From Fistulifera solaris (taxonomy: Eukaryota), in contig AP026124.1 in NCBI GenBank assembly GCA_030295235.1, positions 2,170,001 to 2,234,000 of the forward strand: a DNA stretch of 64,000 bases, in the 5' to 3' direction. Shown here in pieces: positions 1 to 64,000 of this stretch. The translations under genes and the position numbers were made by a program. Below the pieces are notes generated by a model. The model was not told where the DNA came from and searched no databases. It saw only the letters and a program-made list of their open reading frames with translations. The stretch's first letter is position 1; each line of letters starts with the position of its first letter.

Positions 1-1257
1 GATGGTGATGGTGTAGGAGACGAACTGGATGCGTTTCCCGACAACCCCAATGAATTTCTGGATTCCGATGGAGACGGCGTGAGTGACAACACCGATGAAC
101 TCCCTAATAACCCCACTGAGACGGTGGATACCGACGGTGATAGTGTAGGAGACAATTCCGATGCATTCCCAAATGATCCGAGTGAATTTGTGGATTCCGA
201 TGGCGATGGTATAGGCGACAACTCCGATGCATTCCACAAGGATCCAACTGAAACGAAAGACTCGGATGGAGATGGCGTAGGTGACAATGCTGATGCGTTT
301 CCAGATGATCCGAATGAATTTCTGGACTCAGATCTCGACGGTGTGGGTGATAACGTAGATGCTTTCCCCAACGATATCGATGAAACGACCGACTCAGATG
401 GAGATAACATCGGGAACAACGCTGACAGCTTTCCTAATGATGCCGCTGAAACTGCCGACTCCGATGGAGACGGGGTTGGAGATAACGCAGATACATTTCC
501 AGATAATCCTAAAGAAGTCGCAGATTCGGATGGAGACGGCGTGGGAAACAACGGAGATGCATTTCCCAACGATCCATACGAGTGGCAAGACACTGATAGC
601 GACGAAGTGGGGGATAACGGTGATGCCTATCCAAACGACGAATCCAAAACCCAAGATAGCCGGGATGGAATAGGAAATGTGGTTGCCAATGAAGAAGATG
701 ACCATGACAGTTCCGTTCCTCTCATTCTAGCACTAGGGCTTCCACTTATAGCGGTCCTCTTTCTCGCTAGTCTCTTTGCCGACAGGAAGAAGCAAGGAGT
801 CGCTGCGAACAATGTGCGTGGGGCCCTTGTATTTAAGGGTACAGGAGATCCGCCCAAGAGCTACCACGAAGGACTTTATCATCACCTACGAAACGGAACG
901 CGATATTTATCAACACGATGCGAATATTGTCTTGAGACCAGAAAGAACAGCTTTTATGTGGATGATAACCTGGGGACGATTCGCGAGGACGAAGTGTACG
1001 ATGACAACGTTTACGGTATGGATAGTATTCCCAGTTCCGACAGTTCATCAGGCCCACAAACTGGTCTTGCAGCCAAGTTCAAGGGTATGGATGTTCATAA
1101 GTGCAATAGTGCTTTGTGCCAAAGATGCCATCCGTCAAAAAAGCAAAGAATTCATTTTTACCTACCGGTCTGCGGCATGAGAGCAGCCGCAATCCCCAAG
1201 ACACGAATCAAAGTGGCGAAATTCCATTTTCGAGCGACGATTATCCTACCAAATTGA
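1..1257 (+). CDS. Thrombospondin type-3 (TSP3)-repeat single-pass membrane protein, 5'-truncated by the window edge
   Basis: Frame is open from base 1. About 10 tandem 22-aa repeats DSDGDGVGDNADAFPNDPxExx (to ~650), then a hydrophobic TM segment (VPLILALGLPLIAVLFLASLF) and a Cys/His-containing tail. Confidence 0.85.
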   Translation, partial: DGDGVGDELDAFPDNPNEFLDSDGDGVSDNTDELPNNPTETVDTDGDSVGDNSDAFPNDPSEFVDSDGDGIGDNSDAFHKDPTETKDSDGDGVGDNADAFPDDPNEFLDSDLDGVGDNVDAFPNDIDETTDSDGDNIGNNADSFPNDAAETADSDGDGVGDNADTFPDNPKEVADSDGDGVGNNGDAFPNDPYEWQDTDSDEVGDNGDAYPNDESKTQDSRDGIGNVVANEEDDHDSSVPLILALGLPLIAVLFLASLFADRKKQGVAANNVRGALVFKGTGDPPKSYHEGLYHHLRNGTRYLSTRCEYCLETRKNSFYVDDNLGTIREDEVYDDNVYGMDSIPSSDSSSGPQTGLAAKFKGMDVHKCNSALCQRCHPSKKQRIHFYLPVCGMRAAAIPKTRIKVAKFHFRATIILPN

Positions 1258-1420
1258 ATTATTATAGTGAGCGATCCGAAGTATAGTGGTCGCATCGTAA
1301 CTCGAAGCAATCTGTAAAACAATAGAACACATGATTATGTACGCTGATATGCTGCTCTTTATAGACAATCTTAAAATTTACAAACGCATCTATCAGGTCT
1401 TTCAATGTCGTCGATGTGGC

Positions 1421-2369
1421 TCATTGTTGCATTCTCGTAAACAGAGATGACAATGTTTCGTTCCAGTTACGCTCGTGTGATGCTATACTGCCTGTTGGGA
1501 TGCCACCGCCAGCTGCTTGACGCTTTCGATACAACTCTCGATCCACTTTATCTTTCTTCCAGCCGTTGGCTGGCTCTCTGACTCTTGGAGACACCATGAC
1601 AGTGGCACTGGCCTTTCCTCTACTTTGTCGTTTCAGTTCATTGCGATAGCCTTGCATCTGTGCGGCCCTTAGTTCCGCGGACACTTCTTCACGCTCTCCC
1701 AGTAGTACTTCTGTCGACTCTTGTTTCCACTTTCGCTTGGCCTGTGCCATGTATTTTTCGTCTTCCTGTGCTAGTAACCGCATTTGTTCGGCTTCTCGTT
1801 GTTCCGCGGCAATGCGATCTTGAATACTGCGCTCTTCATCGGCGCGCTGGGATTGTCGAATGACGATAGCCGACTTGTTAGCCTGCTCGTAATCTTTAAT
1901 TTTGTTTTTACATTCCTCGGCATTGGGCTCTTCATTGACAATCGAGAAAATCATATCTTCCACCATTTCGAGATAATTGTTGTATTCCAAAAGTGTCTCA
2001 AAATCGGCTTCCGTCTTGTTGTAAACTTTCAAAACACGACGACGCCAGCTCGTATCCTTTTCACATTGTACATCATCTAGAGTTCGTTGTGTCAGTGTGA
2101 CTCGCTTGACCATGGTCGAACAGACCGGACAGGGAAACTCTCGTCTCCGAGCAAATTCGCGATCGACGCAACTTTGACAACTGCAAAAGTGTACAATATC
2201 AGGTCTTGCAAACTTTCTTTTACTGCAAAAAATCCTCGACTACTTTGACTTACAACTGATGACCGCATTTGACCGTCGCATTCGTCATGAGAGACGCTTG
2301 TGAGGTTAAATTGGAGGAATCACCTTCTGTGGTACCGCAGATGGCGCATCGGAAAAGATCCTCTTCCAT
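1421..2369 (-). CDS. MNAT1: CDK-activating kinase assembly factor MAT1 (TFIIH subunit), 2 exons
   Basis: ATG at 2369 and intron 2253-2181 (GTAAGT...CAG). Splicing restores a C3HC4 RING (CAIC...CGHQFCQSC...CPVC), followed by the MAT1 core RRRVLKVYNKTEADFETLLEYNNYLEMVEDMIF and a coiled coil. Confidence 0.9.
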
Positions 2370-2645
2370 GTTTTCGTCTATCGTTGATTCGATGTGTTTG
2401 ACAACCATGCTCTCTCTTCTCTTTACTCGTAATTTATTCTGTGATTGACTAAATTGAAGAATTTGGTATTGTTACGTTTTTTGTTGGAAGTTGGAAACGC
2501 TCTTGTTTTTTACGAAAAGGGTGATGCTTTTTTGCAACGAAACAACGCGACGCAACATGCGAGATTATAGTAAAAACGTAATATGATCGTGACATGTCGG
2601 AATGGCACGCGAACACGGTTTTTGGGGACGACGTAAAATAATACT

Positions 2646-2665
2646 ACGGAGTACCGGTACTCCGT
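2646..2665. promoter_or_regulatory. Perfect 20-bp palindrome ACGGAGTACCGGTACTCCGT in a divergent promoter
   Basis: The sequence equals its own reverse complement and lies between the MAT1 start (2369, -) and the ORF start at 2778 (+). Regulatory role is inferred. Confidence 0.5.
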
Positions 2666-2777
2666 TATGTGAGAAGGCACTCGTTCGTTATTATTTGCAA
2701 CAACAAAAAATATACGGAGTGCGTGAAGAACTGCCAAGGAGTGGTTACAAAGCAAAAGAGTCACATTATTATCACCG

Positions 2778-3485
2778 ATGGAATCAAAAGATCCCCCAAA
2801 GGCGAAGAAAAGGGCTACACTTATCCAGATTTCTGCAAGTCAAGCAGAAGAAGGGAATCACAAAGCCCCCTCTGTTTCGAGAAAGGATGATCAGTGTAAA
2901 TCATCGACCAAGTCCACAAGGAATCCTGCAATCTACAGTGATACCGAAGATGATTATCAAGATCATCACAAACCGGCGTTGACGTCCGCTGCACAAAAGG
3001 TAGCGCATTTGGAGTCTCGATCCCTCCTGCCGGGCGAATCGCTGCGCCATCTTCCTCTCACCACTGCAAGGAAACGAAAGAAACCAAGACAGGTGGGTGT
3101 CCCGACGGAAGCCATGGCGGTGGTACACATTCTGCACGATGAGGTACGCGATTATTTGGCGTCCCAATCGTTGGATCGTGAAGAACGTGTCATGCTCATT
3201 CAATGGTATAAGGCCGTGCGTGATCAGTTGACGGAACAGAATGAGTTGTTGGTGGAGAACTGTCGGCTGACCACGAATCGTCGTGATCTCGACAAGCAAG
3301 TAATTAAGCAACGACAAGAACTTATAACCTTACAATCCAACATTCGTAGCGTGGAGAATGAAATCAAGGACTTGGAAAATCGAGTTGTTGTGAATCAGCA
3401 ACAGAGTCGTGCGCAACGGGACGCGACTCGGTTTTTGGAAGGATTGGGGCAGTTGGCTGCTACATCTCGCTCACTCCATCCATAA
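2778..3485 (+). CDS. Hypothetical protein with basic NLS-like patch and C-terminal coiled coil
   Basis: 235-aa ORF with RKRKK and a heptad-like C-terminal half. No family recognised. Confidence 0.6.
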   Translation: MESKDPPKAKKRATLIQISASQAEEGNHKAPSVSRKDDQCKSSTKSTRNPAIYSDTEDDYQDHHKPALTSAAQKVAHLESRSLLPGESLRHLPLTTARKRKKPRQVGVPTEAMAVVHILHDEVRDYLASQSLDREERVMLIQWYKAVRDQLTEQNELLVENCRLTTNRRDLDKQVIKQRQELITLQSNIRSVENEIKDLENRVVVNQQQSRAQRDATRFLEGLGQLAATSRSLHP

Positions 3486-3621
3486 TTATGAATAGCTGTC
3501 TGGGAATGATTTTTTTAAATGTACAGGTAAAGCTAAGTAAAAGCAATGTAATGTACACTAAATAAAATAAAAACGATTCTGATATACCCTTCAATGTGAA
3601 AGATCCATAATCGATTGGTTG

Positions 3622-5289
3622 TCAGCAAAGATTTGCATCTTGCTGTATGCCCATGCGTTTGCTCTCTAGAATACTATCGAGTTGCGCTAAGAGCTCTGTC
3701 GACAGCGGAGGAGGCGGTTTCGACCACAATAGATCCGCCTTCCCCACCTCTTTTAGGCGCTTCGAGTCCTCGGGAAGATGAGCACTCACACCGACAAGAA
3801 CAGGTCGATTCTTCGCTATAGCAGCAAACCGTTGCAAAAGTAAGGAGCCCGATGCGTTCGCATTACCGCAGACTCCTGGTTGTTGACGATGGAAGAGCTT
3901 CAGGCGCTCTTCAACAATAATGAGGTCAAACGTGGTCTTGAGTACTTGCTTGAAAGCTTCTTCGCTAGTTTTACAGGTCGAAATCACGGCATCCGGGATG
4001 GCATGCTGGAAGGCCTTTGCGAATAGCTTGAGGCAGATGTCGTGAGGGTCCACGATTAGAATCCTCTTAATCGATTTTCTGGCTTCAGGTGGACGAATTT
4101 CGTTCAAACTGTCCAACGCAGGGAAAGTAAGATCGATCGCATCAGCTCGCAACGCCGCGTGTGAAAACAGCGCTTTCGTGGCGGTAGGAGTTATTTGTCG
4201 TTCAATGACGCGGCCTGTTCCAGTAGGAATAATCTCGGTACGAGTAAAGGCCATGATCCTCCGTGTAGCTTCCAGCTTGAAGGCGTGCATCTCACCTGCA
4301 GTATACCAGATACACAATGCTTCCTCTTCGCTCCGGCTAAACTCTCGTACCAGAACTCGCGCATCGAAGACAACATCGCGCGTGGCTTGGGGATGCGAGA
4401 TCGGACGAGGCGACCGCAGATCGTCGGGACAAACATTGTCGGAGACCGGAGATTGGTTATCACTTGTATCACTGGAGGCCAGTGAGGGAATATCTGATTC
4501 AATAGAAGAGACTTTCTCGACTTCATTCGATTGTTTGCGAGCAGTCCCGTAGGAACTCGAGCGAAGAATCGAAGGATGCTTCTTTACTTTCTGAGGCTCT
4601 GTATCCGACTCGCGGTCACTGCGTCCTAAAGATATGTCACTATTGAAGGAATCGGATCCGGTGGATGAAGACAACGCCCTTAAAGGGGAGACACGAACAG
4701 GTAGAATGGACCTTCTTCTTCCGTTTGAGTTTGTTGGTTGCGCGGCTCGGAGAAAATGCGAACGAGATGGATCTATTTGCATGTTTGCCTTGTTCTTGTT
4801 GTTGTTCTCTTCTCGCTCCAACTTGTTTTGCTTCATTACAGCTGTGTTGTGTCCCAATTCCATACGAGGTGTGAGTGGGAGTGCAGGTACGAAATGAGCA
4901 GGAACGTCCAAGTCAAGCCGTGTCATTTGTTCGCGAGAAAGTAACGGGCTTAGAGGTAGCATGTGACTACACTTGAAGTCGGCATCGCTACCATGACTGA
5001 GTGCTATATCCTTCAATGTCAGATTGCCTGGTAAATCTTTTTTCGTCTCCGATACCTCCGAGATACAATCAATGGTAGATCTCGGGGACGGCATACTTTC
5101 CCCGTAAAGTGCGGGGAAGATTACCCTCCGTTGCTTCAAGTTAGCAGGCATCCGTGAACGTGCACACTTCGTATAATTGTGACGAGGGGATTGCTTTTGT
5201 TGAAGATCGCGAGGAATACAAAATAGTGAAACGGAAAACACATTGACGTTATCCGCCCGCACCGGACTCGAAGAGATAGCGTGAAGCAT
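3622..5289 (-). CDS. Protein with C-terminal response-regulator receiver (pseudo-receiver) domain
   Basis: Ser-rich N-terminus, then CheY-like motifs KRILIVD...FDLIIVEE...VGVSAH...ADLLWSKPP. True start uncertain (5289 or a downstream Met). Confidence 0.75.
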   Translation of the reverse strand: MLHAISSSPVRADNVNVFSVSLFCIPRDLQQKQSPRHNYTKCARSRMPANLKQRRVIFPALYGESMPSPRSTIDCISEVSETKKDLPGNLTLKDIALSHGSDADFKCSHMLPLSPLLSREQMTRLDLDVPAHFVPALPLTPRMELGHNTAVMKQNKLEREENNNKNKANMQIDPSRSHFLRAAQPTNSNGRRRSILPVRVSPLRALSSSTGSDSFNSDISLGRSDRESDTEPQKVKKHPSILRSSSYGTARKQSNEVEKVSSIESDIPSLASSDTSDNQSPVSDNVCPDDLRSPRPISHPQATRDVVFDARVLVREFSRSEEEALCIWYTAGEMHAFKLEATRRIMAFTRTEIIPTGTGRVIERQITPTATKALFSHAALRADAIDLTFPALDSLNEIRPPEARKSIKRILIVDPHDICLKLFAKAFQHAIPDAVISTCKTSEEAFKQVLKTTFDLIIVEERLKLFHRQQPGVCGNANASGSLLLQRFAAIAKNRPVLVGVSAHLPEDSKRLKEVGKADLLWSKPPPPLSTELLAQLDSILESKRMGIQQDANLC

Positions 5290-5791
5290 GTTGGAATGGA
5301 AAACACACGCTATTAGTTCGCATTAGCAACACGGGTTACCCCGTGTGCTTGTGTTGGCAATGATAAAGGAACTCGCGGTGATGCGAAGACCGAAGCAGAT
5401 CGCCACCGTCGCAATAATCGAGCATAAAAAAATTTGATGGGGCCATCAGCTTTCGGAATGCCAATTGTTCGACGAGAGAAAGGTGCATCTTCACTATATA
5501 TCATACAGTGTAGCGTACAGGATAGAAGTACAAGTGGAAAACAAATCTTTCTGTGCGGTGCTGGTCGCATTCTTAATTGACACATAAATACTGTCACTTT
5601 CCGCCTAAATACGAAATGCCGGACGCCGAATTCCTTTCAAATAATATCAGGCAATTAGAACTGATCTTCTTACTTCGGAATGCAGTTGTGTTCTTCGATT
5701 CTTCACGTGGTTCTTCGGTTCTTCCTCTTCCGTTTTTCATTTACGAGTGGTAGCCGGTATGACACCGGACTGGTGATCGAAATCGAAGGAC

Positions 5792-6244
5792 TCTCACGTA
5801 TCGACGGACAGAAACAGAAATTCTGTCAACCAAGTCGCTACGTTTCGCAACAACAGAAGAGGAAGTATCTGGTAGAGCTAAGACGATAAACAGTCAAAGT
5901 TTTCCAAACAACAATATTATGAAGCCTTTACAAATCCGACAAATGAACAAGGTGGAATCTCACTGGGTGATGGTTCCGCCCGAGAATGTCACTGCCATCG
6001 GACTAGGTCTTGTTTTATCTTGAAATTCTGAGCTCACGTATGTGGCTCTAACATTCTTGTATCGCGTTGCTTGCAAACCTTTCACGCCTTCACGATCAAC
6101 CCAAATCGTGCAAAGACCCTTGGGCCTCGCCCAAGAGGTTACATTCGGATGCTTCCGATTTGGGGATCGGAATTCGCATTAGGTCGTCGCGGCCATATTG
6201 GCTGAGTCCCTAGTAGTCTGCCCGCTATCCGCATTTCCGTGACA
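5792..6244 (-). repeat. 3' LTR (453 bp)
   Basis: Matches 12458-12908 except for two 1-nt indels that I could see. Minus-strand termini TGTCACG...CGTGAGA. Confidence 0.95.
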
Positions 6245-6253
6245 CTCCCTCTC
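6245..6253 (-). other. Polypurine tract (GAGAGGGAG)
   Basis: Purine run immediately 5' of the 3' LTR on the minus strand. Confidence 0.85.
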
Positions 6254-6272
6254 AGACGAAGAGAGACCACTT

Positions 6273-9200
6273 TCAACCCAACCCATTAACTTGTCTCCGA
6301 AGATAGGTAAATGTTTCCCTAGGCAATCCTTTCGTCATGATATCCGCAAGCTGTTCTGTAGTGTCAATCTTGTTGATTTTCAATTCACCACTTTGAACAT
6401 GTTGTCGGAAGAAATGATACTTCGTGCCGTAGTGCTTCGAGCGAGGGGTCATCCAGCGGAATTGTAGCAAGAGTGAGCGCTCCATTGTTGTCTTCAAATA
6501 CATCCGAATGAGCAATGCTCTCGACTTGGTCTTCTCCAGTAATAGCCTTAGCAACAGCAGTAACAAGTCTTCGCATCGGCAAAACATCGCGCATGGCGGT
6601 ACTCAATGCGACATATTCACTCTCCATTGTACTTAGAGAGATTTCAGACTGTAGCTTCGATACCCAAAGTAGGGGGCAATTGCCGAGCGTCAAAATATAA
6701 CCAGTACGCGACTTCACACTTATCGGATCTTCAGGATCTTCAGCACCCCACAATCCGGCAAAGTCGGCATCAACAAAACAATCAATTTTCAACTCTTTCG
6801 TCGGACGCATCACCAAACCACGATCTGCCGTTCCTTTTAAATAACGCACTATTCTCTTGATTGCTTTAGCATGACTTTGCCGTGGTGAATGAGTGAAGCG
6901 AGCGCACTGGTGGACAGCAAATGCAATATCCGGTCGAGAGTTTGACGACAAGTAGAGCAACATTCCGACAACCGAAGCATAATTCCAAGACTTCGGCAAA
7001 GCGCAGCACCAGCCAAATCTTTTCCCAATGGCTTGTTTTCAGCAGGCGTGTCGCCAAGAATTACAATCAGCCATGTCGGTGGCTTCGATGACGGCGTTTA
7101 ATGAGACCTTTCTGGGTCAACTCGATAGTATCTCCACGGCGGGTAAACTGAATTCCCAAGAACGCGGAAACATCTTTCGACTCCACAGTTAAAGTTAAAA
7201 CCTTGTCAATAGTGTCAATCATGTCATCCATGCACTTTTCATCGAGACTGAACCAAAGGCAATCATCGACATAAGTCAAACAAATAATTTTCGTGCACGA
7301 ACAGGCAAGCATCGATGTCGACCAACTGTTTGAAACCATGCTTCTCCAAAGTGTCCTTCAACAAGTTGAAGAATCGGAGTGGACTGTCGGACTTTCCGTA
7401 AAGCGTCTTCTGGAGCATCAAAACAGTGTCTTCGCCATCGTCGTGAAATCCTTGAGGCATCTCAATGTAGCACTCTTCAGTAGGTGGCAAAGGGGCTTGA
7501 GCAAAACGCATTGACATAATCAACTTGGCGGGGTATGCATTCCGTGGACGATGGACATAATTAACAGCAACCGAACTGTGGACCACTGTACGACAGGAGA
7601 GTAGGACTCAAGTAGTCTACTCCTTTTATCTCCATGTCGCCCACGAACACAAAACCTCGCCTTGTACTTCGTGGGTGTCCCATCCGGTGAACGTTTAAGC
7701 CGAAGCAGCCCAAGTGGATTTTATCACGCTTATTCGCGGGTACTGAAGCTCGCGGAATTTTCTTCCACGTCCCCATCATCTCCAACATTCGAATTTCTTT
7801 CACCATCGCCTCTTGCCATTCTCGATATTGACTGACGACATTGCTTGATGATACATTGGATAGTCGGGATCGGAACCTTTCTTTGGCTTCTTTGCACGCT
7901 GCATAGCGGCAAAAGCAACAGGGTCGCGCAAATCAAACTCGCCGATCTCCGAATCCCAACAAGCAACAAGGCCGGAATGAATCGACGCAATAAAAGAGAA
8001 AGTTCGCGAGGAATCGGCGCAAGAACAACCGAAGCAACGTTTGTAATAAATTCATTGAATCTCTTTGGAGCACGTCTCGCCGAGTGGATCGGCGAGGTTC
8101 GGCAGGAACAGCTGGTGTCTTCTTCCAGCGGCGAACTTGATGGAGGCTTGGCATCCACAGCAACCTTTGGAGCAGGAATCGGCTCAACCGGCTTTGAAAT
8201 AGGCTCAGATAATTTAACAGGAGTAGTAACTGTCTTTTGTTCTGGCTCCCTCTGCAATGTAGGCTCGTTTGAACTCTTTTCAGTTGTAGGCTCGGCATCG
8301 GTTCGTAATCGCTGGTGCACTTTGTCGAAATCAACTGGAGGGCTAGCAGTGTCTTGGGCGCTTCGAATTTTGCGAGATCGCTCTTGAATTCGAACATGCA
8401 ACTCATCTTGACTCAACCATTCATCATCCAAGTCGATCGGATCATCCTCATCGAAAAATACCTGAAAGCGAGATGATGCGAAGATGTCGGCCCAAGTCTC
8501 CGGATCGACAGAATCATCCTCATTAACGACATTCGAAACAGTGGCAAACCAATCATCAACAACAACAAGGAACTGCGCGGAAATCCGGTTTGTTTCTAGG
8601 TTCAGAACGACAGGAACATTCGATGCATGCCGCTTTGACAAACCCAAGAAAACGCCGGCGTCTCGAGCGAGGTTCAAATTTTGGAATCTTGTGCCCATCT
8701 TGCAATTGAGGGTTCAAAATATACGCGGGTGATCCCCATACATGCATATCAGCAAACACTTTTCGATCGGTCGTTGTTCTGAAGATCATATCAGCCGGAG
8801 ATGAATTATTTTCGCCGGGTCCGTAGTTGAAATTTTGAACGACATAATCGATCGCCTGAGGCCACAAATCCGAAGAAATCGCTTTCGGCCAACGCAGTTT
8901 AGCATGTAGCATCGTGGTGCGTGCAAGAGATATAATACTTCCGATCGCGCTCAGCAACAGCATTTTGGTGGTGAGCACCAGGTCCACTGAGAGTCATCGA
9001 CTGGTAGTTCGTATCAATTTGCTTTGTGAACTCCTGCGCCCGTAAGCGTGCCATTGTCGGTATGATATTGGACCACCGTGATGCCGTGATTAGCCATTGC
9101 ACTTTCGAACTCCAACTTGGCGCGCAAAGCCCTCGCCAGCAGTAAAATTCAAAACGTGAGCGGCATTACCGCGAATCCACTTGCATGATCGACAAAAATC

Positions 9201-12200
9201 ACACCGCCTTTGAACTTCTCATCATCTTTGGTACCACCGAAACCAGAGTAGAGACGTCCCCTCGTTGAAACAGAGAAGTGATCCATTGAAACCTTCTGGC
9301 CCGGAATTAAAATATCCTTCGAGAGAACTTTGGATTGGCGATCGACGGTCAATTTTGCTCCAGTCGACTTGCTTTCCTTTTCCATACATGCAAGCAGCGC
9401 GCGGAAATATCACAACGCTGCCGCCGCTTTGACTTCAGCAGACTTTCCGAGAGCGCCGGTTTTGAGCAAGGCTTGAATATTTTTCATGCTTCGGTGAACA
9501 AATCGGAAATGTAAGCGAAGAAGAAATTTCTGTGCTTCACTCAAGTTTTGATTCTCAGCCAGCGGTCACACAGTTTGAATCTTTGCAGCATTGAGAGCAA
9601 CAGATTGTTTTCGGAACATCTCCAGAGTAGGCAAGTTGTTTTCCGGAGAGTAAACAATATCAAGAAAGTGGCCGTCCAACAGATCGACATGAATGAGGCT
9701 CGAGTCGCCTGAAAAACGCGGTTCGTCGTTACGTTCGCGCCTTCACCAATTGACAGTAGGACTGTGGGCTGAAGAGTCGGACATTGGCATCGGGCATATG
9801 TAGCCCAGGGATCCGAAAAGTAAAGCCCTTGCCGTTGGACAGAGTAACAGTCCACTCAAGAGTGCCCGTGCCGGCAATCGAAGAACCTGCAGCAAAGCCA
9901 GACAAAACTTTATCGCCAGTAGTCGGAGTGTAGGACGTGAAGTCAGCACGGTCGAAAGTAACAGCAACTGTGGCTCCAGTATCCCAAATAACCGGAAACA
10001 GATCCGCCATGGTAGGCTTTCCAGCGACATGCACTTGATGCAAAGCAGGGAGGGCATAAATAGACGGGGGCAGCTTCGCGTACGGTGCAAAGTAGGCTTT
10101 AGAGTTGTCTACACTATTATCTCCCTCTCGAAGCAACATCGTCTCACTTTCACTAGCAGCTCCCTCTGGAAAGAAATGCCCAGTGGGATAGCAAAACAGA
10201 AGAGAGTCGTCCAGTAGGTTCCAAGGCTTAGGATGCCCGTTCGGCGGACACGATAAATCTAAAGACTCGGTACACAAATGGCCATTGCTGTCAATCATAT
10301 CCGGAAGCTCCAAGGCCCAACGAGGAATCGCTTGAAGTCTTCGACGACGTTTGCTCCTCGCAGTTTCCGACAAAACGATTTTTGCTTGCGACGCCGAAAA
10401 ACACCATCCTCACCATGCTGACAAGACGAATCGTTTGAAGATGAAGAAGGATCAGGAGGTCGGCGCAAGCGTCGGCTGCGATCACTTGGATGAAACTGGT
10501 AGCAGCCATGCCAGGCGGGCACCAAGTTGACTCCATAAACAACACCGGGGGGCTTTCGAGCGTAAGCGTCACTTCGCCACATGCTCGTCATGATCGAAGA
10601 AAGCACCATGAAACGACACGGGAGAGAGATGAGGCAGCTCGGGCAAAGGGCGTGAATCGCGGCCGAAGACCAAGAGAGCGACGATGAGAAGCGGCACTTT
10701 GGGCACGCAACCACTTGAGATGGTCGCAGCAACACGGAAATGACGCCACCAAGAAAAGCACTCCACAATCAACCAGCAAAGAATAAAATGCTTCGGTAAA
10801 GCTCCAACAATAAACGACCGATAAATATGGACAAAAGGCTCAGGAAGGGACCTCGATCGAAGGTTCACCTTCCCTGCCGATTTCCTATTCGAATCGCTGT
10901 CGGAACCCCAACAGAACTGCAAGGGTGCCGTCCAAGCTTGAGCAACATTAGCGGCAGGAGCGGCGGGCTTGGCATCAGCGGGCTTCTCTTCTTTGCTCTT
11001 GTGCTCGTCGGTTCCATGAGTCTGGTTCCAACGCTTGCACTTGGCTAGCAATAATAGAAAGTCTTGCCGTACTTGGTCATGGTGGTGGGCTCGCCGTCCT
11101 TCGGCGATGCGAGTCCAACGAGTTTCGGTCGAACCACCGCTTTTCTTGTCGCCATCACCACCGCCAGCCTTCGGAGCAGCCTTGTCTTTGTTCGCCTTCT
11201 TGTCCTTGGTCTTCGAGGGAGGCAGTTTTAGTGCCGTTCGACTCGAATTTCGACTTGAGGGTCTTGAACTCGGCTTTGAGACTCTTGATAGCCGCAGTAT
11301 TAGCACTAACATCAGTAGCAACTCCTTTAGCCGGTCCCCAATCATCCTTAAGAGTGCTGTAGAAATCTTTAGCTTCATGGAGAATGCGGCGATAGTTTGT
11401 ATAACCGCTCATCCTTTCAGCAACTTCCTTCGACTTTCCGGCAGAGAGACGGCACAAAGTCGGAGAGAGATGCTAACCGTGTGCCAGTGAACACGGGCAG
11501 CCGACCGAACATTTGCACAGCTGCTGCTGCAAAATAATCAAGTGGTCGCTGAGGGAGCTGGTCATTAGCTTCCAACTCCTGCAAAGTCTCCATCTGCGCA
11601 TTCGCCCAAGCAGCAACATTCTCACCGGGAGTTTCAACCAACGTGCGGCTTGGTGAACTCTTCTCCGAGCTCTGAGACACGGCCGAAATGCGTTGGGAAG
11701 AACTTCTTCGGTGATTTTCATCCAAACCAAAGGGCCAAAGCGCATGGCCGGAACTCAAGGAAGTACGAATCGTGCGCTGGAAGGAGCGCTCCAACGAGTT
11801 GAGCAGAAAAGCAGCCGAATCGCTAAGCGAGTTGATCATGTACTGATCAAAGACACCGGACTTGATCATGTCTTCAAGATGCTTCAGCGACTTCGTCGAA
11901 AGTGAACTTGCCATGGTACACGAAGAGATCGATGACACGACTGAGATCAGCAGGATCATTCATGTAGAACGGCCGTGTCGAGACCATGCGTAATACAATG
12001 GTTGAACGCTTCATCCGCGAGCTCAACAAGGCGGTAGTCATTCGCGGTAGGACTGAACTTGGGGTCGAGACCGGCGATGCGATCCTTAAAACTTTTCTCA
12101 GCGCGATAAGGATTCGGATCTCGGAAGCAGTAGGGGCGTCGCAGGCACAAGGTTAACACTCGCGAGTAAAGTTTGCATCCGGAGGACCACCAATAGCTGG

Positions 12201-12357
12201 GATAGAACCTTGAACAAGGCCGAACTTTGGCGAGAACGGGCTCGGAAAAAGTGGCCTGAACATCCTTTTCGACTTTTGCGCTTGGTGAAACTGCGAGGCG
12301 AGTACCGGCGGTCACCGGAGGAGGTTTCCTGTCATCAGTTTCGCTATCGGAAGACAT
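6273..12357 (-). CDS. Copia gag-pol polyprotein, broken by many frameshifts in this sequence
   Basis: gag from MSSDSETDD (12357); Zn-knuckle-like CxxC..H..H (~11010-11050); protease IWDTGAT (~9980); integrase VSMDHF / YHTDNG / HHQNAVAER; RT CLTYVDDCL (~7270); RNase H FVDADFAG, FEDNNGA, QLADIMTK. Confidence 0.9.
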
Positions 12358-12443
12358 ATCGCGAATAACGAAAGACGACAAAAGAGGAGTAAGTAGGGCA
12401 CGTGTATCAAACAACTGCAAAGACTGTACCAGATAGTGTGAAT

Positions 12444-12457
12444 CTGGGCTCGTAACC
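12444..12457 (-). other. Primer-binding site complementary to the anticodon arm of initiator tRNA-Met (half-tRNA priming)
   Basis: Minus-strand GGTTACGAGCCCAG directly follows the 5' LTR. It matches the complement of the tRNA-iMet segment CUGGGCUCAUAACC (recalled) at 13 of 14 positions. Confidence 0.75.
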
Positions 12458-12908
12458 TCTCACGTATCGACGGACAGAAACAGAAATTCTGTCAACCAAG
12501 TCGCTACGTTTCGCAACAACAGAAGAGGAAGTATCTGGTAGAGCTAAGACGATAAACAGTCAAAGTTTTCCAAACAACAATATTATGAAGCCTTTACAAA
12601 TCCGACAAATGAACAAGGTGGAATCTCACTGGGTGATGGTTCCGCCGAGAATGTCACTGCCATCGGACTAGGTCTTGTTTTATCTTGAAATTCTGAGCTC
12701 ACGTATGTGGCTCTAACATTCTTGTATCGCGTTGCTTGCAAACCTTTCACGCCTTCACGATCAACCCAAATCGTGCAAAGACCCTTGGGCCTCGCCCAAG
12801 AGGTTACATTCGGATGCTTCCGATTTGGGGATCGGAATTCGCATTAGGTCGTGCGGCCATATTGGCTGAGTCCCTAGTAGTCTGCCCGCTATCCGCATTT
12901 CCGTGACA
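12458..12908 (-). repeat. 5' LTR (451 bp)
   Basis: Direct repeat of 5792-6244, bounded by the TSD copy on the right and the PBS on the left. Confidence 0.95.
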
Positions 12909-13069
12909 AGGACACATTTTTTGGCTTTTTTTGCGCTGATGTGTTTTTTCCCATCAGATCATCGCGATGACGGACACCATGTACGACGAAGATGATGAAA
13001 TTGGAATGCAGTTTGCAGTTTGTAGACACAAATTAGACTTTAGCCACTTAACGACAATATTTTCTCACT

Positions 13070-13567
13070 ATGGCTAAGTTCTTACTTCATTGTTTGCTTG
13101 TCTCTTATTGCTCGGGTCTGCAACTGCCGCTACCCAGAAAGGCCGATTCGTTTCCGTCGGCCGTCGCGTATCCCTCTTCCATGGAAGCTCCTATAAGTCG
13201 TCGTACCATGTTCCAGTCTGCCGGAATTGCATCGGCAGCTCTTTTCGGTATCGCTTCACAGTCAAATGCCCTTGATATGGACGCGTTCATGAACGCGGAG
13301 GTACGTCTAGCACTCGGAATATGATGCGATCAATTCTGTCGTCCGCTGACTCATCGAGGTAATTAGATTGAATCTAGCACAAAGAACTGCAATCCGAAGA
13401 CGGACCCGAAGTGTATTCCGAAGCTTACTCCAGATGAAGCTCTTTGCAAGTACGGTCAAAGCGGAAATGCGAGAGCCGAGGCCTGTAAACGCGTTCGTGC
13501 TGCTGGTGGTGACGTTCCGAAACCAGGCTCGCAAGGCAAAAGTTTGGGCGGAGCGTATGCCATGTAA
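13070..13567 (+). CDS. Small putative thylakoid-lumen protein (signal + transit + Tat-like peptide), 2 exons
   Basis: Signal peptide MAKFLLHCLLVSYCSG, then SRR...hydrophobic...SNA|LDMDAF. Intron 13301-13366 (GT..AG) joins in frame to IESSTKNCNPKTDPKC...CKYG...ACKRV...GGAYAM*. Confidence 0.75.
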
Positions 13568-13696
13568 GATTTATAGAAGCTAAAATGGCCGAAAGATCGC
13601 TACGGTTAGATAAAAATAGTTTACAAGTGGTCTAAATGTAACGGAAAGATTGAAATTATAAAATCGAGTTTTCTTTTCATCACTTCGTGTCGTGAA

Positions 13697-16678
13697 TTAT
13701 CGCTGTGATTTGCGGACATCCTCTACAGAATGCTTTGGAAGATCAGGGCTTAAAGAAACTGGGATATCCACTTGAGCCTCTTTCGTTTGGGTTTTCCCAT
13801 TCCATGCAGAAGGAGATCGTTTCTCGGGACTTGTTTGTAGTTTTGCTTGAAGAGAGGCTCTGTTTTTGGGTTGTCGAGGTTTGGAAGGTTGCGTGAATAA
13901 ACCATGAACACCAGTGATCTTAGAGCTGAATTTGCGCAGTGAACGAAGAGGAACTTTTCTGTTTTTTTACAGGAAGGGAATCAGGTCGAGTAGCGTTAGA
14001 TATGCCGGCTGGCAGGCTGGGCTGTCTCTGTCCTTTCGTGGAGTTGGTGCTTGTTGAATCGTGTAGATTCGGAAATGGCAGAGTAACGGAATTCTGCTTT
14101 GGCGACTTTGCTGATGTATTCGTTAATGACCTTGAAGGCTTAGAAATTAAGCCGTGGACGCCTGTGAGCTTCGAAAACGCTTTGCGTAGCTTTCGCAGCG
14201 GCACATTTCTTTGAGAGGAAGGGTCTTGCTTTTGTTGGGGCTTTCCTCCTTTCTTCGATTCTGCCTGCCGTGGTAGCACACCAGTTGCGTTCCTTGGCTT
14301 GTTGATTGCTGCTGACTTTCGCTCTGGAAGACCACTCATGTAATTTTGGAGTAAATTTGGCATTTTGGGTTGTTGCGCGTCCTGGTTGGAGCTCGGCGCA
14401 TTCTTCATCGAAGAAGCTCGAGCACCTTCAACTCTCTCAAACAGACTCTCTTCCTTTTGTTTTGTAGCGTTCAATTCCTTCTCGAGCTGTGCCGCTTTCT
14501 CTTCCACTTGGCGAAATTGACTTGTTGTCCACTGTATCTCCTGCAGCAAGGATTCACGCTCGCGTGCATTCGTACTTTTAAGGTTATCCAGAGCATTTTG
14601 TAGTTTCAGGAGTTCGTTTTCTTTCGATTGCAAAGCAGAGATTGCGGAATCGGCTTTTGCGAAATCGCCAGCTTTTCTTTTGTATGGTCATTAACTTAGC
14701 TTCCAGATTCTCTTTACTGGTTTCCAGTGAGTTGAGCTTCTGCACCAAAGCTTGAAATTCCTCATTCGCGACGGATTGGCCCTCGACTTTTGCCAGGCTT
14801 CCTTGTGTTGTATTGTATGCTTGCTCCAGCGAGAAATACTGCGATGATAAAAGACTATTCTCGTCCTGCAAGGTCGAAATCTGCTTCTGTAGTTGGTTCA
14901 CGTTGTGTTCAAGTTGGCTTTGCGTTCGTTTGATCATATCTCGTTCATTTCTCATGTGGTCATTCTCAAGCTTCAGCTTACTCCTCGCTTGAATGAGCTC
15001 TTCAATTAGCTCACGGAATTCGTCGTGCTCTTTTTGAAGACGTGCGACCTCGTCTTCAAGCATTTTCCTAGATTCGCTAATCTTATTGGCGTTGAGTTCC
15101 ATCTCGAGGCATTCTTGTTCTCTGGATTCAATTTCACGCCTGGCAATGGCGAAATCTCCTAAACGTTCCTCAAGCTTACGAACATACGTTCCAATCATGG
15201 TAAGATTTGATTCAGTCCACTGGATCGCATCGTCCTTTCCCGGATCGTGGATTGCAGATTCGCTTTCTCTTCTTCATGACATAGAACCAGCGATTCAATT
15301 TCATTCTGCAAACGCTTGATTTCTATTCTCGCCAATTTCAAGTCATCTGCCATTCGTTGGGTTTTCGGAGCTTCTTCGCTCATATCTTTCTTCAACTGAC
15401 GCAACGCTGCTTTGAGAACAACCCTGTCTTCCTCGAATACCCCAATTCTGTCATTCAGTTCATCCAGTATTTCATCCCGAGACTTGACTTGTTCCGCAAG
15501 AGCAGTGTTGTTTCTCTGTAAATTCGTTACCGTGGCTTCGAGTTCCTCGACATTCTCTCGTTCCCGCTGTAACGCTGCTAAAAGCGTCGACCGTGCATCT
15601 TCCCGCAGCGATTCTAGACTTTCGTCAACGGGATCGACATTCGAGCCCCATCCGAACAGCCATGCGAAGAAACCTCGTTTCCTTCCTGATTTCCGGCGAT
15701 GATGCGATGTCGTTGAATCCTCATCTTGATCGGCGATTCGATGCCTCTCAACCAGAGTTGAAAGTTCTTCCGCTTTCAAGGTCATTTTTGTCAACTGTGA
15801 ACCTAACGCATCTGATTCATTCCGAAGTCTGGCTACTTGTTCCATGTGCTCACTACACTTTTTTCGCCACTCCTCTACATTCCCTTCCAGCATTGCTATT
15901 TGCTTGCCCATTTCAGTGCAATTGTTTTGGTACTGTAAGAGATCGTTGCGCTCCTTCGCCATAGTTGCCTCCGTTTCAATGACACGTTCCGTAAGTACGT
16001 CCAGTTGCCGCACATGCAAATCTTCTCGCTGTTGCATATGAGCTAACTGCGCTGTGATGTTGGCAAGATGAGCACGTAAGCCTTGCTCGCGCTGAAAGGC
16101 AATTTCGAGATCGTGCTGCATCCCTTGAATGACGTAATTCGGAGGCTGTAAAGGACGGCCTAGTCCATTTCCGCGATTTTGTTGATTAAAAGGAATATGT
16201 CTAGGTGGCTGCAATGCATGTCCAAAATTTTGTGGTGGGGCCGGTAAGCTTGTTGTCGACAATGAGTTTTGTTGTGGTTGTGAAAACGCATTCACATTTT
16301 CGGAATTTTGTGTTTGATTGCCCAGCGCTTCATCCAATGCACCAAGTGTATTGACGCAAGTAAATTGCGGCGTTGGTGGCGGCGGAGGAGGAGGAATACG
16401 GGGCAAGCCGTTCGGAAGGGGCGGAGGAGGCTGCTGGAGCGAAGGACCCCCGAATCGTGGTTGGTCGTCCTGTTTGGACGAAGACTCGTCATTCCGTGTT
16501 GCACCGAACCCAAAATTGTTGCCGCCCTTCCTAGAATAGCGGCATCGATATAAGAGTAATTGGAGGTACAAATCCACAAGTAAAACACCAGCAAGCGTGC
16601 CGAAAACCCATTCATTGGATATTTCATTCTTTTGTGCTTCGCAACCACAGTGGAAAAGGCCCGCTTCTCCTCAAACAA
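13697..16678 (-). CDS. Long coiled-coil protein with N-terminal signal-like and Pro-rich segments; several apparent frameshifts
   Basis: Abutting minus-strand ORFs 16292-16678, 15195-16577, 14584-15198 and 13920-14633 read as one continuous coiled-coil protein. A further frame continues to TAA at 13697-13699. Confidence 0.65.
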
Positions 16679-17159
16679 GCCCTTTGTGCTGCCGCTCTTA
16701 GTGATAAGGAGTTAAGGTAAGATCGAGAGTCACTTCAAATGACGCCCCCTGGCGAACGGAGGAAAAATAATGATTGTGACAAATGCTCGAATCATCAATG
16801 TGCAACGCGTTATTATTTGTAGAAAACCGGACCACGGTCAGCGACACGTGTAAAAATCTATGCTCTTTATCAACGGTCGGAGGTCAAGCGGTAAGCCGCT
16901 AACTTTAATGGAGAACTTAAGGTGGAACCGTAAACGAAATTGAGAACACCGAACACCGACCCTACCGAACATTGACATTCCAACTTCGAGAAGTTGGACA
17001 TCGGAACTTGGAGCGCACGAAGGGCACACTACGCACTCCAAGTACGCACTGGCGGATGTGAGACGATGTGACTAAACGACAGACGTCTTGCAAAATGACG
17101 TAAGAGTGTCCCCGACTCCGATCAAGTACTTTGCGTCGTGTGTTCGTCGTCCATTGACC

Positions 17160-17171
17160 ATTGACGTCAAT
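17160..17171. promoter_or_regulatory. CRE/ACGT-box palindrome ATTGACGTCAAT (candidate bZIP/aureochrome site)
   Basis: 12-bp perfect palindrome containing TGACGTCA; a second TGACGT lies at ~17096. Both are in the divergent intergenic region upstream of 17753. Confidence 0.35.
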
Positions 17172-17752
17172 ACTAGTACCAGGTACACTACTTTCCAGGT
17201 GGACATGTTGAATATCTTTATTTAGTAACTGTCGGCTAAAACGTGAAGGTAACGAATTATGATAGGTAGTGTAGATTTCGAGTACCGGATCAACCAGTAT
17301 TTGTGAATTCGGAAGAGACTTTCTTAGTACTACGTAGTACTTGTGCAAAATTGGGTAGACCGAAGTGAAGAGTTTGATTACGGTCAAAAGGACAATCGTC
17401 TATGTCGTGTTGAAGTACCTGGTACTGTAGGTTGTTTCGTAAATGTTTCTCCTCGGATTCGCATTCTGATTGGCCACGGCAGCTCTTACACAAAGACTGA
17501 TGGTCGTGGAAGAAAAGAAGCGGACAATTGGATGGTCAGCGTCATGACTTAATTACCGCGTTCTCAGCCAAGGTCAACCTTACTTTAGTCGTAGCAATGA
17601 AAGGGTTTTAAATCAAACCGCACCTTCCCGGAGCTGTCCGCTCCCCCAGCTTTCCTCTCAGCGTGAAACAATCGCAGCCAATCCAAATTCACCGCCGCTG
17701 GCATAACGTCAAAACTCATTTGGCAGTCCATTGGCCAATTAAAACTTGAACC

Positions 17753-20293
17753 ATGGCATCCATCAGCTTCGACTTGGATTTTGGCATCCCAGCAAACACC
17801 TCGGCCTTTGCAAGCATTGCAATGGACGGGGACGAATATGTGAGCTGCAGTCGTTGTGGCCATGGTGGTTGCGATATCCGCGTCTTCGGCTGCGGTTGCA
17901 CCGTTCATGCGGTACGTACTGACGTAGACTTCTACGTACGGCATCGGACAGGTGTTGTTCCCTCCGATGCCGACTCGTATCGATGGATTGTTCTTGTTCT
18001 TTGAATTGCAAACGAAGAAACTGCTTGTTTCTTGCTTGTCTACGACTTGTAAAGCAGTTTGCGCAGCATTTAGTTATTGAAATTGCGGGCCGCCGGAAGT
18101 GATCATCGTGGTGATTATGCCGACTATCGACTCAATCTTCCCACCTCTCATATCTTCTCCTTTTTACATTCAAATCTTCTTTTAATCTTCAGCGCTGCAT
18201 GGCTTTGAACCCCAACGGACCTTTGACGACTTGTACTTTGTGCCACAAACCCACGAATGGCTTGTATCTCTTCCCCATGTCCTTTCGCGAGATTGATGAA
18301 GCGGCGAAGATTGCCTCCTCGTTGCTGGACGCCAAAGGCCGCGGACGGAAGCGTAAGGGATCTCCAGAGGACGAGTTTCCGGGAGCGTATTTGACAGAAC
18401 GCCGCACCGGTCGCTGGACGACGGATGAGATGGCCTACTGTGACAAACTCATTGAGAAGTTCGAGAAGGGCGAAGTACCCATTGAAGACGGTTCCAAGCT
18501 GAACGAATTTTTGGGAAACATGCTCAAGTCGAAGCAATCGCGTCTTACCAAGAAGATGAAAAACGCCAAGCTCTCGACGAGACTCTTCAAGCGCCTTTCC
18601 GGTTACATTGAAACCGAAGAAGCTAGATTTTTCTCCGAGCTTGAAGAGGCCTTTTACCGTGGTATTACCGACCCTCAGGAGCGCGCCGAAATTAGATTCC
18701 ATATGCAGAAGGAATGGCGTGAGCAGTTCAGCCGAGTGTGCGCTGCCATCGGGCAGCCCTTGGATGCTGAAGCATGGCTGAACAGCGTGGAGGAGATGGA
18801 CCGCCGCGCTGCTCAGGCCAAGAACGCCGCCCGCGTTGCCAAGCGCAAATTGATGATGGGCACCGCGTTGCGTTTGGATTCCCGCAACCCTGACTCGGGT
18901 GTCTTTATCGAAAAGACCGAAGCTGAGTCTCGCGTCGTTTCCATGAATGAGCCCGACATGGAACGCGAAATGGCTTCCATGTTCGCAGATGAAAGGGCAA
19001 TTTCCAGTTTTGAGTTTCTCGATAAAACGAGTCTTTTGCACTCAGCCCCCTTTCTCGCGAAAGCGACGACGTACATGCAGCGTCATGGTATCCCTTTTGA
19101 ACATATTGATATTTGGGTGCCATCTTACGTGCCGGCGGAGGGTAGCACGGATGAAGACATGACTTCTTGTCGTCTCTGCTACGCCGGCAGTGCCACCGTC
19201 GACAAACTCGTTGACGAAGATGGTAAGACCCCTCGATTGTTGACTTCGGACGAACAGTTCAATTTTTATGCGTTCGGAGACTACAGTCAAAAGTTTTCTT
19301 TTGATGTTGGCTGTGGTCTTCCTGGACGAGTTTACGAATCTGGGCGTCCGACGTGGGAGCAAAGCGTTCACAAGGCACCTCACAATCACTTTGAACGATG
19401 TGGTGGTGCCGCCCAATGGGGTATCAAGACAGTGATTGGTCTTCCGATTGCCAGTCCCAATGTTGGTCGGATTGTCGTTACGCTTTACTCCTGTTTTGAT
19501 CGAACCAAAGATGAGGATCTGGTCTCTCGTCTTACCGAAGAGTTCACGAAAGTAAGTACATTTTTAACCGAGAGTTGCTCTCTCAAAACATCCGCTCACT
19601 GGAATTGCGTCGCAGCTCATGCCGTCTCCCAAATGGAAACTGGTAGTTGACATTGGCGAGAATGAAGAGTCTCCTTCATCGCTTTCTATTGCTGACAATC
19701 TCGTGGAAGAGATTAATGACGTTGCGGAAATCAAGACAAGCGAGGATCTAAATCTTCTCGCCAATTTTGGTGTGGATACAGGTCGTCCTGTCAGGAACGA
19801 ATCGCGCTCTGCGGATGGCAGAGATCCAAGAGTCAACGAGGTAATTGCTCTACTAGGAGAATTCACGCCCTCCGACCCTGGGTCTCCTCTTCAGCCCTAT
19901 TTATCTGGATTTATGTCCCTCCGCTTATTGCTGCTCCGCCAGTCGCGAACTCCCGAGGAAGAAGATCTTGTGAACACGATGCTCGACTCGTTCTCTTCCT
20001 ACACGTCGGGACGCCGAGAGCGTGCCGACATTGCAGTGATGCTTGCCAGGGACTGCATCTTTTTGCTGAGCCAGCAGCTGTCTGTCTCACAGCTACAAAA
20101 CCACCATTTTCAACAGCAACCATTTCAGAATGGACAACCTTTTTTGGGCCATAATGCCCTCTCCGGCCAAGGCTCTAATATTGGGCTTTCGGTTTTTGGT
20201 CTGCCGTCCACCAGCTCCAGTCTTCAGAACTCTCCGGCTCTAACACCAATCCCGGCTCCGGGACCTGATTCGATGTCTATTGTGTCAAACTAA
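17753..20293 (+). CDS. RING-like Zn finger + GAF domain + Gln-rich putative transcription regulator (RGQ-like), 3 exons
   Basis: Exons 17753-17911, 18193-19551 and 19616-20293 with canonical GT-AG introns. Motifs CSRC..C..CGC..H.RC..CTLC, GRWTTDEMAYCDKLIEKF and GAF (IDIWVP; FSFDVGCGLPGRVY..WEQ..GIKTVIGLPI); Q-rich tail. Confidence 0.85.
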
Positions 20294-20552
20294 GGTGTTA
20301 GTTGCCAAGCTTGTGGGCGGTCATACTTCATTTTCATTTTTAAGAGTTCATGCTTTTTGCTTCTAATTTAAAAAGAATTCATTTGTGTTTATCTTATCCT
20401 TCATGCCTTAGTACGTACTGGTACATTTAATGATAGAATGGGTATAGCCTATGGGAACATTCGATCTGCATTTGATCGTTTTAGTACAAAATTCATTGTT
20501 TGTTTCAGATCAACACCTGACAAGGAGGCAAATCGCTACTCTGGCGTTTGAC

Positions 20553-22931
20553 TCAGCCGCCATTGTTCTCAGGCCCAGCATGGTTTGACATGTTCAACGG
20601 TTGTATTATTTCGTTGTTCCCTTCAATTGCTTGGGAGAAAGGAGAATGTATCAAAGCGTGCAAAGAAGGCGAAACAGCGAACGACACATCATTGGTTGAG
20701 GCTGCCATGATTCCATTCCTGGCAGCATAGTTGCTCTGCATGCCTGCTCCCTCAGCTTGGTAGTTTTGGACCGCGTTTGACTGGAGCATGAGATACTGCG
20801 ATGGCACTTTTGCTGCTTCATGTGTTGTGTCGAGGGCGATGCCCGGGATTCGTTCAGATGTTGAAAACTATTCATTTGCGTCTCTTGACTTCGCATTTTA
20901 GCGCTCTTATCATTCGAATTGAAATCGTACGTGTTTGTCGTGACGTTATGCATACTATCTTGGCGAGACAATTGCATGAAGTCCCTGCAGATCATGGAAG
21001 CCAACGACTCTTCTGCGTGACCCGATTGTTTGTATTGACTATACAGAGACAATGCCCTATCAAGCAACTCATTTTCTCGCTCTGTCCGATTTGGTTTTAG
21101 CAGCAAAAGTCGAAGGGAAGTAAAACCTGGGAGTAGCCCTGCAAGTGGCGAGTTTTTATCGTCAGGCATTTGATTACTAATCAGATCCGCCAATTCGCGC
21201 ACATGAGAACCGCCTTCATAGTCTTCACCCATCGAATCATGTGAAGATACCAATCCAACGTCAACAACCAATTTCCACTTTGGGGAAGGCATCAGCTGTT
21301 CGTAAAGCAGTACGTGAGACAACAAGTGGACGGTAAAATCAATCAAAAGTCAAAATCATAATTACCTTTGCCAATTCCTCGGAGAGTCGCGAAACTATCA
21401 ATTCATCCTTTACGCGGTCCAATAGCGAATAAAATACAATGACAACCCGTCCCACGTTAGGACTTGGCACAGGAACTCCCAAAACAGTTTGTATCCCCCA
21501 TTGAACGGCGCCACCTTTTCTTTCGAACTGCCCCGACGGCGCGCTTTGGATACCTTGTTCCCACGAAGATACTCCGGTCAAATATACCCTTCCGGGCAGC
21601 CCGCAACCAACGTCAAACGAGAATTTTTGACTATATTCGCCGAATGAAATCAAGTCAAATTGACTTTCGCCAGACAATGGGACGGGCGATGATTCTCCTG
21701 GAGGGACATGGTAGTCCGCGGTGCCGCATCCGGCAAAACACAACCGGCATTTGCCCCCGCTCTCATCATCCGGCGTTTGCGAAACAAACGATGGCACCCA
21801 AATATCCACATGCTCAAATGGAATATTCGTCCGTTGCATATAATCGACTACTTTACCAATGAATGGAGACGAGAAGTGTCGCGGAGGTTTGATTTTAGAC
21901 GCACATAATCGTGGCTTCCTTCTCTTGTACCCGTCCGTGTCACTGTCGGAAACATTACTCGAAACCGAAGCACTCGGATCAATTTTCACTCCGGACGTTT
22001 TGTGAGGATCAATAAAAACTCCAATGGATGGATTGATGGCGTCTTCGCGCAAGGCCTGCCCCATCATGACTTTTCGTCTCGCGATGCGCGCGGCATTTTT
22101 GTGTCGCGTGTTGCGACGATCGAGTTCCTCGGCACTGTGCAACCATTCGTTGGCATCTATGACATGCCCAATATTGACGCAATAAGCACTAAATGCTTCT
22201 CTCCATTCCTTTTGCATGTGAAACCGGATTTCGGAGCGTTCCATGTTGCACGATATCGAAGCATAAAATTCTGTTTCTAATACGGAAAATTCGCGGGCAT
22301 CCTCGTCCCGTAAAATATACCCCAGTGATCGTTTGTATTGTTTTGACGAAAGCTTGGCGTTTTTCATTTTCTTGGTCAGTCGGGATTGTTTGCTCTTGAG
22401 CATATTCGCTAGAAAATCATTCAATTTGATACCATCGGGAATCGGTAAAGCCCCCTGCTCAAAGTGCTCGACGAGCTTGTCGCAGTATGCCGTTTCTTCG
22501 GGCGTCCATCGTCCGATCCGAAGTTCCGACCCATCGGCTTCCATCGAGCTAAGACGAGAGATGGTGGCATTTTTCCGTTTCTTGCCCCTCTTATCGGAGA
22601 GCGCACTATTCGCTGCCTCGGCTTGGGCTTGATCAATTTCCGCAAACGTCATGGGCAATAATAAAATCGATCGGGCGGGCTTGAAACAAAGAGGACACGA
22701 AAGAAACGGTCTTCCTTCGGTTAAAGCGAAACATCGCTAGAAAAGTATCAAGTGAGTTTTTTTTTCTTGGCTGGCAGCACAAGTTTCCGCAGATCGACGC
22801 ACCGTATGAAAACAACAACCACAATCGAGCACTTTCAAATCACATCCTCCAATCGAGCATCGTTTACAACAACAGCAACTTTGACCCAATGGAGCTTGAC
22901 TACAAACAGGAACGGAGCAATTTGTCGTCAT
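20553..22931 (-). CDS. Paralogous RING-like + GAF regulator (RGQ-like), 3 exons
   Basis: Introns 22802-22737 and 21365-21296 fall at the same codon positions as in the paralog (HT|RC, K|LMPSPKW). Shares LKSKQSRLTKKMKNAKLS and YSQKFSFDVGCGLPGRVY. The 3' end is 20651, or 20553 if a frameshift near 20810 is an error. Confidence 0.85.
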
Positions 22932-23430
22932 TATTTTGGATTATGCGATAGGAGAAGGGTTCATGGACGCTACAAAGTCGTTTCTGAAATGTTGGTGTTG
23001 CCCCTCTGTTCAAAAAATCATCGTGGTATGGCGGCGCGTCGTGATGATATAAAAACACAGCTGAATGTGTTCGCTTCTATTATTTTTGTCGTCGCGCTGG
23101 TGGTGGCGGACGAAAAGCTGCTTCTTTTCAGTTCGGTATAAAACGGTACCAATCCCAAAGAACTATGGTATAGATTGTACATCAGTGCCGCTACGACAGC
23201 TTATTTCACTAAGAAGTGCAGGAGTGGTAGAGAGTATGTTTCGCACATAAAACAATCGAGTACCGTACTGGATTTATGGAGGCTGTACAGGCCAAAGCAA
23301 CGCAAAAACAAATCGACCATGACGGTCGCAATGACAAACACCTGTCTGCAGCGCACAAAATTCCATAGGCTATTTAGTCTAGCACTGCAACATTAATCTA
23401 CAAAACCTAATACGTTTCGCATCGCCCAAC

Positions 23431-24284
23431 ATGGCACTGAAATCAAAAGAACACGCAGCAATCCATTATCGAAAGAGATTGGAAGGTGTCAAACCGACTC
23501 CGGAATTGCTCGAACTGCTGGAGCTTTCTTTGCAAAAATCGCCGCCAGACGTTCGATGGAAGGAAACGGATCAATGGATAACGATTCCGCTCCTTCGACT
23601 CATGCAACAAGTGCTGGAACCGCACGATTGTGAACGTTTGGAAAAAGCCTTGCAGCAAACCTCGTTGGTGTTTACTCCGAAACCCCGCCGGTGGCGTTAA
23701 CGAAAGAACAAGAAGAATACCGAAAGCGAATCGAACGACTGGCGTTAAAGCATGAGGAACGAAGATACACCGAATTGACTTCGAACGTCAACAAGGCCCC
23801 CGAAAAGGACGATGTGACCACCCGTTCTATGACGTACGCCGCTTCGGTGGGTTTGAATATGGTCATTGCACCCTTGTCATTTGGCTGTTTCATGTACTTT
23901 TTCGCGGGAGGTTTATTGGATTACTTTCTAGAAAGCGATGGTTCGTCTTCCAAGTCGGATATGAAGCGTGTGATCATCGGTGTCGTTTCAGGAGTAATCA
24001 TGCTCTTTATCGAAATGTTGTTGTTCGTGATTCGAACCCATGAAATGGACGAGGCAATGCGCAAGAAATCCAAACGCGCACCCCAAACGCAAGTTCCCTT
24101 TAGCCAGTATACGTCCGAGACGAAAAAAACGTTTGTTGAAGAGAAAAAAGTCGAGATAGTTGTTCAACCTTTCTTTCTAATTAAGCCTCTCTTACCATCA
24201 ATACTTCATTGCTTTGATATCACCCATTTGGAAGAACTCCACGCGTTGCTCCTCGTTCATGCTATCGTCATCATCATCATCTAG
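23431..24284 (+). CDS. VMA12: V-ATPase assembly factor Vma12/TMEM199-like (frameshift near 23690)
   Basis: SLVFTPK...EYRKRIERLALKHEERRYTELTSNV followed by two TM helices, ending MLFIEMLLFVIR. The true stop is probably near 24160. Confidence 0.75.
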
Positions 24285-25862
24285 ACTTTTACGATTCAAA
24301 CTGGGGCGATACACAGCGTAACTGTCGCTGTGGGCTAGAGACCCCGGATGAACCACGTCCACGTTCCCGTACACTTCCTCAAAACGCTCACAATCACTTC
24401 CCCCCAACACCAGCGTATCCGGGAGTGGATACAGTTGCAACGCGTGATCGTAATTCCAGAAGATTGGCACGCCGGCGACCGGACACAAGTGTCCTTGGTC
24501 CAGAATAGTTTTGACCATGCGACAATGAGGTAAACGCATTCGTTCATTCGTTTCGTCGTCCATCTCGGAGGGCAAGCGGAGTTGACGTTGCTGCAACAAG
24601 TGCAGGATGTTATGGTTGAATATCACCATTTCACGTCCGCCCCATCGAATGCGACAGGGATTGCTGGTGCAATGCAAATTGCGAATGCGGTGTGGCGGAG
24701 GTTTCAAGGGTTGGAGCGGCAGTACATTGGAAAAGGCCACATCACCCGGACCGGGGACGACACAAAAATGAGACGACCGCGCTAGAAGAGGAAACTTTTC
24801 GATAAGTGCCACCAGATCCAGTAGCGCCTGCTTGGTACCGGACAGTCCCGTTGTGGAGAAATTGCCCATCAATACGAACATGGGATAGTTCGTGGTCGAC
24901 TGGTTCTCAAAGGTAGTGAAGATGCTCTCCAAATGAAGCAATACATTCGGTCGATCCAATTCGACATCCGATAGAATCACAAAATCACCAAAAGCCGCTG
25001 GGTTGGACGACAACTGGCGATAAAAGGATGCGAAACCTGTTTGCGGATCGCCGCGAGGGATTCCTTTCGTTCCTCCAACAACGGATGTCCCAAACGGTGC
25101 ACAATGAGAGTATCCTGATGAAACGTCCCTTCCACGAGCAAGATGCAATGTTCTGTAACATAAAATTCATCCACCACGGATGCCTGTTGCAACGATAAAG
25201 GAACTTGTCCGGTCGGATCTTCCAAATAATATCGTCCTTCTTCTACCTGCACCAAAACGCCCAACAACAGAACAGCCGAGGTCGATGCTTTGCCGAGCAG
25301 ACTTTCAATGGGCGTCAATTTGGCCTGCGCATGATTGTGAAGCAAATCTGTCGGACGAAAGAGTTCATGACGCAGAATTCGTTGTTGTGCGAGATAATAT
25401 CTTCGTTCCAGCATGTTTGTCTAAGAATCGCACTAAAATGTCAGGTACTGCGGTCGTAATAAGTATGCGTTTTCTCTTATAGCACAGAAAGAGTCGTACC
25501 TTATCTTCTGCTTCGCCAAATAACGACCAGCGCGACTCTTCGACTTGAAACTGTTTTCGGGTCGGTCGATAGACCAGTCGGGGCGTCCGGAACGCACTAA
25601 TTACCTCGAGATCCGGAAACGGATTTTTCACAGGAAGCATCTCTTGCCGTTCGTCTTTCATTAACGCATCGGCGACTTGTTTCCAAATGGGTTCTGTGAC
25701 CGTTGTATTTCTAGACATATGGCCGGCAATGAATTCGAACAGCGCCTCCAAATCGTCCTTGTCGCTGGTCTCACGGAACAGCGTTTCGATCCCCTCTAAT
25801 GCGACAGGATGCAGCATCCATCCACGCTGTTTCGCAGCACGAACAATGTGTCGTCGGTTCAT
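24198..25862 (-). CDS. POLE2: DNA polymerase epsilon subunit B (intron ~25499-25421, one or more apparent frameshifts)
   Basis: RYYLAQQRILRHELF, YYLEDPTGQV, FVILSDVELD, FVLMGNF, VPGPGD, SNPCRI, TILDQGHLCP, PIFWNYDHALQLYPLPD. Confidence 0.92.
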
Positions 25863-26263
25863 CTTCTCTATAGTTGTGGTGCGTGCGTTGTTTTGTGATG
25901 AATGAGTCAAATGAAACTAACCATTGCACTTTTTTTTTTTGTTGGAAGCGCAATGCGTCCCTTTGATAGTTTGTGTCGTTCGAGCGCGCAAATTGCCACC
26001 AAGGTGGGCCCGGCGCGCCGTTGAAACGCCAGCGTGATACACTGTCGCATCGATGCTTGATTGTTCGATTTGAGTACCATATACTCTACGTAGAACGTAG
26101 AAGATACCGTGTTTTCCTCGAAACGGAAGCTTAGTGTACAAGTTCGGATTTGAAAACAGAACGAAGAAACGCACGCGACGACTTATTTTTTCTCTTCTAT
26201 TCACGCACCCTGTGGGAAGGTGAGCAGCAAGAATATTCATTTCAATGTAATTCGATAAGCACA

Positions 26264-27661
26264 ATGGACGTATCCAAACAACGCGTGTATGTTGCAGCAT
26301 CCATCGGTATCGTTTCTATATTATTGACAGCCTGGACCGCGCAGCGACGACGTCATCGCGCCGTCCAAACCGACAAACAACTCGAGACGTTACCGTCGGT
26401 GATTGAACAATTCCAGTCGTTGCGACTCAATTACGATGCCACCATCGAAGAAGCCAACAAGAAACGGACGGCGAATTATTACGAAAAAGCCCGGGATGCA
26501 CACCTGTACGATCTTGTGGTCGGCGTCCGATCGTATTCGCGTTTACTGCAACAACGCGAGAAGACCTTACAGAAAATTTATCAATATTATCACGGCAAGA
26601 CCAAATCCCATCGTACGATCATTGTCATGTGCGATGAAAGTACGCAAAGCATATTAGAAGAAGCCCGATCGAACATTTTGGCGCCATTGCAGTATCAGCA
26701 CGACAAGACGACACACGGGGTTTGGATTCCGGCGCCGAATGTCATCCCGGCCGAACATTTGCACGTATCGGTTGCCATTCCCTGGTGGTGGCATACGATG
26801 AAAAATGGCAATCAGGAATTGTCGCAGCAATTGGTGGCGCGATTTCGACAAGCTTTAGTAGTGAATATGCATCATGCGTTTCAAATTGAGTTGGAACGAA
26901 TTGTTTTATTGGGAGGAAGTACGCTGGTCGCGTTGTGGCGTTGCGTTGGAGAACGCACGACACAAGGTGGACATACAATTTACGATCGACACGGGGCTAC
27001 TCTGGATCCCTTTGTGGCGCTGCGGCGTGATATTGTTCGTTGCTTTGCGACCGAGGACCTCTTTCAGCCTCTCACGTACCATAGTACTCAAACAGCGCCT
27101 CCAGGTGAAACGGCAACTGAAGTTTCTTCTCCACTGAGGCCTCACCGACGCAGTAACACCATGGGCTCCTTGAATGTGACATCACCGGAACGAAGTTATA
27201 CCAAAGTGGCTCCGCCGCCCCGCCGACTTGTTCGCAGCAACACTATTGAACTCAAAACTCCAGGACTGGGCGAACACGACGGCTTTATACACACAACGCT
27301 AGCTCGATTGCCGCTCGACTGCCTTAGCATGACCGACGTGGAGTTGGGCCCCATTCATCGACTTTGTCGAGAAGCTACCGCAACGTATTGCGGTCACCGC
27401 ATGGTGGTCGATCGTTATCGCTTTTTGGAGACCATCGGAGCCGGTGGCGAATCGGATCCATGTGTCGATCCCATTTTTGATGAAACAATCATGGCTCCGA
27501 CGAGAGTATTGATGAACGGAGGACAAGCTTCGGAGGTAGACCTTCATGCGAGTAAGAAAGTGGAATCCAGTGCCACTATCGGGGCGATTCAGAAAATGAA
27601 ACAACGGCCTCGAGCGGATAGTCTATTTGAACTGAATGAGGAGAAGAAGTCTTGTATATAA
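26264..27661 (+). CDS. Hypothetical N-terminally anchored protein with two HxS/T motifs (2H phosphoesterase-like)
   Basis: TM segment VYVAASIGIVSILLTAW, then motifs HLHVSVA and FIHTTLARL. Confidence 0.6.
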   Translation: MDVSKQRVYVAASIGIVSILLTAWTAQRRRHRAVQTDKQLETLPSVIEQFQSLRLNYDATIEEANKKRTANYYEKARDAHLYDLVVGVRSYSRLLQQREKTLQKIYQYYHGKTKSHRTIIVMCDESTQSILEEARSNILAPLQYQHDKTTHGVWIPAPNVIPAEHLHVSVAIPWWWHTMKNGNQELSQQLVARFRQALVVNMHHAFQIELERIVLLGGSTLVALWRCVGERTTQGGHTIYDRHGATLDPFVALRRDIVRCFATEDLFQPLTYHSTQTAPPGETATEVSSPLRPHRRSNTMGSLNVTSPERSYTKVAPPPRRLVRSNTIELKTPGLGEHDGFIHTTLARLPLDCLSMTDVELGPIHRLCREATATYCGHRMVVDRYRFLETIGAGGESDPCVDPIFDETIMAPTRVLMNGGQASEVDLHASKKVESSATIGAIQKMKQRPRADSLFELNEEKKSCI

Positions 27662-28111
27662 AAAATAATAGCCAAATCTAGGTTTTGTGAAGGACTGGTC
27701 CCGATTCGTCTTGCATTGGAGGAACACACTTGATACGTCGCCCGTTGCACGAAAATGTTCTTCGATCTTACTGGAACGTCAAGGGTAGCGACGAGAAAGT
27801 TGCAGCCACTCTTTTGTCAGTCGGTCGGAAAGTACAAGGGTTATTCTAAGCACGATTTCGTGATACACGTCGATGTCTTGGTTGCACTTCACCAGTGACT
27901 GTGGATTGTAGTGTTGAAGAGTTACCAGCCAAACCGTCCATCTGTCATTTGTCGTAACTTCTCGAGAAAAAAGAATCTTTTTTCTGCACCTCCCCAACGA
28001 CATTTCTTTTCGGCCGATGAGAAAACCGCACCCTTCATTCATTTGCATGTGTCGTTCGAAGCATCTCCTTCCAGTGTTCGGCGATCTTCGGAATCATTAT
28101 TACTTGTCTCA

Positions 28112-29160
28112 ATGACGAAGAGAGAATACCATCGCGAGCGCCTCTGCGTCTTGCTGGAGAAAGAAATGAGCGCAGCGTATCGCTGCGTCGATTATCTCAG
28201 CTTTTGGGAAAATGTCGGTTTCTGTCCGGTCGACATTGCGAACGAGACAGTGGCTCCCTATCGAAAGATGCTGACGCGCATCGATCGTCGACGTATCGGC
28301 GAGTGGTTCTTTGGAGGTACGTTTATATCGTGCAGCAGGCTGAGAGCAGTCGACGAGAGCTTGTTTTCTCGAGCGCCACCAGGGACGTTCCTGTTAAATG
28401 CAATTTTATTCTTTCTTCACTTCTTCCTTCTCTCACTCTTCTTTATAATAAAGCAACGGATTTTCTCGACATCCCTCGATACGTAGCATCCCTGGCAATG
28501 AAGTATTTCGATACAGTTCTGACACGACGATACTACGACCAGCCCTCCCGCCGCGGGACGAGCCCTTCTCAAGATGAATTACAGCTCCTTGCCGTCACTT
28601 CCTTTTATCTAGCGATTAAACTATCTTGGAGTAATCACGGATGGAATGCCGAGCGCATGTGCAAACTTGCGGGAAACGCTTTTCTACCCCATGTTCTGTT
28701 GCTGGAAGAACGAGTCGTCCTGGATACACTCGAGTGGCGTATGCATCCGCCACAGGCCAACGACTTCTTTCATACCTTGGTCGGTATCTCATCGAATGAT
28801 AGTGTCAGCAATTCACAGAAACAACAGGTGGAGCAGCAAGCTTACTACATGATGGAGCTGGCCGTGTTGGATTACTATTTTGTCGAAAAGGCGATCCCAC
28901 CTTCGTACATTGCCATGGCGGCGCTATCGAATGCAATCGTCATGACCAGCAGCTACGAACATTACAGTGAACCGTTCTTTGCGGTGGTGGGAGCGATTCA
29001 CGTCGTGATGGATCAGACGCGCTACCATATGTGTTGCAAGCGTTTGTGGGATTTGTACAATTCCAGCAGCAAGTCTGCCACACCAAAGTTGACGGGAAAT
29101 CCGCGCACGTCTTCTCCGGCGAGTGTCACGCACGCGTGGAGCAGCGTTTCGAGTCCCTAG
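28112..29160 (+). CDS. Diatom-type cyclin, 2 exons
   Basis: Intron 28317-28453 joins RRRIGEWFFG to ATDFLD...AMKYFD. Cyclin box LQLLAVTSFYLAIK...EERVVLDTLEWRMHPP, then ELAVLDYYF..PPSYIA. Confidence 0.88.
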
Positions 29161-29966
29161 ATGTGCCTTTTATTGTTTTCTTCCGTTGTTTCCTACACGT
29201 GTACAGTTCAACCAGTTTGTAATCGGCTACGTATTCAAAATATTAGTGGTTTTCGCTTGTCTTGGTGCCTCCGTGGTGACTTTACATATCGAGCTGATAA
29301 ACCATTGAACGAGAGAATGGCTAGATGAGAATGTACATAAATGGGTGATGTAAAGTCTAGTTTTTGTTTTCCCTTTTGGCGTGCACGCCCCGACTCTAAT
29401 GACTGAACCTCGGTCATGGCAAACATCGAACCAAACTTCGGTGCTATGGTAGGGACTGCGTGGCAGTAGTTAGAAGTAGTAATTGAGTAATTGATGACTA
29501 TTGCTTAGAGAAGCTATATCGTATCAACAAATTCGCCACTGACGTATTAATTGGATAAGGACTTGTAAGTGACCGAACATAAAACTCACATATTGATTCC
29601 ATTCGGGTTGTAAGTCTTTGAGATGTTAGAGAATTGTTGTTTTCTTAGAGTTCTAATAGCTTTGGCTATATCGCTGCTTTAAAAATCCCTTTTTAGAAGG
29701 ACGAATGTTTTTTTGTAATGCGAGAGCGAACAATACACACATCACACATTATCGATAAGGTAGCAATGCTAACTCATGACTGAATTCCTGTCGTGGAAAT
29801 TTTCCGCTTACACTCAAAGGATATAGTCGCACTATTCGTGACAAAATATATCGTGACTCAAACTTATAGCAAACACGCGGATCTTTCCGCACATAGTAAT
29901 TATACTTCTTCATTTTTATTCCATGATTTTCTTTATTGCACTCACCAATTGTACGCTACCGACATC

Positions 29967-31139
29967 ATGGTCTCCTTAAAAGGCGCCCTTACTTATTTTT
30001 TTCTACTGGTTTCTGATTACTAGTGCTATTTCTGCGGTTAGCGTTCATGCATCAAGCGATTCAGCGCATTTTTTCACCAACGACCAAGTTCAGTCGGATC
30101 TCACAGTCATCGATCCATATCCTCTTTAAGTCCTCGTTCGCAAAGGTACATTCATGAATATTACAATAGAAGGACTAATCAGAACTGTCCTACCAGGGCA
30201 AATCTTCCACCCCGTGGTGGTCAAGGGATCAATCAGGTCGTCCGAGTTGTCAGTGCAGTCACACAAATCCTCATCGAATGCGGCAATCTCGTGTTACCTC
30301 CTGCGGTTGCTATTACCCGGCTCGTCGTTCGCATCTACCGTGCTCTTCCGAAAGACGCCATTGTAGCACAAGTGGGGCTGGTCTATTGTTTCGCGGGCGG
30401 TTATTATCCGACTCTGTTTTCCTCCCTGCAAGCCGCTCAACAATACGGCTGGAATGTCATGGTCAACGCGATACAAGACTTGGCAGACGAAGCACTAGCG
30501 GTCATACAGGTCCTAGAAGACACACGTCAGCTGAGTGATGACGCCGAACAAGAAGAGCCGCTTTCGTTCCGTCAAACGACAGGAATTGTGTTTGCGACCG
30601 TCGATCCACGAAAGATCAATCAGGCGTCGGCGGCACTCTATACCACGTGGATGGGTGTGTCTTCGGTTCTTCAACGTGAATATGCTCGAGTGATTACCTT
30701 ATCTTTGACCATGGCAGACTATATAGAACGAGTGGCTGTTTCTCTGTTAGCACCACCGGCGTACTTGTGCGTGCCGGACGAGTTTCATCGATGGGTACCG
30801 GTAGTCATTGGGTGGGGCTGTAAGGCTTTGTCCATCAACATTGCGTGGCGACTGCAGCGTGTCATGACAGCAGCTACATCGGCGATAACGGGTGGCCTGT
30901 TATTTGCACGTGCCATCTCCAGGATGATATGGAGGCGGAAGTCTTCTCACGAGGGTAGCCATGCATCTACGGTTTTTGATGAAATAATTGGTTTTATTGT
31001 GGCTGGATTGGGTTTCTATACACAATTTGAGTCTCAATGGAGAAGTGGATTTTCCTTCCGCGTACCATTTCCTATCTCGCTTGTTACATGGCCGTTTGAT
31101 CTAGCCGAGAATTGGATCCAGTGGCAGATTACGAAGTAG
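29967..31139 (+). CDS. Conserved hypothetical multi-pass membrane protein (5' part frameshifted or uncertain)
   Basis: ORF 30291-31139 has several hydrophobic helices (GLVYCFAGGYYPTL; SAITGGLLFAR; GFYTQF..PFP). A signal-like start at 29967 is in another frame. Confidence 0.6.
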
Positions 31140-31242
31140 TAGTGTTGACGGGGACAGAGCTAAATCGCTTGAATAGCACCCTTAGTCTTGAAATGAATTC
31201 GTCTATCCAATGTTCTCCAGGCTTCTATCCGGCGCCTGTTTC

Positions 31243-33149
31243 TCATGTTTTTGACCAAAATTGATCAACCCACTTGGCTATATACTCCTTTTCAATTTCT
31301 CTAGCTTTCGATATTGACGGCGGGTCCAAAGGGGACGAGAACATAAGATCCGTATGATGTCCTCCATAATCCATAATGAGAGCTACAAGGTCGCGATCAT
31401 TAATCTTCTGTAAAGAAAGGCCTGGAACTAGGACATCCGAAATGTGATCGGCGTTTTTGTTGGATCCGCAACATAAACACCGGCGGCAGACCATGGGTCC
31501 AACATGCCATTCGAGAAAATAATATTTGAGTGCGATTGAATTCTACGACCTCCGTAGATGATATCGTAGGCTGTCGACCACGAATCGGGTGGATCTCTCG
31601 GAAAACCGAAGTATCCATGTAAATCATTGCAAACAGTCCCAGCCAGGTCACCGCCACGGTTCCTTAAAACGTCCGAATACGACGTGGTACCACGCGGATG
31701 TGAAGGAGGCCACAGAAAATCACGACCAAGCCCACCCGCATCGGTAATGATTAAATTCATTTCTTCGTTACAGCAAAGAGCCTCCCAGCTACCTTTTGAC
31801 ATTTGCTCGAAACAAGCCTTTTCTGCATCGCTTGCAAGATTACGTGAGACGGCACTTAACCCGGTAATCGAACGAAGCCCAAAAAAATTGTCCACTGCGT
31901 CATTGTGTCCCATATTTGGAGCAGGTACCAGATCATAGCACAAAAGATCATTTGTAATGTTGTACCAGATGGCAACCGCGTCACGTACTTCGTCTAACAA
32001 GGAAGCCGCATCGTACATCTGCTCAGGCGTTTCGGGTGCACCGATTACAGTTATTTTATTCCAATCAACGCCAAGAACCAAACCGCTTTTTCCGTACGTT
32101 ATATTGTATTTGACAACCGACAAGTCACCAGAAAAATCCACTCCGAGATCTTTTGCTAATCGACTTTGAACCCAACACGCAGACTGGAGCGGCCACGCCG
32201 GAAGCTTTGCATTCTCATTGTGTGTCAGTGCAAACGGAATATAGCTACTTGGATATGGGAAGCTACCTTCAGCTAAGTCAAACCATGGCGTTTGAACCCA
32301 AGATATCAGATCAGAGGCATCCTTTTCTTGCAAAGGCGAGCAAAGGCGAAATACCTCGGAGAGCATATTCCTGCCCGTGGCTCCTTCTGACGCCAGGTAC
32401 TGAATGAGAGGGAAGGACGCTAAAAGATTCGTGGAGCAATAATTTTCCTCTTCGCTGTCTTCCGTTGGGGGATAATGCTTATCTAACGACATCTGGATGA
32501 CTTGAAAAGCCGCATCAATCTTGTTAGGAAAGTTGAGAGGAAAACCCCAGATCGGAGCTGATGCAGCAATCCCACCAGTAATAATACTTGGATACTTCAT
32601 TCTCATCCAAGCTGTTAACATTCCACCGTAGCTACCTCCAAACGCTATAACAGGACGTGCTAGAACAGTGTCTGTTCCTTGGCGAAAAAGATGCCGCTCG
32701 ATAAAGTTTGCGTAGTCAGCCAGAGCTTGTACCGACGAAGAGTAAGCCATGCAATCAGTAATGTTCGGCGACGGAATACTTTCTCCCTCATATCTGTGCT
32801 CCATGAATACAATCAGGGCATTGAATGCTTCCGCAAGTTCCCACATGAGTCCTGTGTTATTGATGTATTGCTCAACTGGCGACTCGTTGCCGGTGTAAAA
32901 GAAGATTGTAGCATTTGTAGTGTTTACCACATAGTCGTCATTTATGCAATATTTCTACCGATATGTTGGAGACTTATCACGTGGTAAAGAAAAATGATTT
33001 AGAGGTTGCTCAAAGAAAAAGCACGAGTAATTGAGCGGAGCAGAAGCTTGGGAGATGGGGCGGATTCTCTCGAGGGGCTTTCGTCGTCTCGTCGCGTCCA
33101 CTATGCAGCATACGCACAGTAAGGTCACAAAGTTTAACAACCGCATCAT
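31243..33149 (-). CDS. PRCP: Lysosomal Pro-X carboxypeptidase (peptidase S28); apparent frameshifts near 32955 and 31440
   Basis: Signal peptide, FEQPLNHF, IFFYTGNE, EHRYEGES, QALADYA, catalytic GGSYGG, SNIIFSNGMLDPW, GGHHTDL. Confidence 0.92.
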
Positions 33150-33563
33150 GAGGAAGGAGAATGATGATAAGAATGTCAGGACGACCTACTTTGTATTGAA
33201 CAATATATTCTTCCGCACAATGAGGAGGCGAGAAGTGCGAGAAGGACGAACGCTTTTGATCCAAATCGGTAGTTGAGTACCGCTTCTGTTCATTTTTCGG
33301 CGCGCCCTTTAAATAAAAGTTGTCAACGGAACACGAACTATACAGCTGGCTTTGTCTCACCAGATCTGGAGCTTAAGTAAAATCAAGCTCTCTGTTTGCC
33401 TACTACGACACCATCACGCCAGTCGCGCCATCACAATTCACATCCATTTTTTGCGATAGATAGTATTTGTATTCAACTGGCGCACCTTTTTCCCGATCAA
33501 TGCGATAACAGTCTCTTTGCCGTGGATCAGAACTCGAGAAATAAACAATAAACTTACACAACA

Positions 33564-35117
33564 ATGGTTCGAGATATCCATCATGAAAGCACATTGGCTG
33601 AAAGGTCGTACTTTGATCCAGAAGGCGACAATGAGATTGGTGCGTCTGGATCGGCCGACGAATCACACACTCCTATCAGCTGGCGCGGCGATCCGAATGA
33701 AACACTCGCTGATTGGGCTATTGTCATTGTTACCAATGAACTGGAAACTGTGACTTACAACGTCCACAAAAACGTGGTCTGTTTCGGGTCGAGATACTCG
33801 CGATACTTTGCTAAAGTCATGACAAATGGAGGTTCCTCTAGCAATGTAAAGAAAACAAACCGAAAGGGCGGCGTTACACCCTTCACCAAGGTTGAAATGG
33901 ATCAGAAAGACGCGGACAACTTTCCAATCGTTCTCGATTATATGTATGCTACGTGCAGCTACATGACTTCGTCAGGAACAATTGCTACGGCGACATCCAA
34001 CCTTACAGCTCCTACTTTAACATCCGTGGGGACAGACGAAGAATGCTCCAATCCTTCATCGATCGATGGCATTCGAACGGAAAATGCTGTCTCATTGAGA
34101 TATCTTGCGAAGCTGCTCGAGATTGAACCCATGATATTAGCAGTTAACAAGTTCATCCAGAAAGATCTGGACTTCACGACAGGTCCAACATACTTGTGCG
34201 CTGCGGCCGAGTACAATGACACCCGACTAATGGAGTCTGCACAACGACTCTGTGCTGAGAATATTGAGGAAATCAACTCCAAGGCATTGATGAAACTTCC
34301 ACTTAACCTGTTTCGAACGGTCATTAAGTCGCTGGAATCGTTCGAGGATGAAAACAAAAACTTGAGCTGCTTCTTGAGTGAGCTAGTCTGTCGTTATCTC
34401 GAAAAGCACCGAGACAATTTGACGGCTGGCCTCTTATTAGAGTTCACGGATCCAATATTGATGCCCTACATAGCCTCGGAAGCAGCGATTGGCTTTACGG
34501 CTCTCATCAAAGAACTTCACTGCGACGACGTTAAGTCACATTGGGATGATCTCGTTGCACTTGGCCGACGATGCGCACAAGCGGTTGTCAGAGAATATGG
34601 ATGGAATGACTTCTGCGTTGATGCTGCGATCAAAGAGTATCTCATGAACATGAGAAATACACCGAATGAACCCGGCCTCAAGACGCAAACTGACAGCCTT
34701 CTCTTCGCAACAAGTTTCGCAGCAGCACTAGACCAAGCGCAAGAGGATTTTGAAGAACTTCACATGGAACAAGAGAAACTACAAGGAATGGTTAGTGTCT
34801 TGCACGAAACGGTGGTTTTGTTGGAGAAAGCGAGTGAAAAGAAAGATCAGTATTTGGAGAAGCAAAATCGCGCATTGGAAGCGGCAAGGAATGAGATTCA
34901 GCGGTTACAGGACCAGCTCTTAGATGAAAAGAGTCAGCAAGTACATCGACATTTGATGCCACAATACTCAGAAGACTCGGCATTTTCGCCCTCAATTAAG
35001 AAACTGGTGTCACCGAGTCGATTGGTGGAACTAGATATTCATGCCAAAAAGAAAACGAAAAGGATTAAAGAGCTCCGGACCAAGAACGAAATGCGTTCGC
35101 ATAGTTTGCTACCTTAA
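33564..35117 (+). CDS. BTB/POZ-domain protein with C-terminal coiled coil
   Basis: ADWAIVI...TYNVHKNVV...SRYFAK...FPIVLDYMY...NAVSLRYLA fits the diatom BTB family pattern. Confidence 0.8.
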   Translation: MVRDIHHESTLAERSYFDPEGDNEIGASGSADESHTPISWRGDPNETLADWAIVIVTNELETVTYNVHKNVVCFGSRYSRYFAKVMTNGGSSSNVKKTNRKGGVTPFTKVEMDQKDADNFPIVLDYMYATCSYMTSSGTIATATSNLTAPTLTSVGTDEECSNPSSIDGIRTENAVSLRYLAKLLEIEPMILAVNKFIQKDLDFTTGPTYLCAAAEYNDTRLMESAQRLCAENIEEINSKALMKLPLNLFRTVIKSLESFEDENKNLSCFLSELVCRYLEKHRDNLTAGLLLEFTDPILMPYIASEAAIGFTALIKELHCDDVKSHWDDLVALGRRCAQAVVREYGWNDFCVDAAIKEYLMNMRNTPNEPGLKTQTDSLLFATSFAAALDQAQEDFEELHMEQEKLQGMVSVLHETVVLLEKASEKKDQYLEKQNRALEAARNEIQRLQDQLLDEKSQQVHRHLMPQYSEDSAFSPSIKKLVSPSRLVELDIHAKKKTKRIKELRTKNEMRSHSLLP

Positions 35118-35243
35118 AATAAATGTGAAAATGAAATTGTTGATAAAACATAGTGTACACCTAGTATTACCTCGCTAGTAAGCTCTTTCCTTTCCTATTT
35201 CCATGAAATTTAAAGCATTCTTACCCACATCAAGTAATCCCAT

Positions 35244-35771
35244 TTACTCGAATGGTATCCGTTGCATCAGCACGTTGGAAAATTCATCATCCGAAGCAGT
35301 CTCGATCAAAATAGGCTGCACCTGAAGAACGGGCATCAAACGGAGCGCCAATAAATGCTTGCACAAACATGAACTATCGTTTGTTGGATGACGATTTCGC
35401 TCCAAAAATGAGCGACACGAGCAGAAGTATATAGGAACATCGTCTGAAGCTTGCGGAATGATACAGAGATACGTGTCTTCGCTGCTTGTTCGTTTGCCGC
35501 GGGACGCAAACGAAGAAGACCCCTTGACCAAATAGATGGAACGCTGACTAGTCACCGACACAACTTTCGAGATACTTCCGGGTGCGTCTAGAATAGCAAA
35601 TGCCCCTTCCGTTGTCTTTCCGTACAGAAAATCAACCGCGCGAATGATATCGTCTTCTTGTTGTTGCATTGTTATCTTGGCGGACGACTCTGTTGTGTCA
35701 TTTTGAACGGATGATTCAGCTGACAAAAGATACTCATTCAGAAGGCCCTCAACGTCTAACTGACTTGACAT
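35244..35771 (-). CDS. ZSWIM7: SWIM zinc-finger protein, SWS1/ZSWIM7-like (Shu complex)
   Basis: YLVKGS...YLC...FCSCRSF...LCKHLLA (CxC-xn-CxH) in a small protein. Confidence 0.7.
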   Translation of the reverse strand: MSSQLDVEGLLNEYLLSAESSVQNDTTESSAKITMQQQEDDIIRAVDFLYGKTTEGAFAILDAPGSISKVVSVTSQRSIYLVKGSSSFASRGKRTSSEDTYLCIIPQASDDVPIYFCSCRSFLERNRHPTNDSSCLCKHLLALRLMPVLQVQPILIETASDDEFSNVLMQRIPFE

Positions 35772-36299
35772 GGTAGAAAAGAAGTAAAAGGAACAAGAAT
35801 TATTCAATTTACTTTAGAAACGCTGTCAGTAACTTTACATGAGCTCGCATCATCATAATCATCATGTTCAAAAGCAAATAATTATTGCGTTGCAATGCCG
35901 TGGTTCGCAATCACGTATCGAACGTCACTATGGTGCGGCGTTATAAGGAGCGGGGATAAATATTCCGTGGCCTCAGTACAAACTGTACGACTATATGCGA
36001 TGACTGTACAGAACGCCACGTACTACCGGCGGAGTTCTGATTCCTGGTTCGGCTTTGCCTACGTTGCAAATTGTAGTGAGTCAGTTGGCATTTTGCCCGA
36101 TTTACAAGTACACGTTTCCAGTATTTGCACATAGCTTCGTTGGTGGTGAACGGTGAACCACTTACTCTGAAGTTTCCCTGAGGTCTGCTGTGATTCTCAT
36201 TAATGTTGGATATTACCAGTATTCCATCCACTCGTCAAATCGCCCCTTCAAATCGTTTCAATCGATCGTTATTATTTCTTGTGAAGAACGTTTAACTAA

Positions 36300-37568
36300 A
36301 TGAAGAATTATTGCTTTTGGTACGGAGAGTCAAAAGCCTCCGATCTAGAATGGCTCGGAACGGCAATTCGATTGCTAAAAGAAAACGAATGGAATGGTCA
36401 GACGACCTTGTTTTTTGATGGCCGCAGTTGGGGGGAGAGACTTCGTGAGGAAGCAGCCATCGGTCTGTTGCAGGCCTTGCAAACCAATACGTCGGCAAAA
36501 TCCTTGTATTTGAGACGGGCTGATTTGGATGTCAAAGCAGAAACGGCTTTGAATCACGTTTTTGAAAACAACAGACATTTAGAGCGAATTGTTCTTCGCA
36601 ACATCGAGACCACAGCAGGTGTATTGCGAATACCAGAAGGCATGTTCCAGAACTCGTCTCTCAAGGAATTGGAAGTAACAAAGGGCTTTCTTGGCAGTGC
36701 GTCCCTTGCGGCACTATCGGCGTCATTACTCAGCAATTCTTTGAATCATGTATCACTCGACAATGTCGTTTTGGATGGATGTCTCGATGAACTTGCTAAC
36801 GCAATAGAGAAAAGTAAGTCGCTTAGCCATTTCTCATTGAAGAATATGCGATTATCGCAAGCAGGATTAAAGCTTCTGCTTGAAGCAATAGGAAAAAACC
36901 AGTCTATTCGATCGCTTTCGTTGGAGAGTCTCAATCTTGGAACATCGGAAATTGACATGCTCGCCACGATGTTTAAGATGAATTCTCATCTCGAGAACGT
37001 CTCGCTCCGAAGGAACGTCATTGACGGAAAGGCAGCCGGAGTTTTGTTTCGGGATGTTAGTACTTTTCATCAATCGCTTCGCTCTTTGCTGCTGTCTGGT
37101 AATCCTCTCGGTGACGAAGGTGCTCGAGCGATCACCACATTTCTAAAGAGCAATACCTCTTTGGAAACGCTTTGCTTGGTTGATTGTAGACTTGGCAAGG
37201 TTGGGTGTCGGAGAATTGCCGAAGGATTGAAAGCCATGGATGGGATTCGTGAGCTGTACCTCGACTCGAACGAAACAAAATCTTCCGCTTCACAGATCCT
37301 CGACTCCTTACGAAAAGGCAATTACTCATTGACTGAAATCAGTCAGCGCTCGTTGACGCCTACCTACGGTCGACACACGGATGTTTCACGGCAAACCGCT
37401 ATTTGGCAACAAATCGAAATGTATCTGCGTTGGAACAAGCTTGGACGAAAGGTTCTTCGCGAGGAACACCTTGACTTCCTTCTTTCCAACGTCCTGAATC
37501 GAGTCAACTCGGATCCAGATCTCATCTACTCTTTCCTCAAGGAATCGTCAGCAATCATTTCTAATTGA
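36300..37568 (+). CDS. Leucine-rich repeat (ribonuclease inhibitor-like) protein
   Basis: 28-aa LRRs such as SLRSLLLSGNPLGDEGA and SLETLCLVDCRLGKVG, with C-cap YLRWNKLGR...DLIYSFLK. Confidence 0.85.
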   Translation: MKNYCFWYGESKASDLEWLGTAIRLLKENEWNGQTTLFFDGRSWGERLREEAAIGLLQALQTNTSAKSLYLRRADLDVKAETALNHVFENNRHLERIVLRNIETTAGVLRIPEGMFQNSSLKELEVTKGFLGSASLAALSASLLSNSLNHVSLDNVVLDGCLDELANAIEKSKSLSHFSLKNMRLSQAGLKLLLEAIGKNQSIRSLSLESLNLGTSEIDMLATMFKMNSHLENVSLRRNVIDGKAAGVLFRDVSTFHQSLRSLLLSGNPLGDEGARAITTFLKSNTSLETLCLVDCRLGKVGCRRIAEGLKAMDGIRELYLDSNETKSSASQILDSLRKGNYSLTEISQRSLTPTYGRHTDVSRQTAIWQQIEMYLRWNKLGRKVLREEHLDFLLSNVLNRVNSDPDLIYSFLKESSAIISN

Positions 37569-37762
37569 AAATTTCCTGTATAATTGATAATTTCATAAAC
37601 GATCATGGCAATTACTGACACGGTTTATCATCGGTGGCATTCATACTTTACTGTATTGAAGAACTGAAAATAAAATTTCAAACACCTACGAGACAATAAC
37701 TTGTATTGGTTCAAGATGTAAAAAATACTAAAAACAAATGAAATTGGGTCCCTGCGAACCCA

Positions 37763-38533
37763 TCAATCCGAAAATGGGATTCCAGCAGCTGCAAGACGTT
37801 GTTCATACGTCTTTTGTTCTTGCGGTGCACTTTCCGGATTGCCACTCTCTTCACTTTGTTCCTCTTCGAGTGCCTGCACAGCGGTCACTTCGGGAATATA
37901 ATGCATCAACATATTCTCGACTCCTTGTTTTAGGGTGACCGATGAACTAGGACAACCAACGCAGGATCCCGCCAACTGCACCGTCACCATGCCAGTTTCC
38001 TCTTCAAACGAAACGTATCGAATATCTCCGCCATCTTCTTGTACCGCTGGTCGAATACGAGCTTCAATGAGCTCCTTGATCATCGCGACAACTTCACCGT
38101 CATCATCTAAAATGGTGGTGTCCGAGATCTCGGGCTTTTCCAATAAAGCTGGTTTCCCCGAATCAGCCCAGTTCATAATGACCGAAAAAAGTTGCGGACG
38201 CAATAGTTTCCATTTGTGTTCGGCAAATTTCGTGACGGTGACAAAATCCGCACCCAAATACACGGCTTTGACGCCTTCGACGTCCAACAATTGCTTCGCC
38301 AAGGGGCTACGCAGTATATCATCCTTCGGATCCGATTTGGTTACAAAGTAGCCATTGCTATCATCTCCTTGTACAATGGCTAAACCGTTGGGAACAAACT
38401 TGAGAGACTCTGGATTGGGGGTATCGGTTGTTTGAATAAAAAGAGATCGAAGCTGATTCAAGGTTGGAAGCATTAATTTTGATTTCCGCCCGAGCATTCC
38501 TTGAGCCATGAACTTTGAAGCCGTAATTATCAT
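37763..38533 (-). CDS. NFU1: Mitochondrial Fe-S cluster carrier NFU1
   Basis: [52 protein letters not shown], and a basic presequence. Confidence 0.95.
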
Positions 38534-39133
38534 GTTACTGAATTGGTAAAAAGATCAACGAAAATGAAACTAAATGCTTGCAGCGTCAATCGTGTACTTT
38601 GCCCTTTAGCTTTGCTATAGTGGCGACGACGAGCGAGATCGAAAATCACGGATGGAGATTTTGACCAAAACTCCTCTCGCGTTTGTCCTTCAACCGCTAG
38701 GAATAACGAGTAAGTCGTATCGGTTTCAAAATTCCCTATAGATCGGGTTTTGCATTAATTCGTACTCCGAAAGTATGTCGCACACCATGTCGCGGGCCAA
38801 ATAAGCATCAAGTTTGAACATTAGGATCCAAGTCTCATAGAAGTAGTAGTCATTGTACTTGATACTTGATAGCTCAAATAAATACTCATGGAGGTCATTC
38901 TACAGCAAGCATAAAAAGTGACCTGTGACTGACACAAGATGTGCACCACTTTCACCTCGCTCTTCGCGCTGATGAGGAGCAAGACAACTACTGGTCTTGC
39001 ATCTTGCAACAAATGAACTCTCCGCTGCAGCGAGACGATCCTTGCGGACGAAAGGCATCAAAATCTTCCCATTGACGTTTATCTAAACAAGGTAGTGAAC
39101 AAGCTGCTCGACGTGCTTGAAAGTTCAACAACA

Positions 39134-40285
39134 ATGCCGCCTTCCATCGACAATCATCATTCTTCCTTTTTTGCAATTCCCGAATCATCGACGGACGGGT
39201 CTTCCACGTCTTGTCGTAGTCGCGAAACGAAAAGCATTCCTCGTCATAGCTTCCTCAAAATGGCAAAAAATAGACGCTTCGGGACAATGCTGAAATTTTT
39301 TGAACGATCGGAAGAGTACGATTTGGATGCCTGGTTATTTCCGAGCGCCGCAACAACTTTTGCTACCAGCGGAACGTTGTCTTCCGTTCCCGGTATCTTG
39401 TCTCCGAGCTATTCTAGAAATAGCACGTTTCCAACTCTACGAAAACGGTCGCCGCAACAAGACGATGAATACAAGCTTCATTTATTTCGGGGCGAAACGC
39501 CACTCCACATCTTGTTGCGGTACAATCCACCGGAAGAACTCGTGCACAGTGTCATTGAGTATTTGTCGCAATCCGAACAATCCTGTGGAGTTCCGGAAGA
39601 TTCCATTGATATGCTGGGCCGCACACCCCTCCATGTCGCGTGTGCGAACGGTGCTGCCGTCGCCGTGGTCGAACGGCTGTTGAATGGAGAATCTTCCGTC
39701 ATGCCGGCCTTTGCCAAAGATGCTGCCGGACGACACGCCTTGCACGGGGCTTGCGCGAATCCGCAGGGATCGTGGCGGCGTCAAGTACGTCGGACGAATC
39801 ATCATCATTACCCATTTGTCGAAAGCATGGCCATGGTAGATAACATGGTGAATGTGGTCAAAGCACTACTGCAAGCATATCCCGAGTCGGTGTTTATTGC
39901 TGATCACGATGGGAATCGACCCAAGGATCTTGCCCGGATGCAGAACGCGGATGAACGGATTTTGTTATTGCTGTCGCGCGAAGAACATTGTTGTGAATTG
40001 GACAATCAATATCAAAAACATTTTTCCAGCGTCGCCGATACGACAGTAGCACAAACCCGTACAATTACACTTCCCCGATCGCGGGACGAAATCTCCTCCA
40101 TCGGCTCTTCAGGCTTGTCGTGTTATGAGGAAAAACCTCGAGTCGTCTCGACGAAAGAACTGCTGAAATTGTCCCCCTTCCACGCCATGACCAGCTGTGA
40201 TGAAGTGATTCGATTTGTTGAAATAAATTTGTGCCGGCCTACATTGGATTGCGAAGAAATTTCTGGTCTTGACAATAGCAAATGA
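39134..40285 (+). CDS. Ankyrin-repeat protein
   Basis: GETPLHILL, GRTPLHVAC, GRHALHGAC, GNRPKDLA. Confidence 0.85.
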   Translation: MPPSIDNHHSSFFAIPESSTDGSSTSCRSRETKSIPRHSFLKMAKNRRFGTMLKFFERSEEYDLDAWLFPSAATTFATSGTLSSVPGILSPSYSRNSTFPTLRKRSPQQDDEYKLHLFRGETPLHILLRYNPPEELVHSVIEYLSQSEQSCGVPEDSIDMLGRTPLHVACANGAAVAVVERLLNGESSVMPAFAKDAAGRHALHGACANPQGSWRRQVRRTNHHHYPFVESMAMVDNMVNVVKALLQAYPESVFIADHDGNRPKDLARMQNADERILLLLSREEHCCELDNQYQKHFSSVADTTVAQTRTITLPRSRDEISSIGSSGLSCYEEKPRVVSTKELLKLSPFHAMTSCDEVIRFVEINLCRPTLDCEEISGLDNSK

Positions 40286-40921
40286 AATTGTTTTGACAAA
40301 AAAAGGAGAAATTCGACAACCATCCTTGTTTGCATACCTGGTAGATGATACATAATACACTACTACTAGTAGAGCCTTTACCCCTTTCACCCGCCACTTT
40401 CCGATCTTGATCGCTGCGACGAAAGAAGCGCGAGTATTCCAAGAAATTTACTCCAGAGTTGTGTATTTTATTGTTTGAGAAAATGTTATTCTAATATACA
40501 AAGTAGAATGAGCGAATCATCGCTTGAATCCGTTTTTTCGTGCAAATGGCAGAAACGACTTACCGATCCGCGATTGAAAAGCAATCGGGACTGTGAATTT
40601 TCGCGGTTCTTTTAGCCGTTAATTGATGGGGCGGCCAACCGTTATAGAAAAGGTTCGATTGTGTGCATGGGACGCAGCGCAATCCCATTTCACGCCGGCC
40701 GCTCTTTCGCACGATTGCAAGCGATTTGCTCGTTGGACTGTTTATCAAATAGTGAACCAGCTACGGTACTTGTTGTTCTTTGTGACACCGAAACAAAATC
40801 TCCCCCCCCTTTTTGCTGCACCGCTATCGTTCCCACAAATCTTCTTTTTCGTTGATAGCACGATTGCCCACAAAATCGAACGATTGATTTGTAAATAATA
40901 AGAAAGATATCCCAGCAAAAG

Positions 40922-42399
40922 ATGCACTGCCCCAATTTATCTTCGTCATCTACTTTAGTGGATACAAGAGACGAAATCAAACAGGATTCTTCTGCCATAA
41001 TGAAGACACGCTCGCAAGAATGGTGGAAACGACAACTGGTCCAACGATCGACGGCTACACTGAATGACGATATGGAACGACTGTTTTCGGAATCCCCCTT
41101 TTGAGTGCACATCCATCACGTGATGTGGCCAAGTTTGATCGATCAGAAATTGTCACGGGCCGCGTTTTGGGAAAAGGCGGATTCTCGGTGGTCTACGAAG
41201 TGATTGGCTTTGATTTGGATTCGTTCGTTTCTCGTTCACTCCGTCCCGAAGAACGCAAGTTACGAGAAGCCTACGCGAGAAATGTTTTAGATCCCAAGAC
41301 GAAACGAAGTCGGTTTGTGATTAAGTACTTAAGACCAGAGACAGTCCGCCATGGCTTTCGTGAAGCGGCGAATGATCTGGTGTTAGAAGGCGAGTTCTTG
41401 TCGAGATTGCAACATGAAAACATTATTGCACTGCATGGTCTTCCCGTGAATGGAGTCAATGCGTGGCAAGATGGATTACATGATGGCTACTTTTTGATTT
41501 TGGATCGACTTACAGAAACGTTGGATCACTGCTTACACAACAAGATTGCCAAAGCGCCTTCCGAACGGAAGAAAATGGAATATGCGCTCGACCTGGCTTC
41601 GGCTATCGAATATCTGCACAGCCATGGAATTGTTTTTCGCGATTTGAAACCAAGTAATCTTGGGTTCAGCTCGACCGGTCGAATTCAGTTGTACGATTTT
41701 GGTTTGGCTCGTGAACTTCCAGGCGATGGCAACGATTTATACGAGATGTCGGGTGTCGGCACGAGACGATACATGGCGCCCGAAGTCATTCGTGAGCGGC
41801 TCTACAATGCCAAAGTGGACGTGTATAGCTGGTCCATGGTAGTGTGGCAACTCTTTACGCATTGCAAGCCCTATTCTTTGTATTCTCCGGTAGAACACGC
41901 CCGTCATGTTTGCATCGGAGGAGAGCGACCACCCTTGGGGAAGGGACTCGATATTCACGGCGACTTGAAGGCTTCGCTCTGTCTTTCACCTTTCCTTAAG
42001 GATCTTTTAGCGCATTGTTGGGACGAATCAATACGTGATCGATGTTCCATGTCGGATGTACGACGTCGTATGCAATGCGAAATGGCGAGAATGAACGGCT
42101 CATTCTTTTACACAGAAGCTACACCGGAAGGTATTGAAGTGACAATCTCTTTCGACCTTGGGTCAACTCGACAATTCGATCGGGACGAAGACAATAATAC
42201 TGTCTCTCTTACAGAAAAGTTTGGCGAAAGTTTTGACGAAACACAAAGCTCACTGTCTTTAGGACATCTTGTGATGAAAGAAAGCGTTTCGGATACTGAG
42301 GGCTGCTATCCTGTACTTAAGAGCGTTCTCTCCGGCAGCACATGTTCTACAAGCAGCCTCAGTGCGGCGGATAGTTTCCTTGGCACCTACATTATTTAA
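40922..42399 (+). CDS. Protein kinase (TKL-like, diatom-type); frameshift near 41100
   Basis: LGKGGFSVV, FVIK, FRDLKPSN, DFGLA, GTRRYMAPE, DVYSW. Confidence 0.9.
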
Positions 42400-42538
42400 T
42401 GCAACATTTCATAATCTTAACAGATCTGTTTCTTTTACAATAAACTGAATTTTTCCGACAACTTGGAGTAATACTTTTTCTCTAATGGTTTATTTTCTAC
42501 GGTGTATAGAGACAGGCGGCCGTCAGTGTGGTCCTTCT

Positions 42539-44518
42539 TCATTCGCTGGGTGCATCCGGCTGGTTGCAAGGGTGCGAATCCTTAAACCAGGGATGTTGCT
42601 GGCACAACGCATCGATTTGAACCAATGTCGGGCAAATTGTATCCACATCGACGTTAAAGCGTCTTGCGTTGTACATTTGCGGAACCATGACCGCATCTAC
42701 AATTGACGGAGAGAACGTACCGAGACAATATGGACCCTGGCGTTGGCGCTTTGTCACCAAGGTCTCCAGCGCAGCTAGTCCTTTCTCATTTGCGGCTCGG
42801 CCAAGTTCCTCGGCGGTTATCGTTCCGTTCGACTGTTTCTCTAGCTCTCTTGTGTAGGGAAAATTCTGCATCGGATGAGTCCCAGAATTGATGATTTGCA
42901 CCATTTCCAATGCGGCATAGCGATCACGGCCATCTTTGGGCGTCAAACAGCGCTTGTGCGGGAATTCGTTTTCGAGGAAATCAATGATTGCTAGACTCTG
43001 ACTCAAACGAAGTGTCTTTCCTGTTTGACTGTCAGTAACTTCGAGCAACGGAATCTGCCCCATCGGACTTTTCGCAACAAATTCCGGTTTGGTTTGCTCC
43101 GCTTCCAACAAGTTTACGGGGATCGTGACATAAGAAATACCTTTTGCCGCCAGCGCGATGCGCACTCGCCAGGTCGAAGAGGATCGCCAGTAGCCGTAGA
43201 GCTTAAATTCGGTGTACCGCTCGTTTGGAGTGACGCAGCAAGCTGGCAACTTGGTGTTGGCCGGCAATACTTTTCCACTGCAATCCCCAAATCCAACTCT
43301 ACCACCGTTGGGAATCTGACAATGACCACGCATCACTACAGTGTCACCATCCTTGAGAAACTTTCGAACTTCGTCACCTACGTTGACTTCCTTGCTACCC
43401 TTCCAGGACAATTCTAGCATACTTCCGTATGAGTCCGGAGTTTGTCCCGATATCGTACCACTACCCAACAAATCTCCGGCTCGCATGATGCATCCCGATA
43501 CCGCATGATGAACCAGCTGTTGTGCCGGATTCCAATACATGTTCTTGAAATTCGACGTGGAAATGGTGTGTGGTTGGGTCTGAACTTCACTTTGAATGGC
43601 CACCGTCAGACAAATATCGTACGAAGAATACGTGGGATCTTGTAAATACTCCAAGGGGACCGGATCTTCCTGTTTTCCGGCCGATGTCGGAGCCGTAAAG
43701 GGTTCCAGTGCGGCGGTCATGACAATCCACGGACTGATCGTTGTTGCAAAGTTCTTGGCGGTAAAGGGTCCTAACGGTACATATTCCCACTTTTGTAAGT
43801 CGCGCGCCGACCAATCATTCATCAACACAAATCCAAAGACACGTTCCTTGGCTTGCTCCATGGTGAGCGGTCCACTGGTATTGGGAGGACCTCCCACGAC
43901 GGCCGCCATTTCCAATTCGAAATCCAGTAAACGACAAGGCCCATACACACTGCCTTGATTCGGATCCTCCGCATCTTTCTGCAGCTGCCCACAGGGACGC
44001 ACGACATCGTGGCCACTCACAAAGACGGTACTCGAACGTCCGTGATACCCGACGGGAAGATGCAACCAGTTGGGTTGCAGGGCATTGTCTTTTCCGCGAA
44101 ACATGATCCCCACATTGGTGGCATGCTCGCGACTCGAATAAAAGTCCGTGTAATCTCCGATACTAACCGGCAAATGGCATTGGACAGTTTGCACATTGTG
44201 AAAGGCTGCCGCACACAGTGGTGAGGAAAGTTGTTCTTGCGAGAAGAGTTCGTGCAGTCTCTGTCGAAAAGCCCGCCAGACTGGACGAGGATGTTCGATG
44301 AAACTGTTCAAGGTGGATTGGTTGAAGACATTGCAGGAAAGACCCGGAACTGTTTCAAATAAACCCGCTTCTTCGAGTACCGACAAATCGATTACAGTAT
44401 TCCCCAAAATAGTAGCACATCTCGGAGGCGCGTCCTGAAAAGAAACAACCCCGAGCGGCAAATTTGACAAGGAAAAGTCCGAGTCGTCCGGAATGTTGAT
44501 GCCGCAACAAGTCGTCAT
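42539..44518 (-). CDS. FAH: Fumarylacetoacetase fused to maleylacetoacetate isomerase (GST zeta)
   Basis: One uninterrupted 659-aa ORF. FAH motifs IGDYTDFYSSREHATNVG, LDFELE, NDWSARD, GPFTAKNF, GDLLGSGTISG; then GSTZ motifs LYGYWRSSSTWRVRIAL, PMGQIP, SQSLAII, SGTHPMQN, PQMYNARRF, HPCNQPD. Confidence 0.95.
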   Translation of the reverse strand: MTTCCGINIPDDSDFSLSNLPLGVVSFQDAPPRCATILGNTVIDLSVLEEAGLFETVPGLSCNVFNQSTLNSFIEHPRPVWRAFRQRLHELFSQEQLSSPLCAAAFHNVQTVQCHLPVSIGDYTDFYSSREHATNVGIMFRGKDNALQPNWLHLPVGYHGRSSTVFVSGHDVVRPCGQLQKDAEDPNQGSVYGPCRLLDFELEMAAVVGGPPNTSGPLTMEQAKERVFGFVLMNDWSARDLQKWEYVPLGPFTAKNFATTISPWIVMTAALEPFTAPTSAGKQEDPVPLEYLQDPTYSSYDICLTVAIQSEVQTQPHTISTSNFKNMYWNPAQQLVHHAVSGCIMRAGDLLGSGTISGQTPDSYGSMLELSWKGSKEVNVGDEVRKFLKDGDTVVMRGHCQIPNGGRVGFGDCSGKVLPANTKLPACCVTPNERYTEFKLYGYWRSSSTWRVRIALAAKGISYVTIPVNLLEAEQTKPEFVAKSPMGQIPLLEVTDSQTGKTLRLSQSLAIIDFLENEFPHKRCLTPKDGRDRYAALEMVQIINSGTHPMQNFPYTRELEKQSNGTITAEELGRAANEKGLAALETLVTKRQRQGPYCLGTFSPSIVDAVMVPQMYNARRFNVDVDTICPTLVQIDALCQQHPWFKDSHPCNQPDAPSE

Positions 44519-45008
44519 ACTTAGCTTTTCTTTTGTGGTGATGCCGTTGCACTTGGGAGAGACGATTCAAGTTACAGAATGATTCGATTGAAAGCCTTTA
44601 CAATTGAGAACAACCATGTCAAAAGATGTCCTTCTCGCTCTCTCGTGATGTTTTCTTTTTTTCTTTTTTCCGAACGAACTCTCCCTCTACTCTCTTTCCT
44701 CATTGTCAGTCTGTCCACCCTTCCACCTGTTGTGCCCCTACCTGACCATGTCTTCCGGTTCTGTCACTAAGTAAATAAGACGGTTCCTACTATCTAACTA
44801 AATGATAACGTTGAAATTAGATCTGTACATAAAAACAGATTCAATAGAGATTTGGGTACCGTGTTATGATACCAGTGTACTCACTACCCTATAAAACACG
44901 CCTGTCGGTCTCTCTCTTTCATTCAAACCGCAAACGAAGCATTGCATGATTGCAACGAAAACAAACACTTGTTATACGTCTACGATTGTTGCAAGAAACA
45001 AAAGAACC

Positions 45009-47073
45009 ATGGAAGAAGAAGAAGGAATCGAGTCCGTTCTAGCCACTTTGCAGCCGTTGCGGGACTTGGCAAAGAATTGGGATATCGATATCGCTACATG
45101 GTGAGATGATTCTTTGCAGGGAACGGAGTTGTGATCCTTTCCTTTCGAAATTTTGCTGCTCTTATTGATATAAATACTCGACTAACCCATAACTCTTGTT
45201 TTCTTTGATTCATTCTAGCCTGGAAGAATATTTGCACGATTTGGTAGGACATATACCAGGAGCGGAAGATCAGTTGACGATCGATGGACCTTCCCTGAAC
45301 TTTGCCCAAGCGGCTCTTGTGCTACAAAATTCCTCCAATATTTACAGTCGCAAAGTCGAATACCTGTATGCACTCGTCTATAAATCGCTGGAAGAAAACT
45401 TTCAGGTACAAAATGGCAAAGTCGTCCGACCGCGACACGCCGATCCGGACATTGATGACTTTTTAGCGTTTGATCCGTACCAAGAGTTCTTGCTGCTCGA
45501 CGATGTCTTGCCCACCGATGATTCACCGGATAATCGTAAAATTGATCTCGTGGAAGAGAAAGCGGAGGAATCCACACCGGGACGCTCGATGACCCGTCTA
45601 TCGTTGACGGAAAATAAAAGTGTGACGGCCATTAATGATGTTGCGTACAAGACGTTATTGGATCCACACGGCAGTACACTTCGTCTTTTGAAAGCACCAG
45701 TGGCCGAAGATGGATGGTTACGATTACCTGGAACAAATTCGGGAAAAATACAGTCTTCTTCGACTCCCTTGTCTCCTCTTCCGCAAAGTCTTCAGGAACC
45801 CAGTGGAGAAGAAAGTATGGAAATGGAAAGGGGTTTCGGGGAATTTAATGGTGGAAATGACAACGATAATGATGATGATGACGGTCCCGGATTCTTCATG
45901 AATGATGATGATGAGGTGGAGTTACCTGTAGCAACGCAGCAATTGGCTTTTGCCAAGCCGGCCAGACACGTGACTTTCGCGGAATCTGAACCAGCACCCA
46001 AACAAGATCCCTGGGCTCTCCTCGATCCGCATTCGGTCGATTCTGTCACGAAAGCCAAGCCGTTGAAAATAGGCAAGTCCATTCGATTGCCAAAAGGAAT
46101 CACTGAGCCACCATCCGCATGCGTGACGGGAGCCCGAACTCGACGTATCATGCGTCCCAACAATCCTACATCGCAGGCTAACACGGCAACAGGAAAGCGC
46201 CGATTCGATCCCACCGAATCTTTTAACAGCCAATTTGCATTCGGAAAGCACTCTGTGAACGACGACGAGACCGTGCCTTTCTTGCCGCTTCAAGGCTTGG
46301 CGTTTGGCGATGAATTCACGTATGTCTACCAAGCGACGACGAAACGACTTGCTGCTCAGCGAAGAGAACTTCGTCAACAGGAACAGTCAAAAGCAGCTCA
46401 ATCCAACTTTGACGAAGAGGACGATGAGGATCAGTATGGTGATGGATTTGTCTTTGGCTATCCTCAGGAAGGGAATACAGAACTGATGTCCTTGGATGAA
46501 ATGTACAATCGAGAGAATGGTAAGTTTATGCAACTGCGATCGATATCACGCATTTAGCATTTTGATCGAATACTAACTATTCCTCCACAAGATGACGCAC
46601 ACACAGGGGCTACTTTCGAAGAACTATGCCGAGCGCACTTGCAAGCTTTTGCCCGAGAAGCAGAAAAGTACGCGTCTGAAACAAAATTGACGCAAAGGGT
46701 AGATCAGTGGCAACAAAGACTGCAGCCATTGTTACAAGAAGAGGAAGAACGTCCTGTCTTTGATATTTATGAATATGGACATCAGGTAATCGAATCATTG
46801 GAAAATGAGATCACTAAGATCCCTCCTGATACGAACGAGAAGCCAAGCTTGATTGTCGACTTTAGCCGAGTTACTCGTCAAAAACCGAATTTTGAAGTAT
46901 GTCGTTTGTTCTTGGCGAGTTTAAGTTTGACCAATAGCGGCAACGTCCGTTTTGTCGAGACATCGGCCGACGGTAACTCTCTAAGCATCGAGCTGCTAAA
47001 CCGTGAAGTTGAATTGCCCACAGAAAACTACCTGGCCCCTAGTGTTCGAGAGACGAGTAGCATGGTAATGTGA
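45009..47073 (+). CDS. NCAPH2: Condensin II kleisin subunit H2, 3 exons
   Basis: Introns 45101-45218 and 46520-46591. LQPLRDLAKNWDIDIA, NFAQAALVLQNSSNIYSRKVEYLY, FDIYEYG, EVCRLFLASLSLTNSGNV. Confidence 0.93.
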
Positions 47074-47165
47074 AAAGAGGCATAGACGTGGAGTTTACAA
47101 AAACAAACAACATTTAAGCATTAGATTGCATCGTGTTATTAAACAACTCTCCTCAGTTCGGCGAC

Positions 47166-48106
47166 CTAGTCACGAATGAACGCATTCTTGTATGCATTCG
47201 TAATAGACTCAATAGATAATAGAATGATCATGGCATGGGGCGCGCAGCGGCCATAGTAGGCACTGAACGAGCTGAAAAATCCCATGGGTCCTTCCTTCTT
47301 AAAAATCTGGACGGAACAATCGATGACACCCTTGTATGGCATAACACCGGTCATTGGATCTGGCTTCTGAGCCATTAAGCGCGATTTGATCAAATCAAAT
47401 GGAAGACTGAACAAAGCCGCGGTGAAACCGGCAATCGCCGATGCACCGAGTTGGGTCGGTACACTGGGTCCTTTCGTCATGGGATCATTGAGCAACGCCG
47501 CCACCATCTCCTTGGCTTGATCGTAGCACGCCATCATGCCGACGTTCATGGACATTCCGCGTAAAACATTCGGCGCCAATCCCTTGTACAGGGCCGCGAC
47601 ACCTTCCTCCTTGGCCGTTCGGAATAACGCATCGAAGACATTCTTGTAGTTTCTACGGTCTTTGGGCTCGGCCATGCCGTCCGATTGCAGTCGCACCAAA
47701 GCGATATCGAACGGCGTACCGATACATACAGCAATTGAGCCACTCGCCATACCCGAAAGAGTTTTTTGCAAAAATTGATGGGCTGGCCGTGATTCCACTC
47801 AACCAGTTTGTCCGAGAAAGAACGATGCAATCCGATGCGGGCTGTTCCGTACACGAGCTGACGACCAATTGCGGCATCCACACCTTTATATATGGACATG
47901 AACCCGTCGTTCTGGATGAGATTACCGAGAACTGTCGTGAAACCAGGGACGGGCTTGCCTGGATTCAATTGACCGTACAATTGCATGCGCACTTTCGCTA
48001 AATCCATCGGATGAATTACGACAGAGGCGCACGTGGCCGCGGCACCTCCACATACAAATGGCTGGAGTGTTTTAGCAACGGAACTGGATTTGGGAGAAGT
48101 TGCCAT
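47166..48106 (-). CDS. Mitochondrial 2-oxoglutarate/malate (dicarboxylate) carrier, SLC25 family; frameshift near 47785
   Basis: Three carrier signatures PMDLAKVRMQ, PFDIALVRLQ and PFDLIKSRL; also RQLVYGTARIG, RRNYKNVFDAL, RCAPHAM. Confidence 0.9.
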
Positions 48107-48749
48107 GATGAAGGAAGATTCGTTCATGGGTGGTTTTGTTTTTTTTTCACTCTATTGTGACCAAGAAAATTTTCTTGTTCCGATGAACTTAAAGTTCCTG
48201 AAGGATCCGGGCGCTTTTCCTCTACCCAGCGATGAGACGGACAGACACTATTCGTAAAAAAAGCTACACGGTGGTCATTGCTCAATGTACAAAGCATCCA
48301 CTGTGCCATCGGAAAGGGAAGGCCAGGACGAGGAACGGACAGGCGGATAAGATGACGTACGTGTTTCTTGTTTGTTTTTACTAACAGTACCTGGTACGGA
48401 GTACTACAAAATTCAAGACTATCTTGACTCCTCTTGATTGGTTCCACGATAAGTGGTGCGACACGCTGTCCTTTCAACCACCGTTTTCGTCGGTATGAAC
48501 TTTGAAGATATTGAAAACCATGTCATTGTCTTCAAGCGAATACATTGAACGCTGTTGAGACTTGTCTCCCTTGCAACAAATAAAAGCCTTTCGATATTTA
48601 TTAACTGGATACTCCTAGAAGGTAAGCGTTGTTGTGATCCCATGAAATGAACGAGCGAGCGTAAAGGAGGAGGAATACTGAATACTTTGCACATTGTTAC
48701 TCCTTTCGTCATGCAACTTTTTTCAGGTATCACCAAAAAACGTGACAGC

Positions 48750-49127
48750 ATGAGCGCAACCGAAGAAGCCGATTATTCTACTACAGTGGAAATGGAGTTT
48801 CGGGATGATGGGGTCGTGACGAGCGGGGAACAGAACGAAGACGTGTCCGGCGATCCCGCAACCGACATTCCTTTGTTCACCGCAGAAGAATCAAAAGAGC
48901 TACAGAAACATCTGAACGATCAGTTGGAAGCGTGCATAAGCGATTATCGCAGCAAAGTCAAACAGTTGTTCAAGGAGTTTGTCGTGTTCTATGAAGTAGC
49001 GACACAGGTTGTCGAACAGTGGAAGGCTCCCTATGAAAACCAGCTGGCGGAGCAGACTCGATTAGAAGCTGTCGAACATGATGTTGAGCAAACGATGAAG
49101 AATATTCCCTGGATGAATCCGAATTAG
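48750..49127 (+). CDS. Small acidic/helical hypothetical protein
   Basis: About 125-aa ORF from MSATEE, with coding-like composition, in a gap between genes. Confidence 0.5.
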   Translation: MSATEEADYSTTVEMEFRDDGVVTSGEQNEDVSGDPATDIPLFTAEESKELQKHLNDQLEACISDYRSKVKQLFKEFVVFYEVATQVVEQWKAPYENQLAEQTRLEAVEHDVEQTMKNIPWMNPN

Positions 49128-49266
49128 AATATGAAGTGGTGAGCTTCGAAAATCGACAGCGATTTGTTGCAATACAAGGTCCAGGTTTCGTTGTTGATAT
49201 ATTCAGCTGTAACAAAAAGTGGTATCGTAGTATAGCAGTCGCATGTCGTAGCAGTTCCTCTGGGTT

Positions 49267-50067
49267 TCATTCGTGTTTGCTGTATTCGCTCCATACTTCG
49301 GTCTTTTTTGCAAATTCATGTTCCCAGCGATTCCAAACAAAACCAATAGCGTTCAATCTTTTCAATCGCTTTGACGACAGAAGTTTCTTGTTGTAAAGTT
49401 TGCGTTGGTTGCTTACCCAGTGAGCTAAAGGTTGATTTTCAATGTAAGTAATAGGCACACAGCAGTCGCCGTGATCGTTCCGATACGCTTGGAGTTCACG
49501 ATAGCGTTGTTCCCAAACGAATTCACGAAATGGCATCCTCCAGTCTGCATCCAGTTGATTTAATGCTTTCACTTGTTGTACAGAAAGCTCGGCGACTCGT
49601 TGTTTTTGCATCCATTTTCCTAGGTGACTGTTGCGCGGAATCGCTGTCGCCAAACTTGTACATAGAGAAGATGATGCTTTTTCTGATTTCAGTTGCATTT
49701 GTTCTTGCAGTTCACGATAACATGCCCACCAGTCGCTCTCGTCATTATCTACTGGATCCTCCAGAGCGTTCCAAGAAAATCCTAGTCGATCGAGTATTTC
49801 AATCCGTTCGGGTGTCAACGAACAGGGTTTTCGACCGGTGACGAAATTCCGATATTGCTGCCGCTGTTTGGTAACCCAAAGTCCGAGCCCCGGATCTTCT
49901 TTGTAGCGCTTAGGGACACGTACATGGCCGTGTTGCTTCTTGAATTCCAGTAGTTGACTCGCACGGGTCATCCATGGTCCTTTCGTGACGGTTGCCAAGG
50001 CTGCGACGCCATGCGGAAAGAACCAAAGGAGGATTGTAGCCAGGAAAGTGAGATGATTGTGCATCAT
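49267..50067 (-). CDS. Helicase-associated (HA) domain repeat protein with N-terminal signal peptide
   Basis: HA repeats W...L.EFKKQHGHVRVP...LGLWVTKQR...RIEILDRLGFSW and WEQRYREL..Y...HGDCCVP...LAHWVSNQR...LNAIGFVW. Confidence 0.88.
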   Translation of the reverse strand: MMHNHLTFLATILLWFFPHGVAALATVTKGPWMTRASQLLEFKKQHGHVRVPKRYKEDPGLGLWVTKQRQQYRNFVTGRKPCSLTPERIEILDRLGFSWNALEDPVDNDESDWWACYRELQEQMQLKSEKASSSLCTSLATAIPRNSHLGKWMQKQRVAELSVQQVKALNQLDADWRMPFREFVWEQRYRELQAYRNDHGDCCVPITYIENQPLAHWVSNQRKLYNKKLLSSKRLKRLNAIGFVWNRWEHEFAKKTEVWSEYSKHE

Positions 50068-50889
50068 AGTTATCTACCAATAAAACTGAATACTCATATT
50101 GAAGAGAGTTTTTTTTCTTTAAGCGCTATGTATTACGCTTGGATATTATATTTTATGAAAAACAACAATGAAATGCATTTACACTATCGGATGCACATCA
50201 TTTGTGTGCGCCAGAATTTTTTTCGGTGAGATTTTGTGGATAGAAACGGAGCTGAAATGTGGCAGAATGAAACGGCATCGAAAGTCTAAATCCAAAATAT
50301 AGTCCTGTACCGGTAAGTCCGTTAAATGGGAGTTGTCGGTAAGCAACGTTACCTGGTAGGGGGGACCCAAGAGGACTAGGGAGGCTCTCTTCTACAAAGC
50401 GAAGCGATTCTCCGTTTCTCAACATGATTATTGGTCAAGACGATGTTGCGGATCACAGAATTTCATCAAATCTAAAATTGTGTTCACTAGTAAGCATTAA
50501 TAATCGTAAAACCGAAAGCCGATTATCATAACTGCTTGAACCGATCTCGAGAGTTACGCCCCTAGCAATTTGTTTTTGCGGCCTTAATACTATCCGGTAA
50601 ATATTTTCGACCTTCCATCTAGCCAGGAATTCTCTAGCAGGCAAATACGCAGCCTCATCAACGACGTAGTTGTGACACGTTGGCCAAAATGAATAATGAA
50701 TACTTTCATATCGCCTTAGATCTTGAAAGCCTGCAACAGTAAAGATGTATCCTGTTCGAAGAGAAACACACGCAAGATCTTTTTCTAAGTAAATAACGAA
50801 TGTGACTCATGCCGAAAATCTAAGTAGAATCTAAATAGCGTTACAAGAAGTGTTAGATTCGACACCAGCTCGCGACATTATCAAAGTAC

Positions 50890-51477
50890 TTAGTAGAGGA
50901 AAGGAAGACCAGTGATGAGGGTGTCAAGACCATCGAATCCAGGGCTAACCAAGTTTTGGCTGTCGTGACGGAGCAATTCCAAAGTGGCAAGCATGGCAAG
51001 GCGTCCGTGCTGCAACTCCTGTGTCTGGCGCTTCTTCAACTCAGCGGGGGCAAGTTCCGGCTTTCCAACTTCGAAGTTACCCAAGAAGCCGTAGTAGTCA
51101 ACAGCACCGACAAGGAAGAAAATCTGGGCCCATCCAAGGGCAGGGATGGCCTCAAGGGCGGCAACACCGTTGGGCACATCAGCGAACTTGAGTCCAGGAG
51201 CGATCTCACCAGGGAAGCGGTAAAACTCAGGGACAACGTATCCGATCACAGCAAGCTGGGCAACACGTCCGTGCTTGAGCTCAGCGGTGCGATATTGGTC
51301 GAAAACCTCAGGACCGGCACCAGACGAAAGGCGGTAAGGATCCCAGTAACCGGTGGGGGCAATAACACCGGCCTCATCTTCGTAAGCCATCTTCAAGGCC
51401 GAAGAAGTGGCCTTGCTGGTCGAGGAAGTGAAAGCAGCGGCAGAGCCGGCAAGGAGGGCAGCGATAGCGAGCTTCAT
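50890..51477 (-). CDS. Lhcf15: Fucoxanthin-chlorophyll a/c light-harvesting protein, Lhcf15-like (intronless copy)
   Basis: SAAAF presequence motif; ELKHGRVAQLA and ELQHGRLAMLA; C-terminal ELLRHDSQN..PGFDG..ITGLPFLY resembles P. tricornutum Lhcf15 as recalled. Confidence 0.8.
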   Translation of the reverse strand: MKLAIAALLAGSAAAFTSSTSKATSSALKMAYEDEAGVIAPTGYWDPYRLSSGAGPEVFDQYRTAELKHGRVAQLAVIGYVVPEFYRFPGEIAPGLKFADVPNGVAALEAIPALGWAQIFFLVGAVDYYGFLGNFEVGKPELAPAELKKRQTQELQHGRLAMLATLELLRHDSQNLVSPGFDGLDTLITGLPFLY

Positions 51478-52237
51478 GGTTACTTGAATGGTCTGGAAAG
51501 CAAGTTTGAGATGATGGCACTCCGTTGAGGATGAATCGGCAGAGGACCGTCGTCGTCGACGGTCTTTTCTACGCGTTTGCGTATGTGTAATAGTTGAAGC
51601 TCGATCTTTTGCGCGATCTTTCCGTTCGCTTTTCTCGTCTTCCCGCCTTCGATATTGTGCGGAATACAGTACATCTTACGTCATTGAATGTAAAATACCC
51701 TGATGTATACAGTATACAGTTAATAAAAGTCGAACGGAATGGTTTAAGTCGATGTCGGACCGGTTACGCTACTCCTAGTTAGGTGTGTGACGTGCGAGTG
51801 CGACGCCCCGAAAGTATAGCTAACCTAGGTCTAGCTGGTATCTTGAGTTTTGAGCCTCGAGAGACTCCAAACTGGAAGTGATCGATGCTTGGAAATACAA
51901 TGCATATTCCAACACAACTAATAATCCTTTCTGGGTAATATCCCCCTTCGATGTCGAGCATCAACCGAAAGAGGTAGCAAGCCCTTCAACATACATCTTT
52001 GTTGCGCCTGAAGTCGTCCGTCTTCAAAATTCCAAACGAGCTACGGTATCCAAGAATAGTTTTCCGCAATATTCAGTAAAATTGCAGTATTGCCTGAAAT
52101 ACCAATTGCCAAACAGATTACGTGACGATATACTGTAGCGTCAATCCAAAATCTGATTCTGAGTTGGCAAAAATATCAGCTCAACCACATGTTGATTATC
52201 AAGGGGAGCTGAAGGCATTACATTACTAGCTCATTAC

Positions 52238-52899
52238 TTAGTAAAGGAAGGAAAGACCGGGATCAACTTGCCAAGACCATCGAACCCCGGGCTGACAAAG
52301 GTCCGGCTGTCATGGCGTAACAATTTAAAAACAGCAAGCATGGCGTTGCGGCCGTGCTGCAACTCCTGCAACTGACGCTGCTCCAAAACGATTATAAAGT
52401 AAGAGAATGAAAAGGATGAGTTTCCAGACCTGCAGGCGCAGTTGCACGAGAAAAGCGAGAAGTATCACGTACCTTTAGGTTCAAGGTTGGGCTGACCGGA
52501 AGGGAAGTTACCCAAGAAGCCATAGTAGTCCACAGCACCGATGAGAAAGAACATCTGAGCCCATCCAAGGGCAGGGATGGCGTCAAGGGCGGCAACACCG
52601 TTGGGTACATCAGCAAACTTGAGTCCAGGGGCAATCTCACCAGGGAAATGGAACACTTCGTGAACGATGTAACCAATGACGGCAAGTTGCGCAACACGGC
52701 CGTGCTTGAGTTCCGAAGTGCGTTACGCCTCAAAGGTCTCGGCGTCAATGTTCTTGGAAAGACCCAAAGGATCGAGGAAACCAGTCGGAGCGATGACACC
52801 GAGCTCGTTTTCTTACGACATCTTTAAGTCCGACGAGGAAGCCGACGGTGCGAACGCAGCGGAAGAGCTGGCGAGGAGGGTTGCGATAGCGAGTTTCAT
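52238..52899 (-). pseudogene. Lhcf15-like pseudogene
   Basis: In-frame TAA at 52813-52815 and 52723-52725 where the paralogs have Tyr. Intron donor at 52472 has no clear AG acceptor near 52393. Last exon is degenerate (GRNAMLAVFKLLRHDSRT). Confidence 0.8.
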
Positions 52900-53692
52900 G
52901 TTAACGTCTCGTTAGAAATGCGACTTCAACGACGTATGTCCTCGTTTCTGAGCCAAGTTTGAAGGAGGTATCCGTCCGCGTTTCGAGTGAAACAATTTGA
53001 AGGTCAAATCTTTCCTTGACTCTTGTGCTTCAAGCAATATTTTTCCAAAGCATTCATTCTACATCTTTGAGAAAGAAGCCTAATTTTAATTTGGAATGGA
53101 TCCATTGTGAAGCAAAGAGCAAGTGGTGTGTTTTAGGTTCCAACCCGTTATTCGCTTTCGATGCAACAAAAAAAAGTGAGCGAGGCGACAGAGGAAAAAC
53201 GATTTCGGGAAAGTACTTCGCCGCTTTGCGCTACGCCGCGCTTTCGGGCGCGCCAGCTTGAATCCTCTAGTCTTAGATCCAAATCCAAGTCTAAGTACAT
53301 TGCTGCAGTTAATATAGAAGATTTCCGTACTCTGAATTAAAATGTCCGAATCGTCGACGTCATGCTGCTATGCAGCGTATGCTCTCTTTGTTTGTTTGAA
53401 GAGAGAGGAAGATGATGATTTGTGCTGCTCGGTGAAGTTCATCAATGTCACTTGCTCCAAGCATATCTTATCACTTCCCGGACCGCTTTCGTTTTCAACT
53501 TCATATCTGCGAAAGCTAAATCTGCTTTATAAATTCAGCAACAGTAGTGACATGGACGATTGAACGCCTATTATCCTCCGCTTCACAAGTTTGATCGTAC
53601 GAATAGAAGTCTCCATCTGCACTAATCTATCACCGAATCATCATTTAGTCAAACGACAGAAGAATCGTGAGCAAACGAAAAACTATAGTTGT

Positions 53693-54356
53693 TTAATAAA
53701 GGAAGGGAAGACCAGTGATCAACTTGTCGTAGCCATCGAATCCAGGGCTGACGAAGTTCTGGCTATCGTGACGAAGCAATTCCAAGATGGCAAGCATGGC
53801 AAGGCGTCCGTGCTGCAACTCCTGCAATTGGCGCTTCTCCAAAACTGCGATGGAAGAGATCGGGGGTGAGCAATTAAGACATAGATACTTCAATTGACAA
53901 GGTAAAAATCAATGCGTACCTTCCGGTTCGAGGTCGGGTTGACCAGCGGGGAAGCTTCCCAAGATACCATAGTAGTCAACGGCACCGATAAGGAAGAAAA
54001 TTTGGGCCCAGCCAAGGGTGGGGACAGTGTCGATAGCGGCAACGCCGTTGGGGATATCCGCGAACTTGAGTCCAGGGGCGATCTCACCAGGGAACTTGTA
54101 GATCTCAGGGACGATGTATCCAATGACAGCTAGCTGAGCGACGCGACCGTGCTTAAGCTCGGCGGTACGGTACTGGGCGAAAGTCTCGGCATCGATGTTC
54201 TTAGAAAGTCCCAAAGGGTCGAAAAAAGCCAGTCGGGGAAATGGTTCCGAGCTCGTTTTCGTACGACATCTTCAAGGCCGACGAAGAGGCCTTGCTGGCC
54301 GAGGAAGTGAAAGCAGCGGCAGAGCCAGCGAGGAGGGCAGCGATAGCGAGCTTCAT
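53693..54356 (-). CDS. Lhcf15: Lhcf15-like light-harvesting protein, 2 exons (extra T in homopolymer near 54225)
   Basis: ATG at 54356 and intron 53919-53845. Same LHC motifs as the first copy; ends PGFDGYDKLITGLPFLY*. Confidence 0.8.
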
Positions 54357-54869
54357 GGTTGCTAAAGGTTATCAAGAAACAATCTATTGAATGATCGGTT
54401 GGAATGGACAAGGGGCGGACCTTCGTCTTCAACGCAGAAAGCAAACGCAAGCCGGAATAAACAGAAGTTGAAGTCATTATGGCCGCGATCTTAGTAGTCA
54501 ACGTCGCATAGTTACTTAACCATCTCTATGTGGGTCGCGCGTCGCGCAATGTGTGTCGGACGAAGGCAAGACAGAAAATTGCAACACAGGAACGACTAAC
54601 GATCGAGCTAAGGACGCAAAAGAGGCTATCGCCCTTAAAATGCAAACTTCGCCCCTTCTTACGCATAGATACATCGTTACGACGCGCACGTTGACAAAAG
54701 CCACATGTAGGTAGCGAAGTTTAAGGCAAGTTGTAGAAAAGTTTGCTCCAAGATTCGTCAACGCCCTCGCTATCTTGTTTATTCTGTGAGATAGGATAAT
54801 TTAGCAGACAAGAAGATATGGAAGAAATTGTAAAGAATAGCTTAGTCGAAAGGGGAAGGAAGACATCTC

Positions 54870-55276
54870 CTAGTATTGCACTTGCTTCATTTCCACCCAA
54901 ACACGACGAGCTGTCCATTCCAATGGTTCTTCTTCTTCCCATTGAAACAAGGCTTCATCGCCTCCAACGTCTACTTCATCTTCGTCGTCGTCATCGTCAT
55001 TTTCTTCGTCAAATGCTTCAAGTCTGGCTGCGCGGTTAGCTTCCTTGATATTCGCAAACACACCTTACAATTTGAGTATCTTGAGTCTCGTATCCTGCGT
55101 GTTCTCCCCACCGGTACTCCACAAGCGAGGACCAAATAAACAGCATTTAAGCGTTTGGGAGACTTTGCTTTCGGCTTCGTAGTAGCTTGGACGACTCGGA
55201 TCACTTTGACTTCGTTGTCAGTATCCTCCGCACAGAGACGCTTCTTGCTGTTCGTTGTCGTATCAACTTCAGACAT
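54870..55276 (-). CDS. Small acidic hypothetical protein (frameshifted or spliced)
   Basis: Overlapping minus-strand ORFs MSEVDTTT... and ...FANIKEANRAA..DDDDDEDE..RRVWVE look like parts of one protein. Confidence 0.4.
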
Positions 55277-55546
55277 TATCAAACGTTGACACGGGGAAAG
55301 TAAAATGGGATAGGAAGCAACACTCTTTAAGAGTATTAGTCAAGTGCAATAATACTTGTACCGGTAACGACTGTCATTGGTCTTTCGCATTTTCATGTTA
55401 AAGAAAATCCGGAAGGGCGAAAGCGCGACAACTCGCGCGCTGTCGCTGTTTATACGCTTTATACGTGAACTGTCGTGACCAAAATTAGAGTTTAGTCTTT
55501 ATGCAGCAATTACATCGTGGTAAATAAAAATTGTAATTTGAGCACA

Positions 55547-56501
55547 TCACAAACCGGAAAGATCTCGGAATAATTGCTTGCCGTCCTTCGAAGAGAGAAT
55601 AGACTCATAATCCATCAACTTCCACACGAATTTTACCGGTTGCGAAGATGGATCTACGCTAACCAACTTTAGCGAAGGAAAAATTGTTAGGAGATAACAT
55701 TTGGTGCTCAATGAAATATCACACAATCTGCAGGCGACTTACGGAGAGCCGCCCCAAGCAAACATAGGGACTAAAAGTCTTCTGATCGGATGTATACTTT
55801 CGACACCAGAGAACGATTCCTTCTGACGACGATTTCTCTAAATTGGTTTTCGAGCCGATGTCTTTCAACTTCTGAAGAACCGGGGTGTTTTCATGCATCC
55901 GGCTGCCACCGAACCAGCTCACTTCCCGACCTTCGTCAAAGAATTCATTGACAACATCGCTGTTCGGAGCACCTAGATTGACCCAAAGAAACAAGACATT
56001 GTTGCCCCATTCTTGCACGCCTGAATATTTATTAAACGACACTCGACAAGCATCATCAGCGACCGCCAATCGAGCCGATTCTTCCATGACAAATGCTTTG
56101 CCGGTTTGAGCCATTTTCTTTCCCAGTAAACCGGGTGAAACACTATTTCCGTGAATGAGTTTTGAAATATTCAACGTCATTGCTCGGGCAGAGTGTGCGG
56201 GAAAAGCCTCCGGTGCTTTCGTAAGAACGACGCTTTTGGGCGACGAGCGTTTTACTTTTGCCCTGCGCGGAACGATTTCCGGCACATTCAACAAATCCGA
56301 TGATGGAGAGGGCCGTTTCCGAGAAGAACGACGAAGTGGTACGTATTCAGCATCGAAAGATTCTGTTTTGGTTGACTTCGACACAGCGGTGTTTTGAGGA
56401 GAAAGTCGAGTTGGTTTGTCCAAACCCAATTCCCTCAGGCGCGCCTGATTCCGAGCTATCTTCTCTCTTCTTAGTCTTAGATAGGGGTTTTCTGGCTCCA
56501 T
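55547..56501 (-). CDS. Putative nuclear protein with C-terminal SRA/DUF3427-like domain, 2 exons
   Basis: NPYLRLRREKIARNQARLRELGL and RRSSR. Intron 55742-55667 completes GVQEW..LFLWVN..NEF..VSWFGG..VLWCR..YVCLGRL|..QPVKFVWKL. Confidence 0.65.
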
Positions 56502-56907
56502 TTTTGAGACCAGCTTTGAAAACAACAACTCTTTTTCACCTTCAGTGCATGCGATCTCTTTCAAAGCTTTCCAGGTTACATTAAAACATCATCATACTTT
56601 GTACGAAGAGAAATGATAAGCACCGCAAGCACCCAAAAAAATGTTTTCGCGAAAACTGCCTCCGCACCCGCCCGTCAGCCCATCGTCCCTTTTTATCTGA
56701 CGTCATTTCCCTACTCTCACGAGTAGTGCTACGACATCAGTTTCCGATCGAATCCGATGTTCTGCGAACAGCAAACGAGTCACGCATTCGTAGTGTGCGC
56801 ACGTCAAAAAAAGTAGCTACGAAAGGTAGATTCACGAAAACAGAATTCCTTCATTGACACGCAACATTCATTCCGTCTCGTCATCAACTGTTTTATTGCA
56901 CAACAAC

Positions 56908-57452
<545 letters not shown>

Positions 57453-58095
57453 AATAACTCATTGGAAACTGGTGGATTGAATTGGGATTAGTGCTGGGGG
57501 GCTTCACGATGACAAAGTGCTTCACTCAATGTGTACATCGATAACGAAAATCAAAAGGGTAATATTCTTTCTTAAAGAGTGAAAGAGGGTCTCTTTAGTT
57601 AGTCTGCATTGCTAGAACGAATTAGGACATATTGTTCTGCCTAGTATCGCACCCATTCACCAATCGACGATTATAGGCAAGAGCAATCCGCCTGCACTTA
57701 GCTTCGACCTCAAGGAATGCATACTTGTACAAACTCAAAGGAACTGATGGAAATCGCACTATCACTCAGTTGTTCTTCTTAAAACCTAAAACTGCGTAGG
57801 CTGGAGCATGCAACACGCATGTATCGCATTGCCTTTCTCTAGGGAAACTCACATTAGGTCTCCGTTTTGGATGAACCTATCACGTTTGAGAATTCATATA
57901 ACCGACAAAGATCAAACATTCCGAGAGAACAGGTAAACGAAGGACGTCTATGTCCTATCTTCCGACCTGAAGTTGTAACCTAAAACAACTGAAGCTGTAA
58001 ACTACGATGCTCGGAGATAACTTTTTTATTTGGTATATATAAGACTAGTGTACCGCTGAAGTTGCTCCGCCGCACTCCGCACTTAGACAGTTAGT

Positions 58096-59379
58096 TTACT
58101 TCAGATTCGCCTCGACGGTAACTTGCGCCAGTAAACCAAAATGGTCACTAGGAGCAACGGGAACGGAATGTACGGAGTTGTTGTACGGATTCGTCTTATC
58201 GCAAGAAAGGCCCGGTAGTGCTTCTTTCCCCAAGATCTCGGTGCGTTGTACTAGGGACGCATTGTCGGGATACAATAGTATGCGGTCCAATCGCCGTCGA
58301 AAATTACCTCCTATCATAGGATTTAATTTGGCGTCGTAAGTATAACCAACCGCGTTCTTGTTGTCGCCGTGCAAATACTCCCAAGCATCCTTCCAGGGCT
58401 TTTTCAAGTGTTTTGACAACACGGGATCAGCGCTGCGTGCTCGCTCATCATCCCAATTCAAATCACCCGTAATCACTGCACTTTGTACGTTGGGATATTT
58501 GGATAGGGTCTGTACGCAAAAAGCTTCCATTTCAAGAATTTGACTTTGTCGTTCCGTCGATCCGGGACGGTCTTCCCCCAAGGGTGATTCCAAATGGGTC
58601 GTAGTAAACAAGAATTCTTGCGCCGTCGACAATCGAACTCGCGCGAACAAAATACCACGGTTCATGATCGAATGTCGGAAGGGTCGAAATCCCCAGTCCA
58701 GAATGGTAGCCACGTCATTTCGAATCGCCATGGCACATCCGTAAGGAACCAATTGAATGGGCTGACGCACGATGGAGTATCCTTGGAGTTCTAAAGCGGG
58801 AAACAACACAGAAGCCAGCGGTGGTATGACCTCTTGAAATCCTACCATGACGAGTGGGCTGTCGACTTTGTGGCATTGCGATAAGATTTGTGCAATGGCT
58901 TTCATGCGTTCGGTGGGATGAAGCATTTGGAACCATAGATTGTAGGTGACGATCTGAAAGCTAGCCGGGGACGCGGGATCTATCGACGAGAGCGCTGCCG
59001 CAGGACGTTTTCGTGAGCTGGAAGACGTCTTCAAAGAAGATTGTGTGCTCTGCGCTGGTGGCACAGTAGCACAATCCAAGAGATTGACTCTATCATCATC
59101 GTCACCAACGCTTTCATTGCTAGCGGCTCGTGTTTGGGGACTTTCATCTTTAACATCATCGTCGTCATCGGTATCACAAAGGTCATAAATAGGATGACGC
59201 GCAGTGGATCGACTGGAAGGAGCAGCAGCAGCAGCGGACGTTTCGGTAGAAGATCCTACTTGTCCAAGAGCCTCGAGTCTGCGCTGACGCATTTCTTCTC
59301 GTGAAACTTGAGCAGTTGTTGTACCACCAAGCGCTGCACCTGTGCTATCAATACTATCCATTCTATTTTGCTCTTGCAT
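58096..59379 (-). CDS. TDP2: EEP-family phosphodiesterase, TDP2-like
   Basis: IVTYNLWF, GFQEV, TTHLES, TGDLNW, DAW, YTYDAKLN, RLDR, SDHFGL. Confidence 0.8.
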   Translation of the reverse strand: MQEQNRMDSIDSTGAALGGTTTAQVSREEMRQRRLEALGQVGSSTETSAAAAAPSSRSTARHPIYDLCDTDDDDDVKDESPQTRAASNESVGDDDDRVNLLDCATVPPAQSTQSSLKTSSSSRKRPAAALSSIDPASPASFQIVTYNLWFQMLHPTERMKAIAQILSQCHKVDSPLVMVGFQEVIPPLASVLFPALELQGYSIVRQPIQLVPYGCAMAIRNDVATILDWGFRPFRHSIMNRGILFARVRLSTAQEFLFTTTHLESPLGEDRPGSTERQSQILEMEAFCVQTLSKYPNVQSAVITGDLNWDDERARSADPVLSKHLKKPWKDAWEYLHGDNKNAVGYTYDAKLNPMIGGNFRRRLDRILLYPDNASLVQRTEILGKEALPGLSCDKTNPYNNSVHSVPVAPSDHFGLLAQVTVEANLK

Positions 59380-59973
59380 ATCTCTTGAGGAAGTAGTAGT
59401 AGTTGTTCGTAAAGAAATCGGTCATACAGTAAATGTCATAACGGAAGGAATTCTCAACTTGGCGAATGACAAGTGTCTCTCTATGCGCATCGACGGAAGT
59501 TGAATCGCCAATCAACACACAAGTCATTTCTTGAAGTCTCAAACCTTTTGAGTCGATCTACTGAGAAAACGGTGTCAGGACGTACGAGGTACAGCAACAA
59601 ATGAAGATGAAGGAATTAGCATCATGCGATGTGGAAAGATCGCAATGCGATGTCGCTGCGTTCTCCGCCGCAGACTGTTCAACAGACAACTGACGTCGCA
59701 CAACCAGCCAACGGAAATGGGGACTGTCTTGCCACAACGCAAACGAATGAAACACGAATGAATGGACGAATGGTATTTAGTACCGGACTCAAGGGCGCGT
59801 AACTGACTATGATGTTGACTACCGGTACCCGGTACCGTAATAACGGGAGGACTAACGTGAAAGGTTCATCCAAAACGGAGACCTAATGTGAGTTTCCCCT
59901 TTTTTAAACATCTTTTGCACCCGACTTCATTTAGTTCATCGATTGCGACAGTCCAGATATCGAGAATCGAAGA

Positions 59974-61023
59974 ATGTTGTATATACGGTGCGGATGCGCT
60001 TGGGGTTTGGCGTGGCTTTTGAGCTCTGTGGTGCAGAAAAATGACGCTTTCTCTCGGAAACGTGTTGAAGCCACAAACAAACACTCGTTTAACGCTTTAC
60101 TCTGACTCTTCAGAGAACGATAGGCACGAGTCTTCCTACCTAAGCAACAATCGACGACTTTTGATTCATGACATAGGTGCATCATTGCTCTCTACGGCTT
60201 GTCTGGCATCGACATCGACAGTAGCCAATGCAGTCGAAGCCACTACTTCGACACAATACATCGATGCATCGCAAGCAAAAGTGACGAACAAAGTTTATTT
60301 CGACGTCAGAGTATCACGACAGGATGGTAGCTTTTATGTACGTGATGATTTGCCCAATACGCCAGAAAATCAAGTGTTCTATGGAAAGATTGTGGTTGGT
60401 CTCTTTGCCCAGAATGCACCCACGCACGTGGAAAAGTTCCTCTCTTACATCCCTTCGCTTTCCGACTATCTTTCGGAAGAAAATCCATTACCAAGTTACG
60501 GACGGTCTCAATTTCCTCGGATCGATCAAAGCACGGGATTGCTATGGGGCGGCAAGATACCCAGTCTTCAAGTGGCCGAGTATGGTGGTAGTTCAGCACT
60601 TCAGTATTATGGACGCATTTTGCCAGCGTCGCTGTGGCTGGAACGCGACCGCGATCTGCAGCGGATTTCACACAATCAGAAAGGACTATTGACTCATGCA
60701 AACTTGGACCTCACCCCGGAATTCGCGATCACCACGCGACGCGACGGCACGGAGCTAGACGGTCGGTACACGGTGTTTGGCAAGATTTTAGAGGATGAAT
60801 CCTCCGATCAGTTTTTATCACTGATACAAGATCTGCCGACGTACGAAATCAATCGCCCGACTTCGACGGATGGAGTTGTGGAAGATGCGGCTTCCGTCAT
60901 CTATAATGCACAACGACAGTTCTTTCGCAACACAGCAAAAGTTTTGGAGACTCGCGTCTGGACAAGACTTACGAGGGCAAATTTTTACGACGGGTCGAAG
61001 TCACGCAAGTTGGCGTACTGTAA
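59974..61023 (+). CDS. Plastid (probably lumenal) cyclophilin-like protein; apparent frameshifts near 60050 and 60940
   Basis: Signal peptide from 59974 ending NDAF, then RR...ANA. Cyclophilin-fold motifs VTNKVYFDV, GKIVVGLF..APTHVEKF, SH..KGLL, EFAIT, LDGRYTVFGKI. Confidence 0.8.
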
Positions 61024-61092
61024 GCACAACTAGAGTACACGATAGCTATCTTCTAATGCGCTACTGCATTTACAAAACATAGCATTGTCTAC

Positions 61093-62277
61093 TTACTTTC
61101 GATCTAGGCAGGGGTCGCGCTCCCAGGAGGGCATTAGTTCATTCACAAAAAGTCGCGTGATGATACGGTGACATCCGGTGCATAGACAAAGTATTCTCGT
61201 ATCCATCGACTGGCGTTGACGGCCTGCTCCATCAGAATAGCGCGTAAATCTCGGAACTCATCATCGCAAATATCTATTTTCTTCAGCGACGTCTTTTCGA
61301 TTACTTGTGCGTCCGTATGTTTCTTCCCTGGCTTGAACCATATCATGGGCGGGATCTCCCTTTGTAATCCTAAGAAATGTTGCAAGTCCATACGAAAATG
61401 AGTTTCGTATTCCGGGTCACTCAGTTGTGAAACTTCATATAGTAATATCTGGCGATTGTTGGGTGGCAATGGTTTAACGGATCGGGGTAGCCATTGAGGC
61501 GCAACGTATTGCAGCTCTTCCTCAGTTCGATTTGTTTTTCCTAAGTTGATCAATGGTATATGAAAATTGGCTCGAAATGTGCAGAGATTAAAAATCCTTT
61601 TCGACATTTGCCGACCAGCTCATTCGGTGGGGGCATTTTGAATTCATTGTGAATACGAAAGTTATAAAAACTCTCAAACCTTTTCCGGGAACACGTGAGT
61701 GAGATGATTGGAAGCACCGATGATAAAGTTACGAGAGACTCACCATAAAACAGGATGTCGAATTCCGATCAAGAAACGAGTTGTGGGAAAGTATTTGAGA
61801 TAGTTTGGCATACCAAGCTGCGTTGATTCGACATCCATCGGACATTTCAAACCTCGTGCATAATCCCCGTCAGGAAACTCGTTGTACAGATCTCGGATGA
61901 GTCGGGCTTGTTTGTTAAAGGCCATATCACACCGCTCGTCGGAGAATATTTGCACTTCGGGGTGGTTTTGTAAGTGAAACATGAGGGTGCTTGTTCCGCA
62001 TTTCGGGAAGCCAATAATAGCGAAATTGAGTAGCCAGGAGGCATCACCGGTTACGTTGTAATCATTCACAAGCGACTCAAGGGGGAGGACGGGGGCGAGG
62101 CTCGCGATACACGAGCTCTAAACTTCTTTCCATTGCGTTCGATGGAGCCAAATAGGAAGTCGTGAGGTCTGAAGAAATGGGGCGTGTGTGCCAGTGTCCC
62201 AAGGCGATATTGATGAATGATAATATGAAGGCGGCGGTAGCTAAGAGCAAATACGGTAAGAAACTCCGTCTGATCAT
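61093..62277 (-). CDS. Type II membrane sulfotransferase-family protein (spliced and/or frameshifted)
   Basis: N-terminal TM, 5'-PSB loop FAIIGFPKCGTSTL, 3'-PB motif IGIRHPVLW|FESFYNFR with intron ~61743-61680. Confidence 0.75.
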
Positions 62278-62642
62278 CGTTTGTGTTTCGTGTTAGAACC
62301 TGTCGTCATGGTCGAGGTGGCGGTTTCATGAATTTTGCGTGCCATGGTCACAAATGTTTTTCTCCTTTTTTGATTGTGGCATTCGTGAATGCCACAGCTT
62401 GTCGTAGCGGTCTTTTGTCCGCATACCAGGTGTGCATCTTGTCCGTTGATCATATCGCGGACGAAAACGGTATCCGAATTCTCCAAATCAATGTACTTTC
62501 AACATTCTCAACGTTTACATTTTTCGGTAGAGTGCACCGATTTCGGCCTTTTAGCTTACGCAAAAACCCGAAAAGACATCCACCAAACGCAACAAGCCAC
62601 TTTTCCGGAAACGAGATCACCTCCACGCTTCAAGCTACCACG

Positions 62643-64000
62643 ATGCTTACTTTCTTCTTTTTTCTCATACTATCCGTCTCGCATGCACAACAAAATACTG
62701 AGAATATTAGGGAACTCATTGTTGGGGGCGAAGAAGCGAAAGAAGGGAGGTTTTCCTTCGCCGAGATTAGTTTGCAAATAAGGCGGTCCCATCAATGCGG
62801 CGGAACACTCATCGCCCCAGATATGATACTGACAGCCGCTCATTGTCAAAGCTGGATAGACACGGCACACATTCATCGCTACGACTTTAAAAACAGTGCG
62901 GATGTCTACATGGAAATGGATCCAGCATTCATTCATGTACATCCAGATTTCAATCCATCTACCTTCCAAGCTGATTTTTCCGTTGTGGGCTTGAGCAAGC
63001 CCGTACCGTCTGCGCAAATAGTAAGACTCAACACAGATGCAAGCGTTCCGTCTGCAAATGACCCCGTTGTTGTCATTGGGTGGGGTGCAATTAATATTAC
63101 CGATCCTTCTAACACAATCTACCCAAATCGACTCCAAAAAGCCCACATCAATTACATTACCAACGAAGATTGCGAAAAAGCAGAAGTACAAGGACAAGCG
63201 TTATACACCGGTGAAATATTTAGTAACATGCTGTGCGCTACCAGTCCTGGAGTCGACGCGTGTCGAGGTGACTCGGGAGGACCATTAATCGTGGAAGGTG
63301 CTGTCGAAGGTGAAGATGTGCAAGTAGGAATAGTGAGTTGGGGGAGAGGTTGCGCTCTTTTTCCGGGTGTTTACAGTCGTGTGAGTGATGGATATGACTG
63401 GATTCGAAAAGAGGTTTGTGCTTTTTCTGTGGATCCTCCCGCTTACATGAGGTGCCTCGACGAAGAGCGTGACTCAAAATTCTTGTCACCGGACACTATA
63501 GAGCAAAGTATTCCGAGTAAGGCACCCGTACTCCACCGATCCAGTGGTAGAGTGGATGTGGAAATTTCCATTCAATTGGATCTGCAAAGTCACGAAACGT
63601 CATGGACTTTGTCCGACAATGACGGCAACGTCTTGGTTCACGTGCCATATGGTGCCTATGACAGTTTCTCTGCTCAAACTATTGACTTTACTGTGCGAGT
63701 CGATGAAGGATCGGATTTATTTTTCGTCATAAAAGACGAGGCGTTTAATGGCATGAGTCGAGGGGTTTCTGGTTGGTATAAAATTTTTATTCTGTCCGAC
63801 CTCCAAAGAGTCGAAATAATTTCGGGCGATGGAGACTACGGGCGTGTCGCGTTTCATAGATTTACCGCCAGTCTATCATCGACTGTCGGGGATTGGGAAC
63901 AGTCAAGCAATCCAAGAGACGACAACGGTCCGGACGTCGTTTCTGGGACCCTTCTAGACATTTCAAGGGATCACACGAGTGGTACCTTTTTTCATACAAC
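62643..64000 (+). CDS. Secreted trypsin-like serine protease (S1A) with C-terminal extension; runs off the window and is absent from the ORF track
   Basis: Manual translation: signal peptide MLTFFFFLILSVSHA, IVGG, CGGTLI, LTAAHC, ADFSVV, DACRGDSGGP, GIVSWGRGC, PGVYSRV. Confidence 0.92.
   Translation, partial: MLTFFFFLILSVSHAQQNTENIRELIVGGEEAKEGRFSFAEISLQIRRSHQCGGTLIAPDMILTAAHCQSWIDTAHIHRYDFKNSADVYMEMDPAFIHVHPDFNPSTFQADFSVVGLSKPVPSAQIVRLNTDASVPSANDPVVVIGWGAINITDPSNTIYPNRLQKAHINYITNEDCEKAEVQGQALYTGEIFSNMLCATSPGVDACRGDSGGPLIVEGAVEGEDVQVGIVSWGRGCALFPGVYSRVSDGYDWIRKEVCAFSVDPPAYMRCLDEERDSKFLSPDTIEQSIPSKAPVLHRSSGRVDVEISIQLDLQSHETSWTLSDNDGNVLVHVPYGAYDSFSAQTIDFTVRVDEGSDLFFVIKDEAFNGMSRGVSGWYKIFILSDLQRVEIISGDGDYGRVAFHRFTASLSSTVGDWEQSSNPRDDNGPDVVSGTLLDISRDHTSGTFFHT

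Follow-up and report, generated by a model that had tools for sequence, protein, structure and literature searches.

The locus and its transcript

The window is the whole 64,000-nt stretch of the Fistulifera solaris genome that was analysed (contig AP026124.1, positions 2,170,001 to 2,234,000), and all positions given here are counted from its first base. On its minus strand we identified a gene for a fumarylacetoacetase (FAH) that is joined through a short linker to a glutathione S-transferase (GST) of the zeta class and of the maleylacetoacetate isomerase (MAAI) type (Table 1). The ORF list and the translation showed one reading frame running from ATG to stop with 0 internal stops. No ATG of this frame precedes the start at 44518, with which the N-termini of the homologues agree (median offset 0). 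The neighbouring genes encode a kinase, an ankyrin protein, Nfu, a mitochondrial carrier, an HA-domain protein and a light-harvesting protein, none of which is tied to tyrosine catabolism. This indicates that a pathway cluster is absent at this locus.

Table 1. Positions in the window of the fusion gene, its untranslated regions and its protein features.
Feature	Position	Strand	Residues	Evidence or details
FAH-MAAI fusion CDS	42539..44518	-	659 aa	stop TGA at 42539-42541
3′ UTR	42463..42538	-		AATAAA signal 42489-42494; poly(A) addition site 42463
5′ UTR, minimum extent	44519..44615	-		X2 contig record 16 (44319-44615)
FAH N-terminal domain PF09298	44168..44464	-	19-117	Pfam FAA_hydrolase_N, 81.7 bits, cut-off 25
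FAH catalytic C-terminal domain PF01557	43325..44149	-	124-398	Pfam FAA_hydrolase, 128.1 bits, cut-off 23.9
Fumarylacetoacetase TIGR01266	43259-44500	-	7-420	NCBIfam, 545 bits, cut-off 375.3
Inter-domain linker	43208..43255	-	422-437	16 aa between the PDB matches 7-421 and 438-657
Zeta-class GST/MAAI domain	42548..43207	-	438-657	TIGR01262 and PDB alignments
Zeta-class active-site motif YWRSSSTW	43169..43192	-	443-450	alignment to 1fw1

Loose ends in contigs of the sequencing runs marked the 3′ ends of two genes. An A-run at 42444 in X2 and X3 belongs to the convergent kinase gene, and T-runs before 42463 in X2 and X4 belong to the fusion gene, whose poly(A) site is single and lies 76 nt beyond the stop. 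The loose ends at these two positions indicate that X2, X3 and X4 contain RNA; the runs were recorded as 'RNA? (a guess)', and their RNA nature is taken from these poly(A)/poly(T) ends. Contigs of the poly(A)-bearing runs cover the fusion gene. Record 13 of X2 (43134-43375) bridged the linker with 0 differences and 0 gaps, and it spans the linker within the interval 43200-43280 in which a transcript check had been proposed. No joints or gaps were seen in the contig pieces over the CDS, and the data are consistent with an intronless gene, as the sequence-only reading had described it. Since no one contig spans the 2.1-kb transcript, a full-length mRNA is only inferred from the overlapping or adjacent pieces and the single poly(A) site.

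Run X1 covered the entire 6 kb. Upstream of the ATG the cover of X2-X4 fell off within some 100-200 nt: in the bin 44520-44720 X3 had none and X4 had 0.08, and from 44721 on these three runs had no cover except for a trace of X2 at 45726-45926. The gaps of X2-X4 upstream of about 44720 were not counted as silence.

Domains and active sites of the two halves

Residues 7-421 matched mouse FAH (1qco) with an E-value of 1.7e-137 in the search against PDB sequences, and the match to the fumarylacetoacetase model TIGR01266 was full-length (profile positions 3-419 of 420). Residues 438-657 matched the MAAI 4igj (E 4.4e-42 to 6.1e-43) and human GSTZ1, 1fw1 (E 8.8e-33 to 1.2e-33). The NCBIfam maleylacetoacetate isomerase model TIGR01262 was found at residues 439-656 with 186.3 bits against a cut-off of 171.05, and this match was also full-length (profile positions 1-210 of 211). 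Both halves were covered together by none of the 55 matched PDB sequences. The domain coordinates of the sequence-only reading proved to be correct to within a few codons. The linker it had placed between the halves exists, but is 16 aa long instead of about 20 aa.

The Pfam scan found FAA_hydrolase and GST_N (the latter at residues 438-516), two of the families for which that reading had proposed to search, and gave no match to the third, GST_C, in the fusion protein at E≤0.01. Support for the C-terminal helical domain of the GST comes from TIGR01262 and from the 1fw1 and 4igj alignments, which reach the C-terminus; in the AF2 model there are helices over residues 508-647 with a pLDDT of about 88-98.

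The two halves could also be read as the maleylpyruvate isomerase and the fumarylpyruvate hydrolase of another ring-cleavage pathway, such as that of gentisate. JGI labels many of the stand-alone bacterial proteins closest to the GST half 'maleylpyruvate isomerase', and the solved maleylpyruvate isomerases 2v6k and 2jl4 matched this half at E 1e-25 to 1e-26. However, they were outscored by the MAAI structures. The hydrolase half scored well above the cut-off of the fumarylacetoacetase equivalog model and contains the FAH-specific N-terminal domain PF09298 (Table 1), besides its strong match to mouse FAH. In the expression data presented in PMC7780933 and PMC6688387, the Phaeodactylum and Seminavis orthologues shift alongside Phe/Tyr catabolic genes. 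A place in the gentisate pathway is thus highly improbable, and we assign the protein to tyrosine catabolism.

The metal ligands and the catalytic His and Glu of mouse FAH, which we take to be Asp126, Glu199, Glu201, Asp233, His133 and Glu364, and the further residues to which we take roles to have been assigned (Arg237, Gln240 and Lys253) align in 1qco with D125, E201, E203, D235, H132, E369, R239, Q242 and K255 of the fusion protein. In the alignment of 132 fusions, each active-site residue of both halves is kept in at least 128. The numbers for the FAH half are 128 for D125, E203 and E369, 130 for H132, R239, Q242 and K255, and 132 for E201 and D235. For the glutathione site of the MAAI half they are 131 for S446 and Q507, and 132 for the cis-Pro P490 and for S508. 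To judge from these residues, both halves look catalytically competent.

The helix-1 motif of the zeta class is given as SSCx(H/W)RVRIAL (PMC3169399), and the window protein, with SSSTWRVRIAL, agrees with it at every position except that Cys is changed to Ser. The alignment to 1fw1 showed that Ser446 corresponds to Ser14 of human GSTZ1 and Ser448 to Cys16. The sequence-only reading had singled out the loss of this Cys; the replacement itself is there, but it is not a special feature of this gene. Of the 132 fusions, 92 have Ser at position 448, 29 have Cys and 11 have Ala. The closest PDB relative, the bacterial protein 4igj, which was deposited as MAAI, has Ser-Ser-Ser in the motif and likewise Ser at the position of Cys16. 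This indicates that the Cys is not universal among proteins filed as MAAI, and that the change to Ser, being the majority state in the fusions, is no defect. The fusions of Thalassiosira and Pseudopedinella retain the Cys, which suggests that the change arose within an otherwise unchanged enzyme.

The same residues bear on whether the GST-zeta half of a real fusion might be no MAAI, and rather a glutathione-binding, regulatory or other GST-type module. Its score is only modestly over the cut-off of TIGR01262, and, as described for human GSTZ1 and the C. immitis enzyme (PMC3169399), the Cys that it has replaced adjoins the sulfur of glutathione. However, this position varies among the fusions, two of the named fusions keep the Cys, and a structure deposited as MAAI shares the Ser, while the Ser14 equivalent, the cis-Pro and the Gln-Ser pair are kept in all or all but one of the 132. 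The domain is also fused to the enzyme which consumes its product, and this argues for a retained role in the pathway. We consider a module of another kind improbable and read the C-terminal half as an MAAI.

Distribution and origin of the fusion

The fusion architecture is widespread in ochrophyte algae. Both domains were found in 234 of the 489 collected proteins, and there were 133 full-length fused homologues. In the protein search with the fusion as query, the best 120 of 211 matches all carried the FAA_hydrolase and GST_N families. With the stand-alone MAAI of Triparma as query, FAA_hydrolase was present in 117 of the best 120 matches among the longer proteins. The named carriers of the fusion are pennate and centric diatoms, a dictyochophyte, a chrysophyte and one dinoflagellate record; the fusions found with the Triparma query include those of Thalassiosira sp., Leptocylindrus danicus, Pseudopedinella elastica, Paraphysomonas and Effrenium voratum. 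Many of the fused homologues are transcriptome ORFs (MMETSP or EukProt). The F. solaris database entry P0002 is also 659 aa long and is 94% identical to the window protein. Leaving out one aberrant value, the linker of the 133 full-length fusions measures 14-47 aa, with a median of 20; its sequence is variable. This distribution weakens the novelty that had been implied for the gene, as NCBI, UniRef, EukProt and MMETSP already list proteins of this architecture, named 'fumarylacetoacetase'.

The dual annotation in Phaeodactylum has been noticed before and was suspected to be a merged gene model, not a bifunctional enzyme; the model Phatr3_EG02215, it was stated, 'may actually be a compound of two genes' (PMC7780933). 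If this applied here, adjacent FAH and MAAI genes would have been read as one through an artefact of the gene model or the assembly. In supplementary Table S1 of the same paper, the FAH and MAAI of T. pseudonana are under two model identifiers, and many shorter database models (369-580 aa) consist of the GST and part of FAH only. However, the frame is open across the FAH/MAAI junction in the window, the junction is bridged by a contig of a poly(A)-bearing run, and the only minus-strand poly(A) site seen comes after the MAAI stop. In the linker rows of the alignment, the MAAI part has no conserved start context of its own. The junction, moreover, is found in the 133 full-length homologues, which come from independent genomes and transcriptomes. 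We regard an artefact as extremely improbable. The single polypeptide proposed in the sequence-only reading is borne out by the continuous frame, the contig over the linker and these homologues, and the bifunctional FAH-MAAI enzyme is real and conserved, with both of its activities predicted from sequence.

In the Phaeodactylum reconstruction, the isomerase step was given to an unrelated GST (PMC7780933). Our analysis suggests that diatom reconstructions misassign this step because annotations call the gene just 'fumarylacetoacetase' or split it into partial models. Correct annotation completes the tyrosine-catabolic pathway in these algae.

In the FAH tree, which was built from 52 of 252 rows, one branch (SH-aLRT 98) parted 14 of the 16 fusion rows, together with Epipyxis, from the 35 stand-alone rows. 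The fusion rows P0106 and P0131 sit outside this main clade. The MAAI tree (51 of 343 rows, consisting of rows with less than 50% identity and the named rows, midpoint-rooted and without animal or plant GSTZ) was poorly resolved. In it at least 5-6 changes are required for the fusion label, and stand-alone eukaryotic clades are nested among the fusions; it fixes neither the number of fusion or fission events nor the direction of transfer to or from Myxococcota. In Triparma, which belongs to the sister group of diatoms, the isomerase is stand-alone. Because of the changes and the nesting in the MAAI tree, and of the two rows outside the FAH clade, a single origin of the fusion is not established.

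Predicted structure, proposed function and known systems

AF2 with the 132-row alignment gave a model with a pLDDT of 93.2 and a pTM of 0.85, the linker blocks being at 72 and 87. The fusion is predicted to have a defined two-domain arrangement. The complex predictor, which ran without the fusion alignments and whose language model may know the fusions as single chains, docked residues 1-425 and 433-659 with an ipSAE of 0.67, against 0.03 for the best of three controls. Among solved complexes 51 of 78 attained this level, and among mismatched pairs 2 of 108. The Atlas contains the window protein sequence letter for letter. The docking runs shared at least 88% of their contacts, and the pLDDT of the partner was at least 91. 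On the hydrolase side the interface residues are 31, 47, 50-52, 55, 61-63, 66, 100-101 and 103-104, all of them in the N-terminal domain of FAH, and the isomerase domain is predicted to pack against this domain.

The predicted interface is small (33-36 contacts) and was not singled out by the analysis of interface conservation. Its residues are more variable than their own domains, with mean entropies of 2.37 vs 1.87 and 2.50 vs 1.81. Phe602 is at its centre; of 230 fusion-type rows 154 have F at this position, whereas of 113 stand-alone rows 2 have F and 98 a gap. Fusions from outside the diatoms show Glu or a gap at this position, and the Phe602 pattern is confounded by phylogeny. Ala51-Gly52 was also considered as a fusion-specific 'insertion' and was rejected, as the same residues are common in stand-alone FAHs. 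From the models, a compact bifunctional unit is plausible.

This is very probably a genuine, expressed nuclear gene of a raphid pennate diatom, and its product, which has a mass of about 73 kDa and probably resides in the cytosol, would serve the last two steps of homogentisate/tyrosine catabolism. A peroxisomal location was considered; the C-terminus, ...PDAPSE, is not an SKL-like tripeptide, which is the peroxisomal signal. A plastid or mitochondrial location was rejected, since the protein has no N-terminal extension relative to mouse FAH; the alignment begins at residue 7, too close to the N-terminus for a presequence. Supplementary Table S1 of PMC7780933 lists the Phaeodactylum orthologue with no targeting peptide predicted.

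In the mechanism that we propose, the zeta-class GST domain at the C-terminus would turn maleylacetoacetate into its isomer fumarylacetoacetate with the aid of glutathione, and the N-terminal fumarylacetoacetase would then hydrolyse this isomer to fumarate and acetoacetate. Maleylacetoacetate and fumarylacetoacetate both react as electrophiles, and human tyrosinaemia type I stems from their accumulation. The fusion would fix the two activities at a ratio of 1:1, and reactive fumarylacetoacetate might be kept from accumulating by proximity or by channelling. Glutathione reportedly isomerises maleylacetoacetate without the enzyme, according to work on mouse MAAI knock-outs, and this weakens the case for a need of tight coupling. 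True channelling, rather than mere co-expression and co-localisation, seems doubtful.

FAH and MAAI are normally homodimers, and to our knowledge no function has been assigned to the FAH N-terminal domain in stand-alone FAHs. A joint reading of the structural and evolutionary data can be put forward. The MAAI would dock through a fusion-specific Phe602 knob on the FAH N-terminal domain and hand over fumarylacetoacetate directly; the oligomeric state would be new, because an FAH dimer and a GST dimer could not both form as usual; and one early ochrophyte fusion with a myxobacterial-type isomerase would later have been split or replaced in lineages such as Triparma. As a whole, this reading is speculative and rather unlikely to be right.

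The single-chain FAH-MAAI offers a natural system in which to ask whether consecutive enzymes gain from physical coupling and what the FAH N-terminal domain can do, and it poses the question of how two obligate homodimers fit in one chain. Fusions of consecutive enzymes are common in protists. To a specialist, therefore, this one is neat and not startling.

When compared with known FAHs (EC 3.7.1.2; mouse 1qco/1hyo, human 9sqs), residues 7-421 of the fusion correspond to residues 6-418 of the mouse enzyme, and both Pfam domains and all mouse metal-binding and catalytic positions are conserved. The solved FAHs, however, are stand-alone chains of 419-444 aa, whereas the fusion adds a C-terminal MAAI. 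The second half matches MAAI/GSTZ1 (MaiA, EC 5.2.1.2; 4igj, 1fw1, 2cz2, 1e6b) over its full length, residues 438-657 aligning with 25-235 of 4igj and 8-213 of human GSTZ1, and it contains the Ser-Ser start of helix 1, WRVRIAL, the cis-Pro and Gln-Ser. It differs in having Ser for Cys at the third motif position, as 4igj also does, in the one-residue insertion Phe602, which is mostly missing in stand-alone forms, and in sitting behind an FAH. It is nearer to the MAAIs of Myxococcota (43-45% identity) and 4igj than to human GSTZ1.

In the bacterial homogentisate operons, hmgA-hmgB(fahA)-hmgC(maiA) as in Pseudomonas, FAH and MAAI are separate polypeptides. The same two enzymes are neighbours there, are co-expressed and carry out the same two consecutive steps, but in the fusion they form one polypeptide that is encoded by a eukaryotic nuclear gene. 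Phatr3_EG02215 and the 'fumarylacetoacetase' entries of F. solaris, Mayamaea, Seminavis, Epithemia, Thalassiosira sp. and further organisms have the same FAH-linker-MAAI architecture. There is no difference of kind between these and the window gene, which is another member of this group.

The fused gene and its transcript

Analysis of the 659-aa protein P0001 showed a fumarylacetoacetase (FAH), a linker and a zeta-class GST, the maleylacetoacetate isomerase (MAAI). Both NCBIfam matches are at equivalog level and above the curated cut-offs: TIGR01266 (fumarylacetoacetase; residues 7–420, 545 bits against 375.3) and TIGR01262 (maleylacetoacetate isomerase; residues 439–656, 186.3 bits against 171.05). 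Among PDB sequences, mouse FAH (1qco) was matched by residues 7–421 (E 1.7e-137), and residues 438–657 matched 4igj, deposited as MAAI (E 4.4e-42), and human GSTZ1 (1fw1, E 8.8e-33); not one of the 55 PDB sequences that matched spans both halves. Because the ORF and the Pfam, NCBIfam and PDB matches agree, the single-chain fusion described in the sequence-only reading was right in all material points.

Features of the FAH-MAAI gene, its protein and a neighbouring locus (nucleotides are window positions)
Feature	Position	Strand	Basis
FAH-MAAI ORF, ATG to stop	42539..44518	-	659 aa, ORF listing and translation (P0001)
FAA_hydrolase_N	residues 19-117		Pfam
FAA_hydrolase	residues 124-398		Pfam
GST_N	residues 438-516		Pfam
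Linker	residues 422-437, nt 43208-43255	-	
Motif YWRSSSTW	residues 443-450		
Mito_carr ORFs, overlapping	47166-47750 and 47546-48127 (47166-48127)	-	both match Mito_carr

Four small sequencing runs of one study (X1–X4), none recorded as RNA, were compared with the window over 40500–46500. Run X1 covered all 6 kb, a DNA-like pattern; X2 to X4 covered only about 40840–44615. A loose A-run end behind 42444 in X2 and X3 is the 3′ end of a convergent plus-strand kinase gene, and a loose T-run end before 42463 in X2 and X4 is the 3′ end of the minus-strand transcript, 76 nt beyond the TGA stop and 26 nt beyond AATAAA. Therefore, polyadenylated RNA is present in X2 to X4. The linker is bridged by record 13 of the poly(A)-bearing run X2 (43134–43375), which reaches 74 nt into the MAAI side and 120 nt into the FAH side with zero differences and zero gaps. 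X2 record 16 extends past the start codon by about 97 nt, to 44615 in the upstream direction, and no joints (introns) were reported in X1–X4 over 40500–46500. We infer a full-length FAH-MAAI mRNA from separate contigs, none spanning it, and the single poly(A) site.

The poly(A) sites of the kinase gene (ORF 41575–42399) and the FAH-MAAI gene are 19 nt apart, and the 3′ ends of the two genes almost abut. Compared with the window, an additional T follows 41098 in all four runs, listed with differences at 40801 and 44656 in X1 only; this T, which lies upstream of the kinase ORF, is likely an assembly difference of a single base. Since the ORF starts in mid-domain (Pkinase profile positions 103–257), its gene model may have to be corrected by a frame change or by adding an intron. 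Elsewhere, the two Mito_carr ORFs are probably one mitochondrial carrier gene broken by an intron or frameshift.

Distribution, literature and origin of the fusion

A word-indexed protein search with P0001 residues 380–659 returned 211 proteins, and all of the best 120 carried the FAA_hydrolase and GST_N families. Named fusions came from Fistulifera solaris (P0002: 659 aa, 94% identical to P0001), Mayamaea, Seminavis (two fused-type entries), Epithemia, Cylindrotheca and Synedropsis. When 1.84 billion cluster representatives were scanned exhaustively without a profile, roughly twenty clusters at 50% identity spanned both halves, the most distant at 40% identity and including a Stauroneis transcript. 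With the isomerase half as sole query, fusion fragments ranked first, followed by stand-alone MAAIs from Myxococcota (43–45% identity) and from two species of Triparma, T. laevis and T. strigata (253–256 aa), a genus in the group sister to the diatoms. The stand-alone Triparma MAAI then served as an unbiased query, restricted to longer proteins; it gave 134 matches, and 117 of the best 120 contained FAA_hydrolase. By taxonomy, these extended to centric diatoms (Thalassiosira sp. AJA248-18 and Leptocylindrus danicus), a dictyochophyte (Pseudopedinella elastica), a chrysophyte (Paraphysomonas) and a single dinoflagellate record (Effrenium voratum).

The architecture looked for in diatoms and other stramenopiles is thus present in pennate and centric diatoms, a dictyochophyte and a chrysophyte. 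Parts of both domains were found in 234 of the 489 gathered proteins; 133 were full-length, with linkers of 14–47 aa (median 20), and 132 of them, one aberrant row being left out, form alignment A1. Many are transcriptome-derived ORFs, which independently argues against a merge of gene models.

The same Triparma query also found a different tyrosine-pathway fusion in two metagenome proteins, P0473 (602 aa) and P0482 (596 aa), with an N-terminal MAAI (TIGR01262, 227–228 bits) and a C-terminal 4-hydroxyphenylpyruvate dioxygenase (TIGR01263, 269–270 bits, just below the cut-off of 277). Both adjoin Myxococcota sequences in the MAAI tree.

In the literature searched, which left subscription journals outside its scope, only Pan et al. 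2020 (PMC7780933) was found to touch on the fusion, and no description or assay of the protein as a bifunctional enzyme was found. In the relevant passages of that paper, Phatr3_EG02215 is annotated as both fumarylacetoacetase and GST, its GST part bears the MAAI motif, and it "may actually be a compound of two genes"; supplementary Table S1 predicts no targeting peptide for it. The fusion itself is already in databases. The FAH-MAAI gene is real, expressed, conserved and, judged by sequence, bifunctional, a new member of a database-visible, biochemically uncharacterised fusion family.

In Seminavis, two neighbouring genes named "fumarylacetoacetase" and numbered consecutively (Sro341_g121510 and Sro341_g121520) were down-regulated along with tyrosine aminotransferase, and the passages on them leave the GST half unmentioned (PMC6688387). 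Seminavis robusta is represented by two fused-type entries, P0029 and P0067; one is 484 aa long and bears the name "Maleylacetoacetate isomerase", and the other is 704 aa long. Since their MAAI halves sit in different parts of the MAAI tree, any duplication of the fusion gene looks old.

In a quick ML tree of the FAH domain (LG+G4, 52 of 252 rows), one branch with SH-aLRT 98 set 14 of the 16 fusion rows and a chrysophyte Epipyxis entry (599 aa, tail not MAAI) apart from the remaining rows, which were 35 stand-alone sequences and the fusions P0106 and P0131. The MAAI-domain tree (51 of 343 rows) was poorly resolved; stand-alone eukaryotic clades, namely Triparma and a group of 255–260 aa, and Myxococcota sequences were interleaved with the fusions. 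A single early ochrophyte origin, followed by some fissions or replacements, is the simplest reading, not an established one. The Effrenium voratum record (P0481; Symbiodiniaceae), which has the same fusion, groups with Paraphysomonas in the FAH tree (SH-aLRT 90) and may reflect gene transfer, common descent or contamination.

Predicted docking of the two domains

AlphaFold2 with A1 gave a mean pLDDT of 93.2 and a pTM of 0.85, with linker blocks at 72 and 87; the Atlas model of the same sequence had a pTM of 0.66. Only residues 246–252 (about 43763–43783) fell below pLDDT 50; they lie in the YVPLGPF loop, which is highly conserved in FAH and may be ordered only in the dimer or on substrate binding.

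When residues 1–425 and 433–659 were docked as two chains, ipSAE was 0.67 in three runs, compared with 0.03 for the best of three controls; 51 of 78 solved complexes attained this mark, as did 2 of 108 mismatched pairs. Contact agreement between the runs was at least 88% and partner pLDDT at least 91. The predicted complex thus supports, rather than demonstrates, binding of the isomerase domain to the hydrolase part. The predicted interface comprises N-terminal FAH residues 31, 47, 50–52, 55, 61–63, 66, 100–101 and 103–104, and on the GST side the helix 3–helix 4 loop and the 594–603 loop. At its central residue, Phe602, 154 of 230 fusion-type rows have F; of 113 stand-alone rows, only 2 have F there and 98 have a gap. 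This pattern is confounded by phylogeny, and the non-diatom fusions are without this Phe. The whole interface was no more conserved than its own domains, and its FAH-side Ala-Gly is frequent in stand-alone FAHs too. Channelling of the intermediate, proposed from sequence at the outset, gains a testable structural hypothesis from the docking and stays plausible but unproven.

Active sites of the two halves

In the FAH half, D125, E201, E203, D235, H132, E369, R239, Q242 and K255 are each kept in 128–132 of the 132 A1 rows. In mouse FAH, the residues aligned with them supply the ligands of the metal, the His/Glu pair and the oxyanion hole. On the isomerase side, S446, which corresponds to Ser14 (131/132), the cis-Pro P490 (132/132) and the Gln-Ser pair (131/132 and 132/132) are conserved.

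The replaced Cys of the SSC motif, pointed out in the sequence-only reading, is indeed present as Ser in P0001. Where human GSTZ1 has Cys16, 92 of the 132 fusions have Ser, 29 have Cys and 11 have Ala; Cys is retained in those of Thalassiosira and Pseudopedinella. In GSTZ1 and the C. immitis enzyme, this Cys is described as lying near the glutathione sulfur without a disulfide (PMC3169399). Since Ser is the majority state, Cys is kept in some fusions, and Ser-Ser-Ser also stands at the motif in 4igj, the closest relative of solved structure, the aligned sequences indicate that Cys-to-Ser is a common lineage variant rather than a mark of decay.
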